Assembly (NCBI RefSeq): GCF_035084215.1 | Contig: NC_090348.1 | Coordinates: forward strand, 44,888,001-44,952,000 | Origin: Heptranchias perlo | Lineage: Eukaryota | DNA: 64,000 nucleotides | Direction of reading: 5' to 3' | Shown here: positions 1-64,000 of the stretch, piece after piece | Layout of the letters: the number at the start of each line of letters is the position of its first letter | Position numbering within the stretch: the first letter of the stretch is position 1 | The notes under the pieces: model-generated | Databases searched by the model: none | What the model was told of the DNA's origin: nothing | What the model saw: only the letters and a program-made list of their open reading frames with translations | Made by a program: the position numbers and the translations under genes

Positions 1-910
1 TAAACACTTCATGCATGTATGGTTCTGTGCATATGTGAGCAGGTCTATATGTGTCCATGCAATGCCATGTGGCTCGGTACACATATGAACAGGTCCTCTG
101 AGTCAGAAGGTTGTGGGTTCAATTCCCACTCCAGCGACTTGAGCACAAAATCTAGGCTAACACTCCCAGTGCAGCACTGAGGGAGTGCTGCACTGTCGGA
201 GGTACCGTCTTTCGGATGAGACGTTAAACCGAAGCCCTGTCTGCTCTCTCAGGTGGATGTAAAAGATCCCATGGCACTATTTCGAAGGAGAGCAGGGGAG
301 TTCTCTCCGGTGTCCTGGCCAATATTTATCCCTCAACCAACATCACTAAAAACAGATGATCTGGTCATTATCACATTGCTGTTTGTGGGACCTTGCTGTG
401 CACAAATTGGCTGCCACCTTTCCTACATTACAACAGTGACTACACTTCAAAAAGTAATTAATTTGCAGTAAGGCGCTTTGGGATGTCCTGAGGCTGTGAA
501 AGGCGCTGTATAAATGCAAGTCTTTCTTTTCTTTCTTTCTCCACATGTCCAAACAGTGCTCGTGTGGTTCTGTGCATGTGTGAGCAACAACAACTTGGAT
601 TTATGTAGCACCTTTACTGTTGTAAAACATTCCAAAGCGGTTCAAAGGAACGTTAGCAAACAAAATTTGACAGGTCCTTCACATGTACAAACAGCGCCCG
701 TGTGGCTCTGTTCATGCATGAAAAGTCCTTTGCTTACTCCAAACAGTGCTTATGTGGCTCTGTACATGTGTAAGCAGGTCTTTTGAATGTCGATGCATGT
801 ACAAGCAATGCTCGTGTGGCTCTGTGCATGCGTGAGCAGGTGCTTTGCATGTCGATATGTGTATAAGCAATGGTTGTGTGGCTCTGTGCATGTGTGAGCA
901 CGTCCATGCA
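1..910. repeat. Degenerate ~58-bp tandem repeat (CATGTACAAACAGTGCTCGTGTGGCTCTGTGCATGTGTGAGCAGGTC...) interrupted by the SINE
   Basis: Unit recurs at 1-95 and 540-910. Confidence 0.65.
95..530 (+). mobile_element. tRNA-derived SINE, SacSINE1/DeuSINE-like
   Basis: B-box-like GGTTCAATTCCC, conserved central body (GATCCCATGGCACTATTTCGAAG...GTCCTGGCCAATATTTATCCCTCAACC) and tail GGCGCTGTATAAATGCAAGTCTTTC; the same element recurs at ~22465, 34243, 42850, 52125, 53275. Family name is from recall, not from a search. Confidence 0.8.
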
Positions 911-1968
911 GTGAATACCGAAAACATTAACATTTTTCAGATTCTGTTGATACGTGATGTTTCAGATGCAATGCATGAATCTACAAATATTTGAAATACA
1001 TAAAAGATCCCTGCCTTACAGATGGAGATTTTCTGTTGGTCGGTTAGTGGCTTTCATCCCATGTGTAGATAAACGTAAATAAAATAAAAATAATTAGTTG
1101 GAGTGAAATGAATTTTGTTTTGGTCAGCTGGGTGTCGAGCACACATGGAAGCCCATCAATCATGTGTATGGACAATGAGTAATCCACACAAATAAAATTT
1201 CTAATTTCCTGATATGGAGTTCACATCTCTTCCCACCGGGACACACCCCCACTGATCTAAAATCATAGAGTTTAGGTGTGGATTGGTAAAATTAAGGTTT
1301 TAGGATCCCAACAGTATTGCTGGAATTTTACCAGCTAAGACTGTGTAGCTTGCCAACACAAAGCACTGGTAAGCTTCCTGCTACCTTTTCAGCTTGGACC
1401 ACCCTGCATTGGTTTCCAGGACTGAATGTTAAACTCTTGTAGTGCGATGGGATTAATTTAAACCATTTCCTTCAACAGTCGGCGGTGGTATTTACCAACT
1501 GTTCAGGTGAGAGCTTGAACTCTGGTTCGGTTACAATCGCACAATTACAAACTGTTTTCCCGCCCACTATTATCGAGAAGAATAGAGGATTGTGCTGGCG
1601 AGGAATCTATTCGAATCGGAATGGAATAAAGAGATTCTCAGATAAATAAGATGTGACCAGAAGCAAAGTAATGTCACCGGAGCGCACAGTTTCAGCAGCC
1701 ATTTGGACGGTTACTTTATGTGAAAAAAAAATTATTGAGAATAGAAGCAAAGACTGAAATAACGGGACTTGATAGAAAGTATCACAGTTACAGAACCAAA
1801 AATTACTTCACAGTGGGCCGATATTAGTCACTCACTGGATAAGCTTGCTATGTCAGCTGGAGAACTGCAAAAAAAATAATTCAAAGGAAGTTTAATTTAA
1901 AAAGGGAAGCATTCCGCCGAGCATGGGGAACAATTGCTCTGCTCGATCCTTTTAGTAACAGCGTAAAT

Positions 1969-2135
1969 TCAGTCATGAAGACCTCCTCTGTTTGGCACCT
2001 GTAGCAAAATCGTAAACAGGTTCAACAAACCCATCCCGAACATTACTTCAAATAGTACACGGGGCACGGGTTTAAACATGTACAAGACAAATTTACTACT
2101 GATGTCAGGAGGTTCTTCACAAAGAGTGATATGGA
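1969..2135 (-). CDS. Candidate connecting-peptide/transmembrane exon of the IgSF gene (unconfirmed)
   Basis: Possible acceptor ...CCTACCCAAAAG|TC; phase-1 reading gives VHITLCEEPPDISSKFVLYMFKPVPRVLFEVMFGMGLLNLFTILLQVPNRGGLHD*. Only moderately hydrophobic and the acceptor is weak. Confidence 0.3.
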
Positions 2136-2369
2136 CTTTTGGGTAGGATAGTGGAGACAAAAATCCACTAATCAATTAGAAACAATCGGATGGCGAGATG
2201 TGGGGTCAGGACTAGCACTGTCTTTGGGGATAGGCTGATTGGCCTTCCTTATCAGTATCTATCTTGCCCATAGCAAGTAAAGCAATTCTTCCCCCGTGTA
2301 TTAAAAGCAAATTGTACTCTTGAAAATAGACACTCTGAATAAGCTGATAAGGTTATATCCAACCCTCAC

Positions 2370-2690
2370 CTCCTGTGTGTACAGCAATGAGGACTGTGCG
2401 ATTCATCTCCGACTGTGATGCTGGATGTTGAACTGTACAAGTGAACTCAGCTGAGTCGGTGCAGTTTTCGGTGGAGATGCTAACGATTGCTGTATGGTTG
2501 TAGGTTCCATCGGGGTTGGATGAGTTGATTTGACTGGTGAGCTGGCTGGTGAGCTGGATGGTGAGGCAGGTTGCTTGGGTCCTCATTGTGATGATATTTG
2601 GATAGAAACCGTACGCTGTACATGTGACAGTGACTGAAGGTGAAGAAGCAGTTTTTTCAGAAGATGCAAGTAGCGAAAGAGAAGGACGAG
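2370..2690 (-). CDS. IgSF V-C1 receptor gene, exon 3: C1-set constant domain
   Basis: Acceptor TTATAACCAG|CT, donor G|GTGAGG, phase 1/1; ARPSLSLL...VTVTCTAYGFYPNIITM...NPDGTYNHTAIVSI...FTCTVQHPAS (C1 motifs CxAxGFYP, NxDGTY, FTCxVxH). Confidence 0.9.
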
Positions 2691-3519
2691 CTGGTTATAA
2701 AATGAAGGGCAGAGAGGTGAATTAGCAATAGAATTAGACTGATGTGAGATCAGTATGTCACTGAACTATCCAGACTTCAGAGCTAATAAAACAAGTTTAT
2801 ATTATCTTACACCAGTAGTTCTAAACATAAACATTTCTAGAAATCAATTACGACCTTTTTAGGGGGTACCAAACATTTGCATGTTTTTATTTTCATCCAA
2901 TCTCTGGATTTTTTTCGGTCTTTCGCCAGTCTGGTAACTGCATTTTTGCATTTTAAGTTTAATCTTTTCCTCTTTCCTGATTTTGTTCCCCTCTCGGTCC
3001 TCAGACTCCATTCCAACCCGCCCACCCCGATCTCATCCTATCCCCACTGTTGTTTCTGCCCTGTCAGGACTGCCCTTGATTCTTGCTGTTTTCAGGCATT
3101 CTCCAGCCTAACCCCGCTCCAGCATCTGCTGCCGTTCGCTCAATTTTCCCTGCCTCAGTCGGCCTCCTGCCTCTGCCCCGCTGACTCCACGCTGCCCCAC
3201 AACCACTCCCAGATCTTGCTGTTTCTTTCATCGACTCTATCAACCTTTTAGATGTCTCATTTCCTTCCCCCTGTGACCACCATCAATTGCATAAATGATA
3301 TACCATTGACTGGTATACTACCCATACATCACCATCAAGTGAATGAGCAAGTGATACACCATTCTTTGGTACACTAACAATACCACCACCAACATGTCAA
3401 CTACATCAGATACCCTAACAGCTGAGATTTAAAGCAACATTGCGGAGATTAGTCTCAGTGCCCAAAGCATTGAATTAGTTAAACTGGGATAAATTGGATG
3501 AAAGTGACCTCTTTCAGAG

Positions 3520-4665
3520 GAGATCTAAATAAGAGAAACAAAAGAGATTGTGAGAATAGATTAGCAGGTATCATAAAAGGGAAACCAAAAATCTTTTTAT
3601 AAACATATAAATAGTAAAAGGTTAGTCAAAGGAAGCATGGGGCAAAAACGGAGATCTTGTGGAGGCAGAGGGCATGGCTGAGGGACTAAATGAATACATC
3701 GCATTGGTCTTCACTAGAGAAGAGGATGCTGCCAATGTAGCAGTAAAGGAGGAGGTAGCAGCGATATTGGATAGGATAAAAATAGATTAAGAGGAGGTAC
3801 TAAACGGTTGGCAGCGCTCAAAGTAGAAAAGTCACCCGGTCCAGATGGGATACATCCTCGGCCACTGAGGGAAGTAAGGGTAGAAATTGCAGAGGCTCTG
3901 GCCACAATCTTCCAATCCTCCTTCGATATGGGCTTGGTGCCAGAGGACTGGAGGATTGCAAATGTTACATCCCTGTTCAAAAAAGGGAGAGGGATAAACC
4001 CAGCAATTACAGGCCAGTCAGCTTAACGTCGGTGGTGGGGAAACTTTTAGAGATAATAATCCGGGACAAAATTAATTGGCACTTGGAAAAGTGTAGGCTA
4101 ATAAATGAAAATCAGAACGGATTTGCTAAAGGAAAACTGTGTTTAACTAACTTGATTGAGTTCTTTGATGAAGTAATGGAGAGGGTTGATGAGGGTAGTG
4201 TGGTTGATGTGTATATGGACTTTCAAAAGGCATTTGATAAAGTACCACATAATAGACCTTTAAGCAAAATTAAAGCCCATGGGATTAAAGGGACAGTGGC
4301 AACATGGATACAAAATTGGCAAAGGGACAGAAAGCAGTTTTTCAGACTGGAGAGAAGTATACAGTGTGTTCCCCAGGGGGTCGGTATTAGGACAATTGCT
4401 CTTTTTGATATATATTAATGACCTGGACTTGGGTATACAGGGTATAATTTCAAAGTTTACAGATGATTCAAAACTCGGGAATGTAGTAAACAATGTGGAG
4501 GATAGTAACAGACTTCAGGAGGACTTGGACAGACTGGTGAAATGGGCAGACACACGGCAGATGAAATTTAACGCAGAGAAGTGTGAAGTTATATATTTTG
4601 GTAGGAAGAATGAGGAGAGGCAATACAAACTAAATAGTACAATTTTAAAGGGGGTACAGGAAAAT
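3520..4665 (+). mobile_element. CR1 LINE ORF2 (RT) fragment, degraded, in intron 2 of the IgSF gene
   Basis: KSPGPDGIHPR, DFQKAFDKVPH, GSVLG..LFLIYINDL, KFTDD with frameshifts. Confidence 0.9.
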
Positions 4666-5564
4666 ATCGAGTTATCACCGGAGTTGATGGTTATTCTACC
4701 TTCCATTTTACCATAAACTCCAACATCCAATAGATGTGCAAAAGTAATGCACAGAAAGAACAATATTCTTACAGTGATACTGCATTTCATTAAATAAAAT
4801 GCTTAGTTAAGCAAATACACCATTAGTTACAATAATAAAAACACATAAAATATTATGCTATATGAAAGAAAATACAGACAAGTAATCATAAGGAGCATTT
4901 AAAAAAGAATAGTTCCTCTGTGGATTTAATTTATACTATTGGATTTCCTTTTTAATGTCAGAATCAAAGTAGAAATGGGGGCAGATAATTCAATGTCCAC
5001 TGTGTAATATTAGGGTATTAGGAAAATTATATTATTGTTAAAAAGCAATCCATTATAGCAGCTATCAATTATTAAATTAATACTGTTATCAATAATAAAT
5101 TGTGTATTCAACAGTGATTTTTCTTTTAAAATTTGCTGCTATACCGTAGTTTACAAACTAATAAATAAGTAGGTAACACAACACCAAACCCATCCTTCTC
5201 TTCTCAATATAAAACAGTATTTACTGCACTGCTGAGTAAACTGGCTTTTTTATATTTCTTTTTTTATGTTTTGTATGGGATTTGCATTTTTAAACAGTAT
5301 CGTCCGTTAGAATCTACAATTGGTTCCTGTTATTTAATTAACCTTTATTCAGCACAGAATTCAATTCACCCGTGAAGAATGTGAAAGGGACAATGTGTAC
5401 AGTTCCCTGCAGATATTTCATTTTCATGGATAATCGTGAAATCCCATGAGCCATCTTTAAAAACTACATCACTTGGTAAAACTCTTGCAATCTGTCCTCC
5501 TTTCAATGTGCTGCAAGGGAAATTATCTTTGTTCTAAAGTATACCAAACTGACTCTAGAAAGTT

Positions 5565-5680
5565 AAAACAAAAAACTGCAGATGCAGGAAATCTGATGAT
5601 GAGTTACGCCTGAAACATTAACTTGTCATTTCTCTCGCCACTGATGCTGTGCCTGACCTGCTGAGTGTTTCCAGCATTTT
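5565..5680 (+). mobile_element. Short non-autonomous Penelope-type insertion with 16-bp TSD
   Basis: CTGACTCTAGAAAGTT duplicated at 5549-5564 and 5681-5696; internal degenerate CTGATGA...GAAAC core; related partly palindromic repeats at ~39770-39950, 46560-46745, 53710-53810. Confidence 0.6.
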
Positions 5681-5899
5681 CTGACTCTAGAAAGTTGTTA
5701 AGCCCAACTAATAAGGTAAAGAAACTAGTACATACATAGAATTACATAGAATGTAAAGCACAGAAACACACCATTCGGCCCAACAGGTCTATGCCAGTAT
5801 TTATGCTCCACACGAGCCTCCTCCCTCCCTACTTCATCTAACCCTATCAGTAATTTCATTACTGTAAATACATATAATGTGCTAAGAGGGAGAATGGGG

Positions 5900-6420
5900 A
5901 AAAAATTTCAAGAAACATCAAAAGTAAGAGTAAGATATTTTACAAGAATAGCTTTAAAAAGAAAATTGTTAAAAGCGAGGTGAAGCCCAGGAAGAGAGGA
6001 TTGTCAATTTGTAGATGATAATCAAAAGATAGCCGAGGTATTTAATGAGTACTTCATGTTGGTCTTTACTAAAGAGAAGGATCTCAGGGAGGAGATGAAT
6101 CCTGAAATGGTTGAGAGTGAGATGAGTGATATTGTGATATCCAGGGCCTGATGGGATGCAGCCTAGGATCCTGAACGAGATAAGGGAGGAAATTGCAGAG
6201 GCCCGAAATTATATTTCAAGGCTTAATTGAGTGTTGATGTGTGCCGGAGGACTGGAGAGTGGCCAATGTAGTACCCAATTTTAAAAATGTAGACAGCTAA
6301 TCTGGGCAATTACAGGCCAGTTAGCTCAACTTCTGTGGTAGGGAAAATTTTAGAGTCTTTAATTAAAGATAAAGAGAAAATAGTTAGAAATAGCCAGCAT
6401 TGATTTCAAAAGGGAGGAAA
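5900..6420 (+). mobile_element. Old CR1 LINE fragment
   Basis: DNA similarity to the CR1 VPEDWRVANVVPIFK and NYRPVSSTSVVGKIL segments. Confidence 0.7.
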
Positions 6421-7196
6421 ATTATGGACATTGGTTAGCAATGGGAAAAAGTATGTTAGCACTAGCTCAGAGTGTTCCTCACCACTTTATTCATATCAAT
6501 TCTGTTAAAGTTGGTCCACTGAGAAAAGTGCAATTCATTTTTAGGGCAGAGTAGAGGGAATTTTAATTTATATATAATGATTTGGTGCAGATACTAGTTG
6601 TCAGTATTCTATTCTCCAGCATTGTTAGCTCAAACATTGGTGAACACTGCAGCCCCCACCCCCAAAAAATGAAAAGAGGTAAACGGATTGAATCCATTAA
6701 TGGGGCAGTAATGTGCAGTAGTTTTCCAGCCTTGTACCATTGATGTGTCCTTTTTTATTTTTATTTTTGTTTTTACATTTATTTTTGCCTCCTTTCTCCA
6801 CCCATTTTTTTCCTTTCTCCTCTCCTGAAGGCATTGACTCTTTGCTGGGGTACAGTGTCAGAGGTGCCCTCCAACACCTCACCCGTGTGCGACCCTGGGG
6901 AGTGAATGTCACGAGGCTGTTCTGCCATGGAGACCCTGATTCTGTCCTCAACCAACATCACACATATGCACTTCCATCTGGAACACTGGATGGGGCACTG
7001 ATGGTAAATGTAGCACTCCTACCGTCATGCTGGCTAAGAACAGCTAACTCACCATAGACTGACGACCAAACCTGAGATCTTTCACATTTGTATGACTGAC
7101 ACACAATTGTATAAAATTAATTACTGCTAAAGTTTGCATGAATCTTCCGAATAATATTGCCAAAGAATCTAATTCATACAGTTATAAAATAATTAC

Positions 7197-7556
7197 CGAT
7201 TACACTCAGCTGCGTTCCATTTCCCTTTGCTTTAACATTTGGCGGAGGTGCGGTCTGAAACACCTCACAGTGATAGACTCCAGTGTCACTGGCTTGAACA
7301 TCAGCAATCCATAAGGTGAATGCTTTCTGACTGGAGTTGTGCATTGCAGAATATCGAGAACAAGCCACCCGGGGTTTATTGGTCGATAAGTTTGCGATGA
7401 TCTTGGGAGAACTTGGGTCATCATTGTGGAAATGCCACCATGCTGTGAATCTTGTTAGAGCAGGTATTGAGTAGGAGCAATTCAACGTGATGCAGTCTCC
7501 TTTAGTGGCAACAAGAGTATGAGGCTGCTGTAAATCCAGACCAATCCACTTTCCAG
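7197..7556 (-). CDS. IgSF V-C1 receptor gene, exon 2: V-set domain with germline-joined J-like strand (NKp30/CD28-family-like)
   Basis: Acceptor TCTTTTCCAAG|CT, donor G|GTAATT, phase 1/1; translation AGKWIGLDLQQPHTLVATKGDCITLNCSY...AWWHF...FTLWIADVQASDTGVYHCEVFQTAPPPNVKAKGNGTQLSVI with canonical C, W, DxGxYxC and GxGT. Confidence 0.92.
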
Positions 7557-8746
7557 CTTGGAAAAGAGATTCAGAAAAAGTAATTACAGTATGTCATATA
7601 CTGGGGTTAAAATCTCACTGTGCAATATCAGTAATGAATGTGAATGCGTTTGTATGCAACTCCTCTGTTGTTTTCATTGAAAGGGTGAACTCATTTAATT
7701 CCTTTGTTTAAATAGAGGATACATTTTTTTTACCTGTTCACATTAATGTGTCAGTTACTAAATATCATACATCACATTTTCAACCCATTGGGGTATGATT
7801 TTAAAGCTGCTCCTGTAAATGCTAAAAAAGTGAACAGAGAAGTTCAGTACAATGTGTTAAGCATTCATACTGGAACAGAGCTGCTCACAAAATACCCGAT
7901 TGAGTGCTACATAAGAACAACACTGGTCTCAAAATATAACTGATTTGCACCATATAAGAACGAGGCTGCTCACGAAATACCCTATTGAGTGCTATATAAG
8001 AGCATAAGAAAGTATGTAATTGAAAAATATTATTTGCTGTACCCACCTTAATAACCGAGAATATTATGATATTTTAATAAAAGTGCATTATAGAGACACA
8101 AAGCAACACAGCAAGTACCATGATATGTATGAGGGGTACATAGCACTGAATGGTGGTTTCTGCAAACTGAATTGAGGAATATTGACGACTGGCTCACAAA
8201 TGGCAAAAGCACAAGTGATTTAAGCATCTGTAAACCGAATAATTTATTTTGTGTAAATCACCAAATTTCTGACTTCTACAATGCTTGTTTTTGGAGAGTC
8301 TAAATCTGTTTTTCACAGATTTCAGCTGGATTTATCAGTACAGATGCAGTGAAAGGCTGTGACATGCTACACAATGAAATTAAAAATTGGCAATAAAATC
8401 AGGTCAAGGTTAATTTCAACACCAGTGAAATTTTTGTCAAATATATATATATAGATGGAAATAAATTGGACAACAGTAGTTTATGAAAAACAAAACCACT
8501 CCTGTCCTGGTTTGAAAAACGTGATACCAAAAACTCAGTGGAGAAATAAATCATGTGTAACACAAATCCACGTCGTGTAAATTAAACTCAAACAGCCGAC
8601 AATTGACTCACCTCAATATTAGCAATGTCGTCATTCATTATAAATGTCACATTTTATAGTTATTTACAGCTGTAACTTTAAATTTAGTGTCTATCCAACT
8701 TTGATTTTTCAAACTTTGATTAAAGTATTATCTTTGGGTCCCATAC

Positions 8747-8795
8747 CTGTAAACGGTATCAACAGCAGTAGGAAAAGGCAGAATAATGTCGCCAT
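8747..8795 (-). CDS. IgSF V-C1 receptor gene, exon 1 (signal peptide)
   Basis: ATG at 8795; MATLFCLFLLLLIPFT(A) hydrophobic leader; phase-1 donor G|GTATGG. Confidence 0.85.
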
Positions 8796-9319
8796 GTCAC
8801 GCAAAGATGAAGTCACTCTTTAGAAATCACTAGATGAACTGGCTTCATCCTGTGAAACTCTCAACAACCCCAGCCCAGCTCAGCTCAGCCCATTTCCTGT
8901 AAATCACAAGATAATCTGTTACCTTGTACAAAAGGATATGGAACAATGGGTGAAAGTGTCTGTGCAAGACACTTAATGGCAGGGCATAATGGTTGCAAGT
9001 GCTGCCAGATCCCAGATGAGTCCTTTCTACAACGAAAGGCTAACCGAATGCACCACTGGTTTATATGCAGCTTTGACTGCAAGAAGAGCTGGATATGTGA
9101 AATTCCTTTGCTATGATTTTACATCAGATCAGTTTGTCATTGCCTTGGGTTTTGATCTTTATTATGTCACAGGGATTGAGCCCACTAAAGAAGATTTTAG
9201 CGCAGCTAAGCTGAAGCAACTTTTTTAGCAATCTGCATGACAAGCAACCACATATTTCTGTGCAGTTTGTTACATGAAAGTGTATTAATTAAACATATCA
9301 ATTAATGCTGGGGATTCAG

Positions 9320-10180
9320 GGCTTTATGCCTACCAGTTTGTGGGAGGATCCAGGCAGGTGTCATTTTCTCGTGCACACAATCTCTCAGTATAAGGCTGAT
9401 TCTTCCATCCGTTCATATAAATGGCAGCCAGGGACAGTACTGTTGATGGAAGTGGATTGAAAGAACTCCATTGGAAGATTTATAGCAGCATTTTGAATGT
9501 ATTTCTCAACTTTTTTTTCCTTGGCTTTGTTTCTGTTTCTTCCCTGTTTCGACTTCAGTGGTCATGAGTCCTTGGGTCAATTGTTGTGACACTGCCATTC
9601 TTTTGCTATCTGCGTATTAGTGGATATGAACAATGGACCTCCCCTTGGGAATCCCCCATGTGCTTTCTGAAGGTAAAAGAGGGGCAATGGAGTGGTGCCA
9701 GGCAGATGAGGTTGCACCATAGGACGATTGAGCAGTCCCATCTGCGTCAATTTCACCAGAGAGAGTTGTGTCACATATTGTAATTTGACCTGCAATCAAA
9801 CTCCACTACAGGTCACTTCAGCCCTTACCATGCGTGCTTTATGTTCATTCCAAGCGTGATGCACTGCTATCCTATGCGAAGAATGTCATGGAGAGATAAG
9901 CCAGCTCGTGGATCATAATATCCCATGAAACAGGGAATCCACATCAATCCACTTCTATCAATAGTACTGTCCCTGGCTGCCATTTATATGGGTGGGTAGA
10001 TGAATCATCACAGTAACCTGGTTGCTAGTTATATAGGTGGTATACGAATTAGCACAGTCACTGGGTGCCCCTTATATGAGCGGGTGGATGAATCAGCCTT
10101 ATACCGGCTTAAATGCCGAGAGATCGTGCTGAGAGAAAATGACCCCTGCCTGGATCCGCCCACAAGCTGGTGGGCACTTC
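9320..10180. mobile_element. MITE-like element with long imperfect inverted repeats
   Basis: 9325-9460 (GGATCCAGGCAGG...ATATAAATGGCAGCCAGGGACAGTACT...GAAGTGGATTGA) is approximately the reverse complement of 9945-10175 (TCAATCCACTTC...AGTACTGTCCCTGGCTGCCATTTATAT...CCTGCCTGGATCC). Confidence 0.7.
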
Positions 10181-10240
10181 TGGTGCAATTCAAAAATCCT
10201 ACTGCAATATTGAAGAAGGCATTAACTGGGCAGAGATCTA

Positions 10241-11402
10241 GGCCCTGATATTTATGGAGAGGTGGGGAGGGAGTGGGGGTGGGGGTGGGTGCTTGTAGCT
10301 GGCGGGAAACCCAGAAGTGCGGGGAACGTGGAGGTCCTGCCGAATTTAACGGCAAGGCTTCATTTGATTTTTTTTTCCTCCGTTTCTCGGCCGGTAGCCG
10401 GTCAGATTGAGAGGCTGGCTGTCGGGCGGGAAAGCCTGCGGCACAAGGCCTTAGCCGGGGCCTGGAGAGGAGGGAGGGAAAGATCGCAGGGGAGAGTGAG
10501 TAGAGATCGCGGGGGTGGGGGGGAGAGAGAGATCATGGGGGGGGGTGCGGGGGAAGAGATTGTGGGGGTAGGGGGGAGAGAGATCATGGGGGGGTGGGAG
10601 AGAGATTGTGGGGTGGGGGAGAGATTGTGGGGTGGAGGAGAGATTGTGCAGGTTGGGGGGAGAGATCATGGGGGAGAGATTGCGGGGGTGGTGGGGAGAG
10701 AGATCATGGGGGGGTGGGGGAGAGATTGTCGGGTGGGGGAGAGATTGTGCGGGTAGGGGGGAGAGATCATGTGGGAGGTGGGGGGAGAGATTGCGGGGGT
10801 GGGGGGGGAGAGAGATCATGGGGGGGTGGGGGAGAGATTTTGGGGTGGGGAAGAGATTGTGCGGGTAGGGGGGAGAGATTGTGGGGGAGGTGGGGGGAGA
10901 GATTGTGGGGGTAGGAGGGAGAGATCGTTTGGGGGGGACAGTGGAGATCTTGGGGGTGCGAGTGGGGGGGAAGAAATATCAGGTCGGCCGAGAGATCGCG
11001 GGGGCTGGAGTTGGCCTAGAGATCGCACGGTGGGTGGCTCGGCTGATCGCGGGGGTGGAGGGTGTGGGGGTCGGATCGCGGGGAGGGAGGCCGATCATGC
11101 TAGCTTAGCTTGAGGGGCCTGGGGAAGCACTCCTGCTCCTCCTGGCCCACAAGCAGTGCTATAAAAACTGCTGGACTGTAGGACCAGAACCTGCTGGATC
11201 CGGCCGTTTTCACCTCCCTTCAGCTGTCGGGTTTCCCCAAGCCCTGGGAAACTGATCCTGCCTCTCGAGAGAAGGTTATTTGCCTGTCCCCCACCCCCCC
11301 CTCCCCGGTTAAAGCGGAAGTAGGCGGGTTGAGGTCGGGTGTCACATCTCTACCCCATTTTCTGCCAGTTTTATCAGGCATAACTGATTGGAAAATCAGG
11401 CC
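10241..11402. mobile_element. Non-autonomous DNA transposon (Harbinger-like ends) with internal G-rich tandem array
   Basis: Left TA|GGCCCTGATATTT, right AAAATCAGGCC|TA; internal ~18-20-bp G-run repeats (GGGGGAGAGATTGTGGGG) at 10490-11090. Confidence 0.6.
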
Positions 11403-12493
11403 TACTTTGTTAAGTTTCATTATTCATTTCATTGATGCCTGGAAGTTTCAACAAAATGCAGTTTCCTCATGGACCTGTGATGTAACATTGCTATGGTCAT
11501 TGTAAAACATTCAGCTTTGCACAAAGAGAAACTAACAAATAAAGTTTGCATGTGACATCGTCCCAGCTTTTAATGTCAGGGCTCTTTTGTCAAACTAACA
11601 AAGGTTATGTAACCACTGAATTGTTTTGCTGTCCATAGTTAAGCAGACTACCTTTGTGACCTGGGACCACACTGGTGTATCTTAGCACAAAAGCAAAAAT
11701 TGAAACTTAAGATGTAACCACAATTCACGCGACAATGCTTAAATGCAACAGCGATAACTCCAGCTATATTACACTCAGTAGCCAGAAAAATAAGTAGAAT
11801 CCCAGTGTCAATTTATAACTCTGGTTATTATTAAAAAATTAGGACAGGTGCTGTTAAAGTGAGGGATGTTAGTGCCGTGGAACAGTGTCATACCATACAC
11901 TGTCAGTTGTACAGTGTATGACATGGACAGAAGCACAGTAAGGCTCCTTCCAGTCTGTCCCGACAATCAGGTATATTTTACTCTTTGACTGCTAATGAAA
12001 TGGCGGGTGTGCACAGTTTTTAAATGAGCATTTTGATAGAATTCTTCAGTAGGAAGCACAAGAAAAACAGACAAATATGATTCTGTAATAATGACCTGTT
12101 AATACTTCTCAAGCAGCTAAAGAGGGAATTAACCAGTGTCAATGGCAAAAAGTTTAGTAATCTAGCTTGTTGGACTCACGAGAAACCTAGTTTACTTGTG
12201 TGACCCTTTGCGTTTATTTACTCATCCTTTGTTTTTTGGGAGGGGGAGGCTTCTATGGCCAACAGAATTTCTTAAAATTCATTGTGTACAATATTGAAGA
12301 ATTAGCATCAGATAATGTCCGTTTCTCAAGGGCTTTGTGTAGAGTTGCTTTTCTGGCTGATCCAATATGTCGTTTGTATTTTTATTGTAGTTAAAGCCAT
12401 TTAATATTAGGAACACTGTTCAAATTTTGTAACCTGCTGGGTGACTAGTTCCACTGGCCCCAAAAATACACCTTAAACTACATTTTCACATCG

Positions 12494-12532
12494 TTCACCT
12501 GACGAAGGGGGAAGCCTCCGAAAGCTTGTGAA
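12494..12532 (+). ncRNA. Minimal type I hammerhead ribozyme (Penelope-associated)
   Basis: TTCAC-CTGACGA-A-GGGGG-AAG-CCTCC-GAAA-GC-TT-GTGAA: stem I, CUGANGA core, stem II, GAAA, palindromic AGCU stem III, NUH site. Confidence 0.75.
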
Positions 12533-12620
12533 TTTAAAATAAAATTGCTGGACTATAACTTGGTGTTGTAAAATTGTTTACAATTGTCAACCCCAGTCCA
12601 TCACCGGCATCTCCACATCA
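12494..12620 (+). mobile_element. Solo Penelope pseudo-LTR fragment
   Basis: Matches the pLTR of the Penelope element at 29248-30986 (GGACTATAACTTGGTGTTGTAAAATTG...CCCCAGTCCATCACCGGCATCTCCACATCA). Confidence 0.85.
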
Positions 12621-13884
12621 TACATTTTCTGGGATGGACTTGTACTCTCCACCCACACCTACAAGACCATCAAAGTAAGAAGGGGGGCTCCCTAAATCAG
12701 AAATGTCCACATCTTGGTCCTTAGGACTTAATGTGGCACCAGCGCAGGTCTCATCCGTACCAGGGGCCCTCCTGGGGTTCAGGGCCTGGACTCCTGATGA
12801 TTGGGAGGGGGGGGGGGGGGTACAGACTTTTAAAAAAAAGATTTTTAAAATGGCTCCCTGACACAGGGGATTGCCCCAGCACAATCTGCTAGTTTCTGTG
12901 GAGGGGACCTGGTCCTTCTCCTTTCACTGAGCTGGCCAGCTTCCGCCCACATTTCCAGGGTCTTTGGTGGCAGATGCTAGAGATGCACCAAAGGCCTGCT
13001 TCTAGAGACGTCTTTCTGTGACCCTGTGAACTTCAGTGGCGGCATTCTCCAGCAGGCTCAACTATGGCATAACTATGGTAAGGATCACTCCCACCTACGG
13101 ATTCTCAGGGCCATTATCTCTTCCACTGAACACATTTGAATTACACATTTCTGTTATTTGAAGACTCCACCCATCAGACAAACATTTTTTTTTGAATCCT
13201 TTAAATTCAGTTTCTATTTAAATTAAGGTTTGTTTTTTGAGCCTTTATTCAAATATGATTTCGACAACGGAAATGTTGACAGTCTCATTTACCTTCACAC
13301 TATCTCTGTGGCTGTGATGATATTTTGTAATCTTACCCTTCATTCAGCCAACATGACATGGATTTCAAAAACCACTTTCATTTACATACTCCTGCCCAAT
13401 ATAATTTCATGATTACTATTTGAAAAGGCCTTAGCAGGAAGAAAACTGTACCCTATCTTTTCATTAACTTCCATTTTTGAACAGGAGCAATGCTCAGCAC
13501 AGGTAAATAGTCCATTATTGTTTTACACACCACTGTTTACATATGCCTGCATTTTTGTTTAAATTAGTGAATACTTTTAAAACCAGCCTCAGGAAAAAGT
13601 CACACCAGTGAATTCAGTTCTCTATTTCCATACACAGTATGCATACTGTGCATCTGTCTGATGGCAGAACGAACTTGTGTGTGTGTAAAAATAGATTGAA
13701 CTATGTGCTGATTCTTAAAGTTTCTCTGAGGCAGTAAATCGAATATAGAGTAACACAGGAACAGGGCAGCAACAGATTGAGAGGGCAGGATGTCAATATA
13801 CACCATCTGAATTTAAAAAAAATCATTTTACAAAGAAACTCACTTATAATTGTTACAAATGGTGACACTAGCACTGCAGCACAC

Positions 13885-14442
13885 TATGTCACAGGTTAGT
13901 GAGGGATTCGCATGCACAGAGAATTGGGGTTCCAGTGTACTGTCACAGGCAAGTGAGAGATGGGCACAGATCATTGGGGGTTCCAGTGTTTTGTCACAGG
14001 TCAGTGAGCGATGGGCACAGGGCATTGGGGTTTCAGTGTACTATCACAGGTCAGTGAGGGAGGTGCACACACCGGTGCATTGGGGTTCCAGTGTACTGTC
14101 ACAGGTCAGTGAGTGATGGGCACAGAGCATTGGGGTTCCAGTGTACTGTCACAGGTCAGTGAGCGATGGGCACAGGGCATTGGGGTTTCAGTGTACTGTC
14201 ACAGGTCAGTGAGGGAGGTGCACGCACAGAGCATTGGGGCTCCACTGTACTGTCACAGGTCAGTGAGAGATGGGCACGGGGCATTGGGGTTTCAGTGTAC
14301 TGTCACAGGTCAGTGAGGGAAGTGCACGCACAGAGCATTGGGGTTCCAGTGTATTGTCACAGGTCAGTGAGAAATGTGCACAGAGCATTGGGGTTCCAGC
14401 GCATGGTGTCACAGGTCAGTGAGGGATGGGCACAGAGCATTG
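13885..14442. repeat. Minisatellite, ~57-60-bp unit, about 9-10 copies
   Basis: CAGTGTACTGTCACAGGTCAGTGAG(C/G)GA(T/G)G(G/T)GCACAGAGCATTGGGGTT(C/T) repeated. Confidence 0.9.
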
Positions 14443-14589
14443 TAATTCCGGTGCCAGATTGACAAGATATGGGGGGGCTAAATTGGATAACCCCCGAAAG
14501 AGGGCAAGGGGATCGCAGTACACGATTAACCCACATCTGTTCATTACACTGCAGGCAGTATGTTAGATTTCTGAGTGAGAAGAGGAACA

Positions 14590-15150
14590 AAACATAAAGC
14601 AATCAGATTCGTACTAGCCTGGAACTTGGGAGAGAGGTCTGCAGTTTCACCTCCCTAATACCTTAATGGTCTTATAGACAAGGAACTACAGGGAGGCCTT
14701 CTCAAAGTAGCTTGTAACTAATGGACTTTCTTCCATTTCAGGTCTCTCCTTTTATTGTGTACCACTTTGTCTTGCAAGCATACAAGTAGTCTTGAGATGT
14801 TGGAGGAATATCTCAAACAAGACACTGCCCAACCTGTAGCCCATCTTGGGTGTCAGAAAGTGACCATTTATCATGCAGCTAGGTTGCGTTTCAAGGATTT
14901 GCTGTATGAAGTCTTCTTACAATATCAAAGCTTTCAGCTGCTAAGTTGCACCTTGAATGTGTGCCCTCCTAGAATATGGGCATCTGCAATAAGCAATAAA
15001 AGAACTGAAATGTTGTGTCAAAGTTTGGCATGGGCCAGTAGTAAATGTATAGCAGGTTGACAAGCCACACTAGGGTCATCCACCTGATAAATGGTAGTGT
15101 TGTGTAGCCATACCTTGTCAGTTTTCTTAAGATCTGCCATCTTCTTCCAC
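14590..15150. repeat. Locally duplicated block; paralogous to 23703-24275 and 24281-24718
   Basis: Shared TTCGTACTAG...GGAGAGAGGTCTGCAGTTTCACCTC, AATGGACTTTCTTCCATTTCAGGTCTC, TTTTCTTAAGATCTGCCATCTTCTTC. Confidence 0.8.
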
Positions 15151-15152
15151 AG

Positions 15153-15830
15153 TATGAAGTGATGCATTTTGGAAGGAAGAATGAGGAGGGGCAATATAAA
15201 CTAAATGGTACAATTTTAAAGGGGGTGCAGGAACAGAGAGCCTTGGGGGTTTACACACACAAATCTTTGAAGGTGGCAGGACAAGTTGATAAAGCTGTTA
15301 AAAAAACACATGGGACCCTTGGCTTTATAAATAGAAGCCATGATGTGGAGATGCCGGTGATGGACTGGGGTGGACAAATGTAAGGAATCTTACAACACCA
15401 GGTTATAGTCCAACAAATTTATTTTAAAATCACAAGCTTTCGGAGATTATCTCCTTCGTCAGATGAATCATCTGACGAAGGAGATAATCTCCGAAAGCTT
15501 GTGATTTTAAAATAAATTTGTTGGACTATAACCTGGTGTTGTAAGATTCCTTACATTTATAAATAGAGGCAGAGTACAAAAGCAAGGAAGTGATGATAAA
15601 CCTTTAAAAATCACTGGTTAGACCTCAGCTAGAGTATTGTGTCCAATTCTGGGCACCACACTGTAGAAAGGATGTTAAGGGGAGGAAGATTAAGGGGAGA
15701 TTTAATAGCGGTGTTTAAAATAATGAGGGGTTTTGATAGAATAGATAGGGAGAAAGTTTCCACTAGCAGGAGGGTTGGTAACCAGAGGACACAGATTTAA
15801 GATAATTGCAAAAAAAGCCAGACGTAGATG
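15153..15830 (+). mobile_element. CR1 LINE 3' RT fragment interrupted by a Penelope hairpin
   Basis: MHFGRKNEEGQYKLNGTILKGVQEQRALGV; paralogue at 24722-25270. Confidence 0.85.
15341..15558. mobile_element. Penelope pLTR-only palindromic insertion
   Basis: Perfect 91-bp arms 15376-15466 and 15468-15558 with a 1-nt loop; flanked by near-duplicated TTTATAAATAGA(A/G)GC; hammerhead core CTGACGA...GAAAGCTT on both strands. Confidence 0.85.
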
Positions 15831-15901
15831 TGCAAGACAATGTAAGCCAGGGAGGAGATGTGTAAGACTATGTAAGCCAGGGAGGAGATGTGTAAGACAT
15901 T

Positions 15902-18900
15902 GGGCCCGATATTAGGAGGGAGGCGGGTTGGCAGCGGGGGGTCGACTGGGCGCATGGGTAAGATGCCCAGTGAATTCCGGGTGCTCCGCATGCGATCGCA
16001 GCCTAATTGAAGTTACTTACGCATGCTTCCGGGTTTCCCGTTCCAGACCTGCGCAGCAGGCGCACTGCGCACCCGCATCACAGGCTGTCAGCAGGAGGAG
16101 CCCTATTTAAAGGGGCAGTCCTCCAATGCTCCTCCTGCAGCAAAGAACCAATTTTGGAGCAGGCCAGAGGCAAAGCTGCTCCAAGGTTCTCTGACTTCTC
16201 ACTCCAGGTGCTGCTCGATGGGGTGAGGAGGAGGAGGGAAATTTTTTTTCCATCGGATGGGAGGAGGTGGCCTCCTTCCGCCACCAAGAAGGCCTGGCTG
16301 GAGGTGGCCGAGGAGGTCAGCAGAGGCGGCAATGTGTGCAGAACCTGGGTCCAGTGCAGGAAGCGATTTAATGACCTAACTAGGTCAGCCAAAGTGAGTA
16401 TACTTACGCATTCTCGCACTCCGTCTTCCACATCACCTCCACCACCACACAACTTCTTCTGCACTGGCACCACAACACTCTCGCATCACTCCTCACATCC
16501 ACTCAACCATCATCCTTACCTTGCCTGCACTTACTCACCGCCTCAGTTCCCATTCGAACACTACCACGCAACCCAATCCTCAAACAATCTCATGGCCATG
16601 TCTCACACGCACCCTCCCATGCATCTCCCTCACGCTCACCCCCACCCACACGAATGCATGCAGCAGGTCACCATGCAACCATCACTCAATCATGCCTCTG
16701 TGTTTTGCCTTGTTAGGAGAAGAGATGCCATAATGCCCGGGAGAGGGCAAGGACCGGAGGGGGCCCGCCACACCAGGTGGTCTTAACAGGCGCGGAGCGG
16801 CAGGCACTAGAAATAAGCCGGACGCTGGAGTGCCAGTCTGTGGTGGACGCCGAGACTGGGAGTGCACAAGCAGCTGGTGACAGAAATCTAACACTCAGCA
16901 CTCATGACAGCGAATTATCTTAGCATCACTTGGCATCTGCAGCACCTCAACATCTGTCCACATGCTTAATATTGCTTTCTGTTCTCTTGCAGGGCCATCT
17001 GCTAGCGCCGTGATGGTGGAGGGAGATTCCTCAGAGGACCTGCCGGCCTCTGAGGGTGCAGCGTCACATCTGAGCCAGCCATCCACCAGTGCAGATACAT
17101 ACACCTCGGTGGGTTCCCGTCCTCAGTTAGTTGGGTTTGCACATGGTGAGTCACCACGCACATGTGAGCCGGAGCAGACCCTGGGGCAGCTGTGGAGAGT
17201 CCGCGTCGGTGGGAGCACTCTTCTCTAGGCTCTGCTCAGCTGGACCCAGATGCTGAACCCTGGGGGCCAGCCATGAAAAGGAGAGTCATCGAGGGCCAGC
17301 AGCACATTGCCGAGGTACTGGAACAGTTGCCACGCACACTCTCCACAATCGCGCAGAGGATGGAGGAGTCCAACTCCTGCATGAGTGGAATACTGTCACA
17401 GGGACGTGAAGGCATCTCTGAGATAGTGTCGCGAGTAGGTGCGGGAATGTCTGCGATGGAGGAAAGGCTAGCCTCCATCGAGCTTCAAGCATGGCTCAAC
17501 AATAAGTCCATTCAGGCCCTGACAACGGCCGTTCGGATTCAGGGTGAGCAACATTCTGCTGCCTTAAAAAGGCTGACAGGTACCTTACAACTGGCCTTCC
17601 AAGGCTTCACACAAGTCCTCCAAACTGTCGTCCAGCAGGGTGGAAGGAGTGATGTAGGCCTGGGCCAGGAGAGGGATGATGGTGAAAGGGGACATGGAAG
17701 TGGGGACGCCACTCAAAGCGCTCCCACGTCTCACCTTTTGCCCCCCTCTCAACCAGTACCCGCAATGCTGCCCCTTCTCCAGGTGGCCGAGTCTGCCCCT
17801 GCACAGGTGCAGGTGGAGAAGTCTTTGGAGGGGCCCTCACCGGAACCCAGAGGGCGTCAGCGCAAAGCATCTCATCGGTCAGGGAATGGACAAGAGCAAC
17901 CTGCCACTACCTCTGCTGAAGCCACAGGGGTAGCACTACGTAGGGGTTCCCGTAAATAATAAGGCGAAGGTTTTGTGAGCACAAGGGTGTAAGACAAAAT
18001 GTCATGTTTTTGATTTACTTTTGTTTGTTTTGCAAAAAAACATTAAAAATTGTTATCACCACTACTGCCATGTCTTTGCAAATCTTGTCTGGTTTGTGCA
18101 ATAATGCCCTTTCCTGAGGATCACATGAAGACCCACACCTGATGCCACCCATTGTGTCACTGCAGAGTGGGTGTAGGTGTATTGCAGGGCTCTTTTGTGC
18201 AGACAACTGAGAGACGCCGGCGATGTCCCCGGTTGCACCCTGGAAGGATGTGGAGGAGAAGTTGTTGAGGGCAGTGGTGACTTTGACAGCGACGACTTTG
18301 ACAGCGACAGGTAAGAAGATGGTGCTCGGGCCAGCTAGGAGCAGCTGGGCATCAAGGAGGCTGCAGATGTCCACGACTACATGTCGAGTGACTCTGAGCC
18401 TCTGTGTGCACTTCTGCTCAGAGAGGTCCAGGAAGCTGAGCCTCGGTCTGTAGACCCTGTGGCGAGGGTAGTGCCTTCTGCGACACATCTCTCTCTGTGG
18501 TTGCCCTCCTTCCTGCTGTGCAGGTGGATGTGTCACAGCACTGTGTTGTGGGGCTCCACGTGTCAGAGATGGACGGCGTATCCGGTGAGGCTGGTGATGC
18601 TGTTCATCCTCCGAGGAGGTCATGACTGCAGCTATGGCGGCCCCCATCTGGAAGATGTATGTTTGAGGAGGTCCGCAAGGTAGGTAAATGTGTCTGCACA
18701 CCGGGGTTGAGGTTGCAAGGTTGTGACCTTTTGTGTTAGGAGGAGGGTGGTGCAGGCCAAACTTTGTCCAAAGTGACAGAGTGGTCTCCTGCAATGAGTG
18801 AGGGTCTCTCCCCCCCCCAACAACCTGTCAAATGGACCTTTGTAGCTGCCACAGGCTGGTGGCTGCAACGCGTCCATTTCAACTGGGAGTGTTTCCCTCA

Positions 18901-19189
18901 GTACGGGAAACATGCTCAGTTGACCTGAAAATCCCACCCCTCCTAAAATATCCTCCAAATCAAGTCTCCTAATGAACTGATGTATCAAATTAATTGATTT
19001 AAGTGGGATCCCACCTGCTTTAATTGCCGGCAGGAGTCCCGCATGCGGGGGCTGCGCGCGCATCTAAGCCATTGGGGAACCCGGAAGTGGGCGGGTTGGA
19101 GCCGGGCTCCAGACCCGCCCCGGGAATCCCCACTATTCGGAGCCCCCCCGCCACGAACGCACCCGCTCGGACATCCGAAAATCGAGCCC
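15902..19189. mobile_element. PIF/Harbinger DNA transposon, internally deleted
   Basis: Imperfect TIRs GGGCCCGATATT / AAAATCGAGCCC, ATT on both sides; Myb/SANT gene on + strand converging on a 5'-only transposase remnant on - strand (18190-18650: RRHYPRHRVYRPRLSFLDLSEQKCTQRLR...LPVAVKV..ALN..S.SFQGATGDIAGVSQ). Confidence 0.85.
16154..17959 (+). pseudogene. Harbinger Myb/SANT-like DNA-binding protein gene, 3 exons (16154-16393, 16717-16876, 16993-17959)
   Basis: APRFSDFSLQVLLDGVRRRREIFF...KKAWLEVAEEVS...RTWVQCRKRFNDL; exon 2 EKRCHNARERARTGGGPP; GT/AG sites; start codon appears mutated to TTG; frameshift near 17185. Confidence 0.75.
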
Positions 19190-19192
19190 ATT

Positions 19193-19420
19193 GTGTTGAT
19201 GAATATGGCGGAGTTCAGGTGAGGAGCACTCAAGGCAATGTGCGTGCAGTCAATAGCACCCTGCACCATGGGAAAGCCTGCAACCCGTGCAAAACCTTGT
19301 GCTCGCTTCTCCTGCTTGTCTCTGGCAAGAGGGAATGAGATGTACGTGTTTCTCATTGTACAAGGAGCCTCAGTGACCTCTCTTATACAGCAGTGCACTT
19401 CAAACTGCGAGATGCTGCTT
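19193..19420 (-). mobile_element. Harbinger (HARBI1-like DDE) transposase fragment
   Basis: YISFP...RAQGFARVAGFPMVQGAIDCTHIAL...FIN. Confidence 0.8.
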
Positions 19421-19689
19421 AAGCTATGCTGGCAGAGGCCTGAGATGAGGATATTTGCCCACCTCCCAATGGAAATAGAAGTTCAGGGAAACCTAGAGAC
19501 TTAAAAAAATCAAAAGAGAGGGGAAAATTGACTTGCCATAAGTAATGGTGTATGTCACTAATGCTATAATTTTCTCTTTCCTTTGAGCCGTAAAATGGGC
19601 CCAATGGCTTAGATGTGCCATTACAATGGTGCAAGTCTGCAGAAATTTCTAGGCCAATATCTACTTCACACCCTTTATTTGTACAATCT

Positions 19690-20250
19690 GTCACTCCTTC
19701 TAAAGATTCTACTCAGTTTGTCAAACATGACTAGCCTGTAAAAATCTGTGTTGGCTGTCCTTGATTAACTCATGCATTTATAAATATTTTCTAATTTTAT
19801 CTTGAATTATGGATTCTAAGAGTTTGCCTACAACTGACATTAGACTAAATGGTTATCCGCTTTATCCTTCTCTCACTTCTTGAGCAAGAGTTTACACCAG
19901 CTACTCTCCAATCCTGCGGCACACTAAGGATTGCAAAATTGTGGCAGAGCCTCTACTATCACCTGTCTGACTTCTTTCAACAGCCTAGAGTGCATGGCAT
20001 CAGAGACCGGAGACTTATTCACTTTGAATTCTGCTATCTTTTTTGGAATCAGTTCCTTTTGTAGTCAGCTCTGTCAATTGTTCCATTTTCTCTCTAATAC
20101 ATCTATGTTCCCACTGCCACCATCATATGTAAAAACCAATGCAAAATATTTATATCTCCGCCATACCTTCATCCTCCACAATTAGGCTCCCTCCTTCATC
20201 CATTAGTAGTCCTACTCAAACTATGAACTTTTTTATGCTTATATTGTTTT
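19690..20250 (-). mobile_element. Old CR1 LINE fragment
   Basis: Degenerate DNA similarity to the CR1 RT region found elsewhere in the window. Confidence 0.55.
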
Positions 20251-20339
20251 ACCTGCTAACCTTTTTTCATATTCCCTTTAGCCCTTCGAATGTTCCTTTT
20301 CACCTCACTACCACACTCAGTATATTCCTCATGGTTATC

Positions 20340-22095
20340 TATAGTATCATAGAATCAAAGAAAGGTTACAGCATGGAAGGAGGCCATTCGGCCCATCGAG
20401 TCTGCGCCGGCTTGATGCAAGAGCAATCCAACTAGTCCCACTTCCCTGCCCTATCCCCGTAGCAATGCAAATTTTTTCCTTTCAAGTACTTATCCAGTTC
20501 CCTTTTGAAGGCCATGATTGAATCTGCCTCCACTACCCTCTCGGGCAGTGCATTCCAGATCCTAACCAGTCGCTGTATAAAAAAGTTTTTCCTCATATCA
20601 CCTTTGGTTCTTTTGCCAATCACCTTAAATCTATGTCCTCTAGCTCTTGACCCTTCCGCCAATGGAACGGTTTATCTCTAGACCCTTCATGATTTTGAAT
20701 ACTTCTAGCAACTGTCTCTGCTCCAAGGAGAACAACCCCAGCTTCTTCAGTCTATCCATGAAACTAAAGCCCCTCATCCCTGGAATTATTCTCGCAAATC
20801 TCTTCTGCTCCCTCTCTAAGGCCTTTGCATCTTTCCTAAAGTGCGGTACCCAGAACTGGACACAATACTCCAGTTGTGGCCAAACCAGTGTTTTATAAAG
20901 GTTTATCACGACTTCGATACTTTTGTACTCTATGCATCTATTTATAAAGCCCAGGATCCCGTATGCTTTTTTAACTGCTTTCTCAACCTGCGCTGCCACC
21001 TTCAACAATTTGTGCACATATACCCCCAGATCTCTCTGTTCCTGTACCCCTTTTAGAGTTGTGCCCTCTAGTTTATATTGCCTCTCTTCGTTCTTCCTAC
21101 CGAAATGTATCACTTCGCATTTTTCTGGGTTAATTTTCATCTGCCACGTGTCTGCCCATGCCACCAGCCTGTCTATATCCTCTTGAAGTCTATCACTATC
21201 TTCCTTACTGTTTACTACCCTTCCAAGTTTTGTGTCATCTGCAAATTTTGAAATTGTGCCCTGTTCACCCAAGTCCAAGTCATAGAAAAGCAGTGGTCCC
21301 AGCACTGACCCCTGGGGAACACCACCGTACACCTCCCTCCAGTCCGAAAAACAACAGTTCACCGCTACTTTCTGTCTCCTGTCCCTTAGCCAATTCTGTA
21401 TCCATGTTGCTACTGCTCCCTTTATTCCATGGGCCGCAATCTTGATAAGCCTACCATGTGGCACTTTATCAAATTCCTTTTGAAAGTCCATATACACCAT
21501 ATCAACTGCATTGCCCTCATCTACCCTCTCTGTTACCTCATCAAAAAATTCTATCAGGTTAGTTAAACACGATTTGCCTTTAACAAATCCATGCTGGCTT
21601 TCCCTAATCAATCCACATTCGTCCAAGTGACTGTTAATTGGATTATTGTTTCTAAAAGTTTCCCTACCACTGAGGTTAAACTGACTGGCCTATAGTTGCT
21701 GGGTTTATCCTTACACCCTTTATTGAACAAGGGTGTAACATTTGCAATTCTCCAGTCCTCCAGCACCACCTCCGTATCTAAGGAAGATTGGAAGATTATG
21801 GCCAGTACCACAGCAATTTCCACCCTTACTTCCCTCAGCAACCTAGGATGCATCCCATCCAGACAGGGTGACTTATATACTTTAAGTACAGCTAGCCTTT
21901 CGCTTGCCTCTTCTTTGTCAATTTTTAGCCCATCCAGTTTCTCAACTATATTTTCCTTTACTGAGACTCTGGCAGCATCTTCTTCCTTGGTAAAGACAGA
22001 TGCAAAGTATTCATTTAGTACCTCACCATCCCTTCTGCCTCCATGAGTAGATCTTCTTTATGGTCCCTAATCGGCCCCACCCCTCCTCTTACTCC
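20340..22095 (-). mobile_element. 5'-truncated CR1 LINE (RT and 3' end)
   Basis: ORF 20640-21626: QHGFVKGKSCLTNL, GVPQGSVLGPLLF, KFADDTKL; typical CR1 3' tail near 20340-20420. Confidence 0.92.
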
Positions 22096-22464
22096 TAACT
22101 TTATTATATGCCTCCCTTTAAAGTTTCTGATACTTTTTATCCTATTTATCGACAGAACTCTATACTTTGATGCACCCCATTTTCATCTTATAGGAACATA
22201 TATATATTTTGCTCTCTGCATCTCATCTTTGAAGATTTCCCACTGCTGATTTGTTGACCTGTTAGCTAATTTTTCTGTTAATTTGGGCCAGATCTCCTTC
22301 TATCCTTGCCTTTTCCAGTTCTGTGAAGCACCATGGGTGTTTTCTTACATACCACAAAGAGGGAGCCTAATTGTGGAGGATGAAGGTATGGGTGGTATAT
22401 TCATGCAAGTTGTTGTTGTTGAATATATTATGGTGTTAGCCTTTGCTCAGTGTTATCAGTCTGC

Positions 22465-22895
22465 CTTCTGAGTTAGAAGGTTGTGGGTTGAAGCCCTGCT
22501 CCAGAGACTTGAGCACATAATCCAGGCTGACATTTCAGTGCAGTATTGAGGAAGTGGGGTGTTGTCTATCAGATGACGTTAAACTAAGGCCACGTCTGTC
22601 CTTTCAGGTGGATCATAGAATCATAGATGTAAAAGATCCCATGGCACTATTGGAAGCAGGGGAGTTCCCCCGGTGTCCTGGCCAAAACTAATCCTTTGAC
22701 TAACATCACTAAAAACAGATTATATGGCCATTTAGCTCTTTGCTGTTTTGGGGGCCTTGTTGTGTGAAAATTGGCTGCTGCATTTCCCTCCATTACAAGA
22801 GTGACTACAATTCAAAAGTACTTAATTGGCTGTGAATCACTTTGAGACAACCAAAGATTGTGAAAGATGCTATATAAATGCAACTTCTTTATTTC
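22465..22895 (+). mobile_element. SacSINE1/DeuSINE-like SINE
   Basis: Same body and tail as 95-530. Confidence 0.75.
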
Positions 22896-24721
22896 TTTAA
22901 CAGGCAATTGAAGAAAATAGCTTTAGTAAGTTCATGAAACAACTAAATGTGTTTCGGGAAAAAGGGATTAAGGAATTGGTGAGAAGGTAAAGTTGAGATC
23001 AACCAAAAGGAGGGAAGCTTATTGGGCTAAATAGTCTTTCCCAGTTCCTAACGTCTCCAATGTTTCTGTTTCTTTAACAGACATCACAAACACTTTGATA
23101 TTTAAATAAGCAAAGGAAACATGGCTTCACAATTATCTCATGGAAATGTCCAGATTGTGCTAAACAGGCTTGTACTGAAATAGGAAGCGCATCAAGGAAT
23201 ATTTTTGTCTCCTCAGTCTACAGCATAACTTACACATAACAGATATTATAACACAGGAAACCATTTATCCTGAGGTTGACAAGGTCTTAATAAATAAGGC
23301 CAAAGAAGTGAATGTGTAAATGCAGGTGGCCACAGCAACACCAGCAGGAAGAACACTCAACTGCTTATCCAGCTACCGATCTGCAGTAATGTATGAACTG
23401 GCCTCAAGTGGAAAGATACCAGATCAAGATGGTTTTAATAAGCTCGTTGTATCCTAAAAAGCACATCACATCATTTAACATGACATGTCCTCCATCAGCT
23501 TCATTTCTATGACTGATGAATATTTCCCACATATTTTGACAATGGTATGTTTTATCAGCTCAGATGTCTTATTAAAAATGTGGAGTCCCATGAAACATTC
23601 AACAATATTTACATAGTTTGAAAAACTATGTTCCCAAAAATCCTCGGATTGCAAGATCCTTTGCGCGATATTTGTATAGTTGTGTGAGTGAGAAGGGGAA
23701 CAAAACATAACGAGATCAAATTCGTACTAGGCTGGAACTTAGGAGAGAGGTCTGCAGTTTCACCTCTCCCTAATACCTTAATGGTCTTATAGACAAGGAA
23801 GTACAGGGAGGCCTTCTCAAAGTAGCTTGTAACTAATGGACTTTCTTCCATTTCAGGTCTCTTTCCTTTTATTATGTACCACTTTGTCTTGCAAGCACAT
23901 AAGTAGTCTTGAGATGTTGGAGGAATACTTACAGTAACAGACACTGCCCAACCATCATGGGTGTCAGAAAATAACTATTCATCATGTAGCTAGGTTGCGT
24001 TACAAGGATTTGCTGTGTGAAGTCCTATTATGATGTCAAAGCATTCAGCTGCTAAGTTACACCTTAAATGTGTCCCTTGCTAGAATATGGGCATCCATGG
24101 TAAGCAATGAAAGAACTGAAATGTTACGTCAAAGCTTGGCATGGACCTGTCGTAAATGTATAGCAGGTCAACAAACCACACTTTGCAGCAAGCAAATTAA
24201 GGTCCTCTACCTGATAAATGGTACTGTTGTGTAGCCATATCTTCCCAGTTTTCTTAAGATCTGCCATCTTCTTCCACACCAATGGACTTTCTTCCATTTC
24301 ACGTCTCTTTTGTTTCATTATGTACCCCTTTGTTTTGCAAGCACATAAATAGTTTTGATGTTATAAGTTGAAGGAATACTTACAGTAACAGACACTGCCC
24401 AACCTGTAGCCCATCTTGGGTGTCAGAAAGTGACCATTCATCATGCAGCTAGGTTGCATTTAATGATTTGCTGTGTGAAGTCCTCTTACAATGTCAAGGC
24501 TTTCAGCTGCTAAGTTGCACCATGAATGTGTGCCCTCCTGGAATATGGGCATCTGCGATAAGCAAGAAAAGAACTGAAATATTGTGTCAAAGTTTGGCAT
24601 GGGCCAGTAGTAAATGTATAGCAGGTTGACAAGCCACACTAGGGTCATCTACCTGATAAATGGTAGTGTTGTGTAGCCATACCTTTCCAGTTTTCTTAAG
24701 ATCTGCCATCTTCTTCAACAT

Positions 24722-25270
24722 TGTGAAGTGATGCATTTTGGAAGGAAGAATGAGGAGGGGCAATATAAACTAAATGGTACAATTTTAAAGGGGGTGCAGA
24801 AACAGAGAGCCTTGGGGGTTTACACACACAAATCTTTGAAGGTGGTAGGACAAGTTGATAGAACTGTTAAAAAAAACACACGGGATCCTTGGCTTTATAA
24901 ATAGAGGCAGAGTACAAAAACAAAGAAGTGATGGTAAAACTTTAAAAATCACTGGTTAGACCTCAGCTAGAGTATTGTGACCAATTCTGGGCACTGCACT
25001 TTAGAAAGGATATCAAGGCCTTGGAGGTGGTACAGAGCAGATTTACCAGAAAGGTACTCGGAATAAGGTTATGTGGCGAGATTTAAGAAGCTGGGATTGT
25101 TCTCCTTAGAACAAAGAAGGTTAAGGGGAGATTTAATAGCGGTGTTCAAAACAATGAGGGATTTTGATAGAGTAGATAAGGAGAAACAGTTTCCATGAGC
25201 AGGAGGGTCGATAACCAGAGGACACAGATTTAAGATAATTGGAAAAAAAGCCAGGGGTGGTGGGGAGATG
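24722..25270 (+). mobile_element. CR1 3' fragment, split by the LTR element and resuming at 33994-34240
   Basis: GGGGAGATG|LTR ... LTR|GATGAGGAGAATTTTTTTT reconstitutes a continuous CR1 3' region. Confidence 0.8.
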
Positions 25271-26000
25271 TGTAAGGTTATTGCAACCTGACACCAATTG
25301 CTTGTAGTGATGATCTTTTATTTGAACAAAAGCAAACATTAACACATGCCTTGCCAGCGACGCCCATATGCCATGAACGAATAAAAAAAATGCAAGTATT
25401 TAAGCAGTAATTATCAAAGAACAAGGAATTATATTACCCCGTTGTCCTCTGGGTAGAGATTGTAACTTTGTCACTGCCTGCTTCCTTCTTGCTAAACTGT
25501 CTTCCTTTTCCACACACTCTTCTCTATAATTAGGTGTTGGTTTGTGCTTGGTTCATATCCACCCCTTTTAGAAACCCAACCCCGAGCCATCAAAACTGTC
25601 GTGGTTAGCACCTCCCCAATTTCATCTCCCTTCAACAGATAATGGCCATCCTGTTTGTCTAACTGCTATACAATTTAACCTGATGTTCCTTGCCAGGCAT
25701 TTCAAAGGAACATGAGATGTCTTAAACCCATCCAGGCGGTTAAATTTGATCTCGAGGATGGTCTATCCACCAGTTTCTGTCCCTCCATTGTTCTGGCCAA
25801 TCTCCAATATTAGCAGATCTTAGAAGACATGGGATGCCTTCCACACTCTCTGTGGAATGGGGCAGATCCGTCTGCTAGTTGTGGAAAAGTGCTGAGTTAG
25901 AAAAACACTAAATGCTGGTTGATGACTGAATAAATGCAGTAACTTAAACTAAACTTCTAATACATTTAAAAAACCCTAATCTAAAAGATATTCCCTTACA
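25271..26000 (-). repeat. 3' LTR (~730 bp)
   Basis: TG...CA inverted termini; 25580-26000 matches 33510-33993. Confidence 0.85.
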
Positions 26001-26010
26001 GCTCCCCACC

Positions 26011-26702
26011 TCGAGTGCGCGGCACTGGCAATGCCAAACTCTCACACTCATCATTCCCCTCGTCGTAATAACATTGCAAGCACATACATTACTCCCCTTC
26101 ATGTATTCTATGAACACTTGATTAATAGTTATGTTGGGACAGGTGGTACGTACACATATACATCCTTTCCCTACATACACAAATTCAGTTTGTCTTTCCC
26201 TATCAGATTTAAACTCAAAATGACACCTACCTCCTGTCCCTTCTGGGATAAAGCAAAGATCATTACATTTATAATCCACGGCTACCCAATTGTCTGCATA
26301 TTTTCAAGTGCTATGCCCCGACAATCCTGAATCGTTTGCTATAGCCATACCCTCGCACCAATAGACAATGTCACCTGTGGCGTATGTAGTTGGTGGGTCA
26401 AAGACCAGTCCCGAACAACATCTGGACACTGAGTGTGACGCTGCCTGATGGCTGTTCCTTTTCTCCGAAGGCATGGGCATATTCTCATGACAGGTCCCAA
26501 TTATAGAGGTGTTTTGCCTTTCGTTATCTGTTAACATTATTCCACCCACCCCAGGGGATGCCTCTCATTGCCAAATGATGGTGGTCACCTGGGCGCTATT
26601 GGTCTTAAGACTTTGTTGTGCCATATTAGGCCAGAGGGCATACTGAGTTTCCCAAATCCAGCCATGGGCCACAGCCCATAGATTCATGAATATCTGTAAC
26701 AT
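26011..26702 (-). pseudogene. env-like ORF remnant (Cys-rich, internally deleted)
   Basis: Lies between the integrase end (~26770) and the PPT; splice acceptor CTGTGCTTGATTTTACAG at 26729; ATG at 26702 (MLQIFMNLWAVAHGW...PGVGGIMLTDN); Cys-rich CNDLCF...GRCHFEF...TEFVYVGKGCICVRTTC...NVCACNV. Confidence 0.55.
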
Positions 26703-29247
26703 CTTTCTTCACATGGGTAAGTTGCTCTCTGTAAAATCAAGCACAGTATCTGATTATCGTTCAGTTTTATTGTTCTGCTGCTACCGATTTGAGCTGGTCA
26801 ATATGGTACTATTTAGTAACCTTTTTGTTTCCTTTCCCTGTATACTGGATTAAGTACACAGCCGGACTAGCTCTGTCTACTATGGGAAAGGGACCTTTTC
26901 TTTTAGGCTCAAAAACGTGTTCTCGTTTCCCATAATTCAGAACCATAACTACATCTCCTACTACATACTCAGAGGGTTTTACTTTTTTGTTGAAATACTT
27001 TTTAACCTGATGTTTAGATTTCCCAATATTACGTGCCATAAATCAGTTAGTTTTGTTTACATATTCCACCATCTGGTTTAACCATTTACTTCCGATCGTT
27101 CCCAACAACAAAGGAGTTGCTGTGGGCACCAAAAGATGTCCTGGTGTACGAATCAGTCTTGCCGTCATAGCCTCGTATGGTGAGATACCTATGGTGGCAT
27201 GGGGGGTTAATAGAATTGTCATAAGACACAAGGGCACCATGTTTGTCCATTGAGTGGGGTGATCAACTTCTTTAACATAGTTTTTAATGTCCGATTTCCT
27301 CATTCTACCACACCCGACAATTGTGGGTGATGTGAGACGTGTAGTTTGTAGTCTATTTTCATGAGCTTTTGGAGTTCAGTAAAGATCTTGCCTGTGACCC
27401 TTGATCACTGTCTACTTGTATCAGTACTCCCCACCTGCAGATCACCTCACTCTACAATATTCTAGCTGCAGTAATAGCAGTGTTAGTCCTACGTGGGAAT
27501 GCTTGCGTCCACTTTGTGAATTTATCAATAATGACCAAATAATGCAAGTAACCTAAAGACGCCTGGTATAAAGGGCCTATGAAATCAATTTGTAAATGTG
27601 TCCAAGGTCCCTCAGGGGGAGGTGCACTTAGAAGTGAGGCACGATTGGTGTGTAAGGCTGGATTGTGTTATAGGCATACTAAACATCACGCTACACAGCG
27701 AATGAAGTCATCTTTGCATTCAGGCCACCATGCAACATTTTGGATTTTATGCACTGTGGTCTCTGCTGAACAATGACCATCCACGGCACGACTGTGGGAC
27801 GTGTCAAAGAGTTCTTCAGCCATAGTAGGGGGAACACGCACAATTGCAAATGATTTGGAATTGGGTTGATACATAAGCAAGGACTGTCCATTATCGACAA
27901 GCATGGTTTCGTGAGCCCATGGTGTGGGTTGAGGTAGTGATTTACTTTCTTGGTGCCACGCCATGGTTTGCTCATACGGTAGCCAGGACATTTGTAGGGT
28001 GTATACGTCGAACTTGACAGGATGACTAGCTTTGGCACTGACACGGCCATTGGAGGATGGACCAAAAGGATACCCGGTGTGGGCGGCCTCTTTGGCAGCC
28101 TTGTTGGCTTGAGAATTAGCGACTGAGTGTGGATTGGTTCCTTTGGTGTGGGCCTTTACCTTACCTTGAAGCATGGCTGTCTTCTATCTCTTATTATTCT
28201 AAATAAATCACCATGTATCAATAATTTCCCATCAGAGGTGTGGTTGTTATTCTTACAATACAGAGGAAGTGACAACGTAGTATTGATAGCATAGGCACCA
28301 ACAGACCAAATATTAACAGGTTGGTCGAAGGTTTCAATTACAGCTGTTAAGAGCTCTGCGATTTCAGCATATTGTGCTGAATGTGGCATGCACTTGTGCT
28401 GGGTAATTTGCTCAGGGAGGACTACTGCAAAACCCGTAAATGGTTCTCCCTTTGGTGAAATGAGGAACCGTCGACGTAGACATCCATAACATCCTTCAAT
28501 GGCATCTTCTGAACTGGGTTATTAATGAAGTCTTAATAGCGGTAGTGGACACTCATGTGATTCTCCCCAGTATTGTAACAACTGTGGTAGAAGCGTTGTC
28601 TGTTTCGGTGTAATGTCGAGATCTCGTTCCATCAACAAAAATGTCTAATGGCTCAAACCAGCAGATGATACCAACATATCTCCCGGCTTTGTCAATAGGT
28701 TAAGTGGAGTGTGCGGGAGTGGAGCACTAAAGTTTGCAATCCGGTGATGTACGTATAGTATTTCACAGCCTAAAAGGCGGCCAACAAATGTCTTTCGCAC
28801 AGCTTGTAGATCTTTTCCACTCATGTCAATATTAGCGATGCATAGGCAATAGGTAGGATCTTGCCTTGGACGTCTTGACACAGGACTGCTGCCACCCTCT
28901 GGTCAGTCGCTCCTACCTTCAAATGAAAAGGCTCGCTTGGATCTGGGGTGATCAGACCCGTTGCTTGTATCACCGCCTCCTTTAGCTGTCGTACCGCTTC
29001 GGTGTGCTGCAAGCGCCAACCGGACTGCACATCGTCTTCCTTTCCTTTAAGTAACTCATTCAATGGTTTAGTAAAATCTGCAAAACATGGTATAAAAGCT
29101 CTCTAGTATCCCACCAAGCCCAAGAATGAACGGAGCACTGTCTTAGATACTGAAAAAGGTAATCGCTGTATGATTTTTACTTTGTGCTGATCTGGAGCCT
29201 GTTCAGCAGCAGAGATGGATGCGCCCAGAATTGTCATTCTTTCCTGA

Positions 29248-30986
29248 TGTGGAGATGCCGGTGATGGACTGGGGTTGACAATTGTAAACAATTTTACAAC
29301 ACCAAGTTATAGTCCAGCAATTTTATTTTAAATTCACAAGCTTTCGGAGATTTTCTCCTTCCTCAGGCAAATGTTTCAAGATCTCCTTGAAGCCTACGCA
29401 TTTATACATATTGAACAATAATACATGGTGTTTACAGACTGCCCCTGCAACTGCCCGTTGCCAAGGCAATCACCGTGTTCAGACAGAGAGGTGTTACCTG
29501 CAGAACCTCCGAATACACATTCAACAAAAAAACAAACAGGGAAAAAAAACAGAGAAAAAAAAACAGAGAGAGAGGCAGAAACATCCGGAAGGCAGAGAGA
29601 GCCAGCAAATGACCCATTATATTAAAAACAGATAACATTTGTTCGCTGGTGGGGTAACGTGTAGCGTGACATGAACCCAAGATCCCGGTTGAGGCCGTCC
29701 TCATGGGTGCGGAACTTGGCTATCAATTTCTGCTCGACGATTTTGCGTTGTCGTGTGTCTCGACAACGCAAACCTAACCCTAACCCTATGGACAGGCCCT
29801 GCGAATACACAGGGTCTGCTCAGACGAGGAGGAACGCGATGGACACCTACAGACGCTGAAAGACGCCCTAGTAAGAACGGGATATGACGCTCGACTCATC
29901 GATCGACAGTTCCGACGGGCCACAGCAAAAAATCGCATAGACCTCCTCAGGAGACTAACACGGGACGCAACCAACAGAGTACCCTTTGTCGTCCAGTACT
30001 TCCCCGGAGCGGAGAAACTACGCCATGTTCTCCGCAGCCTTCAACATGTCATCAATGAGGACAAACACCTCGCTATGGCCATCCCCACACCTCCACTACT
30101 CGCCTTTAAACAGCCACCCAACCTCAAACAGACCATCGTTCGCAGCAAACTACCTAGCTTTCAAGAGAACAGCGTCCACGACGCCACACAACCCTGCCAC
30201 GGTAACCTCTGCAAGACATGCCAGATCATCGACACAGATACCACCATCACACGAGATGACACCACCCACCAGGTGCATGGTTCATACTCCTGTGACTCAG
30301 CCAACGTTGTCTACCTCATACGTTGCAGGAAAGGATGCCCCAGAGCATGGTACATTGGCGAGACCATGCAGACGCTGCGACAACGGATGAACGGACACCG
30401 CGCAACAATCGCCAAACAGGAGGGTTCCCTCCCAGTCGGGGAACACTTCAGCAGTCATGGACATTCATCCACCGACCTTCGGGTAAGCGTACTCCAAGGC
30501 GGCCTTCGAGACACACGACAACGCAAAATCGTCGAGCAGAAATTGATAGCCAAGTTCCGCACCCATGAGGACGGCCTCAACCGGGATCTTGGGTTCATGT
30601 CACGCTACACGTTACCCCACCAGCGAACAAATGTTATCTGTTTTTAATATAATGGGTCATTTGCTGGCTCTCTCTGCCTTCCGGATGTTTCTGCCTCTCT
30701 CTCTGTTTTTTTTTCTCTGTTTTTTTTCCCTGTTTGTTTTTTTGTTGAATGTGTATTCGGAGGTTCTGCAGGTAACACCTCTCTGTCTGAACACGGTGAT
30801 TGCCTTGGCAACGGGCAGTTGCAGGGGCAGTCTGTAAACACCATGTATTATTGTTCAATATGTATAAATGCGTAGGCTTCAAGGAGATCTTGAAACATTT
30901 GCCTGAGGAAGGAGAAAATCTCCGAAAGCTTGTGAATTTAAAATAAAATTGCTGGACTATAACTTGGTGTTGTAAAATTGTTTACA
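29248..30986 (+). mobile_element. Penelope-like element (5'-truncated, GIY-YIG endonuclease) with inverted pLTR, inserted in the ERV RT
   Basis: 12-bp TSD ATTCTTTCCTGA (29236-29247 / 30987-30998); 484-bp inverted arms 29280-29763 and 30506-30989; ORF with CKTC, SANVVYLIRCRKGCPRAWYIGETMQTLRQRMNGHR. Confidence 0.92.
30898..30936 (+). ncRNA. Minimal hammerhead ribozyme in pLTR (mirror copy on - strand ~29333-29371)
   Basis: TTTGC-CTGAGGA-A-GGAGA-AAA-TCTCC-GAAA-GCTT-GTGAA. Confidence 0.65.
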
Positions 30987-32544
30987 ATTCTTTCCTGAAG
31001 CAGCTGAGTCTTTTGAGGGTTAAGTTTTAATCCCACCCCTTTTAACATTTCGAACAGCTCCTCCAACAACTGGGGATGTTGCTCCTTTGTTTCTGTGGCT
31101 AGCAGCAAATCATCCAAGTACTGTAATAGGCACTCTGGCTTAGAGAAACTTTGATGGCCTTTGCCATTCACTTGTGGTAGATAGGCTGATATATGGCGAA
31201 TCACTGATGACGCATGCTATAGTTCTGACTAGCTTCTCTGAAAAGGATGAAAATGAAGGTGACTGAAAAGTGGAGAGTGGAAAATTCACGGGGAGAGGAA
31301 AGTGAGAACAAAGGTTATCTGGTTTTATCGGACGATTGGTTCAATGAGCATTATGAAATCCCTGGGGCAGACAAGTCCACGTATAACTCTGATCTTCAAA
31401 AGTAAAAGCGCATTTATACTGATCATCTTTTCTTACGGGTGTGCTCCAGAATCCATTAGCTATGTCTAGGGTCGAATTTGGGATAACAGCGTTGGTGTTT
31501 CCCTTACCACGGGTGAGCAAGTGGGAGTGACTGAATTTAACTTGTGATAATCAATAGTTAATCGCCAACTACTGTCTGGTTTCTTAATGGGCCAAATAGG
31601 AGAATTTGTAGTAAACGTGCCAACTCTAACAATACCCTGCCATACTAATAACTGAACTGTAGCCTCCACATATGGATGGCTTTCCTTAGGAATTGGAATC
31701 TGTTTTGCAAATGGATGTGGGGGTCCGTTCACGGACTCCTCTCCTTCCATCCGACCACAATCATATTTACTGCGGGCAAACGCGGTTGCCCATTTTTGAA
31801 GCATACTTTGTATTTATATACCTCCTCTTTATTAATCGTGAACACTGGATGCATATCTGAAATCTCTACAACCGACTTTCTATTACTCGCGCCAAATCAT
31901 TGCCATTAGTTAGAATAGTCAATAACAACACCGTAATGATCTAAAACATCAGTTCCCAATATACCTTGCCCGTTGTTAGCTCGCATTGCTACCGCAGTAT
32001 GTAGTTTACATTCCGCATCCTGTAAAGATATTCGAGCCGAGCCCAATTGATAAACATACCGTGATGATCCGTCAAAACCTTTTAAAACCGTGCACTTCCC
32101 TCTGGTGTTCGGGATACGGAGTACGAACGATGGTTACCGCTGATCCTGTATTCTATTAGCATCATCTGTCGTTGGCCCCCAAGAGAGACTACAGGTCTAG
32201 CATGGCCATCATGTCCGAACTTCACTACTGACTTTGGGGGGGGCAACTCCCTTCATTATTGGCCCAGATTCTGTCCTTCAGGCGCAGCTGAAGGGAGTGG
32301 GAGGTGTGGCAATTGCCGCCACTTGTTTAGATTGGCCCGCAATGTTACTGGTTGTCAGGAGTGCCAGTATTTATCCAATTTATCCTCTGTAGTATATGAC
32401 CGTGGTTCCAGTTTTTCGGAGTACCGAGATGGGAGAAGGGCTGGGTAGCGGTTCCTTCCCTGTCTACAATCTCTGGCAAAATGTCACCCTATTCCCTGAT
32501 TGTGACCCTTTACTTGGTCTCCAGTTATTCCTATCCTTGTTTAT

Positions 32545-33028
32545 TCCCGGGGATGAGGGAGCGGACATATGAGGAGAGGTTGAGTAGATTGGGACTCTAC
32601 TCATTGGAGTTCAGAAGAATGAGAGGCGATCATATTGAAACATATAAGATTGTGAAGGGGCTTGATCGGGTGGATGTGGTAAGGATGTTCCCAAGGATGG
32701 GTGAAACTAGAACTAGGGGGCATAATCTTAGAATAAGGGGCTGCTCTTTCAAAACTGAGATGAGGAGAAACTTCTTCACTCAGAGGGTAGTAGGTCTGTA
32801 GAATTTGCTGCCCCAGGAAGCTGTGGAAGCTACATCATTAAATAAATTTAAAACAGAAATAGACAGTTTCCTAGAAGTAAAGGGAATTAGGGGTTACGGG
32901 GAGCGGGCAGGAAATTGGACATGAATTTAGATTTGAGGTTAGGATCAGATCAGCCATGATATTATTGAATGGCGGAGCAGGCTCGAGGGGCCGATTGGCC
33001 TACTCCTGCTCCTATTTCTTATGTTCTT
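32545..33028 (+). mobile_element. CR1 3'-end fragment inserted in the ERV gag
   Basis: PGMRERTYEERLSRLGLYSLEFRRMRGD; tail CCTACTCCTGCTCCTATTTCTTATGTTCTT. Confidence 0.88.
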
Positions 33029-33499
33029 GTGTGGTCCCTCAACCACCGACACTGGTTTGCCCCCAGTTCTCGACTTTTGCAGCCTTCCCGTGGGTCTGGT
33101 GATGTGTTCTTTTACATCACCCCAGGCCTGAATAGCGAGTCTCAAAATTTTGTTCCACCTAACAATTTTACAGATGGATACACCCAGTGCAGTTTTCACT
33201 AATGGCTGCAAGTGACTTATAAACATTTGTTTAAACAACGTATCGTTTCACCGATCAGGTGGCGCTTGGTTTGGTAGTGCACGTGCTGGCTGAGTTGGCA
33301 CAATAGGTTGTGTCATCGCAAACATATCCAGCAACCGATTTGCGAAGTGGTAGGGTGCTCTGTAGGTCTCTGTACAGTCAGTGCACAAATTTGCATCAAA
33401 TTTAAGGTGTTTATTCCTAATGAATCCACTATTTCTTCAAACAGCACATCAGACCCATTTACTGCATAAGCGTCAGGAGTAATGCACAGTTTTAAGCCC

Positions 33500-33993
33500 C
33501 CATCTCGACCCCTGAGCCATCAAAATTGTCGTGGTTAGCACCTCCCCAATTTCATCTCCCTTCAACAGATAATGGCCATCCTGTTTGTCTGACTGCTAAT
33601 CAATTTAACCTGATGTTCCCTGCCAGGCGGTTAAATGTGATCTCGAGGATGGTCTATCCATCAGTTTATGACCCTCCATTGTTCTGGCCAATCTCCAATA
33701 TTAGCAGATCTTAGAAGAAATGGGATGCCTTCCACACTCTATCTGGAATGGGGTGCTAGTTCCTGCTTCTCCATTTTCCCAGCTAATCTCCAATATTAAC
33801 ATATCTTAGAAGGCATGGGATGCCTTCCACACTCTCCGTGGAATGGAGTCGATCTGACTGGTGGTTGTGGAAAAGTACTGAGTCTCTGTTAGCAAAACAC
33901 TAAATGTTGGATAGATGACTGAATAAATGCAGTAACTTAAACTAAACTTCTAATACATTTAAAAAATCCTAATCTAAAAGATATTTCCTTACA
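33500..33993 (-). repeat. 5' LTR, truncated (its 3' part, the PBS and the 5' end of gag are deleted)
   Basis: Similarity to the 3' LTR stops at ~33500 and runs directly into gag-like coding sequence. Confidence 0.75.
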
Positions 33994-34242
33994 GATGAGG
34001 AGAATTTTTTTTTACTCAGCGAGTTATTATGATCTGGAACATTGCCCGAAAGGTTGGTGGAAGCAGGTTCAATAGTAACTTTCAAAAGGGAAGTAGATAA
34101 ATACTTAAAAAGGAAAACTTTGCAGGGCTACAGGGAAAGAACAGAGGAGTGGGACCAATTGGATAGCTCTTTCAAAGGGCCGGCACAGGCACGATGGGCC
34201 AAATAGCTTCCTTCTATGCTCTATGATGGTATGATTCATGAT

Positions 34243-34495
34243 CTCAGGATGTCCCAAAGTGCTTTACAGCCAATGAAGTACTTTTGAAATTTAGGCACTG
34301 TTGTAATGTAAGAAATGTGGCAGCCAGTTTGCGCACAGCAAGGTCCCACAAACAGCAATGAGATAATGACCAGATAATCTGTTTTCTAGGCATTGGCTGA
34401 GGGATAAATATTGGCAAGGACACCGCGGAGAACTCCCCTCCTCTTCTTCGAAATAGTGCCATGAGATCGTTTATGTCCACCTGGGAGGGCAGATG
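34243..34495 (-). mobile_element. DeuSINE-like SINE fragment
   Basis: Reverse complement of the SINE body at 95-530. Confidence 0.7.
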
Positions 34496-35889
34496 GAGAG
34501 AGTTAACTCCTTGCTGGGATGCTTGCCCATCTCCCTCCACAACCTTATCCAAGTGGCCTTTATTCATGAGCTTTTAACCGTGAGCTTTTATCTTGAGTAC
34601 GCAACCCATCAGGTTTACTGTCCCAGGCTACAGGAAATAAAAAGTTATTAATCTATATCTATGGAAGGAAATACATTTTTTTTTGCAAGTTTCTGATATT
34701 TTCTCACCATCCTTTCTGCATCATGTGATTCCATCTCCCATCCAATCAGTGACAGTTCATTGGACCCCAATATGCTCCCACACCTGCTAAAATCACTCTG
34801 ACCAGGTTGCTGGGAAGAGTGAGAATAGCCCCAAAGTTCATTCTCCCTCTAAGTTCTACCCTGATATTCCTGTTTTTTTTAAACATACTCAGCTGTGTGT
34901 AATTGTTTTTGCTGCAGCTGAATTTTAAAATGCAACTGCATCTAGTAAAAATATTTTGGTTTTTACAATAGACCTGTAAAACAGCAAGCCATTTCATGAT
35001 TCTGCCTCCTCCCTCGCATAGAAAAATCTTATTCTTACTACCTTTTATATATTCTTCTCCTACTCTTTAATTTCTCCCTTTACTATTTCCTAAGTAAACA
35101 GTGGACAGATAGCCAATGCTGCACTATCACCAGCTGTTATAGAAGAGGTAAGTGGTTCTTGGTGGACTGCCAACTAAATGGTAGCATTGCCTCAAGACTA
35201 CAAGGTACCTGATCCTATTGTATTCTTCTTGGCAGCAAAAAGGCCTAAGGATAATTTAAGCCACTATAATTAAGAGGTTTAAATACAGAGGAAGCATTTT
35301 CCAGTAATTAAAATACATTCTGATGCCAAACCTTGATATGGTACAAAATCACTGTTCCCGTGTGTCTTCGACTATGTTGCATTCGAGTGGGTAACCATTC
35401 CAAGGGACACTGATTAAACAGGACAGATTATTATGGCAACGTGGCTTGTGTTAAAGCTGTAAAAATGAGATGAGTCTGCGTCTCATTTTTCTTGTAGACC
35501 AAGTGGAAAATTCACATTTTGTTAATTCTAGCAAAAAAAGATGTCTAATAAGTACATTAAAGCTAATGATCTCAAATAATTTAATCCATCATTTTCTTGA
35601 GATATTACTGATGTCTGCCGTTAGCAGTTTTAAAAGGCCTGAATGTCACTTTTCATGCACAATTGCTTTCTTGCTAAAATTAGCAGAGGCAGAAATTTTG
35701 GTCTCAATCTTATTTTTTTCTCCCAATTTTCTCACCTCTTGTCTTTGGGTGACGACTTCTGTTGGGGTACAGCTCCATGGATACAACCACTCTCCAGTCC
35801 CTCACCAAGTAGCCACTCTTCATGTGAGTCCAGATAATATCTTCAGCCTGTTCAATTATGGAGGGCAGCACAGCCAAGTGTGATCCTGA

Positions 35890-38840
35890 GGGGAGTTTTA
35901 ACCCCCAATTACAGGTGGGTTGGAAGTTAAAAATAATAGAATTTTCCAAAGCGACTGCAACTCGGCTCCAACACGCCCACTTCTGGGTTTGGCTGCGTGC
36001 AAGTGACCTATTCGCCGGAGAAGGGTCCATAATTAATGCAGGCAAGCGGGTACTTGTTGGAGCAATTTAAATGATTATGAGACATTAATTAGGTGATTTT
36101 AAATTGAATTTAGGAAGCCTTCGAATTTAATGCCTCCAGCACGGGTTTCCTGGGGCTTGTGAAACTCGCCAGTGAAACAGAGACGTGATTGAGCTGCAGT
36201 TCATTGGGGTCTTTAAAGTTCTGATTGCCTGATGTGAATAAAAGCTCAGTGATTAAGGCTGGTGTCTCAGTTCCATCTGGCAAATGTTTGGCAGAGAGTT
36301 CTTGTGTTCATACAGCTTTTTCAGAACTTTGGAGGCTTTCAAACAGACAAGATCAGGTTGGGGAGGGGCGGGGGGGGCACCATGGATGTTATTCGATAAG
36401 ACATCGGAGGTGGAAGACAATGACCATCCACGGCAGCCACGTCGTCCTGTGATGGGATCTGCAGGTGCACAAGAGAGAAAGGCACAACATAGAACTGGAG
36501 CACAGCAGAGAGGGGAACACAGTGGAGAACAGCAGAGAGTAGAGCAACAGAGGGGCCAAGGTTGCAGGAGGCACTACCCAAGTGAGAGGGTCTACAGACG
36601 GAGGCTGAGCTTGCTTGACCTATCTAAAGAGCAATGCCTACGCAGGCTCAGATTAAGACGGTAGGTGGTCACAGACATCTGCAGCCTCCTTCAAGAAGAG
36701 CTGCTCCCTGCTGGACCTGGTAGCCATGCATTGCCCGTCGCTGTAAAAGTCATCACTGCCCTCAATTTCTTTGCCTTTGGCTCCTTCCAGTGGGCCACTG
36801 GAGACATCTCCAGGGTGTCTCAGTCGGCTACACATAAATGTATAAGGCAGGTAACGAATGGGTTGTTTGCCCAGGCGTCCACTTATGCAGACTTCCCCCA
36901 TGACTGACAATAACCAGAATGAGCGGGCAGTCGGATTTGCATCTCTGGCTGGCTTCTGACAGATGCAGGGTCCAATCGATTGCAAACATGTGGCAATCCG
37001 TGGGTCACCACATGAACCAGGAGTTTTTAAATCAACTGTAACGGATTTCACTCCATCAATGCACAGCTGGTGTGCAACCACTAGAGGTTCATGAAGGTGT
37101 GCGCCAGATTCCCTGGGTGCTGTTATGATGCTGTTATACTGCGGCAGTCCAACATTCCAGACCTCTTCCTGCCAGGAGACAAACTTAAGGGCTGACTCAT
37201 GACACTTGTGTGGAATCCCACTAATGAGGCGCTAAAGCGCTACAACCAGAGCCACATGACCACCAATGTGTGTCATTGAGCAAGCCATTGGCATGTTGAA
37301 GATTCGTTGCAGCTGCATAGATAGGCCTGGAGGCGCCCTTCATTACTTGCCAGCAAGGGTGTCCAGAATCATCGTGTGCTATGCCCTACACAACATTGCA
37401 CAGCAGAGAGGATTAGAGGTGGAGGATGACGAAAGCGCTTGTCAATCATCTTCTGATGATGAGAACATTGAAGAAGAGGAGGAGGAGGATGAGCAATATG
37501 AAGATGGGGCGCCTATCGCCAGACCAGTCGCGTACATTGCTGCCCAGGATGCCCTCGTATCTCAAAGGTTCACTTAGTCAGAGTGGGAAAAAGAAACAGT
37601 GAAATACTCCAGCCCGCTTCCACCACCACCCCACCCCTGCTCCCTTTGCACAAAACCCACTAACTGTGTAAAAAGACCCACCGAAGTGCGAGTATTTGTG
37701 CTGGTGCATGGCTGTACGTCCTGTGACAGTGCACCCTCAGAAGGAATGAGGTCCTCTAAGGAATCGTTGTCATGCATCTCTGCAGGATCTTGTTGTACGT
37801 GTGAAGGCCCTGAAAGACAAAAGAAAGTGATATGAATTAGTCCTGGCAAAGTAACAACCTTGCCAATCACCATACTCAGGCTTTTCATAGTTCAGTCAAT
37901 GAAATAAAGCCAGCATGTGTGTGAAAGATGTTTTAAATTCTGTCACCAGACATCTGCGAGTTCCCAGTCTCTCCATCTCTGATTGAGAGGGACGCAGATG
38001 TGTTACTTATCTCTATCGCGTCCTCCTCTGCATCAGTGAGCTGCACTATTTGTGGAGGGCCACCTCTAGTCCTCTCCCATGCGTTTTGCATTCTCTTCTC
38101 CTACATGGGAGTGACTGAAAGTCACATATTCACCCGATGGATGCAGTGCATTGGGAGAGGGAGACTATCAGACAGATGCATCACATTGCATAAGGAATGG
38201 CATGAGAGACAGTGGTTGATGGATACATGGGGAGGTGAGGAAGTGCATAGAAAGTGAAGGATGGGTGTTGGTGAAACCTAAGTGGGTGTGAGGAGTGATG
38301 TGATGGAGTATGCTTGGCAAGACACAGGGCGAGGGGAGGGGGTGTTGTACACCACAGGATGTAGGTGAATCAGCAACTGTACTCACTTTTCCTGACCTGG
38401 TTAGGTCATTAATTGCTTCCTGCACTGTAGCTAAGAATGGGCCACAATGCTCCTGCTGCTCACCTCCTCAGCTGCCTTCTTGGTAACAGAAGCAGGTTTC
38501 TTCCTCCCATTGCTGGGGTAAATTATGTCCCTCCCGCTCCTCACTGCACCCAGCTGTACTTCAAGGGAAGCATCGGTGAATCTGGGTGTTGGCCTTGCTC
38601 TTTGTGGATCCATGGTTAAATTCCTCCTGGCTCCTCCAAATTCCAATTTTGCATTGGCCCCTTAAAGTGGACTTCAGATCGCGTAATCCGGGAGCGCATT
38701 ACAGCCGCTGCGCAGCTTGCAGTCGCGAAATGCAGAAGAAAAAATGTAATTGTTCAACAAAGTTGAGATCGCAGAATCTGACCTGCTAATTTCACGTCCG
38801 GGTTTCACGTCCGAAAATCTTCCCCCCCGCCCCACCCCCC
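35890..38840. mobile_element. Degraded PIF/Harbinger element: transposase (+, ~36380-37577) converging on a Myb/SANT gene (-, ~37700-38615)
   Basis: RRHYPSERVYRRRLSLLDLSKEQCLRRLRL, ALPVAVKVITALNFFAFGSFQ, VIEQAIGMLKIR, YALHNIA plus acidic tail; minus strand MDPQRARPTPRFTDASLEV; multiple stops; ends approximate. Confidence 0.82.
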
Positions 38841-39999
38841 TCAAATCAGTTATTGTTTTCAATATCATTGATTATGAGCAGGAACCCTGGTTGATTTTTT
38901 TCCCCTTTCTAGCTTGAGAGACAGTTAGACCAATTGTAATGTCCACCTGCAGCCCTGACTGAAAGCAGAAAACTCAGCACAGATGAAAAACAGAACTTGG
39001 GATCTTCATGACTGGTGCAGCTGGTACATGGCCACTGGAGGGAACCAGAGTTTTCCTAATATGGAAGATAAGTCAGTCAAAGGTGGCAAAAAGGCTCGGC
39101 AATTTAAAAGTCAAAATAGGGGAAATGCAGTTGATACTTGGATTTTCAGAGGACATCTTCCTCCGTAATTCAAATAAATACGGTTTTCAATTGGTTGCAT
39201 CATGCACCCCATGTAGTTGAGGGAGGTCGTAAGCAGAACTTTAATGCTAGCAGGTTGATCATCTCTGTTCAATAAGGATTGCAGCTGATATTGTGAGATG
39301 CTGTTGAATTTAAGACAAGAAACAATTCAGTTATCAATTTCAAAGATGGACTTATCATTACTGTATATAAAAACTTGCAAATGCTGGGACTGGCTGCATT
39401 GAAGTTCAGTTTCTGACCTTTAGTACCATTACTATAATTAGCTACCTGTAATTGATGTTATATAGGTAAATGTTACATTTTTCTTAAATTGCAATCTACT
39501 GCAACTTTACTGTTTTTAAGAGCCTTGAATTTCCTATTTAACTGCTTACTATAGTAGTATTTTGTTGCTTCTGAATACACTGCCTGCAAGAATGATATGT
39601 CAAAGTTTTGTCATTTTATTTTTGTCACTGTTGTTTTTGTCTTAATACTTCTTATTTCTTTGTTTTTAAGTAATCCTGCAACTGGTGGTGTGTAACTTAT
39701 TTTCATGTCCCTTGAATTTTTCTTTTCAGTTCTCATATATCCAAACATTCATATATTTATAATAAAAAGATAATACTGGAAATACATACAGGTCAATTAG
39801 CATCTGAAAAGAAGACTGATTAATGCTTCAGACAAAAACCCAGTTCTGAAGAAGGGTCTACACTCAAAACCTTAAATTATCTTTACTCTTTTCAGATTCT
39901 GATGGACGTGTTTTTCCCAAGTTTCTGTTTTTATTTCACATTTGCAGCATTTTATTTTTATTTCAATGGATCATGCTACACACAACACTGCAAACAATG

Positions 40000-40220
40000 C
40001 AGAGGAGAATTTCCTGGATCTTGTCCAGGTGCACTGGATCGTCTGCATGCAGCAAATATCATTAAATCAGGCGGACACACGCCTATAAAGGAACTTGCCT
40101 GATTATCCTCTATTTAAATGAATGGAGGAAAAATGGGTGTGTTCCTTTATAGGTGTGCACTCTGACCTGCCTAGGTGATCCAGTGCACCTCGGTGCAGAC
40201 CCAGGAAAATCTCCCCTTGC
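40000..40220. mobile_element. Small MITE (imperfect palindrome)
   Basis: GGAGAATTTCCTGG...GGTGCACTGGATC...CCTATAAAGGAAC versus GTTCCTTTATAGG...GATCCAGTGCACC...CCAGGAAAATCTCC. Confidence 0.65.
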
Positions 40221-40309
40221 ATGTACATCAACACAAAGTACTCCAAACAGCAAGCTTTGATTACATTATTGGGGGTACTGGTCATGGAGAACTCACTTAC
40301 TTTGATAGT

Positions 40310-41800
40310 TGTAAGGAATCTTACAACACCAGTTTATAGTCCAACAGTTTTATTTGAAAATCACAAGCTTTCGGAGATTATCACCTTCGTCAGGTGAGTG
40401 AGTGAATGAGAGGTTCTCAAATCGCATATCTTATATTAGGCTGGGACACGATCACACCAATCAAAGGTGTCGTTGGTGTTCAGACAGGTTAGCCACGGAA
40501 AACAGTACGTCCCAGTATACTGAATACGCAATGGGTCAGATTACACAGACAAAGAGATGATGTGGAGATGCCGGTGATGGACTGGGGTGGACAAATGTAA
40601 GGAATCTTACAACACCAGGTTATAGTCCAACAGTTTTATTTGAAAATCACAAGCTTTCGGAGATTATCTCCTTCGTCAGGTGAGTGAGTGAATGAGAGGT
40701 TCTCAAATCGCATATCTTATATTAGGCTGGGACACGATCACACCAATCAAAGGTGTCGTTGGTGTTCAGACAGGTTAGCCACGGAAAACAGTACGTCCCA
40801 GTATACTGAATACACAATGGGTCAAATTACACATACAAAGAGAGAAAGAGACCCGAAAGGCAGAGAGAGAGAGAATGTCCAGTTGTATTGAAAACAGATA
40901 ACGTTTTTTTCCCTGCTGGTGGGGTTACGTGTAGCGTGACACGAACCCAAGATCACGGTTGAGGCTGTCCTCATGGGAGCGGAACTTGGCTATCAATTTC
41001 TGCTCGACGATTTTGCATTGTCGTGTGTCTCGAAGGCCGCCTTGGAGAACGCTTACCCGAAGATCGGTGGCTGAATGTCCTTGACTGCTAAAGTGTTTCC
41101 CGACTGGGAGGGAACCCTCTTGTCTGGCGATTGTTGCGCGGTGTCCGTTCATCCGTTGTCGCAGTGTCTGCATGGTCTCGCCAATGTACCATGCTCCGGG
41201 GCATCCTTTCAGGCAACGTATGAGGTAGACAACGTTGGCCGAGTCACAGGAGTATGAACCATGTACCTGGTGGGTGGTGTCCTCTCGTGTGATGGTGGTA
41301 TCTGTGTCAATGATCTGGCATGTCTTGCAGAGGTTGCCGTGGCAGGGTTGTGTGGTGTCGTGGACGCTGTTCTCCTGAAAGCTGGGTAATTTGCTGCGAA
41401 CGATGGTCTGTTTAAGGTTGGGTGGCTGTTTGAAGGCGAGTAGTGGAGGCGTGGGGAAGGCCTTAGCGAGGTGTTCGTTGTCATCGATGACATGTTGAAG
41501 GCTGCGGAGAACATGGCGTAGTTTCTCCGCTCCGGGGAAGTACTGGACGACGAAGGGTACTCTATTGGTTGCGTCCCGTGTTTGTCTTCTGAGGAGGTCT
41601 ATGCGATTCTTCGCTGTGGCCCGTCGGAACTGTCGATCGACAAGTTGAGCGTCATATCCCGTTCTTACGAGGGCGCCTTTCAGCGTCTGTAGGTGTCCAT
41701 CGCGTTCCTCCTCGTCTGAGCAGATCCTGTGTATTCGCAGGGCCTGTCCATAGGGGATGGCCTCTTTGACCTGGTTAGGGTGGAAGCTGGAAAGTGTGAG
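40310..41800 (-). mobile_element. Penelope-like element, 5'-truncated, with tandem direct pLTRs
   Basis: GIY-YIG ORF related to 29790-30647 (MQTLRQRMNGHRATIARQEGSLPVG); direct repeats 40310-40555 and 40596-40845, each with a hammerhead core. Confidence 0.9.
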
Positions 41801-42849
41801 GAATTTGATTTAATCTCATTAAGGCAAGGCACTCCAGTTTAATTAAATCAAATTCCTCACACTATCCAGTTTAATCTATGTGTTTCATAATTCAGTTTCC
41901 TCATACCACGGAACCCAATAATTCCTCTAAATCACATCATCAGCACTTTCTGTTTAAACTCAAAAAAAGTTCAAAAGAAACAACAGAAAATTTGTGGACT
42001 TACCCAACTTTAGCCATGGTAGAGGTGAGGGTGCAACAATTAGCCTCAGTGTGCCAAGGCTTGGAAAGAAAGATTTGCTGCTTTTGATCATGTGCGTGTA
42101 GCTGGATGCTGGGCGCAGGCAGGCTCGGGATTGAACTTGATAAACTAGTCAAGTAAGTCACTGTTCAAGCTTAATTGTGAAGAATGCCAATAAGGTGAAG
42201 TATTTGAAGGATGCCTATGGAACCATAAGCAGCATGAGCCAAGCCTTTGGGGAGAGGGAAGAGAAAGAAAGAAAATTATATGGTGAGGGCAAGAAATAGC
42301 AGGTTAAAAAACACAAAACTCATAACTTTTTTATTGATTGATTTTTCAAAAGGGGTTCTAAAGATGCGTACTCTTTTTAAAAAAAATCCAAACTGTTACA
42401 AAGAACTATCGTTACTATTAACATTACTTTGTTCCACCTGCCCGCTTTTGTTAATTTTTAAAACATTTTGTTAAATAGTAAGGCTGATAACATAATTGAG
42501 GGTATTGGCTTGGAAAAGTTACTGTGCGTAACAGAATGAGGGAACTGAATAAACAGACAGTTAATGCTGAATCATCCTTGAGTTGTTGACTGTAGGGTCG
42601 ATTCCATGATTGTTTGTACCTGGTGCAGTTGTGTATAGGAAGTGCTAAGGTGGGGGTGGGGGGGGATCCTGAGTGCAGCAACTGTTCTTATAGGGAGGCA
42701 CAACCTTGGTTTTGCTGAAAACTGGTGCTGGAGGTAACCCATCATTGGAGAGTGTGTGGATGTCATATGGGAGAAGTGGCAGAGAGGAAAGTGGCCATTT
42801 TTGGGGCAGAGAGGAACCTTCCTAATTAGAACCACTTGGCAGCCTTGGG

Positions 42850-43265
42850 TCAGCGATAGCACTCTCGCCTCTGAGTCAGAAGGCCCTGTGTTCAAGCACC
42901 ACTCCAGACACTGGAGCACATAATCTGGGCTGACACTTCAGTGTGGTACTGAAGGAATGCCACACTTTTGGAGGTGTTGTACTTCGGATCTTTTATGTCT
43001 GCCCTCTCAGGTAGACATAAAAGATCCCAAAGCCATTTTCAAAGAAGAGCAGGGAGTTCTCCCAGTATTTCTCAAACACCACCAAAAAAGATTATCTGGT
43101 CATTTATCTCATTGCTGTTTGTGGGACCTATCTGTGTGAAAATTGGCTGCCACATTTCCCAATATTATAACAGTCATTACACTGCAAAAGCACTTCTTTG
43201 GCTGGGAAGTGCTTGGGGCATCCTGAGGTCATAAAATCACTATATAAATGCAAGTTTTTTTTCTT
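42850..43265 (+). mobile_element. DeuSINE-like SINE
   Basis: Same family as 95-530. Confidence 0.72.
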
Positions 43266-44899
43266 ATAGTGCAAAAATTTCCAACATCTATACGTCACTG
43301 AAGCAAATGTGCAAAAGGTTCTCCGGACTGAGGAAGATTGCTAAGGTAGGCTTCCATAAATGGTGCCCACTGAAATAGAAGGAATGCCTGCATTATGCTT
43401 GTACCACATGTGGCCACGTCAGTAATGCAGTTTGCAAAGCACTGGCCCAAACTCTCACATCTAAGAATCCTCCCATTACCATCCCAGTGAAGGTATAATT
43501 CCAACTACAAGGCAGAAGAACACCACGGCTTTATTTAACCCACAGAACTGTTGCATGTCTGTTCTCTCATTATGACTCTTCAAATTGCTTGCATGCTCTC
43601 CATTCCTCCTTTCACACTGTAAGTAACATAGGCTGAGCATAGGGCTGCGTCTAGTCTTCAGTGCTAAAGCAGAAATTCTCTATTTCGTCTGTTTTGGTAG
43701 GAAATGACTGCACATAACATTTGTGGGATGACATACACAGGAGCAGACCATCTAACCTGCACTGCCTCAAATAACACAAAGGGCAGGCACTCCAAAATAA
43801 TTGGCAATGGAGACCACAAGGAAGCGGTAGGTAGCTTCACACCAGCGTAACAAGGTAAGGCCTCACTTCAACTTCCTCTTCTAGTTACCATTTTACACTC
43901 ATTCAGTGATTAAGGGGCTGCTACATTTGTTTCTCTGCTACAAGGAACCATTTAGGCCTTGCTACTGTGTGCACGGCCATTGACATATTCTACTTTCTTT
44001 GTGTACAGCTATCCCAAGATAAAGATGCTGGCACCAGGGAGGAGCAAGAAGCAGCTCCATCATATTAACATCCCCCAAGCCGCTCCAGGCATTGCAAACA
44101 TCAGCCCAGAAAAATCCATTTCCGGGGAATCAAATAGGGAGAGTCAGGAGGGAGCACCGGGAGGTGGCAGCGGACAATCAGCAACCAGATAAAGGGAGGT
44201 TTGGGATAAGATGGGCAGCTGCTTTGGTACCAATGGATTTATAAATTACTCTAGTCATCTGCAAAGGTGAGTCAGCAGCTCGAGTATGGCAGCAGAGAGA
44301 CGAGGAAGGCTTCATCTCAGTGTGAGGACCTGTCCTCTCTTCCCTCCAAGGACTGCAGCAAAGACAGGTAGAAAACAACAGCAACCAACCAGTGCAGAGA
44401 CAGAGATGCTTGCAGTGGTGGCCCAACATATGCAGAGCATCCAACAAGGGTGAGTCATGGGTCCCCACTGAAGAGTAGCCAATATGTGGGCAGACTCTTC
44501 CCACTTAGGTAACACTTAGGAGCAGGAGAAGTGGACAACAAACACTGTAAAATATCACCAAAGGCAACGACTGGGGAAGCAAACCTTGATGTAGAGCAAT
44601 AAACTGCTTGCAAATATTTTTGGGATCGGTGAGGATGACTTTTTGCGCAGATTGCACATATGAATATTGGCACTGGGGGCTATTATGTAGTAATTGTAAT
44701 GAAGCCAGAGAGGATTCAGACCATCAGGTTGTTATGGGACCTGTGTACAACAAAAAGGACCAGGGAATACTTACGAATGGCTCAAGGACTGCCTTTAAGA
44801 AAGAGACCCAATCAGCTCATGCCGCATCAGTCTGCCTATCAATGCATCAGCCTCAGCCACTTCTTTCTCCTCTTCTTCCTATTCTATAGAGAAGGTTAG

Positions 44900-45720
44900 A
44901 GGCTTACCTTCCAAACCTTCCGGCTGCATGGGCTCCCCTCTCCAAATAGTGTGGCTGTGTAGCAGATGCAGATTATCTTTGACATTTTCTTGAGGCTGTA
45001 GAGTGGAATGCCACTGAATCTGTCTGTACATTCTAAGTACTGCTTTAAAGGTCTCAATCATACATTCCACAAATCATATGTTCCATCAAGTGGAAGCATG
45101 AGCCTTGTTGTATTTTCACTCTGCATTGCTATGGGGGTTCCTGACTGGTGTTATTAACCAGTGTAGTAAGAGGTAGCCCTGGTCCCTAAGCAGCTATCCA
45201 TCCATTCTGCCTGCTTTCTGAAATAGTTGTGGCTTCATGACTGTCTCATGATGAAAGCAAAGCAGGTGCTGCCAGGATATCTTCAAATCGCCTGCATTAT
45301 TCTACTGTAGGGGTCCGAGATCATCTGGACATTGATCAACTGAAATCCTTTGCCATTCACGTATGCCTGATGGCTATATGGGTGTCATCAGCAAGGCCAT
45401 GCATTTGTGGGAACCCAGAAACCTGGTGGAAATACCGGGCCCTCCTAAGATGTTCTCTCTCTTCCACTGGGGAAACGAGATATGTTGCTCCTGGAAAACA
45501 AAGCTGTAGTGACCTGTTTGATTTATTGGTGGATGGACAACTGATCTAGCAAATGTAACCACTGATTGCTTGAAGTGACCCAGTAGCATAGCAGTTCAGT
45601 AGGTAATACTTTTGTGCAGGGCTGTGGCTGTAATGGATGTAGTCTGATGGCCAGGCGCCAGTAGACTTGGTGACTGCCTCCCTGCTGAATCATGCATGGT
45701 GAATGCACATCTTTACTGAC
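44900..45720 (-). mobile_element. Old Harbinger transposase remnant
   Basis: Manual translation across frameshifts: RARYFHQVSGFPQMHGLADDTHIAIR, YVNGKGFQLINVQMISDP, LLRDQGYLLLHWLITPVRNP. Confidence 0.7.
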
Positions 45721-47619
45721 ATGTTCAAGTGGTTGCGTTTGGGTCACATTATGGAATTCCTGAGCCACCTGTGAGTGGATGCCAGGCGCCTGAAGTGTCA
45801 GTACGCCTGCCTCTCATCCCTCTGCATGGATTTCTCTTCCTCATCCAGAATAGCCATAGAACAATAGAATAGCCAATAGCCATAGAATAGCCACAGACCC
45901 AAAAGAATCCCAATGCTGAGTGTGCTTACAGCTGCAGGGGCAAAATGATGGCAGCAAGAATGCTACTGAGGGAGGTGTGCACCAAGTGCTGAAATGCAGA
46001 AAACTAGTTACAAGGAGCAAAAAAAAAGCACTACCTCTAATGCATAAAGTTTTGTGTCATCAAGTCAAAAGCAGCAATCAGAATGCAAGTCTCAAAAACA
46101 TGTCATTCTAACTTAAGGTGCTGGAGTTCTTCAGTGAACAGCTTGAATGCCTTCCAGCATCTGTTTTATACGGGTGCTCAGAGAATGAGCAGCTGCATTG
46201 CAGAAGAGCACAGGGAATTCGTTGTGGAACCAATTTACATTCACTTAAATAATTTTGAAGTTTCTAATGAGGCCAGCACACGCACATAGTTTGGCATTGA
46301 TTAATTGAAATTCTATGGAATCAGTTCAACACCAAATGTGCTGAAGCCTATCTTCCTAATTCCACAGGCCTCGACCGCAGCTGGTGAGGGGGTTTGCTCC
46401 CCAACTACTACATCGCAGAATCAGCTCTTGTATCTCTACCAATGGCATTTCAGCTCCCTCACACTGACAGGTTCAGTAATTTCTGTCATTAGTGCTCACA
46501 ATTTAAACAAACAAAAATAGACCTACCAGGGGAAACGATTGTAATTATCTTTTGAACAAAAAGCAAAATAGTGCAGATGCTGGAAATCTGAAACGAAAAC
46601 AGAAAACACTGGCAACACTTATCAAGTCAGGTAGCATCTGTGGACCCTTCCTCAAAACTGTTCTGTTGAAAGGTCTATGTCTGAAATGACTGCTCTCCAT
46701 AGGTGCTGCCTGACTTGCTGAGTGTTTCCAGCGTTTTCTGTTTTTGTAATTATGTTTTGTGCAGACTCCTCTCCTGTAGGTGTTGACCCCTGGCTAATTT
46801 CACAAGAGCTGCCCTCTGGTCAGTTTTCCCCTCCCCAATCCAGGGTGCAGAGGACAATAGTATCACCCCCAACTGAGAGCAAGGGCTGGAAGATCTCTAC
46901 CAATTCTGAAACCACTGCTTGTTGGCCCCTCTGATTTGCCCTCCATTTCTACGTGAAAGTGATTCATTTCAGCTTTTGCCTCCCTATGGTGGCATGATTG
47001 AGAGTGGGAACTTACCAGGAACCACAGGGTACAACCTCGTATGTCAAGGGAGGGGGTGCAGTGTTACATCCATTGTGCTATGCTATTATATAAATAGATA
47101 TTGGACAGCGTAAGTCAATGCCACAACATAAGTGCCTGAGATCCATTTATGGGAGTAACTGACACCATTGAATCTGAGTAGGTATCTATGGCAGGCACTA
47201 AACTTGTAACAGAGCCCTTGAGCTGACTGAAGCAGATGACTTTTATGTCATGCTTTAATCAGCTGTTTACTTGCTACCACAGCAGATAAATAGAAGATCT
47301 TTGAAACATGTAAGGAATAGTTTTCTGATTTTCTGTTGTGTGTGGAAAGCCTCACCCAGAGGCAACACATATTGGGATTTTGGGCACGCAGTGGACACAA
47401 TTTACTGACTGACCACTTAAAGGTTAACGGTAGATGTCTAACAGGGTTCCATTGAAAACTGAACACACATTTTCTTCAACAATTTCCTTCATTAATTCTA
47501 ACTGGTATCTTTTTCTTCTTATTATTCCAACTCCTCCAGATGTATGGTTACTGTTCCAAACATCAACGGCTGACTCAGGTGACTGGCATTCTAGCTAGCA
47601 TAAATTCGGAAGGGTTTTG

Positions 47620-50600
47620 CTAACGCACGGAGCGAGGGAGCACAAAGTAGCAGTGATCGACGGAGTCTGGTTTCGACAGAGTCTATAATTGGGAATTTGG
47701 TGAGTGAGGGGATTCGGTGCAGGAGGAGTGTGGTGCATTTGATTAGTCAGCAGAGCGGAGAGGAGCGTACTGAGAGCGGGTCACAGGTATCTCTTCTCTT
47801 TTCTTCTTTCTTAGGGCTGTGGGCTAAGTAACATAGCATAAAACTAATTTTTTTTAAAAAAAACTAAATTTAATTTAGTTATAGCAAGTAGCGTTTTTTA
47901 GTGAATCAAGGTCCCTAGTGTAGTTAACATTCTCTAAATTAAGAGTAATTTAAAGGAGTAAACTCCTTAAATGGAATAACTAACGAGCTTAATCTAAAGC
48001 AAGTCATGGCAGCAGAGCTCACACCCGTGATATGCTCCTCCTGCGCTATGTGGGAAGTCATGGACACTACCGGTGTCCCTGGCGACCATGTGTGCAGGAA
48101 GTGTGTCCAGCTACAGCTACTGGCTAACCACATTTCGGAGCTGGAGCTGCAGGTGGATTCACTGTGGAGCATCCGCGATGCTGAGATTATCATGGATAGC
48201 ACATTCAGTGAGGTGGTCACACCGCAAGTAAAGATTATGCAGGCAGAAAGGAAATGGGTGACCGACAGGTAGAGCAGGAGTCTCCTGGGGCCATCTCCCT
48301 CTCAAACAGATATTCCGCTTTGGATATTGTTGGGGGAGATGGCTTATATGGGAATGCAGCAAGAGTCAAGACTGTGGCACCACGAGTGACTCAGCTGCAC
48401 AGAAGGGGAGGAAAAAGAATGGGAGAGCAATAGTGATAGGGGATTCCATCATAAGAGGAACAGATAGATGTTTCTGCAGCCGCAGACGTGACTCCAGGAT
48501 GGTATGTTGCCTTCCTGGTGCTAGGATCAAGGACGTCACAGAGCGGCTGCAGGACATTCTGAAGGGGGAGGGTGAACAGCGAGAGGTCGTGGTCCATAGC
48601 GGTACCAACGACATCGGTAAAAAAAGGGATGAGGTCCTGCAAGCAGAATATAGGAAATAAATTAAAAAGCAGGACCTCTAAGGTAGTAATCTCAGGATTA
48701 CTCCCAGTGCCACGTGCTAGCGAGAGCAGAAATAGGAGAATAGACTAGATGAATGCGTGGCTTGAGAGACGGTGTAAGAGGGAGGGGTTTAAATTCCTGA
48801 GGCATTGGGACCGATTCTGGGAAAGGCGGGACCTGTACAAGCTGGACGGTTGCACCCAAGCAGAACCGGGACCAATATCCTCGCGGGGGCATTTGCTAAT
48901 TCTGTTGGGGAGGGTTTAAACTAGTATGGCGGGGGATGGGAACCAAAGGGCAGGTACAGATAGGACAAATTCAGAATAGGAAGCGGGAAGTAGAAAAGCA
49001 GTTAGTGACTTAGTTAGCGACTCAGAAAGGCAAAAGAAGCAAAGGTTAAATAGTGTTCAGCACAGGAATTTGACGGGGTTAAAGGGTATATACTTCAGTG
49101 CAAGGAGTATTACAAACAAAGCAGATGATCTAAGGGCACAGATAGACAGATGGCAGCATGATATTGCTATCATGGAAACCTGGCTTAAAGAGGGGGATAA
49201 TTTGCAGCTCAATATCCCTGGATATAGAGTTTTCAGGCAGGATAGAGTGGGTGATAAAAAAGGAAGGGGGGGGGGTTGCATTATTGGTTAAAGAATCAAT
49301 TACAGTTGTGAGAAGGGATGATATGCTAAATGGATCATCAATCGAGGCCATATGGGTTGAGCTAAGAAATAAAAAAGGGGCAGTCACACTACTAGGAGTG
49401 TACTATAGACCCCCGAATAGCGAAAGGGAGATAGAAGAACAAATATGTAGGCAAATTTCGAGTGCAAAAATAAGAGGGCAATAATAGTAGGGGACTTCAA
49501 CTACTCTAACATCAACTGGGATTCAAACAGTGTGAGGGGCACAGAGGGCACAAAATTATTGATCAGTGTCCAGGAGAACTTTTTTAGCCAGTACGTGACA
49601 AGTCCAACAAGAGGGGATGCAATTCTAGATTTAGTCCTGGGAAATGAAGATGGGCAAGTGGATGACCATATTGGGGATAGTGAGCACAATTCCGTTAGTT
49701 TTAGCATTATTATGGAAAAGGACAGATTTATATCAGGAGTAATTGTTTTAAATTGGGGAAGGCAAATTTTACAGAACTAAGAGGTGATTTGGCAGAAGTG
49801 GACTGGACACAACTACTTGAGAAATCAGTGGCAAGCCAGTGGGAGGCACTGAAAAGTGAAATTCTACGGGTACAATGCAGACACGTCCCGTCAAAGAAAA
49901 AGGGTGGCACTGCCAAATCTAGAGCCCCCCGGTTGTCTCGACGCATACAGGGCAAGATAAAGCAGAAAAAGAAAGTTTATGACTGTCACAGAAAACTGAA
50001 TACTGCAGAAAGCCTAGAGGAGTATAGAAAGTACAGGGATGACGTAAAAAAGGAAATAAGGAAAGCAAAGAGAGGGCATGAAAAAATATTAGCTAGTAAG
50101 ATTAAAGAAAACCCAAAGATGTTTTATCAGTACATTAAGAACAAGAGGATAGCTAAGGAAAAGGTGGGACCAATCAGGGATGATAAGGGTAACTTGTGTG
50201 TACAATTGGAGGATGTGGGTAGGGTTTGAAATGAATATTTTATCTCCGTATTCACAAAGGAAAGGGATGATCCAGACAGAGGAAAGGTGTGAAATATTGG
50301 ATAAGGTAAACATTACGAGGGAGGAAATACTAGAGGGACTGGAATTCTTGATATCCTTGGAATCTGAAAGTTGATAGGGCCGGATGGATTGTTTCCTAGG
50401 CTATTGAAGGAAGTCAGGGAGGAAATATCAGATGCTCTGAGGATCATTTTCCAATCCTCAGCAGATACAGGGGAGGTACCGGAGAACTGGAAGATTGCAA
50501 ACGTAGTACCATTGTTTAAAAAGGGTACGAGGGAAAGGCCGAACAATTATAGGCCAGTCAGTCTTACCTCGGTGGTGGGCAAACTATTAGAATCAATACT

Positions 50601-51925
50601 GATAGGATAAACTGTCACTTGGAAAGGCATGGTTTAATCAGGGATAGTCAGCATGGATTTGTTCAGGGAGGGTCATGCCTTACAAATCTGATTGAATTCT
50701 TTGAGGAAGAGACAAGGAGGATTGATGAGGGTAGTGCAGTGGATGATGTCTACATAGATTTTAGTAAGGCATTTGACAAGGTCCCACATGGAAAACTGGT
50801 CAGAAAGGTAAAAGCCCATGGGATACAGGGAAATATGACGAATTGGATCCAAAATTAGCTCAGTAACAGAAAACAAAGTGTAAAAATCAATGGATGTCTT
50901 TGCGAATGGAATTCCGTTTCCAGTGGTGTGCCACAGGGCTCAGTGTTTGGTCCCTTGCTGTTTGTGGTATATATTAATGATTTGGACTTGAATGTAGAGG
51001 GCATGATTGGCAAATTTGCAGATGACACAAAAATTGGCCGTGTAGTTGATAGTGAAGAGGATAGCTGTAGACTCCAAGAAGATATCAATGGGTTGGTAGA
51101 GTGGGCGGAAAAATGGCAAATGGAGTTCAACCCGGAGAAGTGTGAGGTAATGCATTTAGGGAGGGCAAACAGTAAAAGGGAATATGCAGTAAATGGGAAA
51201 ATATTGAGGGGTAGAGGAAGCGACAGACCTTGGAGTGCATGTGCATAGGTCCCTGAAGGTAGCAGTACAGGTAGATAAGGTTGTGAAGAAGGCATATGGA
51301 ATGCTCTCCGTTATTGGTCGAGGTATAGAATACAAAAGCAGGGATGTAATGATGGAACTGTATAAAACGCTGGTAAGGCCACAGCTGGAGTATTGTACGC
51401 AGTTCTGGTCACCACATTACAGGAATGGCATAATTGCTCTGGAGAGAGTGCAGAGAAGATTTACAAGAATGTTGTCAGGGCTTGAAAATTGCAGCTACGA
51501 GGTGAGATTGGATAGGCTGGGGTTGTTTTCCTTGGAGCAGAGGAGGCTAAGGGGAGACTTGATTGAGGTGTACAAAATTATGAGGGGCCCAGATAGAGTG
51601 GACAGGGAGTACCTGTTTCCCCTAGCGAAGAGTTCAAGAACTAGAGGACATACGGAAGCATTAGAGGGGACATGAGGAAAAACTTTTTTACCCAGAGGGT
51701 GGTGGCTGTATGGAATTCGCTGCCCGAATTGGTGGTAGAGGCAGGGACCCTCAACTCTTTTCAAAAGTACCTGGACCTGCATCTAAAGTGCTCTAAGCTG
51801 CAGGGCTACAGACCAGGTGCTGGAATGTGGGATTAGAATGGGCACCTGGTTGTTCTTTGAGCTGGCACGGACACAATGGGCTGAATGAACCCCTTCTGTG
51901 CTGTATCTTTTCTATGGTTTTCTAT
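47620..51925 (+). mobile_element. Near full-length CR1 LINE (ORF1 Cys-knuckle/coiled-coil plus SGNH esterase; ORF2 APE-RT), frameshifted
   Basis: ORF1 from 48006 MAAELTPVICSSCAMWEV...CRKC, IVIGDSIIRG...HSGTND; ORF2 IAIMETWL, YYRPPNS, PTRGDAILDLVL, PQGSVFGPLLF, FADD. Confidence 0.92.
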
Positions 51926-52124
51926 CAGTACAATAAATACAATGATGTCAGACTTTAATGATGATTTTCACCAGGGCCTTGGAGAAAAGAATTGGTCCTA
52001 TTATTATGGGTATTGATGAAATCATTGAGACAATGTAATCTGGTGTTCTGGAATATGTTTTCATCTTTAGTATTGTGTCAGCATCACCAATGTGTCGTTT
52101 TCCACACCACTATCCTTAAAAAAA

Positions 52125-52520
52125 AACCTGTCTTGATATAGCGGTATTCACGACCTCAAGACATTCCAAAGTGCTTCACAGCCAATTAAGTGTGGTCACC
52201 GTTGTAATGTAGGAAACATGACAACCAATTTGCACACAGCAAGCTCCCACAAATAGCAATGAGATAGTGACCAGATCATCTGTTTTAGGTGTTGGTTGAC
52301 AGATAAACATTGGCCATTTCTCCCTTGCTCATTGTTTAGCGCCCTGGGGGCTTCAACATCCACCCCGAGAAGGCAGATTGCGCCTGGGGTTTAACGTCCC
52401 ATCCGAAAGACGGCACCTCGGGGAGTGCGGCAGTCCCCCGGTGGGGTGTCAGCCTTAGATTAGGTGCCCAAGTTTCTGGAGTGGGACTCGACGCCACGAC
52501 CTTCTGACTCAGAGGCGAGA
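52125..52520 (-). mobile_element. DeuSINE-like SINE (duplicate ~61965-62355)
   Basis: Reverse complement of the SINE body. Confidence 0.65.
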
Positions 52521-52599
52521 GCCTTTCTAAGGGGACATTGTAATTCGATCGCCGGCCATTAACTCACCACATATCTCACCACCTTAAATCCACCTGCCA

Positions 52600-52910
52600 A
52601 GCCTCAGCGGCCCTTCCCTCGCGCGGTGGCGGAAACGCCTCCGCCCCACCAACGGCCGCCGCTCGCGCTTTGGAACTTTCCACCGTTCCACGTCCCGCCG
52701 ACCGAGCGCCTGCGCATTGAGCCGTCTTGTGGCCGCCTGTTGAGGAGGTGTCTTGGAGCTTCGCGCCGAGTGAACGAGGCCGAATTACTTTTAAGCTTTG
52801 ATTTTTTTTTTTAAATCTAAAAGTTCTAACTTTTTTTTTGTAAGACTCGCTAACTCATTTTGACGAAGTCATGACGGGCCTCAATCTTCCGTGTTCTGTG
52901 CAAGGTAAAG
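52600..52910 (+). promoter_or_regulatory. CpG-rich putative promoter and first exon (ATG 52871, MTGLNLPCSVQ, donor CAAG|GTAAAG at 52904/52905)
   Basis: Local CpG enrichment; NRF1-like GCGCCTGCGCA, NF-kB-like GGAACTTTCC and E2F-like TGGCGGAAA; good donor; gene identity unknown. Confidence 0.5.
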
Positions 52911-53274
52911 ACTTCCTCTGTCCCCCGGGGCTGGGCCGAGCTCAGCCTGTCGCTCAAGTGTGACCGCGGTCCCCTTTCTCTTCCGCCCCCACGCACAGAA
53001 TTGGTGATGGACTGGGGTGGACAAATGTAAGGAGTCTTACAGCATCAGGTTATAGTCCAACAGCTTTATTTGAAATCACAAGATTTCGCAGCTGTCCTCC
53101 TTGGTCACTCACCTGACGACTGTTGTCCGACTCCTGACATTGAGGCACAGAATTAACCAGTGCCTCCGATGTGCCGTTATCCGTGCATTCTCTCATATGG
53201 TGTTGCAAATGAGGTTGAAGAAGCAGATTCCAGTTCATTTAAACAAAGTAAAAACTGCAGATATTGGAAAGAAA

Positions 53275-53700
53275 TAACTTGTATTTTATATAGCACCTTT
53301 CGTGACCTCAGAAAGTCCCAAAGCGCTTTACAGCCAATACAGTGCGGAGATGTAGTCACTGTTGTAATGTAGGGAAATGCAGCAGTCAGCAAGGTCCCAC
53401 AAACAGCAGATAACGACCTGATTAAACTGTTTTAGTGGTGTTGGATGAGGAATAAATATTGGCCAGGACAGGAGGGAGGGGAAATCCCCACTTTTTTTTG
53501 AATAGTGCCCTGGGATCTTTTACGCCCACCTAAGAGGGTAGTTTTAATGTGTTATCTGAAAGACGGCACCTCTGACAGTGCAACGCTCCCTCAGTACAGC
53601 ACTAGAGTGTCAGCTGGAACTCAAGTCTCTGGAGTGGGACTTGAGAACCCACAACCTTCTGACTCAGAGGCACGAACGCTATCACCTGAGCCAAGGCTCA
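53275..53700 (-). mobile_element. DeuSINE-like SINE (duplicate ~63110-63535)
   Basis: Reverse complement of the SINE, including the CACAACCTTCTGACTCAGAGG head. Confidence 0.7.
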
Positions 53701-54259
53701 CACCTTGAAACAAATCTGAAATAAAAACAGAAAATGCTTGAGACGTTCTGTAGGCCAGTCAGCATCTGTGCAGAGCACAGGTTAATGGTTTGGGTGTGGA
53801 CTCTTGCTAAAAGATAAAAGGTGGACAGGCATGTTAATGGGAATTGAAAAATTGAGGGGTGGTGGGAAGAAAACAACAAACCCAGAGAGGAGTCATGAGT
53901 GGATTGACGTAACAAATTATCTCAGTCATGTAATAGCTAGAGGCGTAAAGACATTAAAGAAACAAAGTGTATGTAAATATCGATGAGAATGAGAGGCTTG
54001 GGGAAATGCGAGAAGATGGGAGAGATTGGTGTAGGGTATATAATAAACACAGGTTTAAAAGTGAGGATATAGTTCAAGACTGAATTTACTGAAGTGCTCA
54101 AGTCAGAGGGTTACAGGGTGCCTAGGAGCAAGATGAGATATTGTTCCTACATTGCAAGAATGACACCACTTCAGAAGTACTTCATTGCCTGTAAAGCGCT
54201 TTGGGATATCCTGAGGTCGTGAAAGGCGCTATATAAATGCAAGTCTTTCTTTCCAGAAG

Positions 54260-54589
54260 TTTTCATTGAGCTTTGTTGGAACAATGAACAAGGCCAATAC
54301 CAGAGAGATCAGGTCGCTCAGGGTTGCACTTGTGGTCAGAACATATTTGTTCAGATAAGCAGTTACCTAATCTGCATTTGTAGAGGAGACTGCACCATGA
54401 ATAGCAAATACAGTATAGTAGATTAGAGGAAGAATACGTAAATTGCTGCATCAAATCGAAGGAGTGTTTGGGGTTCTGGACAGTGGTGTGGGAGGAGGGG
54501 TTGTGATGCATTTCCTGCCTATGCATGAGAAGATGGCAGCTCTAAGTATGGGTGGTGGAAAAATGAACCAGGTGTAAGGAATGGTCCCT
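54260..54589 (-). mobile_element. Old Penelope GIY-YIG remnant at the duplication junction
   Basis: PKHSFDLMQQFTYSSSNLLYCICYSWCSLLY resembles the PLE SxNxxYxIxCxxCxxxYIG motif. Confidence 0.55.
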
Positions 54590-54774
54590 CTGGAGCTGCA
54601 GGTGGATTCACTGTGGAGCATCCGCGATGCTGAGATTATCATGGATAGCACATTCAGTGAGGTGGTCACACCGCAGGTAAAGATTATGCAGGCAGAAAGG
54701 AAATGGGTGACCAGCAGGTAGAGGAGGAGTCCCCTGGGGCCATCTCCCTCTCAAACAGATATTCCGTTTTGGAT

Positions 54775-57700
54775 TTTTTTTTTATTCGTTCATGGGATGT
54801 GGGCGTCGCTGGCGAGGCCAGCATTTATTGCCCATCCCTAATTACCCTTGAGAAGGTGGTGGTGAGCCGCCGCCTTGAACCGCTGCAGTCCATGTGGTGA
54901 CGGTTCTCCCACAGTGCTGTTAGGAAGGGAGTTCCAGGATTTTGACCCAGCGACAATGAAGGAACGGCGATATATTTCCAAGTCGGGATGGTGTGTGACT
55001 TGGAGGGGAACGTGCAGGTGGTGTTGTTCCCATGTGCCTGCTGCTCTTGTCCCTCTAGGTGGTAGAGGTCGCGGGTTTGGGAGGTGCTGTCGAAGAAGCC
55101 TTGGCGAGTTGCTGCAGTGCATCCTGTGGATAGTGCACACTGCAGCCACAGTGCGCCGGTGGTGAAGGGAGTGAATGTTTAGGGTGGTGGATGGGGTGCC
55201 AATCAAGCGGGCTGCTTTATCTTGGATGGTGTCGAGCTTCTTGAGTGTTGTTGGAGCTGCACTCATCCAGGCAAGTGGAGAGTATTCCATCACACTCCTG
55301 ACTTGTGCCTTGTAGATGGTGGAAAGGCTTTGGGGAGTCAGGAGGTGAGTCACTCGCCGCAGAATACCCAGCCTCTGACCTGCTCTTGTAGCCACAGTAT
55401 TTATATGGCTGGTCCAGTTAAGTTTCTGGTCAATGGTGACCCCCAGGATGTTGATGGTGGGGGATTCGGCGATGGTAATGCCGTTGAATGTCAAGGGGAG
55501 GTGGTTAGACTCTCTCTTGTTGGAGATGGTCATTGCCTGGCACTTATCTGGCGCGAATGTTACTTGCCACTTATGAGCCCAAGCCTGGATGTTGTCCAGG
55601 TCTTGCTGCATGTGGGCTCGGACTGCTTCATTATTTGAGGGGTTGCGAATGGAACTGAACACTGTGCAGTCATCAGCGAACATCACTATTTCTGACCTTA
55701 TGATGGAGGGAAGGTCATTGATGAAGCAGCTGAAGATGGTTGGGCCGAGGACACTACCCTGAGGAACTCCTGCAGCAATGTCCTGGGGCTGAGATGATTG
55801 GCCTCCAACAACCACTACCATCTTCCTTTGTGCTAGGTATGACTCCAGCCACTGGAGAGTTTTCCCCCTGATTCCCATTGACTTCAATTTTACTAGGGCT
55901 CCTTGGTGCCACACTCGGTCAAATGCTGCCTTGATGTCAAGGGCAGTCACTCTCACCTCACCTCTGGAATTCAGCTCTTTTGTCCATGTTTGGACCAAGG
56001 CTGTAATGAGGTCTGGAGCCGAGTGGTCCTGGCGGAACCCAAACTGAGCATCGGTGAGCAGGTTATTGGTGAGTAAGTGCCGCTTGATAGCACTGTCGAC
56101 GACACCTTCCATCACTTTGCTGATGATTGAGAGTAGACTGATGGGGCGGTAATTGGCCGGATTGGATTTGTCCTGCTTTTTGTGGACAGGACATACCTGG
56201 GCAATTTTCCACATTGTCGGGTAGATGCCAGTGTTGTAGCTGTACTGGAACAGGTTGGCTTGAGGCGCAGCTCGTTCTGGAGCACAAGTCTTCAGCAGGG
56301 ATGTTGTCGGGGCCCATAGCCTTTGCTGTATCCAGTGCACTCAGCTGTTTCTTGATATCACGTGGAGTGAATTGAATTGGCCGAAGACTGGCTTCCGTGA
56401 TGGTGGGGATATCGGGAGGAGGCTGAGATGGATCATCCACTCGGCACTTCTGGCTGAAGATGGTTGCAAACGCTTCAGCCTTGGCTTTTGCACTCACATG
56501 CTGGACTCCGCCATCATTGAGGATGGGGATGTTTGCAGAGCCTCCTCCTCCCGTTAGTTGTTTAATTGTCCACCACCATTCACGACTGGATGTGGCAGGA
56601 CTGCAGAGCTTTGATCTGATCCGTTGGTTGTGGAATCGCTTAGCTCTGTCTATAGCATGTTGCTTCCGCTGTTTAGCATGCATGTAGTCCTGAGTTGTAG
56701 CTTCACCAGGTTGGCACCTCATCTTTAGGTACGCCTGGTGCTGCTCCTGGCATGCTCTTCTGCACTCCTCATTGAACCAGGGTTGATCCCCTGGCTTGTT
56801 GGTAATGGTAGAGTGAGGAATATGCCGGGCCATGAGGTTACAGATTGTGCTGGAATATAATTCTGCTGCTGCTGATGGCCCACAGCGCCTCATGGATGCC
56901 CAGTTTTGAGCTGCTAGATCCATTCTGAATCTATCCCATTTAGCACGGTGGTAGTGCCACACAACACGTTGGATGGTGTCCTCAGTGCAAAGACGGGACT
57001 TCATCTCCACAAGGACTGTGCGGTGGTCACTCCTACCAATACTGTCATGGACAGATGCATTTGCGACAGGTAGATTGGTGAGGACGAGGTCAAGTAAGTT
57101 TTTCCCTCGTGTTGGTTCGCTCACCACCTGCCGCAGGCCCAGTCTAGCAGCTATGTCCTTCAGGACTCGGCCAGCTCGGTTAGTAGTGGTGCTACCGAGC
57201 CACGCTTGGTGATGGACATTGAAGTCCCCCACCCAGAGTACATTTTGTGCCCTTGCTACCCTCAGTGCTTCCTCCAAGTGGTGCTCAACATGGAGGAGGA
57301 CTGATTCATCAGTTGAGGGAGGACGGTAGGTGGTAATCAGCAGGAGGTTTCCTTGCCCATGTTTGACCTGATGCCATGAGATTTCATGGGGTCCAGAGTC
57401 AATGTTGAGGACTCCCAGGGCCACTCCCTCCTGACTGTATATCACTGTACCGCCACCTCTGGTGGGTCTGTCATGCCGGTGGGACAGGACATACCCAGGG
57501 ATGGTGATGGAAGAGTCTGGGACATTGGCTGAAAGATATGATTCTGTAAGTATGGCTATGTCAGGCTGTTGCTTGACTAGTCTGTGGGACAGCTCTCCCA
57601 ATTTTGGCACAAGTCCCCAGATGTTAGTAAGGAGGACCTTGCAGGGTCGACTGGGCTTGGTGTTTTGCCGTTGTCGTGTCCGGTGCCTAGTGGTCCGATG

Positions 57701-58104
57701 CCGGGTGGGCCGTCCGTTTTTTAAAATTCTTATAGTGACTTTTCGTAGTGAGATTTTACAACTGAGTGGCTTGCTAGGCCATTACAGAGGGCAATTAAGA
57801 ATCAACCACATTGCTGTGGGTCTGGAGTCACGTATAGGCCAGACCGGGTAAGGACGGCAGGTTTCCTTCCCTAAAGGACATTAGTGAACCAGATGGGTTT
57901 TTACGACAATCCGGTAGTTTCATGGCCATCATTACTGATACTAGTATTTTAATTCCAGATTTTTATTTAATTAATTGAATTTAATTAATTAATTGAATTT
58001 AAATTCACCAGCTGCCGTGGCGGGATTTGAACTCATGACTCTGGATTTTAGTCCAGGCCTCTGGATTACTAGTCCAGTAACATAACCACTATGCTACCGT
58101 ACCC
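54775..58104 (-). mobile_element. Near-intact ORF1-less non-LTR retrotransposon (APE-RT, CR1/L2-group-like) with tRNA-derived 5' head
   Basis: APE motifs LLTNIWGL, ILTES, YRPP, GDFN, LDLVLT, SDH; RT motifs NYRPISLL, QFGFR, LDIKAAFDRVWH, GVPQGSVLGP, FADD; one frameshift near 56295; poly(A) at 54774-54783; the empty site TTGGATATTG is visible in the first CR1 copy. Confidence 0.9.
58015..58104 (-). promoter_or_regulatory. tRNA-like internal Pol III promoter (A and B boxes)
   Basis: A box TAGCATAGTGG (58086-58096), B box GAGTTCAAATCC (58023-58034). Confidence 0.75.
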
Positions 58105-61100
58105 ATATTGTTGGGGGAGATGGCTTATCGGGGAATGCAGCAAGAGCCAAGAGCCAAGACCGTGCAGGCTCGAGGGGCCGATTGGCCTACTCCTGCTCCC
58201 ATTTCTTATGTTCTTATGTGGCACCACGAGTGACTCAGCTGCACAGAAGGGGAGGAAAAAGAATGGGAGAGCAATAGTGATAGGGGATTCCATCGTAAGG
58301 GGAACAGATAGGTGTTTCTGCAGCCGCAGACGTGACTCCAGGATGGTATGTTGCCTTCCTGGTGCTAGGGTCAAGGACGTCACAGAGCGGCTGCAGGACA
58401 TTCTGAAGGGGGAGGGTGAACAGCGAGAGGTCGTGGTCCATAGCGGTACCAACGACATCGGTAAAAAAAGGGATGAGGTCCTGCAAGCAGAATATAGGAA
58501 ATAAATGAAAAAGCAGGACCTCTAAGGTAGTAATCTCAGGATTACTCCCAGTGCCACGTGCTAGCGAGAGCAGAAATAGGAGAATAGACTAGATGAATGC
58601 GTGGCTTGAGAGACGGTGTAGGAGGGAGGGGTTTAAATTCCTGAGGCATTGGGACCGATTCTGGGAAAGGCGGGACCTGTACAAGCTGGACGGTTGCACC
58701 CAAGCAGAACCGGGACCAATATCCTCGCGGGGGCATTTGCTAATTCTGTTGGGGAGGGTTTAAACTAGTATGGCGGGGGATGGGAACCAAAGGGCAGGTA
58801 CAGATAGGACAAATTCAGAATAGGAAGCGGGAAGTAGAAAAGCAGTTAGTGACTTAGTTCGCGACTCAGAAAGGCAAAAGAAGCAAAGGTTAAATAGTGT
58901 TCAGCACAGGAATTTGACGGGGTTAAAGGGTATCTACTTCAGTGCAAGGAGTATTACAAACAAAGCAGATGAGCTAAGGGCACAGATAGACACATGGCAG
59001 CATAGTATTGCTATAATGGAAACCTGGCTTAAAGAGGGGGATAATTGGCAGCTCAATATCCCTGGATATAGAGTTTTCAGGCAGGATAGAGTGGGTGATA
59101 AAAAAAAAGAGGGGGGGTAGCATTATTGGTTAAAGAATCAATTACAGTTGTGAGAAGGGATGATATGCTAAATGGATCATCAATCGAGGCCATATGGGTT
59201 GAGCTAAGAAATAAAAAAGGGGCAGTCACAATACTAGGAGTGTACTTTCGACCCCCGAATAGCGAAAGGGAGATAGAAGAACAAATATGTAGGCAAATTT
59301 CTGAGTGCAAAAATAAGATGGCACTAATAGTAGGGGACTTCAACTACTCACATCAACTGGGATTCAAACGGTTTGAGGGGCACAGAGGGCACAAAATTCT
59401 TGATCAGTGTCCAGGAGAACTTTTTTAGCCAGTACGTGACAAGCCCAACAAGAGGGGATGCAATTCTAGATTTAGTCCTGGGAAATGAAGATGGGCAAGT
59501 GGGTGAAGTGACAGTGGGTGACCATATTGGGGATAGTGAGCACAATTCCGTTAGTTTTAGCATTATTATGGAAAAGGACAGAGTTAAATCAGGAGTAAAT
59601 GTTTTAAATTGGGGAAGGCAAATTTTACAGAACTAAGAGGTGATTTGGCAGAAGTGGACTGGACACAACTACTTGAGAAATCAGTGGCAAGCCAGTGGGA
59701 GGCACTGAAAAGTGAAATTCTACAGGTACATTGCAGACACGTCCCGTCAAAGAAAAAGGGTGGCACTGCCAAATCTAGAGCCCCCCGGTTGTCTCGACGC
59801 ATACAGGGCAAGATAAAGCAGAAAATGAAAGTTTATGACTGTCACAGAAAACTGAATACTGCAGAAAGCCTAGAGGAGTATAGAAAGTACAGGGATGACG
59901 TAAAAAAGGAAATAAGGAAAGCAAAGAGAGGGCATGAAAAAATATTAGCTAGTAAGATTAAAGAAAACCAAAAGATGTTTTATCAGTACATTAAGAACAA
60001 GAGGATAGCTAAGGAAAAGGTGGGACCAATCAGGGATGATAAGGGTAACTTGTGTGTACAATTGGAGGATGTGGGTAGGGTTTTAAATGAATATTTTATC
60101 TCCGTATTCACAAAGGAAAGGGATGATCCGGACGTAGTAGTTAAAGAGGAAAGGTGTGAAATATTGGATAAGGTAAACATTACGAGAGAGGAAGTACTTG
60201 AGGGACTGGAATCCTTGAAAGTTGATTGGGCCGGATGGATTGTTTCCTAGGCTATTGAAGGAAGCCAGGGAGGAAATGCTCTGAGGATCATTTTCCAATT
60301 CTCAGTAGATACAGGGGAGGTACCAGAGGACTGGAAGACTGCAAACGTAGTACCATTGTTTAAATAGGGTACGAGGGAAAGGCCAAACAATTATAGGCCG
60401 GTCAGTCTTACCTCGGTGGTGGGAAAACTATTAGAATCAATACTGAGAGATAGGATAAACTGACACTTGGAAAGGCATGGTTTAATCAGGGACAGTCAGC
60501 ATGGATTTGTTCAGGAAAGGTCATGCCTTACAAATCTGATTGAATTCTTTGAGGAAGTGACAAGGAGGATTGATGAGGGTAGTGCAGTGGATGTTGTCTA
60601 CATGGATTTTAGTAAGGCATTTGACAAGGTCCCACATGGCAAACTGGTCAGAAAGGTAAAAGCCCATGGGATACAGGGAAATGTGAACAATTGGATCCAA
60701 AATTGGCTCAGTAACAGGAAACAAAGGGTAAAAGTCGATGGATGTCTTTGCGAATGGAATTCCGTTTCCAGTGGTGCGCCACAGGGCTCAGCTGTTTGTG
60801 GTATATATTAATGATTTAGACTTGAATGTAGGGGGCATGATTGGCAAATTTGCAGATGACACAAAAATTGGCCGTGGAGTTGATAGTGAAGAGGATAGCT
60901 GTAGACTCCAAGAAGATATCAATGGGTTGGTGGAGTGGGCGGAAAAATGGCAAATGGAGTTCAACCCGGAGAAGTGTGAGGTAATGCATTTCGGGAGGGC
61001 AAACAGTAAAAGGGAATATGCAGTAAATGGGAAAATATTGAGGGGTAGAGGAAGTGACAGACCTTGGAGTGCATGTGCATAGGTCCCTGAAGGTAGCAGT

Positions 61101-62434
61101 ACAGGTAGATAAGGTTGTGAAGAAGGCATATGGAATGCTCTCCGTTATTGGTCGAGGTATAGAATACAAAAGCAGGGATGTAATGATGGAACTGTATAAA
61201 AAGCTGGTAAGGCCACAGCTGGAGTATTGTACGCCGTTCTGGTCACCACATTACAGGAATGGCATAATTGCTCTGGAGAGAGTGCAGAGAAGATTTACAA
61301 GAATGTTGTCAGGGCTTGAAAATTGCAGCTACGAGGTGAGATTGGATAGGCTGGGGTTGTTTTCCTTGGAGCAGAGGAGGCTAAGGGGAGACTTGATTGA
61401 GGTGTACAAAATTATGAGGGGCCCAGATAGAGTGGACAGAGAGTACCTGTTTCCCCTAGCGAAGAGTTCAAGAACTAGAGGACATACGGAAGGATTAGAG
61501 GGGACATGAGGAAAAACTTTTTTACCCAGAGGGTGGTGGCTGTATGGAATTCGCTGCCCGAATTGGTGGTAGAGGCAGGGACCCTCAACTCTTTTCAAAA
61601 GTACCTGGACCTGCATCTAAAGTGCTCTAAGCTGCAGGGCTACAGACCAGGTGCTGGAATGTGGGATTAGAATGGGCACCTGGTTGTTCTTTGAGCTGGC
61701 ACGGACACAATGGGCTGAATGGCCCCCTTCTGTGCTGTATCTTTTCTATGGTTTTCTATCAGTACAATAAATACAATGATGTCAGACTTTAATGATGATT
61801 TTCACCAGGGCCTTGGAGAAAAGAATTGGTCCTATTATTATGGGTATTGATGAAATCATTGAGACAATGTAATCTGGTGTTCTGGAATATGTTTTCATCT
61901 TTAGTATTGTGTCAGCATCACCAATGTGTCGTTTTCCACACCACTATCCTTAAAAAAAAAACCTGTCTTGATATAGCGGTATTCACGACCTCAAGACATT
62001 CCAAAGTGCTTCACAGCCAATTAAGTGTGGTCACCGTTGTAATGTAGGAAACATGACAACCAATTTGCGCACAGCAAGCTCCCACAAATAGCAATGAGAT
62101 AGTGACCAGATCATCTGTTTTAGGTGTTGGTTGACAGATAAACATTGGCCATGTCTCCCTTGCTCATTGTTTAGCGCCCTGGGGGCTTCAACATCCACCC
62201 CGAGAAGGCAGATTGCGCCTGGGGTTTAACGTCCCATCCGAAAGACGGCACCTCGGGGAGTGCGGCAGTCCCCCGGTGGGGTGTCAGCCTTAGATTAGGT
62301 GCCCAAGTTTCTGGAGTGGGACTCGACGCCACGACCTTTTGACTCAGAGGCGAGAGCCTTTCTAAGGGAACATTGTAATTCGATCGCCGGCCATTAACTC
62401 ACCACATATCTCACCACCTTAAATCCACCTGCCA

Positions 62435-62743
62435 AGCCTCAGCGGCCCTTCCCTCGCGCGGTGGCGGAAACGCCTCCGCCCCACCAACGACCGCCGCTCG
62501 CGCTTTGGAACTTTCCACCGTTCCACGTCCCGCCGACTGAGCGCCTGCGCATTGAGCCGTCTTGTGGCCGCCTGTTGAGGAGGTGTCTTGGAGCTTCGCG
62601 TCGAGTGAACGAGGCCGAATTACTTTTAAGCTTTGTTTTTTTTTAAAATCTAAAAGTTCTAACTTTTTTTTTGTAAGACTCGCTAACTCATTTTGACGAA
62701 GTCATGACGGGCCTCAATCTTCCGTGTTCTGTGCAAGGTAAAG
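62435..62743 (+). promoter_or_regulatory. Duplicate of the CpG-rich promoter/first exon (ATG 62704, donor at 62737/62738)
   Basis: Near-identical to 52600-52910. Confidence 0.5.
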
Positions 62744-64000
62744 ACTTCCTCTGTCCCCGGGGCTGGGCCGAGCTCAGCCTGTCGCTCAAGTGTGACCGCG
62801 GTCCCCTTTCTCTTCCGCCCCCACGCACAGAATTGGTGATGGACTGGGGTGGACAAATGTAAGAAGTCTTACAGCATCAGGTTATAGTCCAACAGCTTTA
62901 TTTGAAATCACAAGCTTTCGCAGCTGTCCTCCTTGGTCACTCACCTGATGACTGTTGTCCGACTCCTGACATTGAGGCACAGAATTAACCAGTGCCTCCG
63001 ATGTGCCGTTATCCGTGCATTCTCTCATATGGTGTTGCAAATGAGGTTGAAGAAGCAGATTCCAGTTCATTTAAACAAAGTAAAAACTGCAGATCTTGGA
63101 AAGAAATAACTTGTATTTTATATAGCACCTTTCGTGACCTCAGAAAGTCCCAAAGCGCTTTACAGCCAATACAGTGCGGAGATGTAGTCACTGTTGTAAT
63201 GTAGGGAAATGCAGCAGTCAGCAAGGTCCCACAAACAGCAGATAACGACCTGATTAAACTGTTTTAGTGGTGTTGGATGAGGAATAAATATTGGCCAGGA
63301 CAGGAGGGAGGGGAAATCCCCACTTTTTTTTTGAATAGTGCCCTGGGATCTTTTACGCCCACCTAAGAGGGTAGTTTTAATGTGTCATCTGAAAGTCGGC
63401 ACCTCTGACAGTGCAACGCTCCCTCAGTACAGCACTAGAGTGTCAGCTGGAACTCAAGTCTCTGGAGTGGGACTTGAGAACCCACAACCTTCTGACTCAG
63501 AGGCACGAACGCTATCACCTGAGCCAAGGCTCACACCTTGAAACAAATCTGAAATAAAAACAGAAAATGCTTGAGACGTTCTGTAGGCCAGTCAGCATCT
63601 GTGCAGAGCACAGGTTAATGGTTTGGGTGTGGACTCTTGCTAAAAGATAAAAGGTGGACAGGCATGTTAATGGGAATTGAAAAATTGAGGGGTGGTGGGA
63701 AGAAAACAACAAACCCAGAGAGGAGTCATGAGTGGATTGACGTAACAAATTATCTCAGTCATGTAATAGCTAGAGGCGTAAAGACATTAAAGAAACAAAG
63801 TGTATGTAAATATCGATGAGAATGAGAGGCTTGGGGAAATGCGAGAAGATGGGAGAGATTGGTGTAGGGTATATAATAAACACAGGTTTAAAAGTGAGGA
63901 TATAGTTCAAGACTGAATTTACTGAAGTGCTCAAGTCAGAGGGTTACAGGGTGCCTAGGAGCAAGATGAGATATTGTTCCTACATTGCAAGAATGACACC

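Follow-up and report, generated by a model that had tools for sequence, protein, structure and literature searches.

A six-exon, non-rearranging VJ-C1 gene of the shark Heptranchias perlo, probably encoding an inhibitory receptor with a CD28/CTLA-4-type V domain

A stretch of 64,000 nucleotides from Heptranchias perlo (hereafter the window) contains the first three exons of a six-exon, non-rearranging gene encoding a type I membrane protein, which consists of a leader, a VJ domain, an atypical C1 domain, a transmembrane (TM) segment and a cytoplasmic tail with two ITIMs. We consider it probable (roughly 0.7) that this gene is an ancient, non-rearranging inhibitory receptor of the CD28/CTLA-4 type equipped with a C1 spacer; a demonstrated ancestor of antigen receptors it is not.

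Exon structure, transcripts and domains

The original prediction, a leader, a V domain with germline-joined J and a C1 domain in one in-phase open frame, is borne out by exon coordinates, splice sites and Pfam scores. Three exons on the minus strand form one open frame with GT-AG sites and phase 1 throughout (Table 1), and the V-set and C1-set models match with 59.6 bits (cut-off 26) and 38.4 bits (cut-off 21), respectively. Exon 1, 49 nt in length, starts with ATG and is followed by the donor GTATGG; orthologues carry leaders resembling it. Downstream of the stop codon in exon 6 follow ~800 nt of 3' UTR. The complete model is identical to RefSeq isoform X5 (P0008), which bears the automatic name 'immunoglobulin kappa light chain-like'. 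Concerning the alternative first exons of other RefSeq isoforms, that of X4 resembles the N-terminus of a sawshark model, and that of X1-X3 shows no signal-peptide character.

Table 1. Features of the gene (window positions unless the contig is given; C27, the gene's contig)
Feature	Position	Strand	Evidence or remark
Exon 1: hydrophobic leader, 16 codons + 1 nt, phase 1	8747..8795	-	RefSeq isoform X5 (P0008)
Exon 2: VJ-type V domain in a single exon, YxCx6PPPx5GxG motif, without RSS, 360 nt	7197..7556	-	contigs in runs X1 and X3
Exon 3: C1-set domain, no core Trp, second conserved Cys pair, 321 nt	2370..2690	-	contigs in runs X1 and X3
Start of intron 3 (gene extends past the window start)	1..2369	-	
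Exon 4: uncharged TM	C27, 44881786-44881685	-	outside the window
Exon 5: basic tail	C27, 44878159-44878089	-	outside the window
Exon 6: two ITIM-type motifs + stop	C27, 44876096-44875989	-	outside the window
Alternative first coding exon, RefSeq isoform X4	42004..42091	-	RefSeq model only
Alternative first exon, RefSeq isoforms X1-X3, approximate limits	35728..36030	-	RefSeq model only

Splicing of these exons, on which the prediction depended, was supported by single contigs spanning V to 3' UTR in runs X1 and X3, which derive from one sample, presumed to be RNA. In a 1770-nt contig of run X1, the V exon (1-361) is directly joined to the C1 exon (362-682), and the last exon and UTR occupy 855-1770, leaving a 172-nt gap that fits TM plus exon 5. 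A 1371-nt contig of run X3 repeats this layout, including the direct V-C1 junction. The junction between leader and V is indicated indirectly, by 38 extra letters on the X3 contig with a depth that fits the leader bin.

The V-domain motif pattern occurs in one frame of the window, as compared to none in 60 mononucleotide shuffles. The query V carries the form YxCx6PPPx5GxG, and YxCx6PPPx4/5GxG is the signature of CTLA4 and CD28X (PMC11599192); the three PPP positions are occupied by P in 21, 20 and 21 of the 23 rows of a lineage alignment. The claim that the V exon lacks RSS and does not rearrange held: a scan of positions 2301-8900 on both strands did not show V and J as separate segments flanked by RSS, its three weak matches (2 heptamer and 3 nonamer mismatches) being located at 7750 (two) and 2632 (one) and none of them in or beside the V exon. 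For comparison, V segments on another contig (C240) show heptamer and nonamer immediately past the second Cys. The proposed J-type G strand is indeed joined within the V exon and contains GxG, but has K where J segments have F or W. Similarly, the supposedly true C1 domain is C1-set according to Pfam but not canonical, with Thr at the core Trp column and two extra Cys. Exon 3 also carries a 4-residue duplication peculiar to this species. V is single-copy in this shark (next best genome match, 32% identity), and the transcript contains one C1, the only other C1 within the 764 kb scanned being a decayed paralogue.

An alignment of eight rows revealed the proximal ITIM in 8/8 and the distal ITIM in 7/8 by strict pattern, the eighth having T in first place. 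No row (0/8) has a charged residue in the TM, which speaks against a partnership with CD3, DAP12 or FcR-gamma, and the combination of TM and two-ITIM tail points to a receptor of the inhibitory type. Both tyrosine motifs are kept in one gar and one axolotl member; several models from turtles and amphibians show just one, or none.

Range of the lineage and affinity of its V domain

Orthologues with 56-71% identity are present in seven other shark species, with open frames conserved between species. A profile search covering 1.84 billion representatives, for which 20 of the 150 listed were named, yielded relatives in rays, chimaera, gar, coelacanth, caecilian, salamanders, frogs and turtles, and these matches include neither birds nor mammals nor teleosts. 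The C1 tree (100/99) and the V tree (98/96) each unite the members in a single clade. Judged by sequence, this is an ancient lineage of jawed vertebrates, extending from chimaera, sharks and rays to gar, coelacanth, amphibians and turtles.

In trees built without true CD28, CTLA4, ICOS, NKp30, CD8, tapasin, B7-H6 or PRARP sequences, the sister group of the V clade comprises CD28H-type V domains and those of a second lineage with PPP-type V and C1, here called family B (89/80). The best trees place V apart from UrIg, TCR and IgL, and neither the V nor the C1 tree gives orthology to SIRP, UrIg2 or IgL, in line with the prediction of a distinct gene. AU tests on V rejected none of five alternative groupings, that is, with SIRP (p=0.153), UrIg (0.192), TCR V (0.325), IgL (0.174) or family B alone (0.196). 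Given the CD28H-type grouping, which these tests do not make exclusive, the special tie to a pre-RAG antigen receptor that had been suggested is unsupported.

Profile cross-scores of 18 lineage V domains had the highest medians for family B (53.8 bits) and CD28H-type (49.4), followed by IgL/TCR-gamma-like (35.4), SIRP (28.3), TCR V (22.0) and UrIg (9.3). The query V alone scored 71.5 for family B, 59.1 for TCR V, 57.6 for IgL/TCR-gamma-like and 56.0 for CD28H-type. C1 cross-scores slightly favour SIRP (median 39.3 versus 33.7 for family B), and the best C1 match is UrIg2. As to structure, the AlphaFold model of the query is poor (pLDDT 53), and that of the turtle orthologue (pLDDT 77) comprises two Ig domains and a TM helix. 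The top match in the ESM Atlas was SIRP-alpha (0.96), and the lineage profile ranked SIRP-alpha first and UrIg2 second in the PDB. V sequence matches in the PDB were mainly antibody chains and TCR alpha, and fold searches, which do not resolve disulfides, returned Fab and TCR chains only; this preponderance arises because antibodies are abundant in the library.

Genomic neighbourhood and alternative readings

The gene is located between NRF1/AHCY-like and SND1, with fascin also among its neighbours, a human 7q32-like environment. Synteny with MHC paralogons was therefore not supported, since PBX is absent from the gene's contig C27, PBX genes being on C9, C34 and C40. Family searches for N1221/STRIP (one weak match, on C30) and Frizzled/SMO found nothing on C27, and a search for SNase gave 0 matches though C27 has an SND1 exon, indicating that such searches overlook short exons. 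CD28HL3 was considered as an orthologue and rejected: the tail resembles its ITIM/ITSM pair, but its marker families (AMPK-beta/PRKAB and PLA2/PLA2G1B-type) map to C28, not C27. Of the lymphocyte receptor originally envisaged, the spliced, non-rearranging VJ-C1 membrane protein stands, whereas the pre-RAG tie and the MHC-paralogon linkage are unsupported.

It is quite possible, if against the odds, that we are dealing with the shark orthologue of a known tetrapod gene, namely chicken PRARP or a Xenopus VJC1 gene. PRARP, reportedly described by Fu et al. in 2019, is said to be a V-C1-TM protein with ITIM/ITSM occurring in bony fish, amphibians and reptiles, and the Xenopus VJC1 genes are reportedly non-rearranging VJ-C1 genes (Ohta et al., 2019). 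By these descriptions, the resemblance covers the non-rearranging VJ-C1-TM structure, inhibitory motifs and the fish-to-reptile range; furthermore, frogs have members of the present lineage, and PRARP has been placed among joined-VJ IgSF genes (PMC11599192). However, PRARP is cited among VJ genes 'in the MHC' (PMC10751288) as opposed to the 7q32-like block found here, its name is borne by no match, no bird protein appeared among 15 matches or the named clusters, and family B is an equally good candidate for orthology. Such orthology would be compatible with an inhibitory mechanism and would lower the novelty of the gene. No description of it was found in the searchable part of the literature, as foreseen.

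A living relic nearest to the gene invaded by RAG, i.e. a non-rearranging Ig-light-chain/TCR-like chain with VL-CL-like pairing, appears unlikely. The phase 1 leader-VJ-C1 layout, the antibody and TCR chains among PDB and fold matches, the UrIg2 match of C1 and the unrejected UrIg, TCR and IgL groupings speak for it; against it stand the best trees, a derived C1, a J motif without F/W, an ITIM tail and uncharged TM unlike those of Ig/TCR, the location of the PBX genes and the library bias noted above. Less likely still is a SIRP-alpha-like receptor of sharks that has a single C1. SIRP-alpha shares the VJ-type V, C1, TM and ITIM tail, leads the ESM Atlas and PDB profile matches, supplies several RefSeq auto-names and is not rejected by the AU test. 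Yet SIRP has two C1 domains and its own V clade (100/99), C1 domains group separately too, the PPP loop distinguishes the shark gene, and SEP-domain (NSFL1C-type) genes, which we take to mark the SIRP locus, are on C22 and C3. A germline-joined Ig light chain or pseudogene, suggested by the RefSeq name and the lost C1 Trp, can hardly be upheld and is largely refuted already by the spliced-on TM and ITIM exons, the single-copy V and the conserved open frames.

Relation to known receptors and proposed function

The CD28 family, defined as IgV-TM-IC and including CTLA4, CD28X, CD28H/TMIGD2 and CD28HL1-3 (PMC11599192), shares with the shark gene a single-exon VJ-type V with YxCx6PPPx5GxG, a tail with tyrosine motifs and apparent loss from some lineages. 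The shark gene differs by an extra C1 spliced between V and TM and by a TM without the YxxxxT motif, and a survey requiring IgV-TM-IC would by design leave it out. Six short motifs, taken from the query as well as from orthologues and related loci, had 0 matches in nine supplements of PMC11599192, a weak negative, as the control yielded 5 matches for one CD28H motif but 0 for the CTLA4 motif. UrIg and UrIg2 are likewise elasmobranch, non-rearranging genes with VJ in a single exon followed by C1; however, UrIg has three C1 domains and UrIg2 as many as 9-11, all with the conserved Trp, and both are MHC- or Ig/TCR-linked and elasmobranch-only (PMC12227049), whereas the shark gene combines a single Trp-less C1 with an ITIM tail and has orthologues in bony vertebrates. 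c-Answer, described in PMC6871517 as an FGFR-like gene that zebrafish and squamates possess, was set aside by description alone.

As a CD28/CTLA-4-type inhibitory receptor, the protein would use the PPP loop of V to bind a cell-surface ligand, probably a V domain of the B7 family, in the manner of CTLA-4 and CD28H. A spacer role would fall to the C1 domain, where a second disulfide is predicted to hold the fold now that the Trp is lost. Once phosphorylated, the two tail tyrosine motifs would recruit the SH2 phosphatases SHP-1/SHP-2, which would damp leukocyte activation.

A wider proposal, doubtful at present, is that this unnamed lineage predates the split of sharks and bony fish, acts as checkpoint receptor for a B7-like ligand and, together with family B, reflects a V-C1 ancestor common to the CD28 family and the VJ-C1 architecture. 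If so, CD28/CTLA4 would have arisen by C1 loss, and sharks, gar, amphibians and turtles would have retained a checkpoint receptor. Single-exon VJ-C1 genes are material for arguments on the origin of antibodies and T-cell receptors, and a CTLA-4-type loop on a V-C1 scaffold ties the co-receptor family to antigen-receptor architecture; the VJ-C1 shape by itself is insufficient to make an antigen-receptor ancestor. The present gene contributes a clean lineage that is single-copy in this shark and whose axolotl and frog members allow tests.

Gene structure and transcripts

Our data show the architecture, splicing and conservation of a real, non-rearranging VJ-C1 receptor gene. The six-exon model (see table) is identical to P0008, the stored RefSeq protein of isoform X5, which carries the automatic name 'immunoglobulin kappa light chain-like'. 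The leader, V and C1 exons have GT-AG ends and, as originally predicted, splice in phase 1 throughout. The V exon is also germline-joined, as had been proposed: no credible RSS was found within or adjoining it, whereas V segments on contig C240 do show one. Spliced transcripts, suggested earlier as a check, are represented by contigs from X1 and X3, two sequencing runs of one sample that we guess to be RNA. The X1 contig (1770 nt) carries the V exon (1–361), the C1 exon (362–682) and the last exon (855–1770), and its 172-nt gap fits the TM exon plus exon 5 (173 nt, with the junction base common to both); a 1371-nt X3 contig has the same layout. The leader–V junction is supported only indirectly, by the X3 contig extending 38 letters past the V exon, and the depth of the leader bin, 1.37, equals 11.4 x 38/317 by our own arithmetic.

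Coordinates of the gene and of further features (C27, contig carrying the gene; window, C27:44,888,001–44,952,000; C11, another contig of the same genome)
Feature	Position	Strand	Remarks
Exon 1, leader	window 8795–8747	minus	GT-AG, phase 1
Exon 2, V	window 7556–7197	minus	GT-AG, phase 1; Pfam V-set above cut-off
Exon 3, C1	window 2690–2370	minus	GT-AG, phase 1; Pfam C1-set above cut-off
TM exon	6–12 kb before window start		102 nt
Basic tail exon	6–12 kb before window start		71 nt
Last exon	6–12 kb before window start		108 coding nt
NRF1	C27:44.12 Mb		
AdoHcyase-family gene	C27:44.70–44.72 Mb		
Fascin exon	C27:45.20 Mb		
Weak homeodomain exon	C27:45.22 Mb		
SND1 exon	C27:45.30 Mb		
Decayed inverted paralogue	C27:45,006,669–45,015,213		L036, L037; 110–125 kb from gene
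Family B	C11:54,198,025–54,371,920		L091–L101; three non-rearranging genes, PPP-type V exon + canonical C1 exon

At window 7493, the X1 and X3 contigs disagree with the assembly at a single base, which by our reading replaces a non-canonical Cys close to the N-terminus of V with Phe and is probably allelic. The introns contain what we take to be decayed fragments of LINE reverse transcriptase and a SINE of high copy number (window 3775–4716, 5969–6400 and 95–530).

Protein anatomy and putative function

The C-terminal part of the V domain reads YxC-x6-PPP-x5-GxG, which PMC11599192 gives as the CTLA4/CD28X signature. The predicted C1-set assignment stands in part: the Pfam match and two canonical Cys are retained, together with FYP and DGTY-type motifs, but the core column lacks Trp and two Cys are added. 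Of the 23 rows in the alignment of this lineage, 21, 21, 21 and 22 keep the respective four Cys and none has the Trp, counts that describe the family and provide no test because the rows were picked partly on the Trp-less four-Cys signature; this alignment excludes P0126, which was flagged and has two C domains of this type. Among the eight chondrichthyan rows of another alignment, A1, the TM segment is uncharged in all, and a strict ITIM pattern occurs proximally in 8/8 and distally in 7/8.

By analogy, this is most likely an inhibitory receptor with a CD28-like binding tip. The PPP loop would bind ligand as in the CD28 family, and the C1 domain would serve as a spacer with a predicted second disulfide. 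If the tail follows ITIM biology, its tyrosines would become phosphorylated and would recruit an SH2 phosphatase, thereby causing inhibition.

Family range and deep placement

A word-index search gave 9 matches among 1855 candidates, representing the source species and seven other sharks, and a profile search gave 1307, of which the best 150 were listed. From the listed matches we chose 20 representatives on the basis of score and signature and looked up their identity; 18 fall in this lineage (zebra shark, two rays, chimaera, gar, coelacanth, caecilian, axolotl twice, newt, five frogs and three turtles) and two to a second one. Searching with the lineage alignment returned 15 matches, turtles or frogs throughout. 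In its own 3.25-Gb genome the V domain is single-copy, the next match having only 32% identity. Family B, the second lineage, combines a PPP-type V with a canonical C1, has relatives in chimaera and turtles, and is another candidate for orthology to the tetrapod genes PRARP and VJC1. That the tetrapod orthologue of the gene under study already bears a name is possible, if somewhat doubtful. No paper describing the gene was found in the searched literature, key journals lying outside its coverage, and a term search of two supplements of PMC12227049 gave 0 matches.

Careful trees comprised 35 of 69 C1 domains and 34 of 58 V domains (8 V rows having been dropped from 66). The lineage is real: it forms a clade in the C1 tree (100/99, with bony vertebrates nested at 100/92), whose bootstrap is not fully settled, and in the V tree (98/96). 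There, its sister comprises CD28H-type and family B V domains (89/80). CD28H-type rows were labelled through motif similarity to rows in the PMC11599192 supplement, a PDB match for one row each served to anchor the SIRP-like and the UrIg-like reference rows, and the remaining labels reflect our own recognition. As all five alternative V groupings survived the AU tests, the deep placement is only suggested. SIRP-alpha is the top match in the ESM Atlas and in the PDB profile search, which we read as shared architecture.

Neighbourhood and other V-domain loci

We take NRF1, AHCY-like and SND1-type neighbours to mark human 7q32. In a reedfish gene table, ahcyl2, strip2, smkr1 and nrf1 adjoin one another, and no Ig-like gene is named beside them. 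Elsewhere in the shark genome, PBX genes are located on C9, C34 and C40; contigs C22 and C3 carry SEP-domain genes, and the marker families for CD28HL3 map to C28. The decayed paralogue has a near-identical leader exon plus a pair of C1-like exons, of which one contains a frameshift and a stop while the other is open and lacks the second canonical Cys; a V exon was looked for there and none was found. Lying 23 kb downstream of the gene on the same strand (C27:44,852,655–44,843,245; L024, L025) is a V exon followed by exons with a P-loop. To our eye, the former looks B7/butyrophilin-like and the latter NACHT-like; this could be the gene for a ligand, or an unusual B7-NLR arrangement.

At C28:10,197,527–10,198,063 (L017), 1.8 Mb away from an AMPK-beta gene and 2.4–2.6 Mb away from PLA2 genes, one exon encodes a V that has both a PP loop and GxG. 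It is a candidate for the chondrichthyan form of CD28HL3, a CD28-family member; PMC11599192 had looked for this form without success. Near-identical germline-joined V exons with very short CDR3 cluster at C8:1.25–1.95 Mb (L117–L120, L126, L127, L130) and probably make up a receptor family, either innate or of joined light-chain type. More single-exon VJ-type V domains, CD28H/NKp30-like in look, are present at C38:24.39 and 24.79 Mb, C11:48.03 and 48.14 Mb, and C6:6.46 Mb.

Follow-up and report, generated by a model that had tools for sequence, protein, structure and literature searches.

Results

Organization of the insertion

A complete copy of a Zenon-type LINE lies on the minus strand of the 64-kb window, by which we mean the whole stretch of DNA analyzed. 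Read on that strand from 58104 to 54775, the element starts with a tRNA-like head, continues with an AT-rich palindrome, a structured body and an APE-RT coding region, and ends in a stem-loop and nine A residues. Its parts are as follows.

54775..58104, minus strand: whole Zenon-type LINE copy, 3,330 nt, delimited by the empty site at 48141-50144 and by 26 full-length copies that are 95-100% alike
58015..58104, minus strand: tRNA-derived head, recognized by sequence and a weak match to Rfam RF00005; the anticodon arm is duplicated in this subfamily
58096-58086, minus strand: A box, read directly (nt 9-19 of the element)
58034-58022, minus strand: B box, read directly (nt 71-83 of the element)
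57950..58004, minus strand: AT-rich palindromic spacer, with A-runs and no TTTT
57760..57925, minus strand: conserved structured 5′ body with a multi-helix fold, near-invariant across seven consensuses and not a Deu domain
57767..57781, minus strand: hairpin with a 7-nt anticodon-type loop, CUAGCAA (predicted pair probabilities 0.93-0.99)
57749-57746, minus strand: GCUA partner of the hairpin loop, from a partner scan; it reads ACTA in this copy
57630..57757, minus strand: in-frame Arg/Thr-rich leader without an AUG; a private gain of 4 nt near 57725 gives its only TTTT
57023..57625, minus strand: APE endonuclease (EN) domain (PF03372, PF14529), entirely 5′ of the first in-frame ATG (57004)
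56290..56300, minus strand: frame-breaking loss of 8 nt, from sequence comparison of this copy with the family
55432..56178, minus strand: reverse transcriptase (RT) domain (PF00078, E 4.7e-40)
54775..54840, minus strand: stop codon, 3′ stem-loop and short A-tail (9-10 nt), without an internal Pol III terminator

A preliminary description of this copy had proposed that head, APE-RT ORF and poly(A) tail entered as a single insert, and the empty copy of the host repeat at 48141-50144 demonstrates that they did. The host is a CR1-like repeat in which the Zenon copy sits antisense; at the filled site the two flanks have a 2-nt overlap (AT). The same description was correct that the element has no ORF1, as just 350 nt separate its 5′ end from the frame, and that its sense strand carries a single TTTT (57723-57726), with no second one in the element and 20 runs of A4. 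The first in-frame ATG, likewise placed far into the ORF by the earlier account, is at 57004, which corresponds to residue 260 of the stop-to-stop frame 57781-56063. However, the assertion that the frame is open from about 57781 is true of this copy and not of the family, in which the opening lies about 25 nt further 3′. Both the sole TTTT and the apparent opening at 57781 result from the private 4-nt gain. This copy is not intact, because it lacks 8 nt near 56297, which puts EN and RT in different frames.

A multicopy family in which the head is linked to the ORF

In a search of the same genome, 40 of 12,490 candidates were scored and 30 ORF-ranked loci were fetched. At least 26 full-length copies with head and tail are present at unrelated sites (26 of the 30 loci), each comprising a tRNA head, a single APE-RT frame of 973 codons and a short A-tail (A8-10). 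The suggestion that other full-length copies carry the tRNA head is thus borne out, and it extends to all seven shark and ray Zenon consensuses described below. When loci were ranked by head instead, 25 of 30 continue into the ORF and the other five are internal deletions. The junction of head, body and ORF is the same in 48 copies at different sites, and heads are also present on older copies that are 86-93% alike (L174, L177, L180, L210, L225). The 973-codon frame is unbroken in five copies (L013, L015, L017, L019, L021). Long target-site duplications were sought and rejected as a feature of the family: duplications are shorter than 3 nt in 17 of 23 copies, 3 nt in five and 5 nt in one.

Zenon sequences make up 20.6 of 470 kb (4.4%) in a genome sample of 47 stretches picked by round coordinates. 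The 3′ end of the element is reached by 21 of 28 matches in this sample and the 5′ end by two of 28, a truncation pattern that is usual for LINEs.

Correspondence to elasmobranch Zenon

Judged by sequence, the family matches the elasmobranch Zenon (CR1-Zenon) LINEs. Three motifs of 12-15 nt from the element match only Zenon rows in the supplement of PMC13343379 (6, 6 and 7 matches), and by eye the first 400 nt of the CarCar, HypSab, RhiTyp, ScyCan and SquAca-1/2/3 Zenon rows correspond to its head, body and leader. The same head opens all seven of these elasmobranch consensuses, which represent great white, whale shark, catshark, dogfish and a stingray. By eye, the head is absent from the 400 nt given there for two hagfish rows and a coelacanth row of Zenon; T4 runs occur in the hagfish and coelacanth segments and in none of the seven elasmobranch ones. 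The lack of ORF1 and the single APE+RT frame are Zenon-like, as is the poly-A tail, which only Zenon has among CR1-group elements (PMC13343379). In a quick unlabelled RT tree, which contained no labelled Zenon RT, the family falls in a seven-row group (SH-aLRT 98), and the other CR1-type RTs of this genome lie outside it.

Contigs of three other organisms carry head, body and EN, and some of them join the end of the body to the start of EN. Pieces of the ORF at 79-83% identity are also found in predicted proteins of three sharks. In public annotation such pieces are spliced into predicted host proteins (P0002, P0010, P0015-P0017), which are most likely gene-model errors.

In the closest outside relative (L093, 37%) the 5′ region is long and of a different sequence; it contains 17 T4 runs, and no tRNA match was found in it. 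By eye, two copies of a short, structured-looking repeat at L093:100-490 look like the beginning of the Zenon-2 row from hagfish; this repeat may be a self-cleaving ribozyme such as those of RTE 5′ ends. Among 80 outgroup metagenome LINE loci, none shows similarity to the head, and no tRNA or 5S head was detected with Rfam in the 13 that were scanned.

That the Zenon LINE family exists, lacks ORF1 and ends in an A-tail has been published before (PMC13343379). The words "tRNA", "polymerase III" and "start codon" are absent from the main text of that paper and "tRNA" from the first 400 characters of the cells of its supplement, and a whale shark preprint, in the part consulted, mentions CR1-Zenon-like LINEs merely as a repeat class. 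In the literature searched, which mostly left out subscription papers and Repbase Reports, we found no description of the fixed tRNA head, the avoidance of T-runs or the AUG-less start, and no account of any coding LINE that has a tRNA head or is driven by Pol III.

The tRNA-derived head and structured body

The A and B boxes stand at SINE-like spacing from +1, as in Pol III type-2 units. Resemblance of the head to tRNA is weak by the Rfam model (58041-58096; 22.3 bits versus a gathering threshold of 29, E 0.53), and ARAGORN called no tRNA on the element. The duplicated anticodon arm is a 20-nt repeat (D4), and older heads of the family have a single arm. Variation in the B box (0.0135) is like that of the rest of the element, and neutral copies cannot reveal selection on the A and B boxes.

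The 5′ 461 nt of L013 are predicted to fold with a z-score of -4.6, and an Rfam search gave no IRES match in the element. We considered whether head and body represent SacSINE1 or its Deu domain and rejected this label, since the Deu motifs of the PMC7245038 supplement are absent from the element. The same motifs occur eight times elsewhere in the window. The Zenon head may match a SINE entry in Repbase or Dfam; SacSINE1 is set apart here by the Deu motifs.

Avoidance of T-runs

A test of T4 depletion against shuffled codons had been suggested in the preliminary description. We took the intact copy L013 as reference and applied nulls based on base composition, codon shuffles and a dinucleotide model. 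Against base composition, L013 has seven T3 where 22.1 are expected (P 0.0002) and zero T4 where 4.5 are expected (P 0.011), with A, C and G runs near expectation. Under the dinucleotide null TTT is again depleted (7 versus 17.5, P 0.003). A mild deficit is seen for CCC as well (P 0.013), and TTT is not depleted in four control LINEs. The avoidance of TTT is thus significant and absent from the other LINEs examined here, but the evidence from TTTT is weak, as a T4 count of zero is not significant alone (P 0.065-0.11 versus codon shuffles, P 0.10 versus the dinucleotide null). Codon context points in the same direction as TTT: a codon before a TT-codon ends in T in 0 of 22 cases versus 203 of 748 elsewhere (P 0.002), and TTT serves for 3 of 19 Phe codons (P 0.05).

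The 26 full-length copies average 0.15 T4 per copy. Most copies lack TTTT entirely, and the single TTTT of this copy is private. In sampled, unselected DNA, 27 family segments contain three T4 where 26 are expected, although these segments all descend from a single ancestor and amount to roughly one sample; 57 segments of other LINEs contain 175 versus 132 expected. T4 occurs in every one of 48 outgroup ORFs (from those of the 80 loci whose match spans 1.5 kb or more), and their lowest T3 ratio is 0.61, versus 0.34 here. One unrelated metagenome LINE ORF (L134:585-2111) is also T4-poor, with 1 versus 11.8 expected, the 5′ end being missing from L134; another (L172:971-3556) has 10 versus 30.3.

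T-runs at some 3′ ends were entertained as built-in terminators and rejected. They are likely post-insertion changes, because the same drift from AATAAA to AATTTT occurs inside copies. The Zenon sense strand is T-poor (20%), and T is the mutable base in a TpA hotspot that extends across the element: T before A changes to C, G or A in 10-25% of copies, compared with an average of 1.4% (for example at nt 234, 257, 271, 331, 414, 524, 918, 1850 and 2216 of L013). The cause may be RT error, RNA modification or host mutation. Together, the hotspot and the T-poor strand could lower T-runs without selection.

Translation start and selection on the frame

The absence of an early in-frame AUG, which the preliminary description had noticed in one copy, applies to the family copies of this genome. 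The first Met is codon 250 in four of the unbroken copies (L013, L015, L017, L021), and only two of 48 copies have an in-frame ATG in the leader. The fifth unbroken copy, L019, gained an in-frame ATG at codon 4 by CpG decay. In another copy, L056, both stops after a short uORF are lost; as changes in single copies, this loss and the ATG gain in L019 are probably due to chance. Six of the seven consensuses, which come from other species, show a leader ATG, so AUG-lessness is unproven outside this genome. By eye, this ATG is located about 25 nt after GCTA, out of the EN frame in the stingray and in frame in the short SquAca_Zenon-2.

Codons 41-249, where the endonuclease is encoded, show the signature of selection on protein sequence. 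Variants shared by at least four copies are seven synonymous to two non-synonymous (pN/pS 0.10, CpG sites left out), compared with 0.65 for private variants in the same codons and similar to the 0.15 of the rest of the frame. Differences to other organisms upstream of the first Met fall at third positions in 15 of 25 cases. Because these codons precede the first Met and are under purifying selection, we infer that the protein starts in the leader. Leader length is frame-preserving in 42 of 48 copies; the eight length classes differ by multiples of three, although this argument is weakened because some of the differences follow 3- and 15-nt repeats.

The hairpin loop CUAGCAA is patterned like an anticodon loop. 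Within the region, a single 4-nt sequence can pair with it by Watson-Crick rules: GCUA, of which GCU is codon 3 of the frame. By eye, GCTA follows after a variable spacer of 6-7 nt in all seven consensuses, and GCT is in the leader frame in four but not in SquAca-1 and -2, the frame being directly fixable only in the stingray row. The pairing was noticed post hoc and shows no covariation, both partners being invariant. Hairpin and GCU are a candidate for a tRNA-mimic start device.

Two other ideas were weighed. Initiation at ACG (codon 4) is weakened by its absence from older copies and from the stingray row. A two-codon uORF, AUG GCC UAG, is present at the end of the body, and variation of its TAG was considered as selection for read-through and rejected, as this site is one of many TpA hotspots.

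Short derivatives of the LINE

A two-anchor pattern search found 98 body-to-tail joints within 30 nt, with many different junctions, and the reversed control found none. The heads of five young short elements group with those of young LINE copies, with 98-99% identity, and a deletion junction that recurs is present on both single-arm and duplicated-arm heads. The short head+tail elements are best read as repeated internal deletions of the Zenon LINE; with Deu motifs lacking in that LINE, they are not SacSINE1. The earlier conjecture that the LINE is parent to bipartite SINE-like elements is thereby upheld. By the definition of a SINE (SINE2) as non-autonomous and without a protein, the short derivatives qualify and the full element, with its 973-codon frame under purifying selection, does not.

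Discussion

Proposed transcription and translation of the element

With moderate confidence, based on the sequences compared here, we favor the view that this family is an autonomous single-ORF LINE, likely transcribed by Pol III from its A and B boxes and likely translated from a non-AUG start behind the 5′ body. TFIIIC and Pol III would start at +1 and encounter no T4 terminator over the 3.3 kb of the element. Transcription would stop in the flank, or the RNA would be cut near AATAAA, and the uncapped RNA would recruit ribosomes through the structured 5′ body. The Zenon protein would bind the 3′ stem-loop, and copies would be inserted by target-primed reverse transcription, which is established for LINEs. 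As a tentative addition, translation might start by pairing of the anticodon-like hairpin with the in-frame GCU, in the manner of the PKI domain of dicistrovirus IGR IRESs, where an anticodon-loop mimic pairs with an in-frame codon-like triplet before an AUG-less frame. This comparison is an analogy only, the Zenon hairpin having neither an Rfam match nor covariation. A more far-reaching and rather doubtful version is that of an autonomous SINE, which before the split of sharks and rays would have swapped its promoter for a tRNA head, cleared its 3-kb coding sequence of Pol III terminators and adopted translation of an uncapped RNA by a tRNA-mimic pseudoknot, as in a viral IGR IRES.

Alternatively, the element could be a Pol II LINE with a captured tRNA-like 5′ end, in which the head is a relic or a TFIIIC insulator or enhancer. 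Transcripts would then come from its own or flanking Pol II promoters, and the poverty in T would reflect composition and mutation bias. LINEs are held to be Pol II products (PMC5786205), an AATAAA precedes the A-tail, and both the weak significance of zero T4 and the TpA hotspot suit such an explanation. Nevertheless, elements begin exactly at the tRNA +1 here and in the seven consensuses, and the avoidance of TTT persists under composition and dinucleotide controls and is not shared by the genome's other LINEs. A Pol II mRNA is also awkward because AATAAA occurs at nt 138 and 379 of the sense strand; these sites and the upstream AUGs would hinder a capped, scanned message. We consider this explanation improbable.

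A different possibility concerns translation and is compatible with either polymerase: the protein might be made from an out-of-frame leader AUG with a -1 frameshift, or by reinitiation or read-through at the uORF. Consistent with this are the leader ATG of the six consensuses, in frame (by eye) in SquAca_Zenon-2, and the upstream ATGs of L013, seven of nine of which are in the ORF frame, the last one 27 nt before the ORF. However, the triplet matching the leader ATG is ATA in the copies of this genome, which amplified widely; in-frame leader ATGs are as rare here as noted above; and leader length variants 5′ of the triplet keep the EN frame. We consider such a start quite unlikely. Finally, a one-off chimera, formed by a 5′-truncated LINE behind a SINE or by a single template switch, has precedent in the origins of SINEs (PMC5499810) but is refuted, with next to no probability remaining, by the junction shared among 48 copies at different sites and the seven shark and ray consensuses.

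In the textbook division, LINEs encode protein and are transcribed by Pol II, and SINEs are parasites that use Pol III and encode nothing. A family that occupies about 4% of a shark genome sample and seemingly combines LINE and SINE traits would break this division. If the Pol III reading with a non-AUG start is true, the family provides a natural example of a long Pol III RNA that encodes protein, and of translation in a vertebrate genome that needs neither cap nor AUG; if the autonomous-SINE version is true, it is a natural family of Pol III genes that code for protein and a constant source of new SINEs. The one-step route to new SINEs by deletion is demonstrated here. Intact copies exist (for example L013 and L015), which makes direct cell assays possible.

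Comparison with known elements

Elasmobranch Zenon as described by Stuart et al. 2026 (PMC13343379) shares the lack of ORF1, the A-tail, the APE+RT frame and a length of 3.2-3.3 kb, and the head goes unmentioned in the text and supplement cells covered above. Intact ORF2 is nearly absent from that survey (for example 3/612, 0/2313 and 1/1419), and the small number of intact shark Zenon ORFs would be explained by an AUG-based ORF call. Lepidopteran Zenon (PMC6740152) is similarly single-ORF, about 3.3 kb long and A-tailed, and it also repeatedly spawns short elements made of its 5′ and 3′ ends (Persaeus), with microhomologies. In the passages of that paper considered here, Persaeus is without tRNA homology or a Pol III promoter, whereas the shark derivatives are complete tRNA-headed SINE-like elements.

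Typical tRNA-derived SINEs (SINE2; SacSINE1, CmiSINEs; PMC5499810) share the order of head with A and B boxes, body and LINE-type tail, but they are non-coding and depend on a partner LINE. SacSINE1 in addition combines a Deu domain with an L2 tail, whereas the Zenon element lacks the Deu motifs (PMC7245038). In the bipartite LINE model of SINE origin (Kojima 2018, PMC5786205), the SINE middle and tail likewise come from the 5′ and 3′ ends of a LINE. That model has the RNA head added after the deletion, whereas here the coding parent is already headed, and in the portion of the paper considered it names only RTE and Vingi/Ingi/R2.

Other features of the window

The host repeat is itself a CR1-type LINE with an RT frame (58073-58504, 59424-61482 and 48141-51648, all plus strand), and we take its ORF1 stretch to be GDSL-esterase-like. 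Its two copies, one empty and the other with the Zenon insert, are about 97% alike and 10 kb apart. A 58-nt fragment of another repeat in the right flank (58164-58221; also at 32977-33034) is absent from the empty paralogue. Deu-domain SINE copies, probably of SacSINE1 type, are found at 202-277, 22631, 34456, 52395, 53505, 62230 and 63338. Positions 53000-54167 and 62832-64000 are duplicates with 99.4% identity and belong to a local duplication of recent date, whose period is near 9.8 kb.
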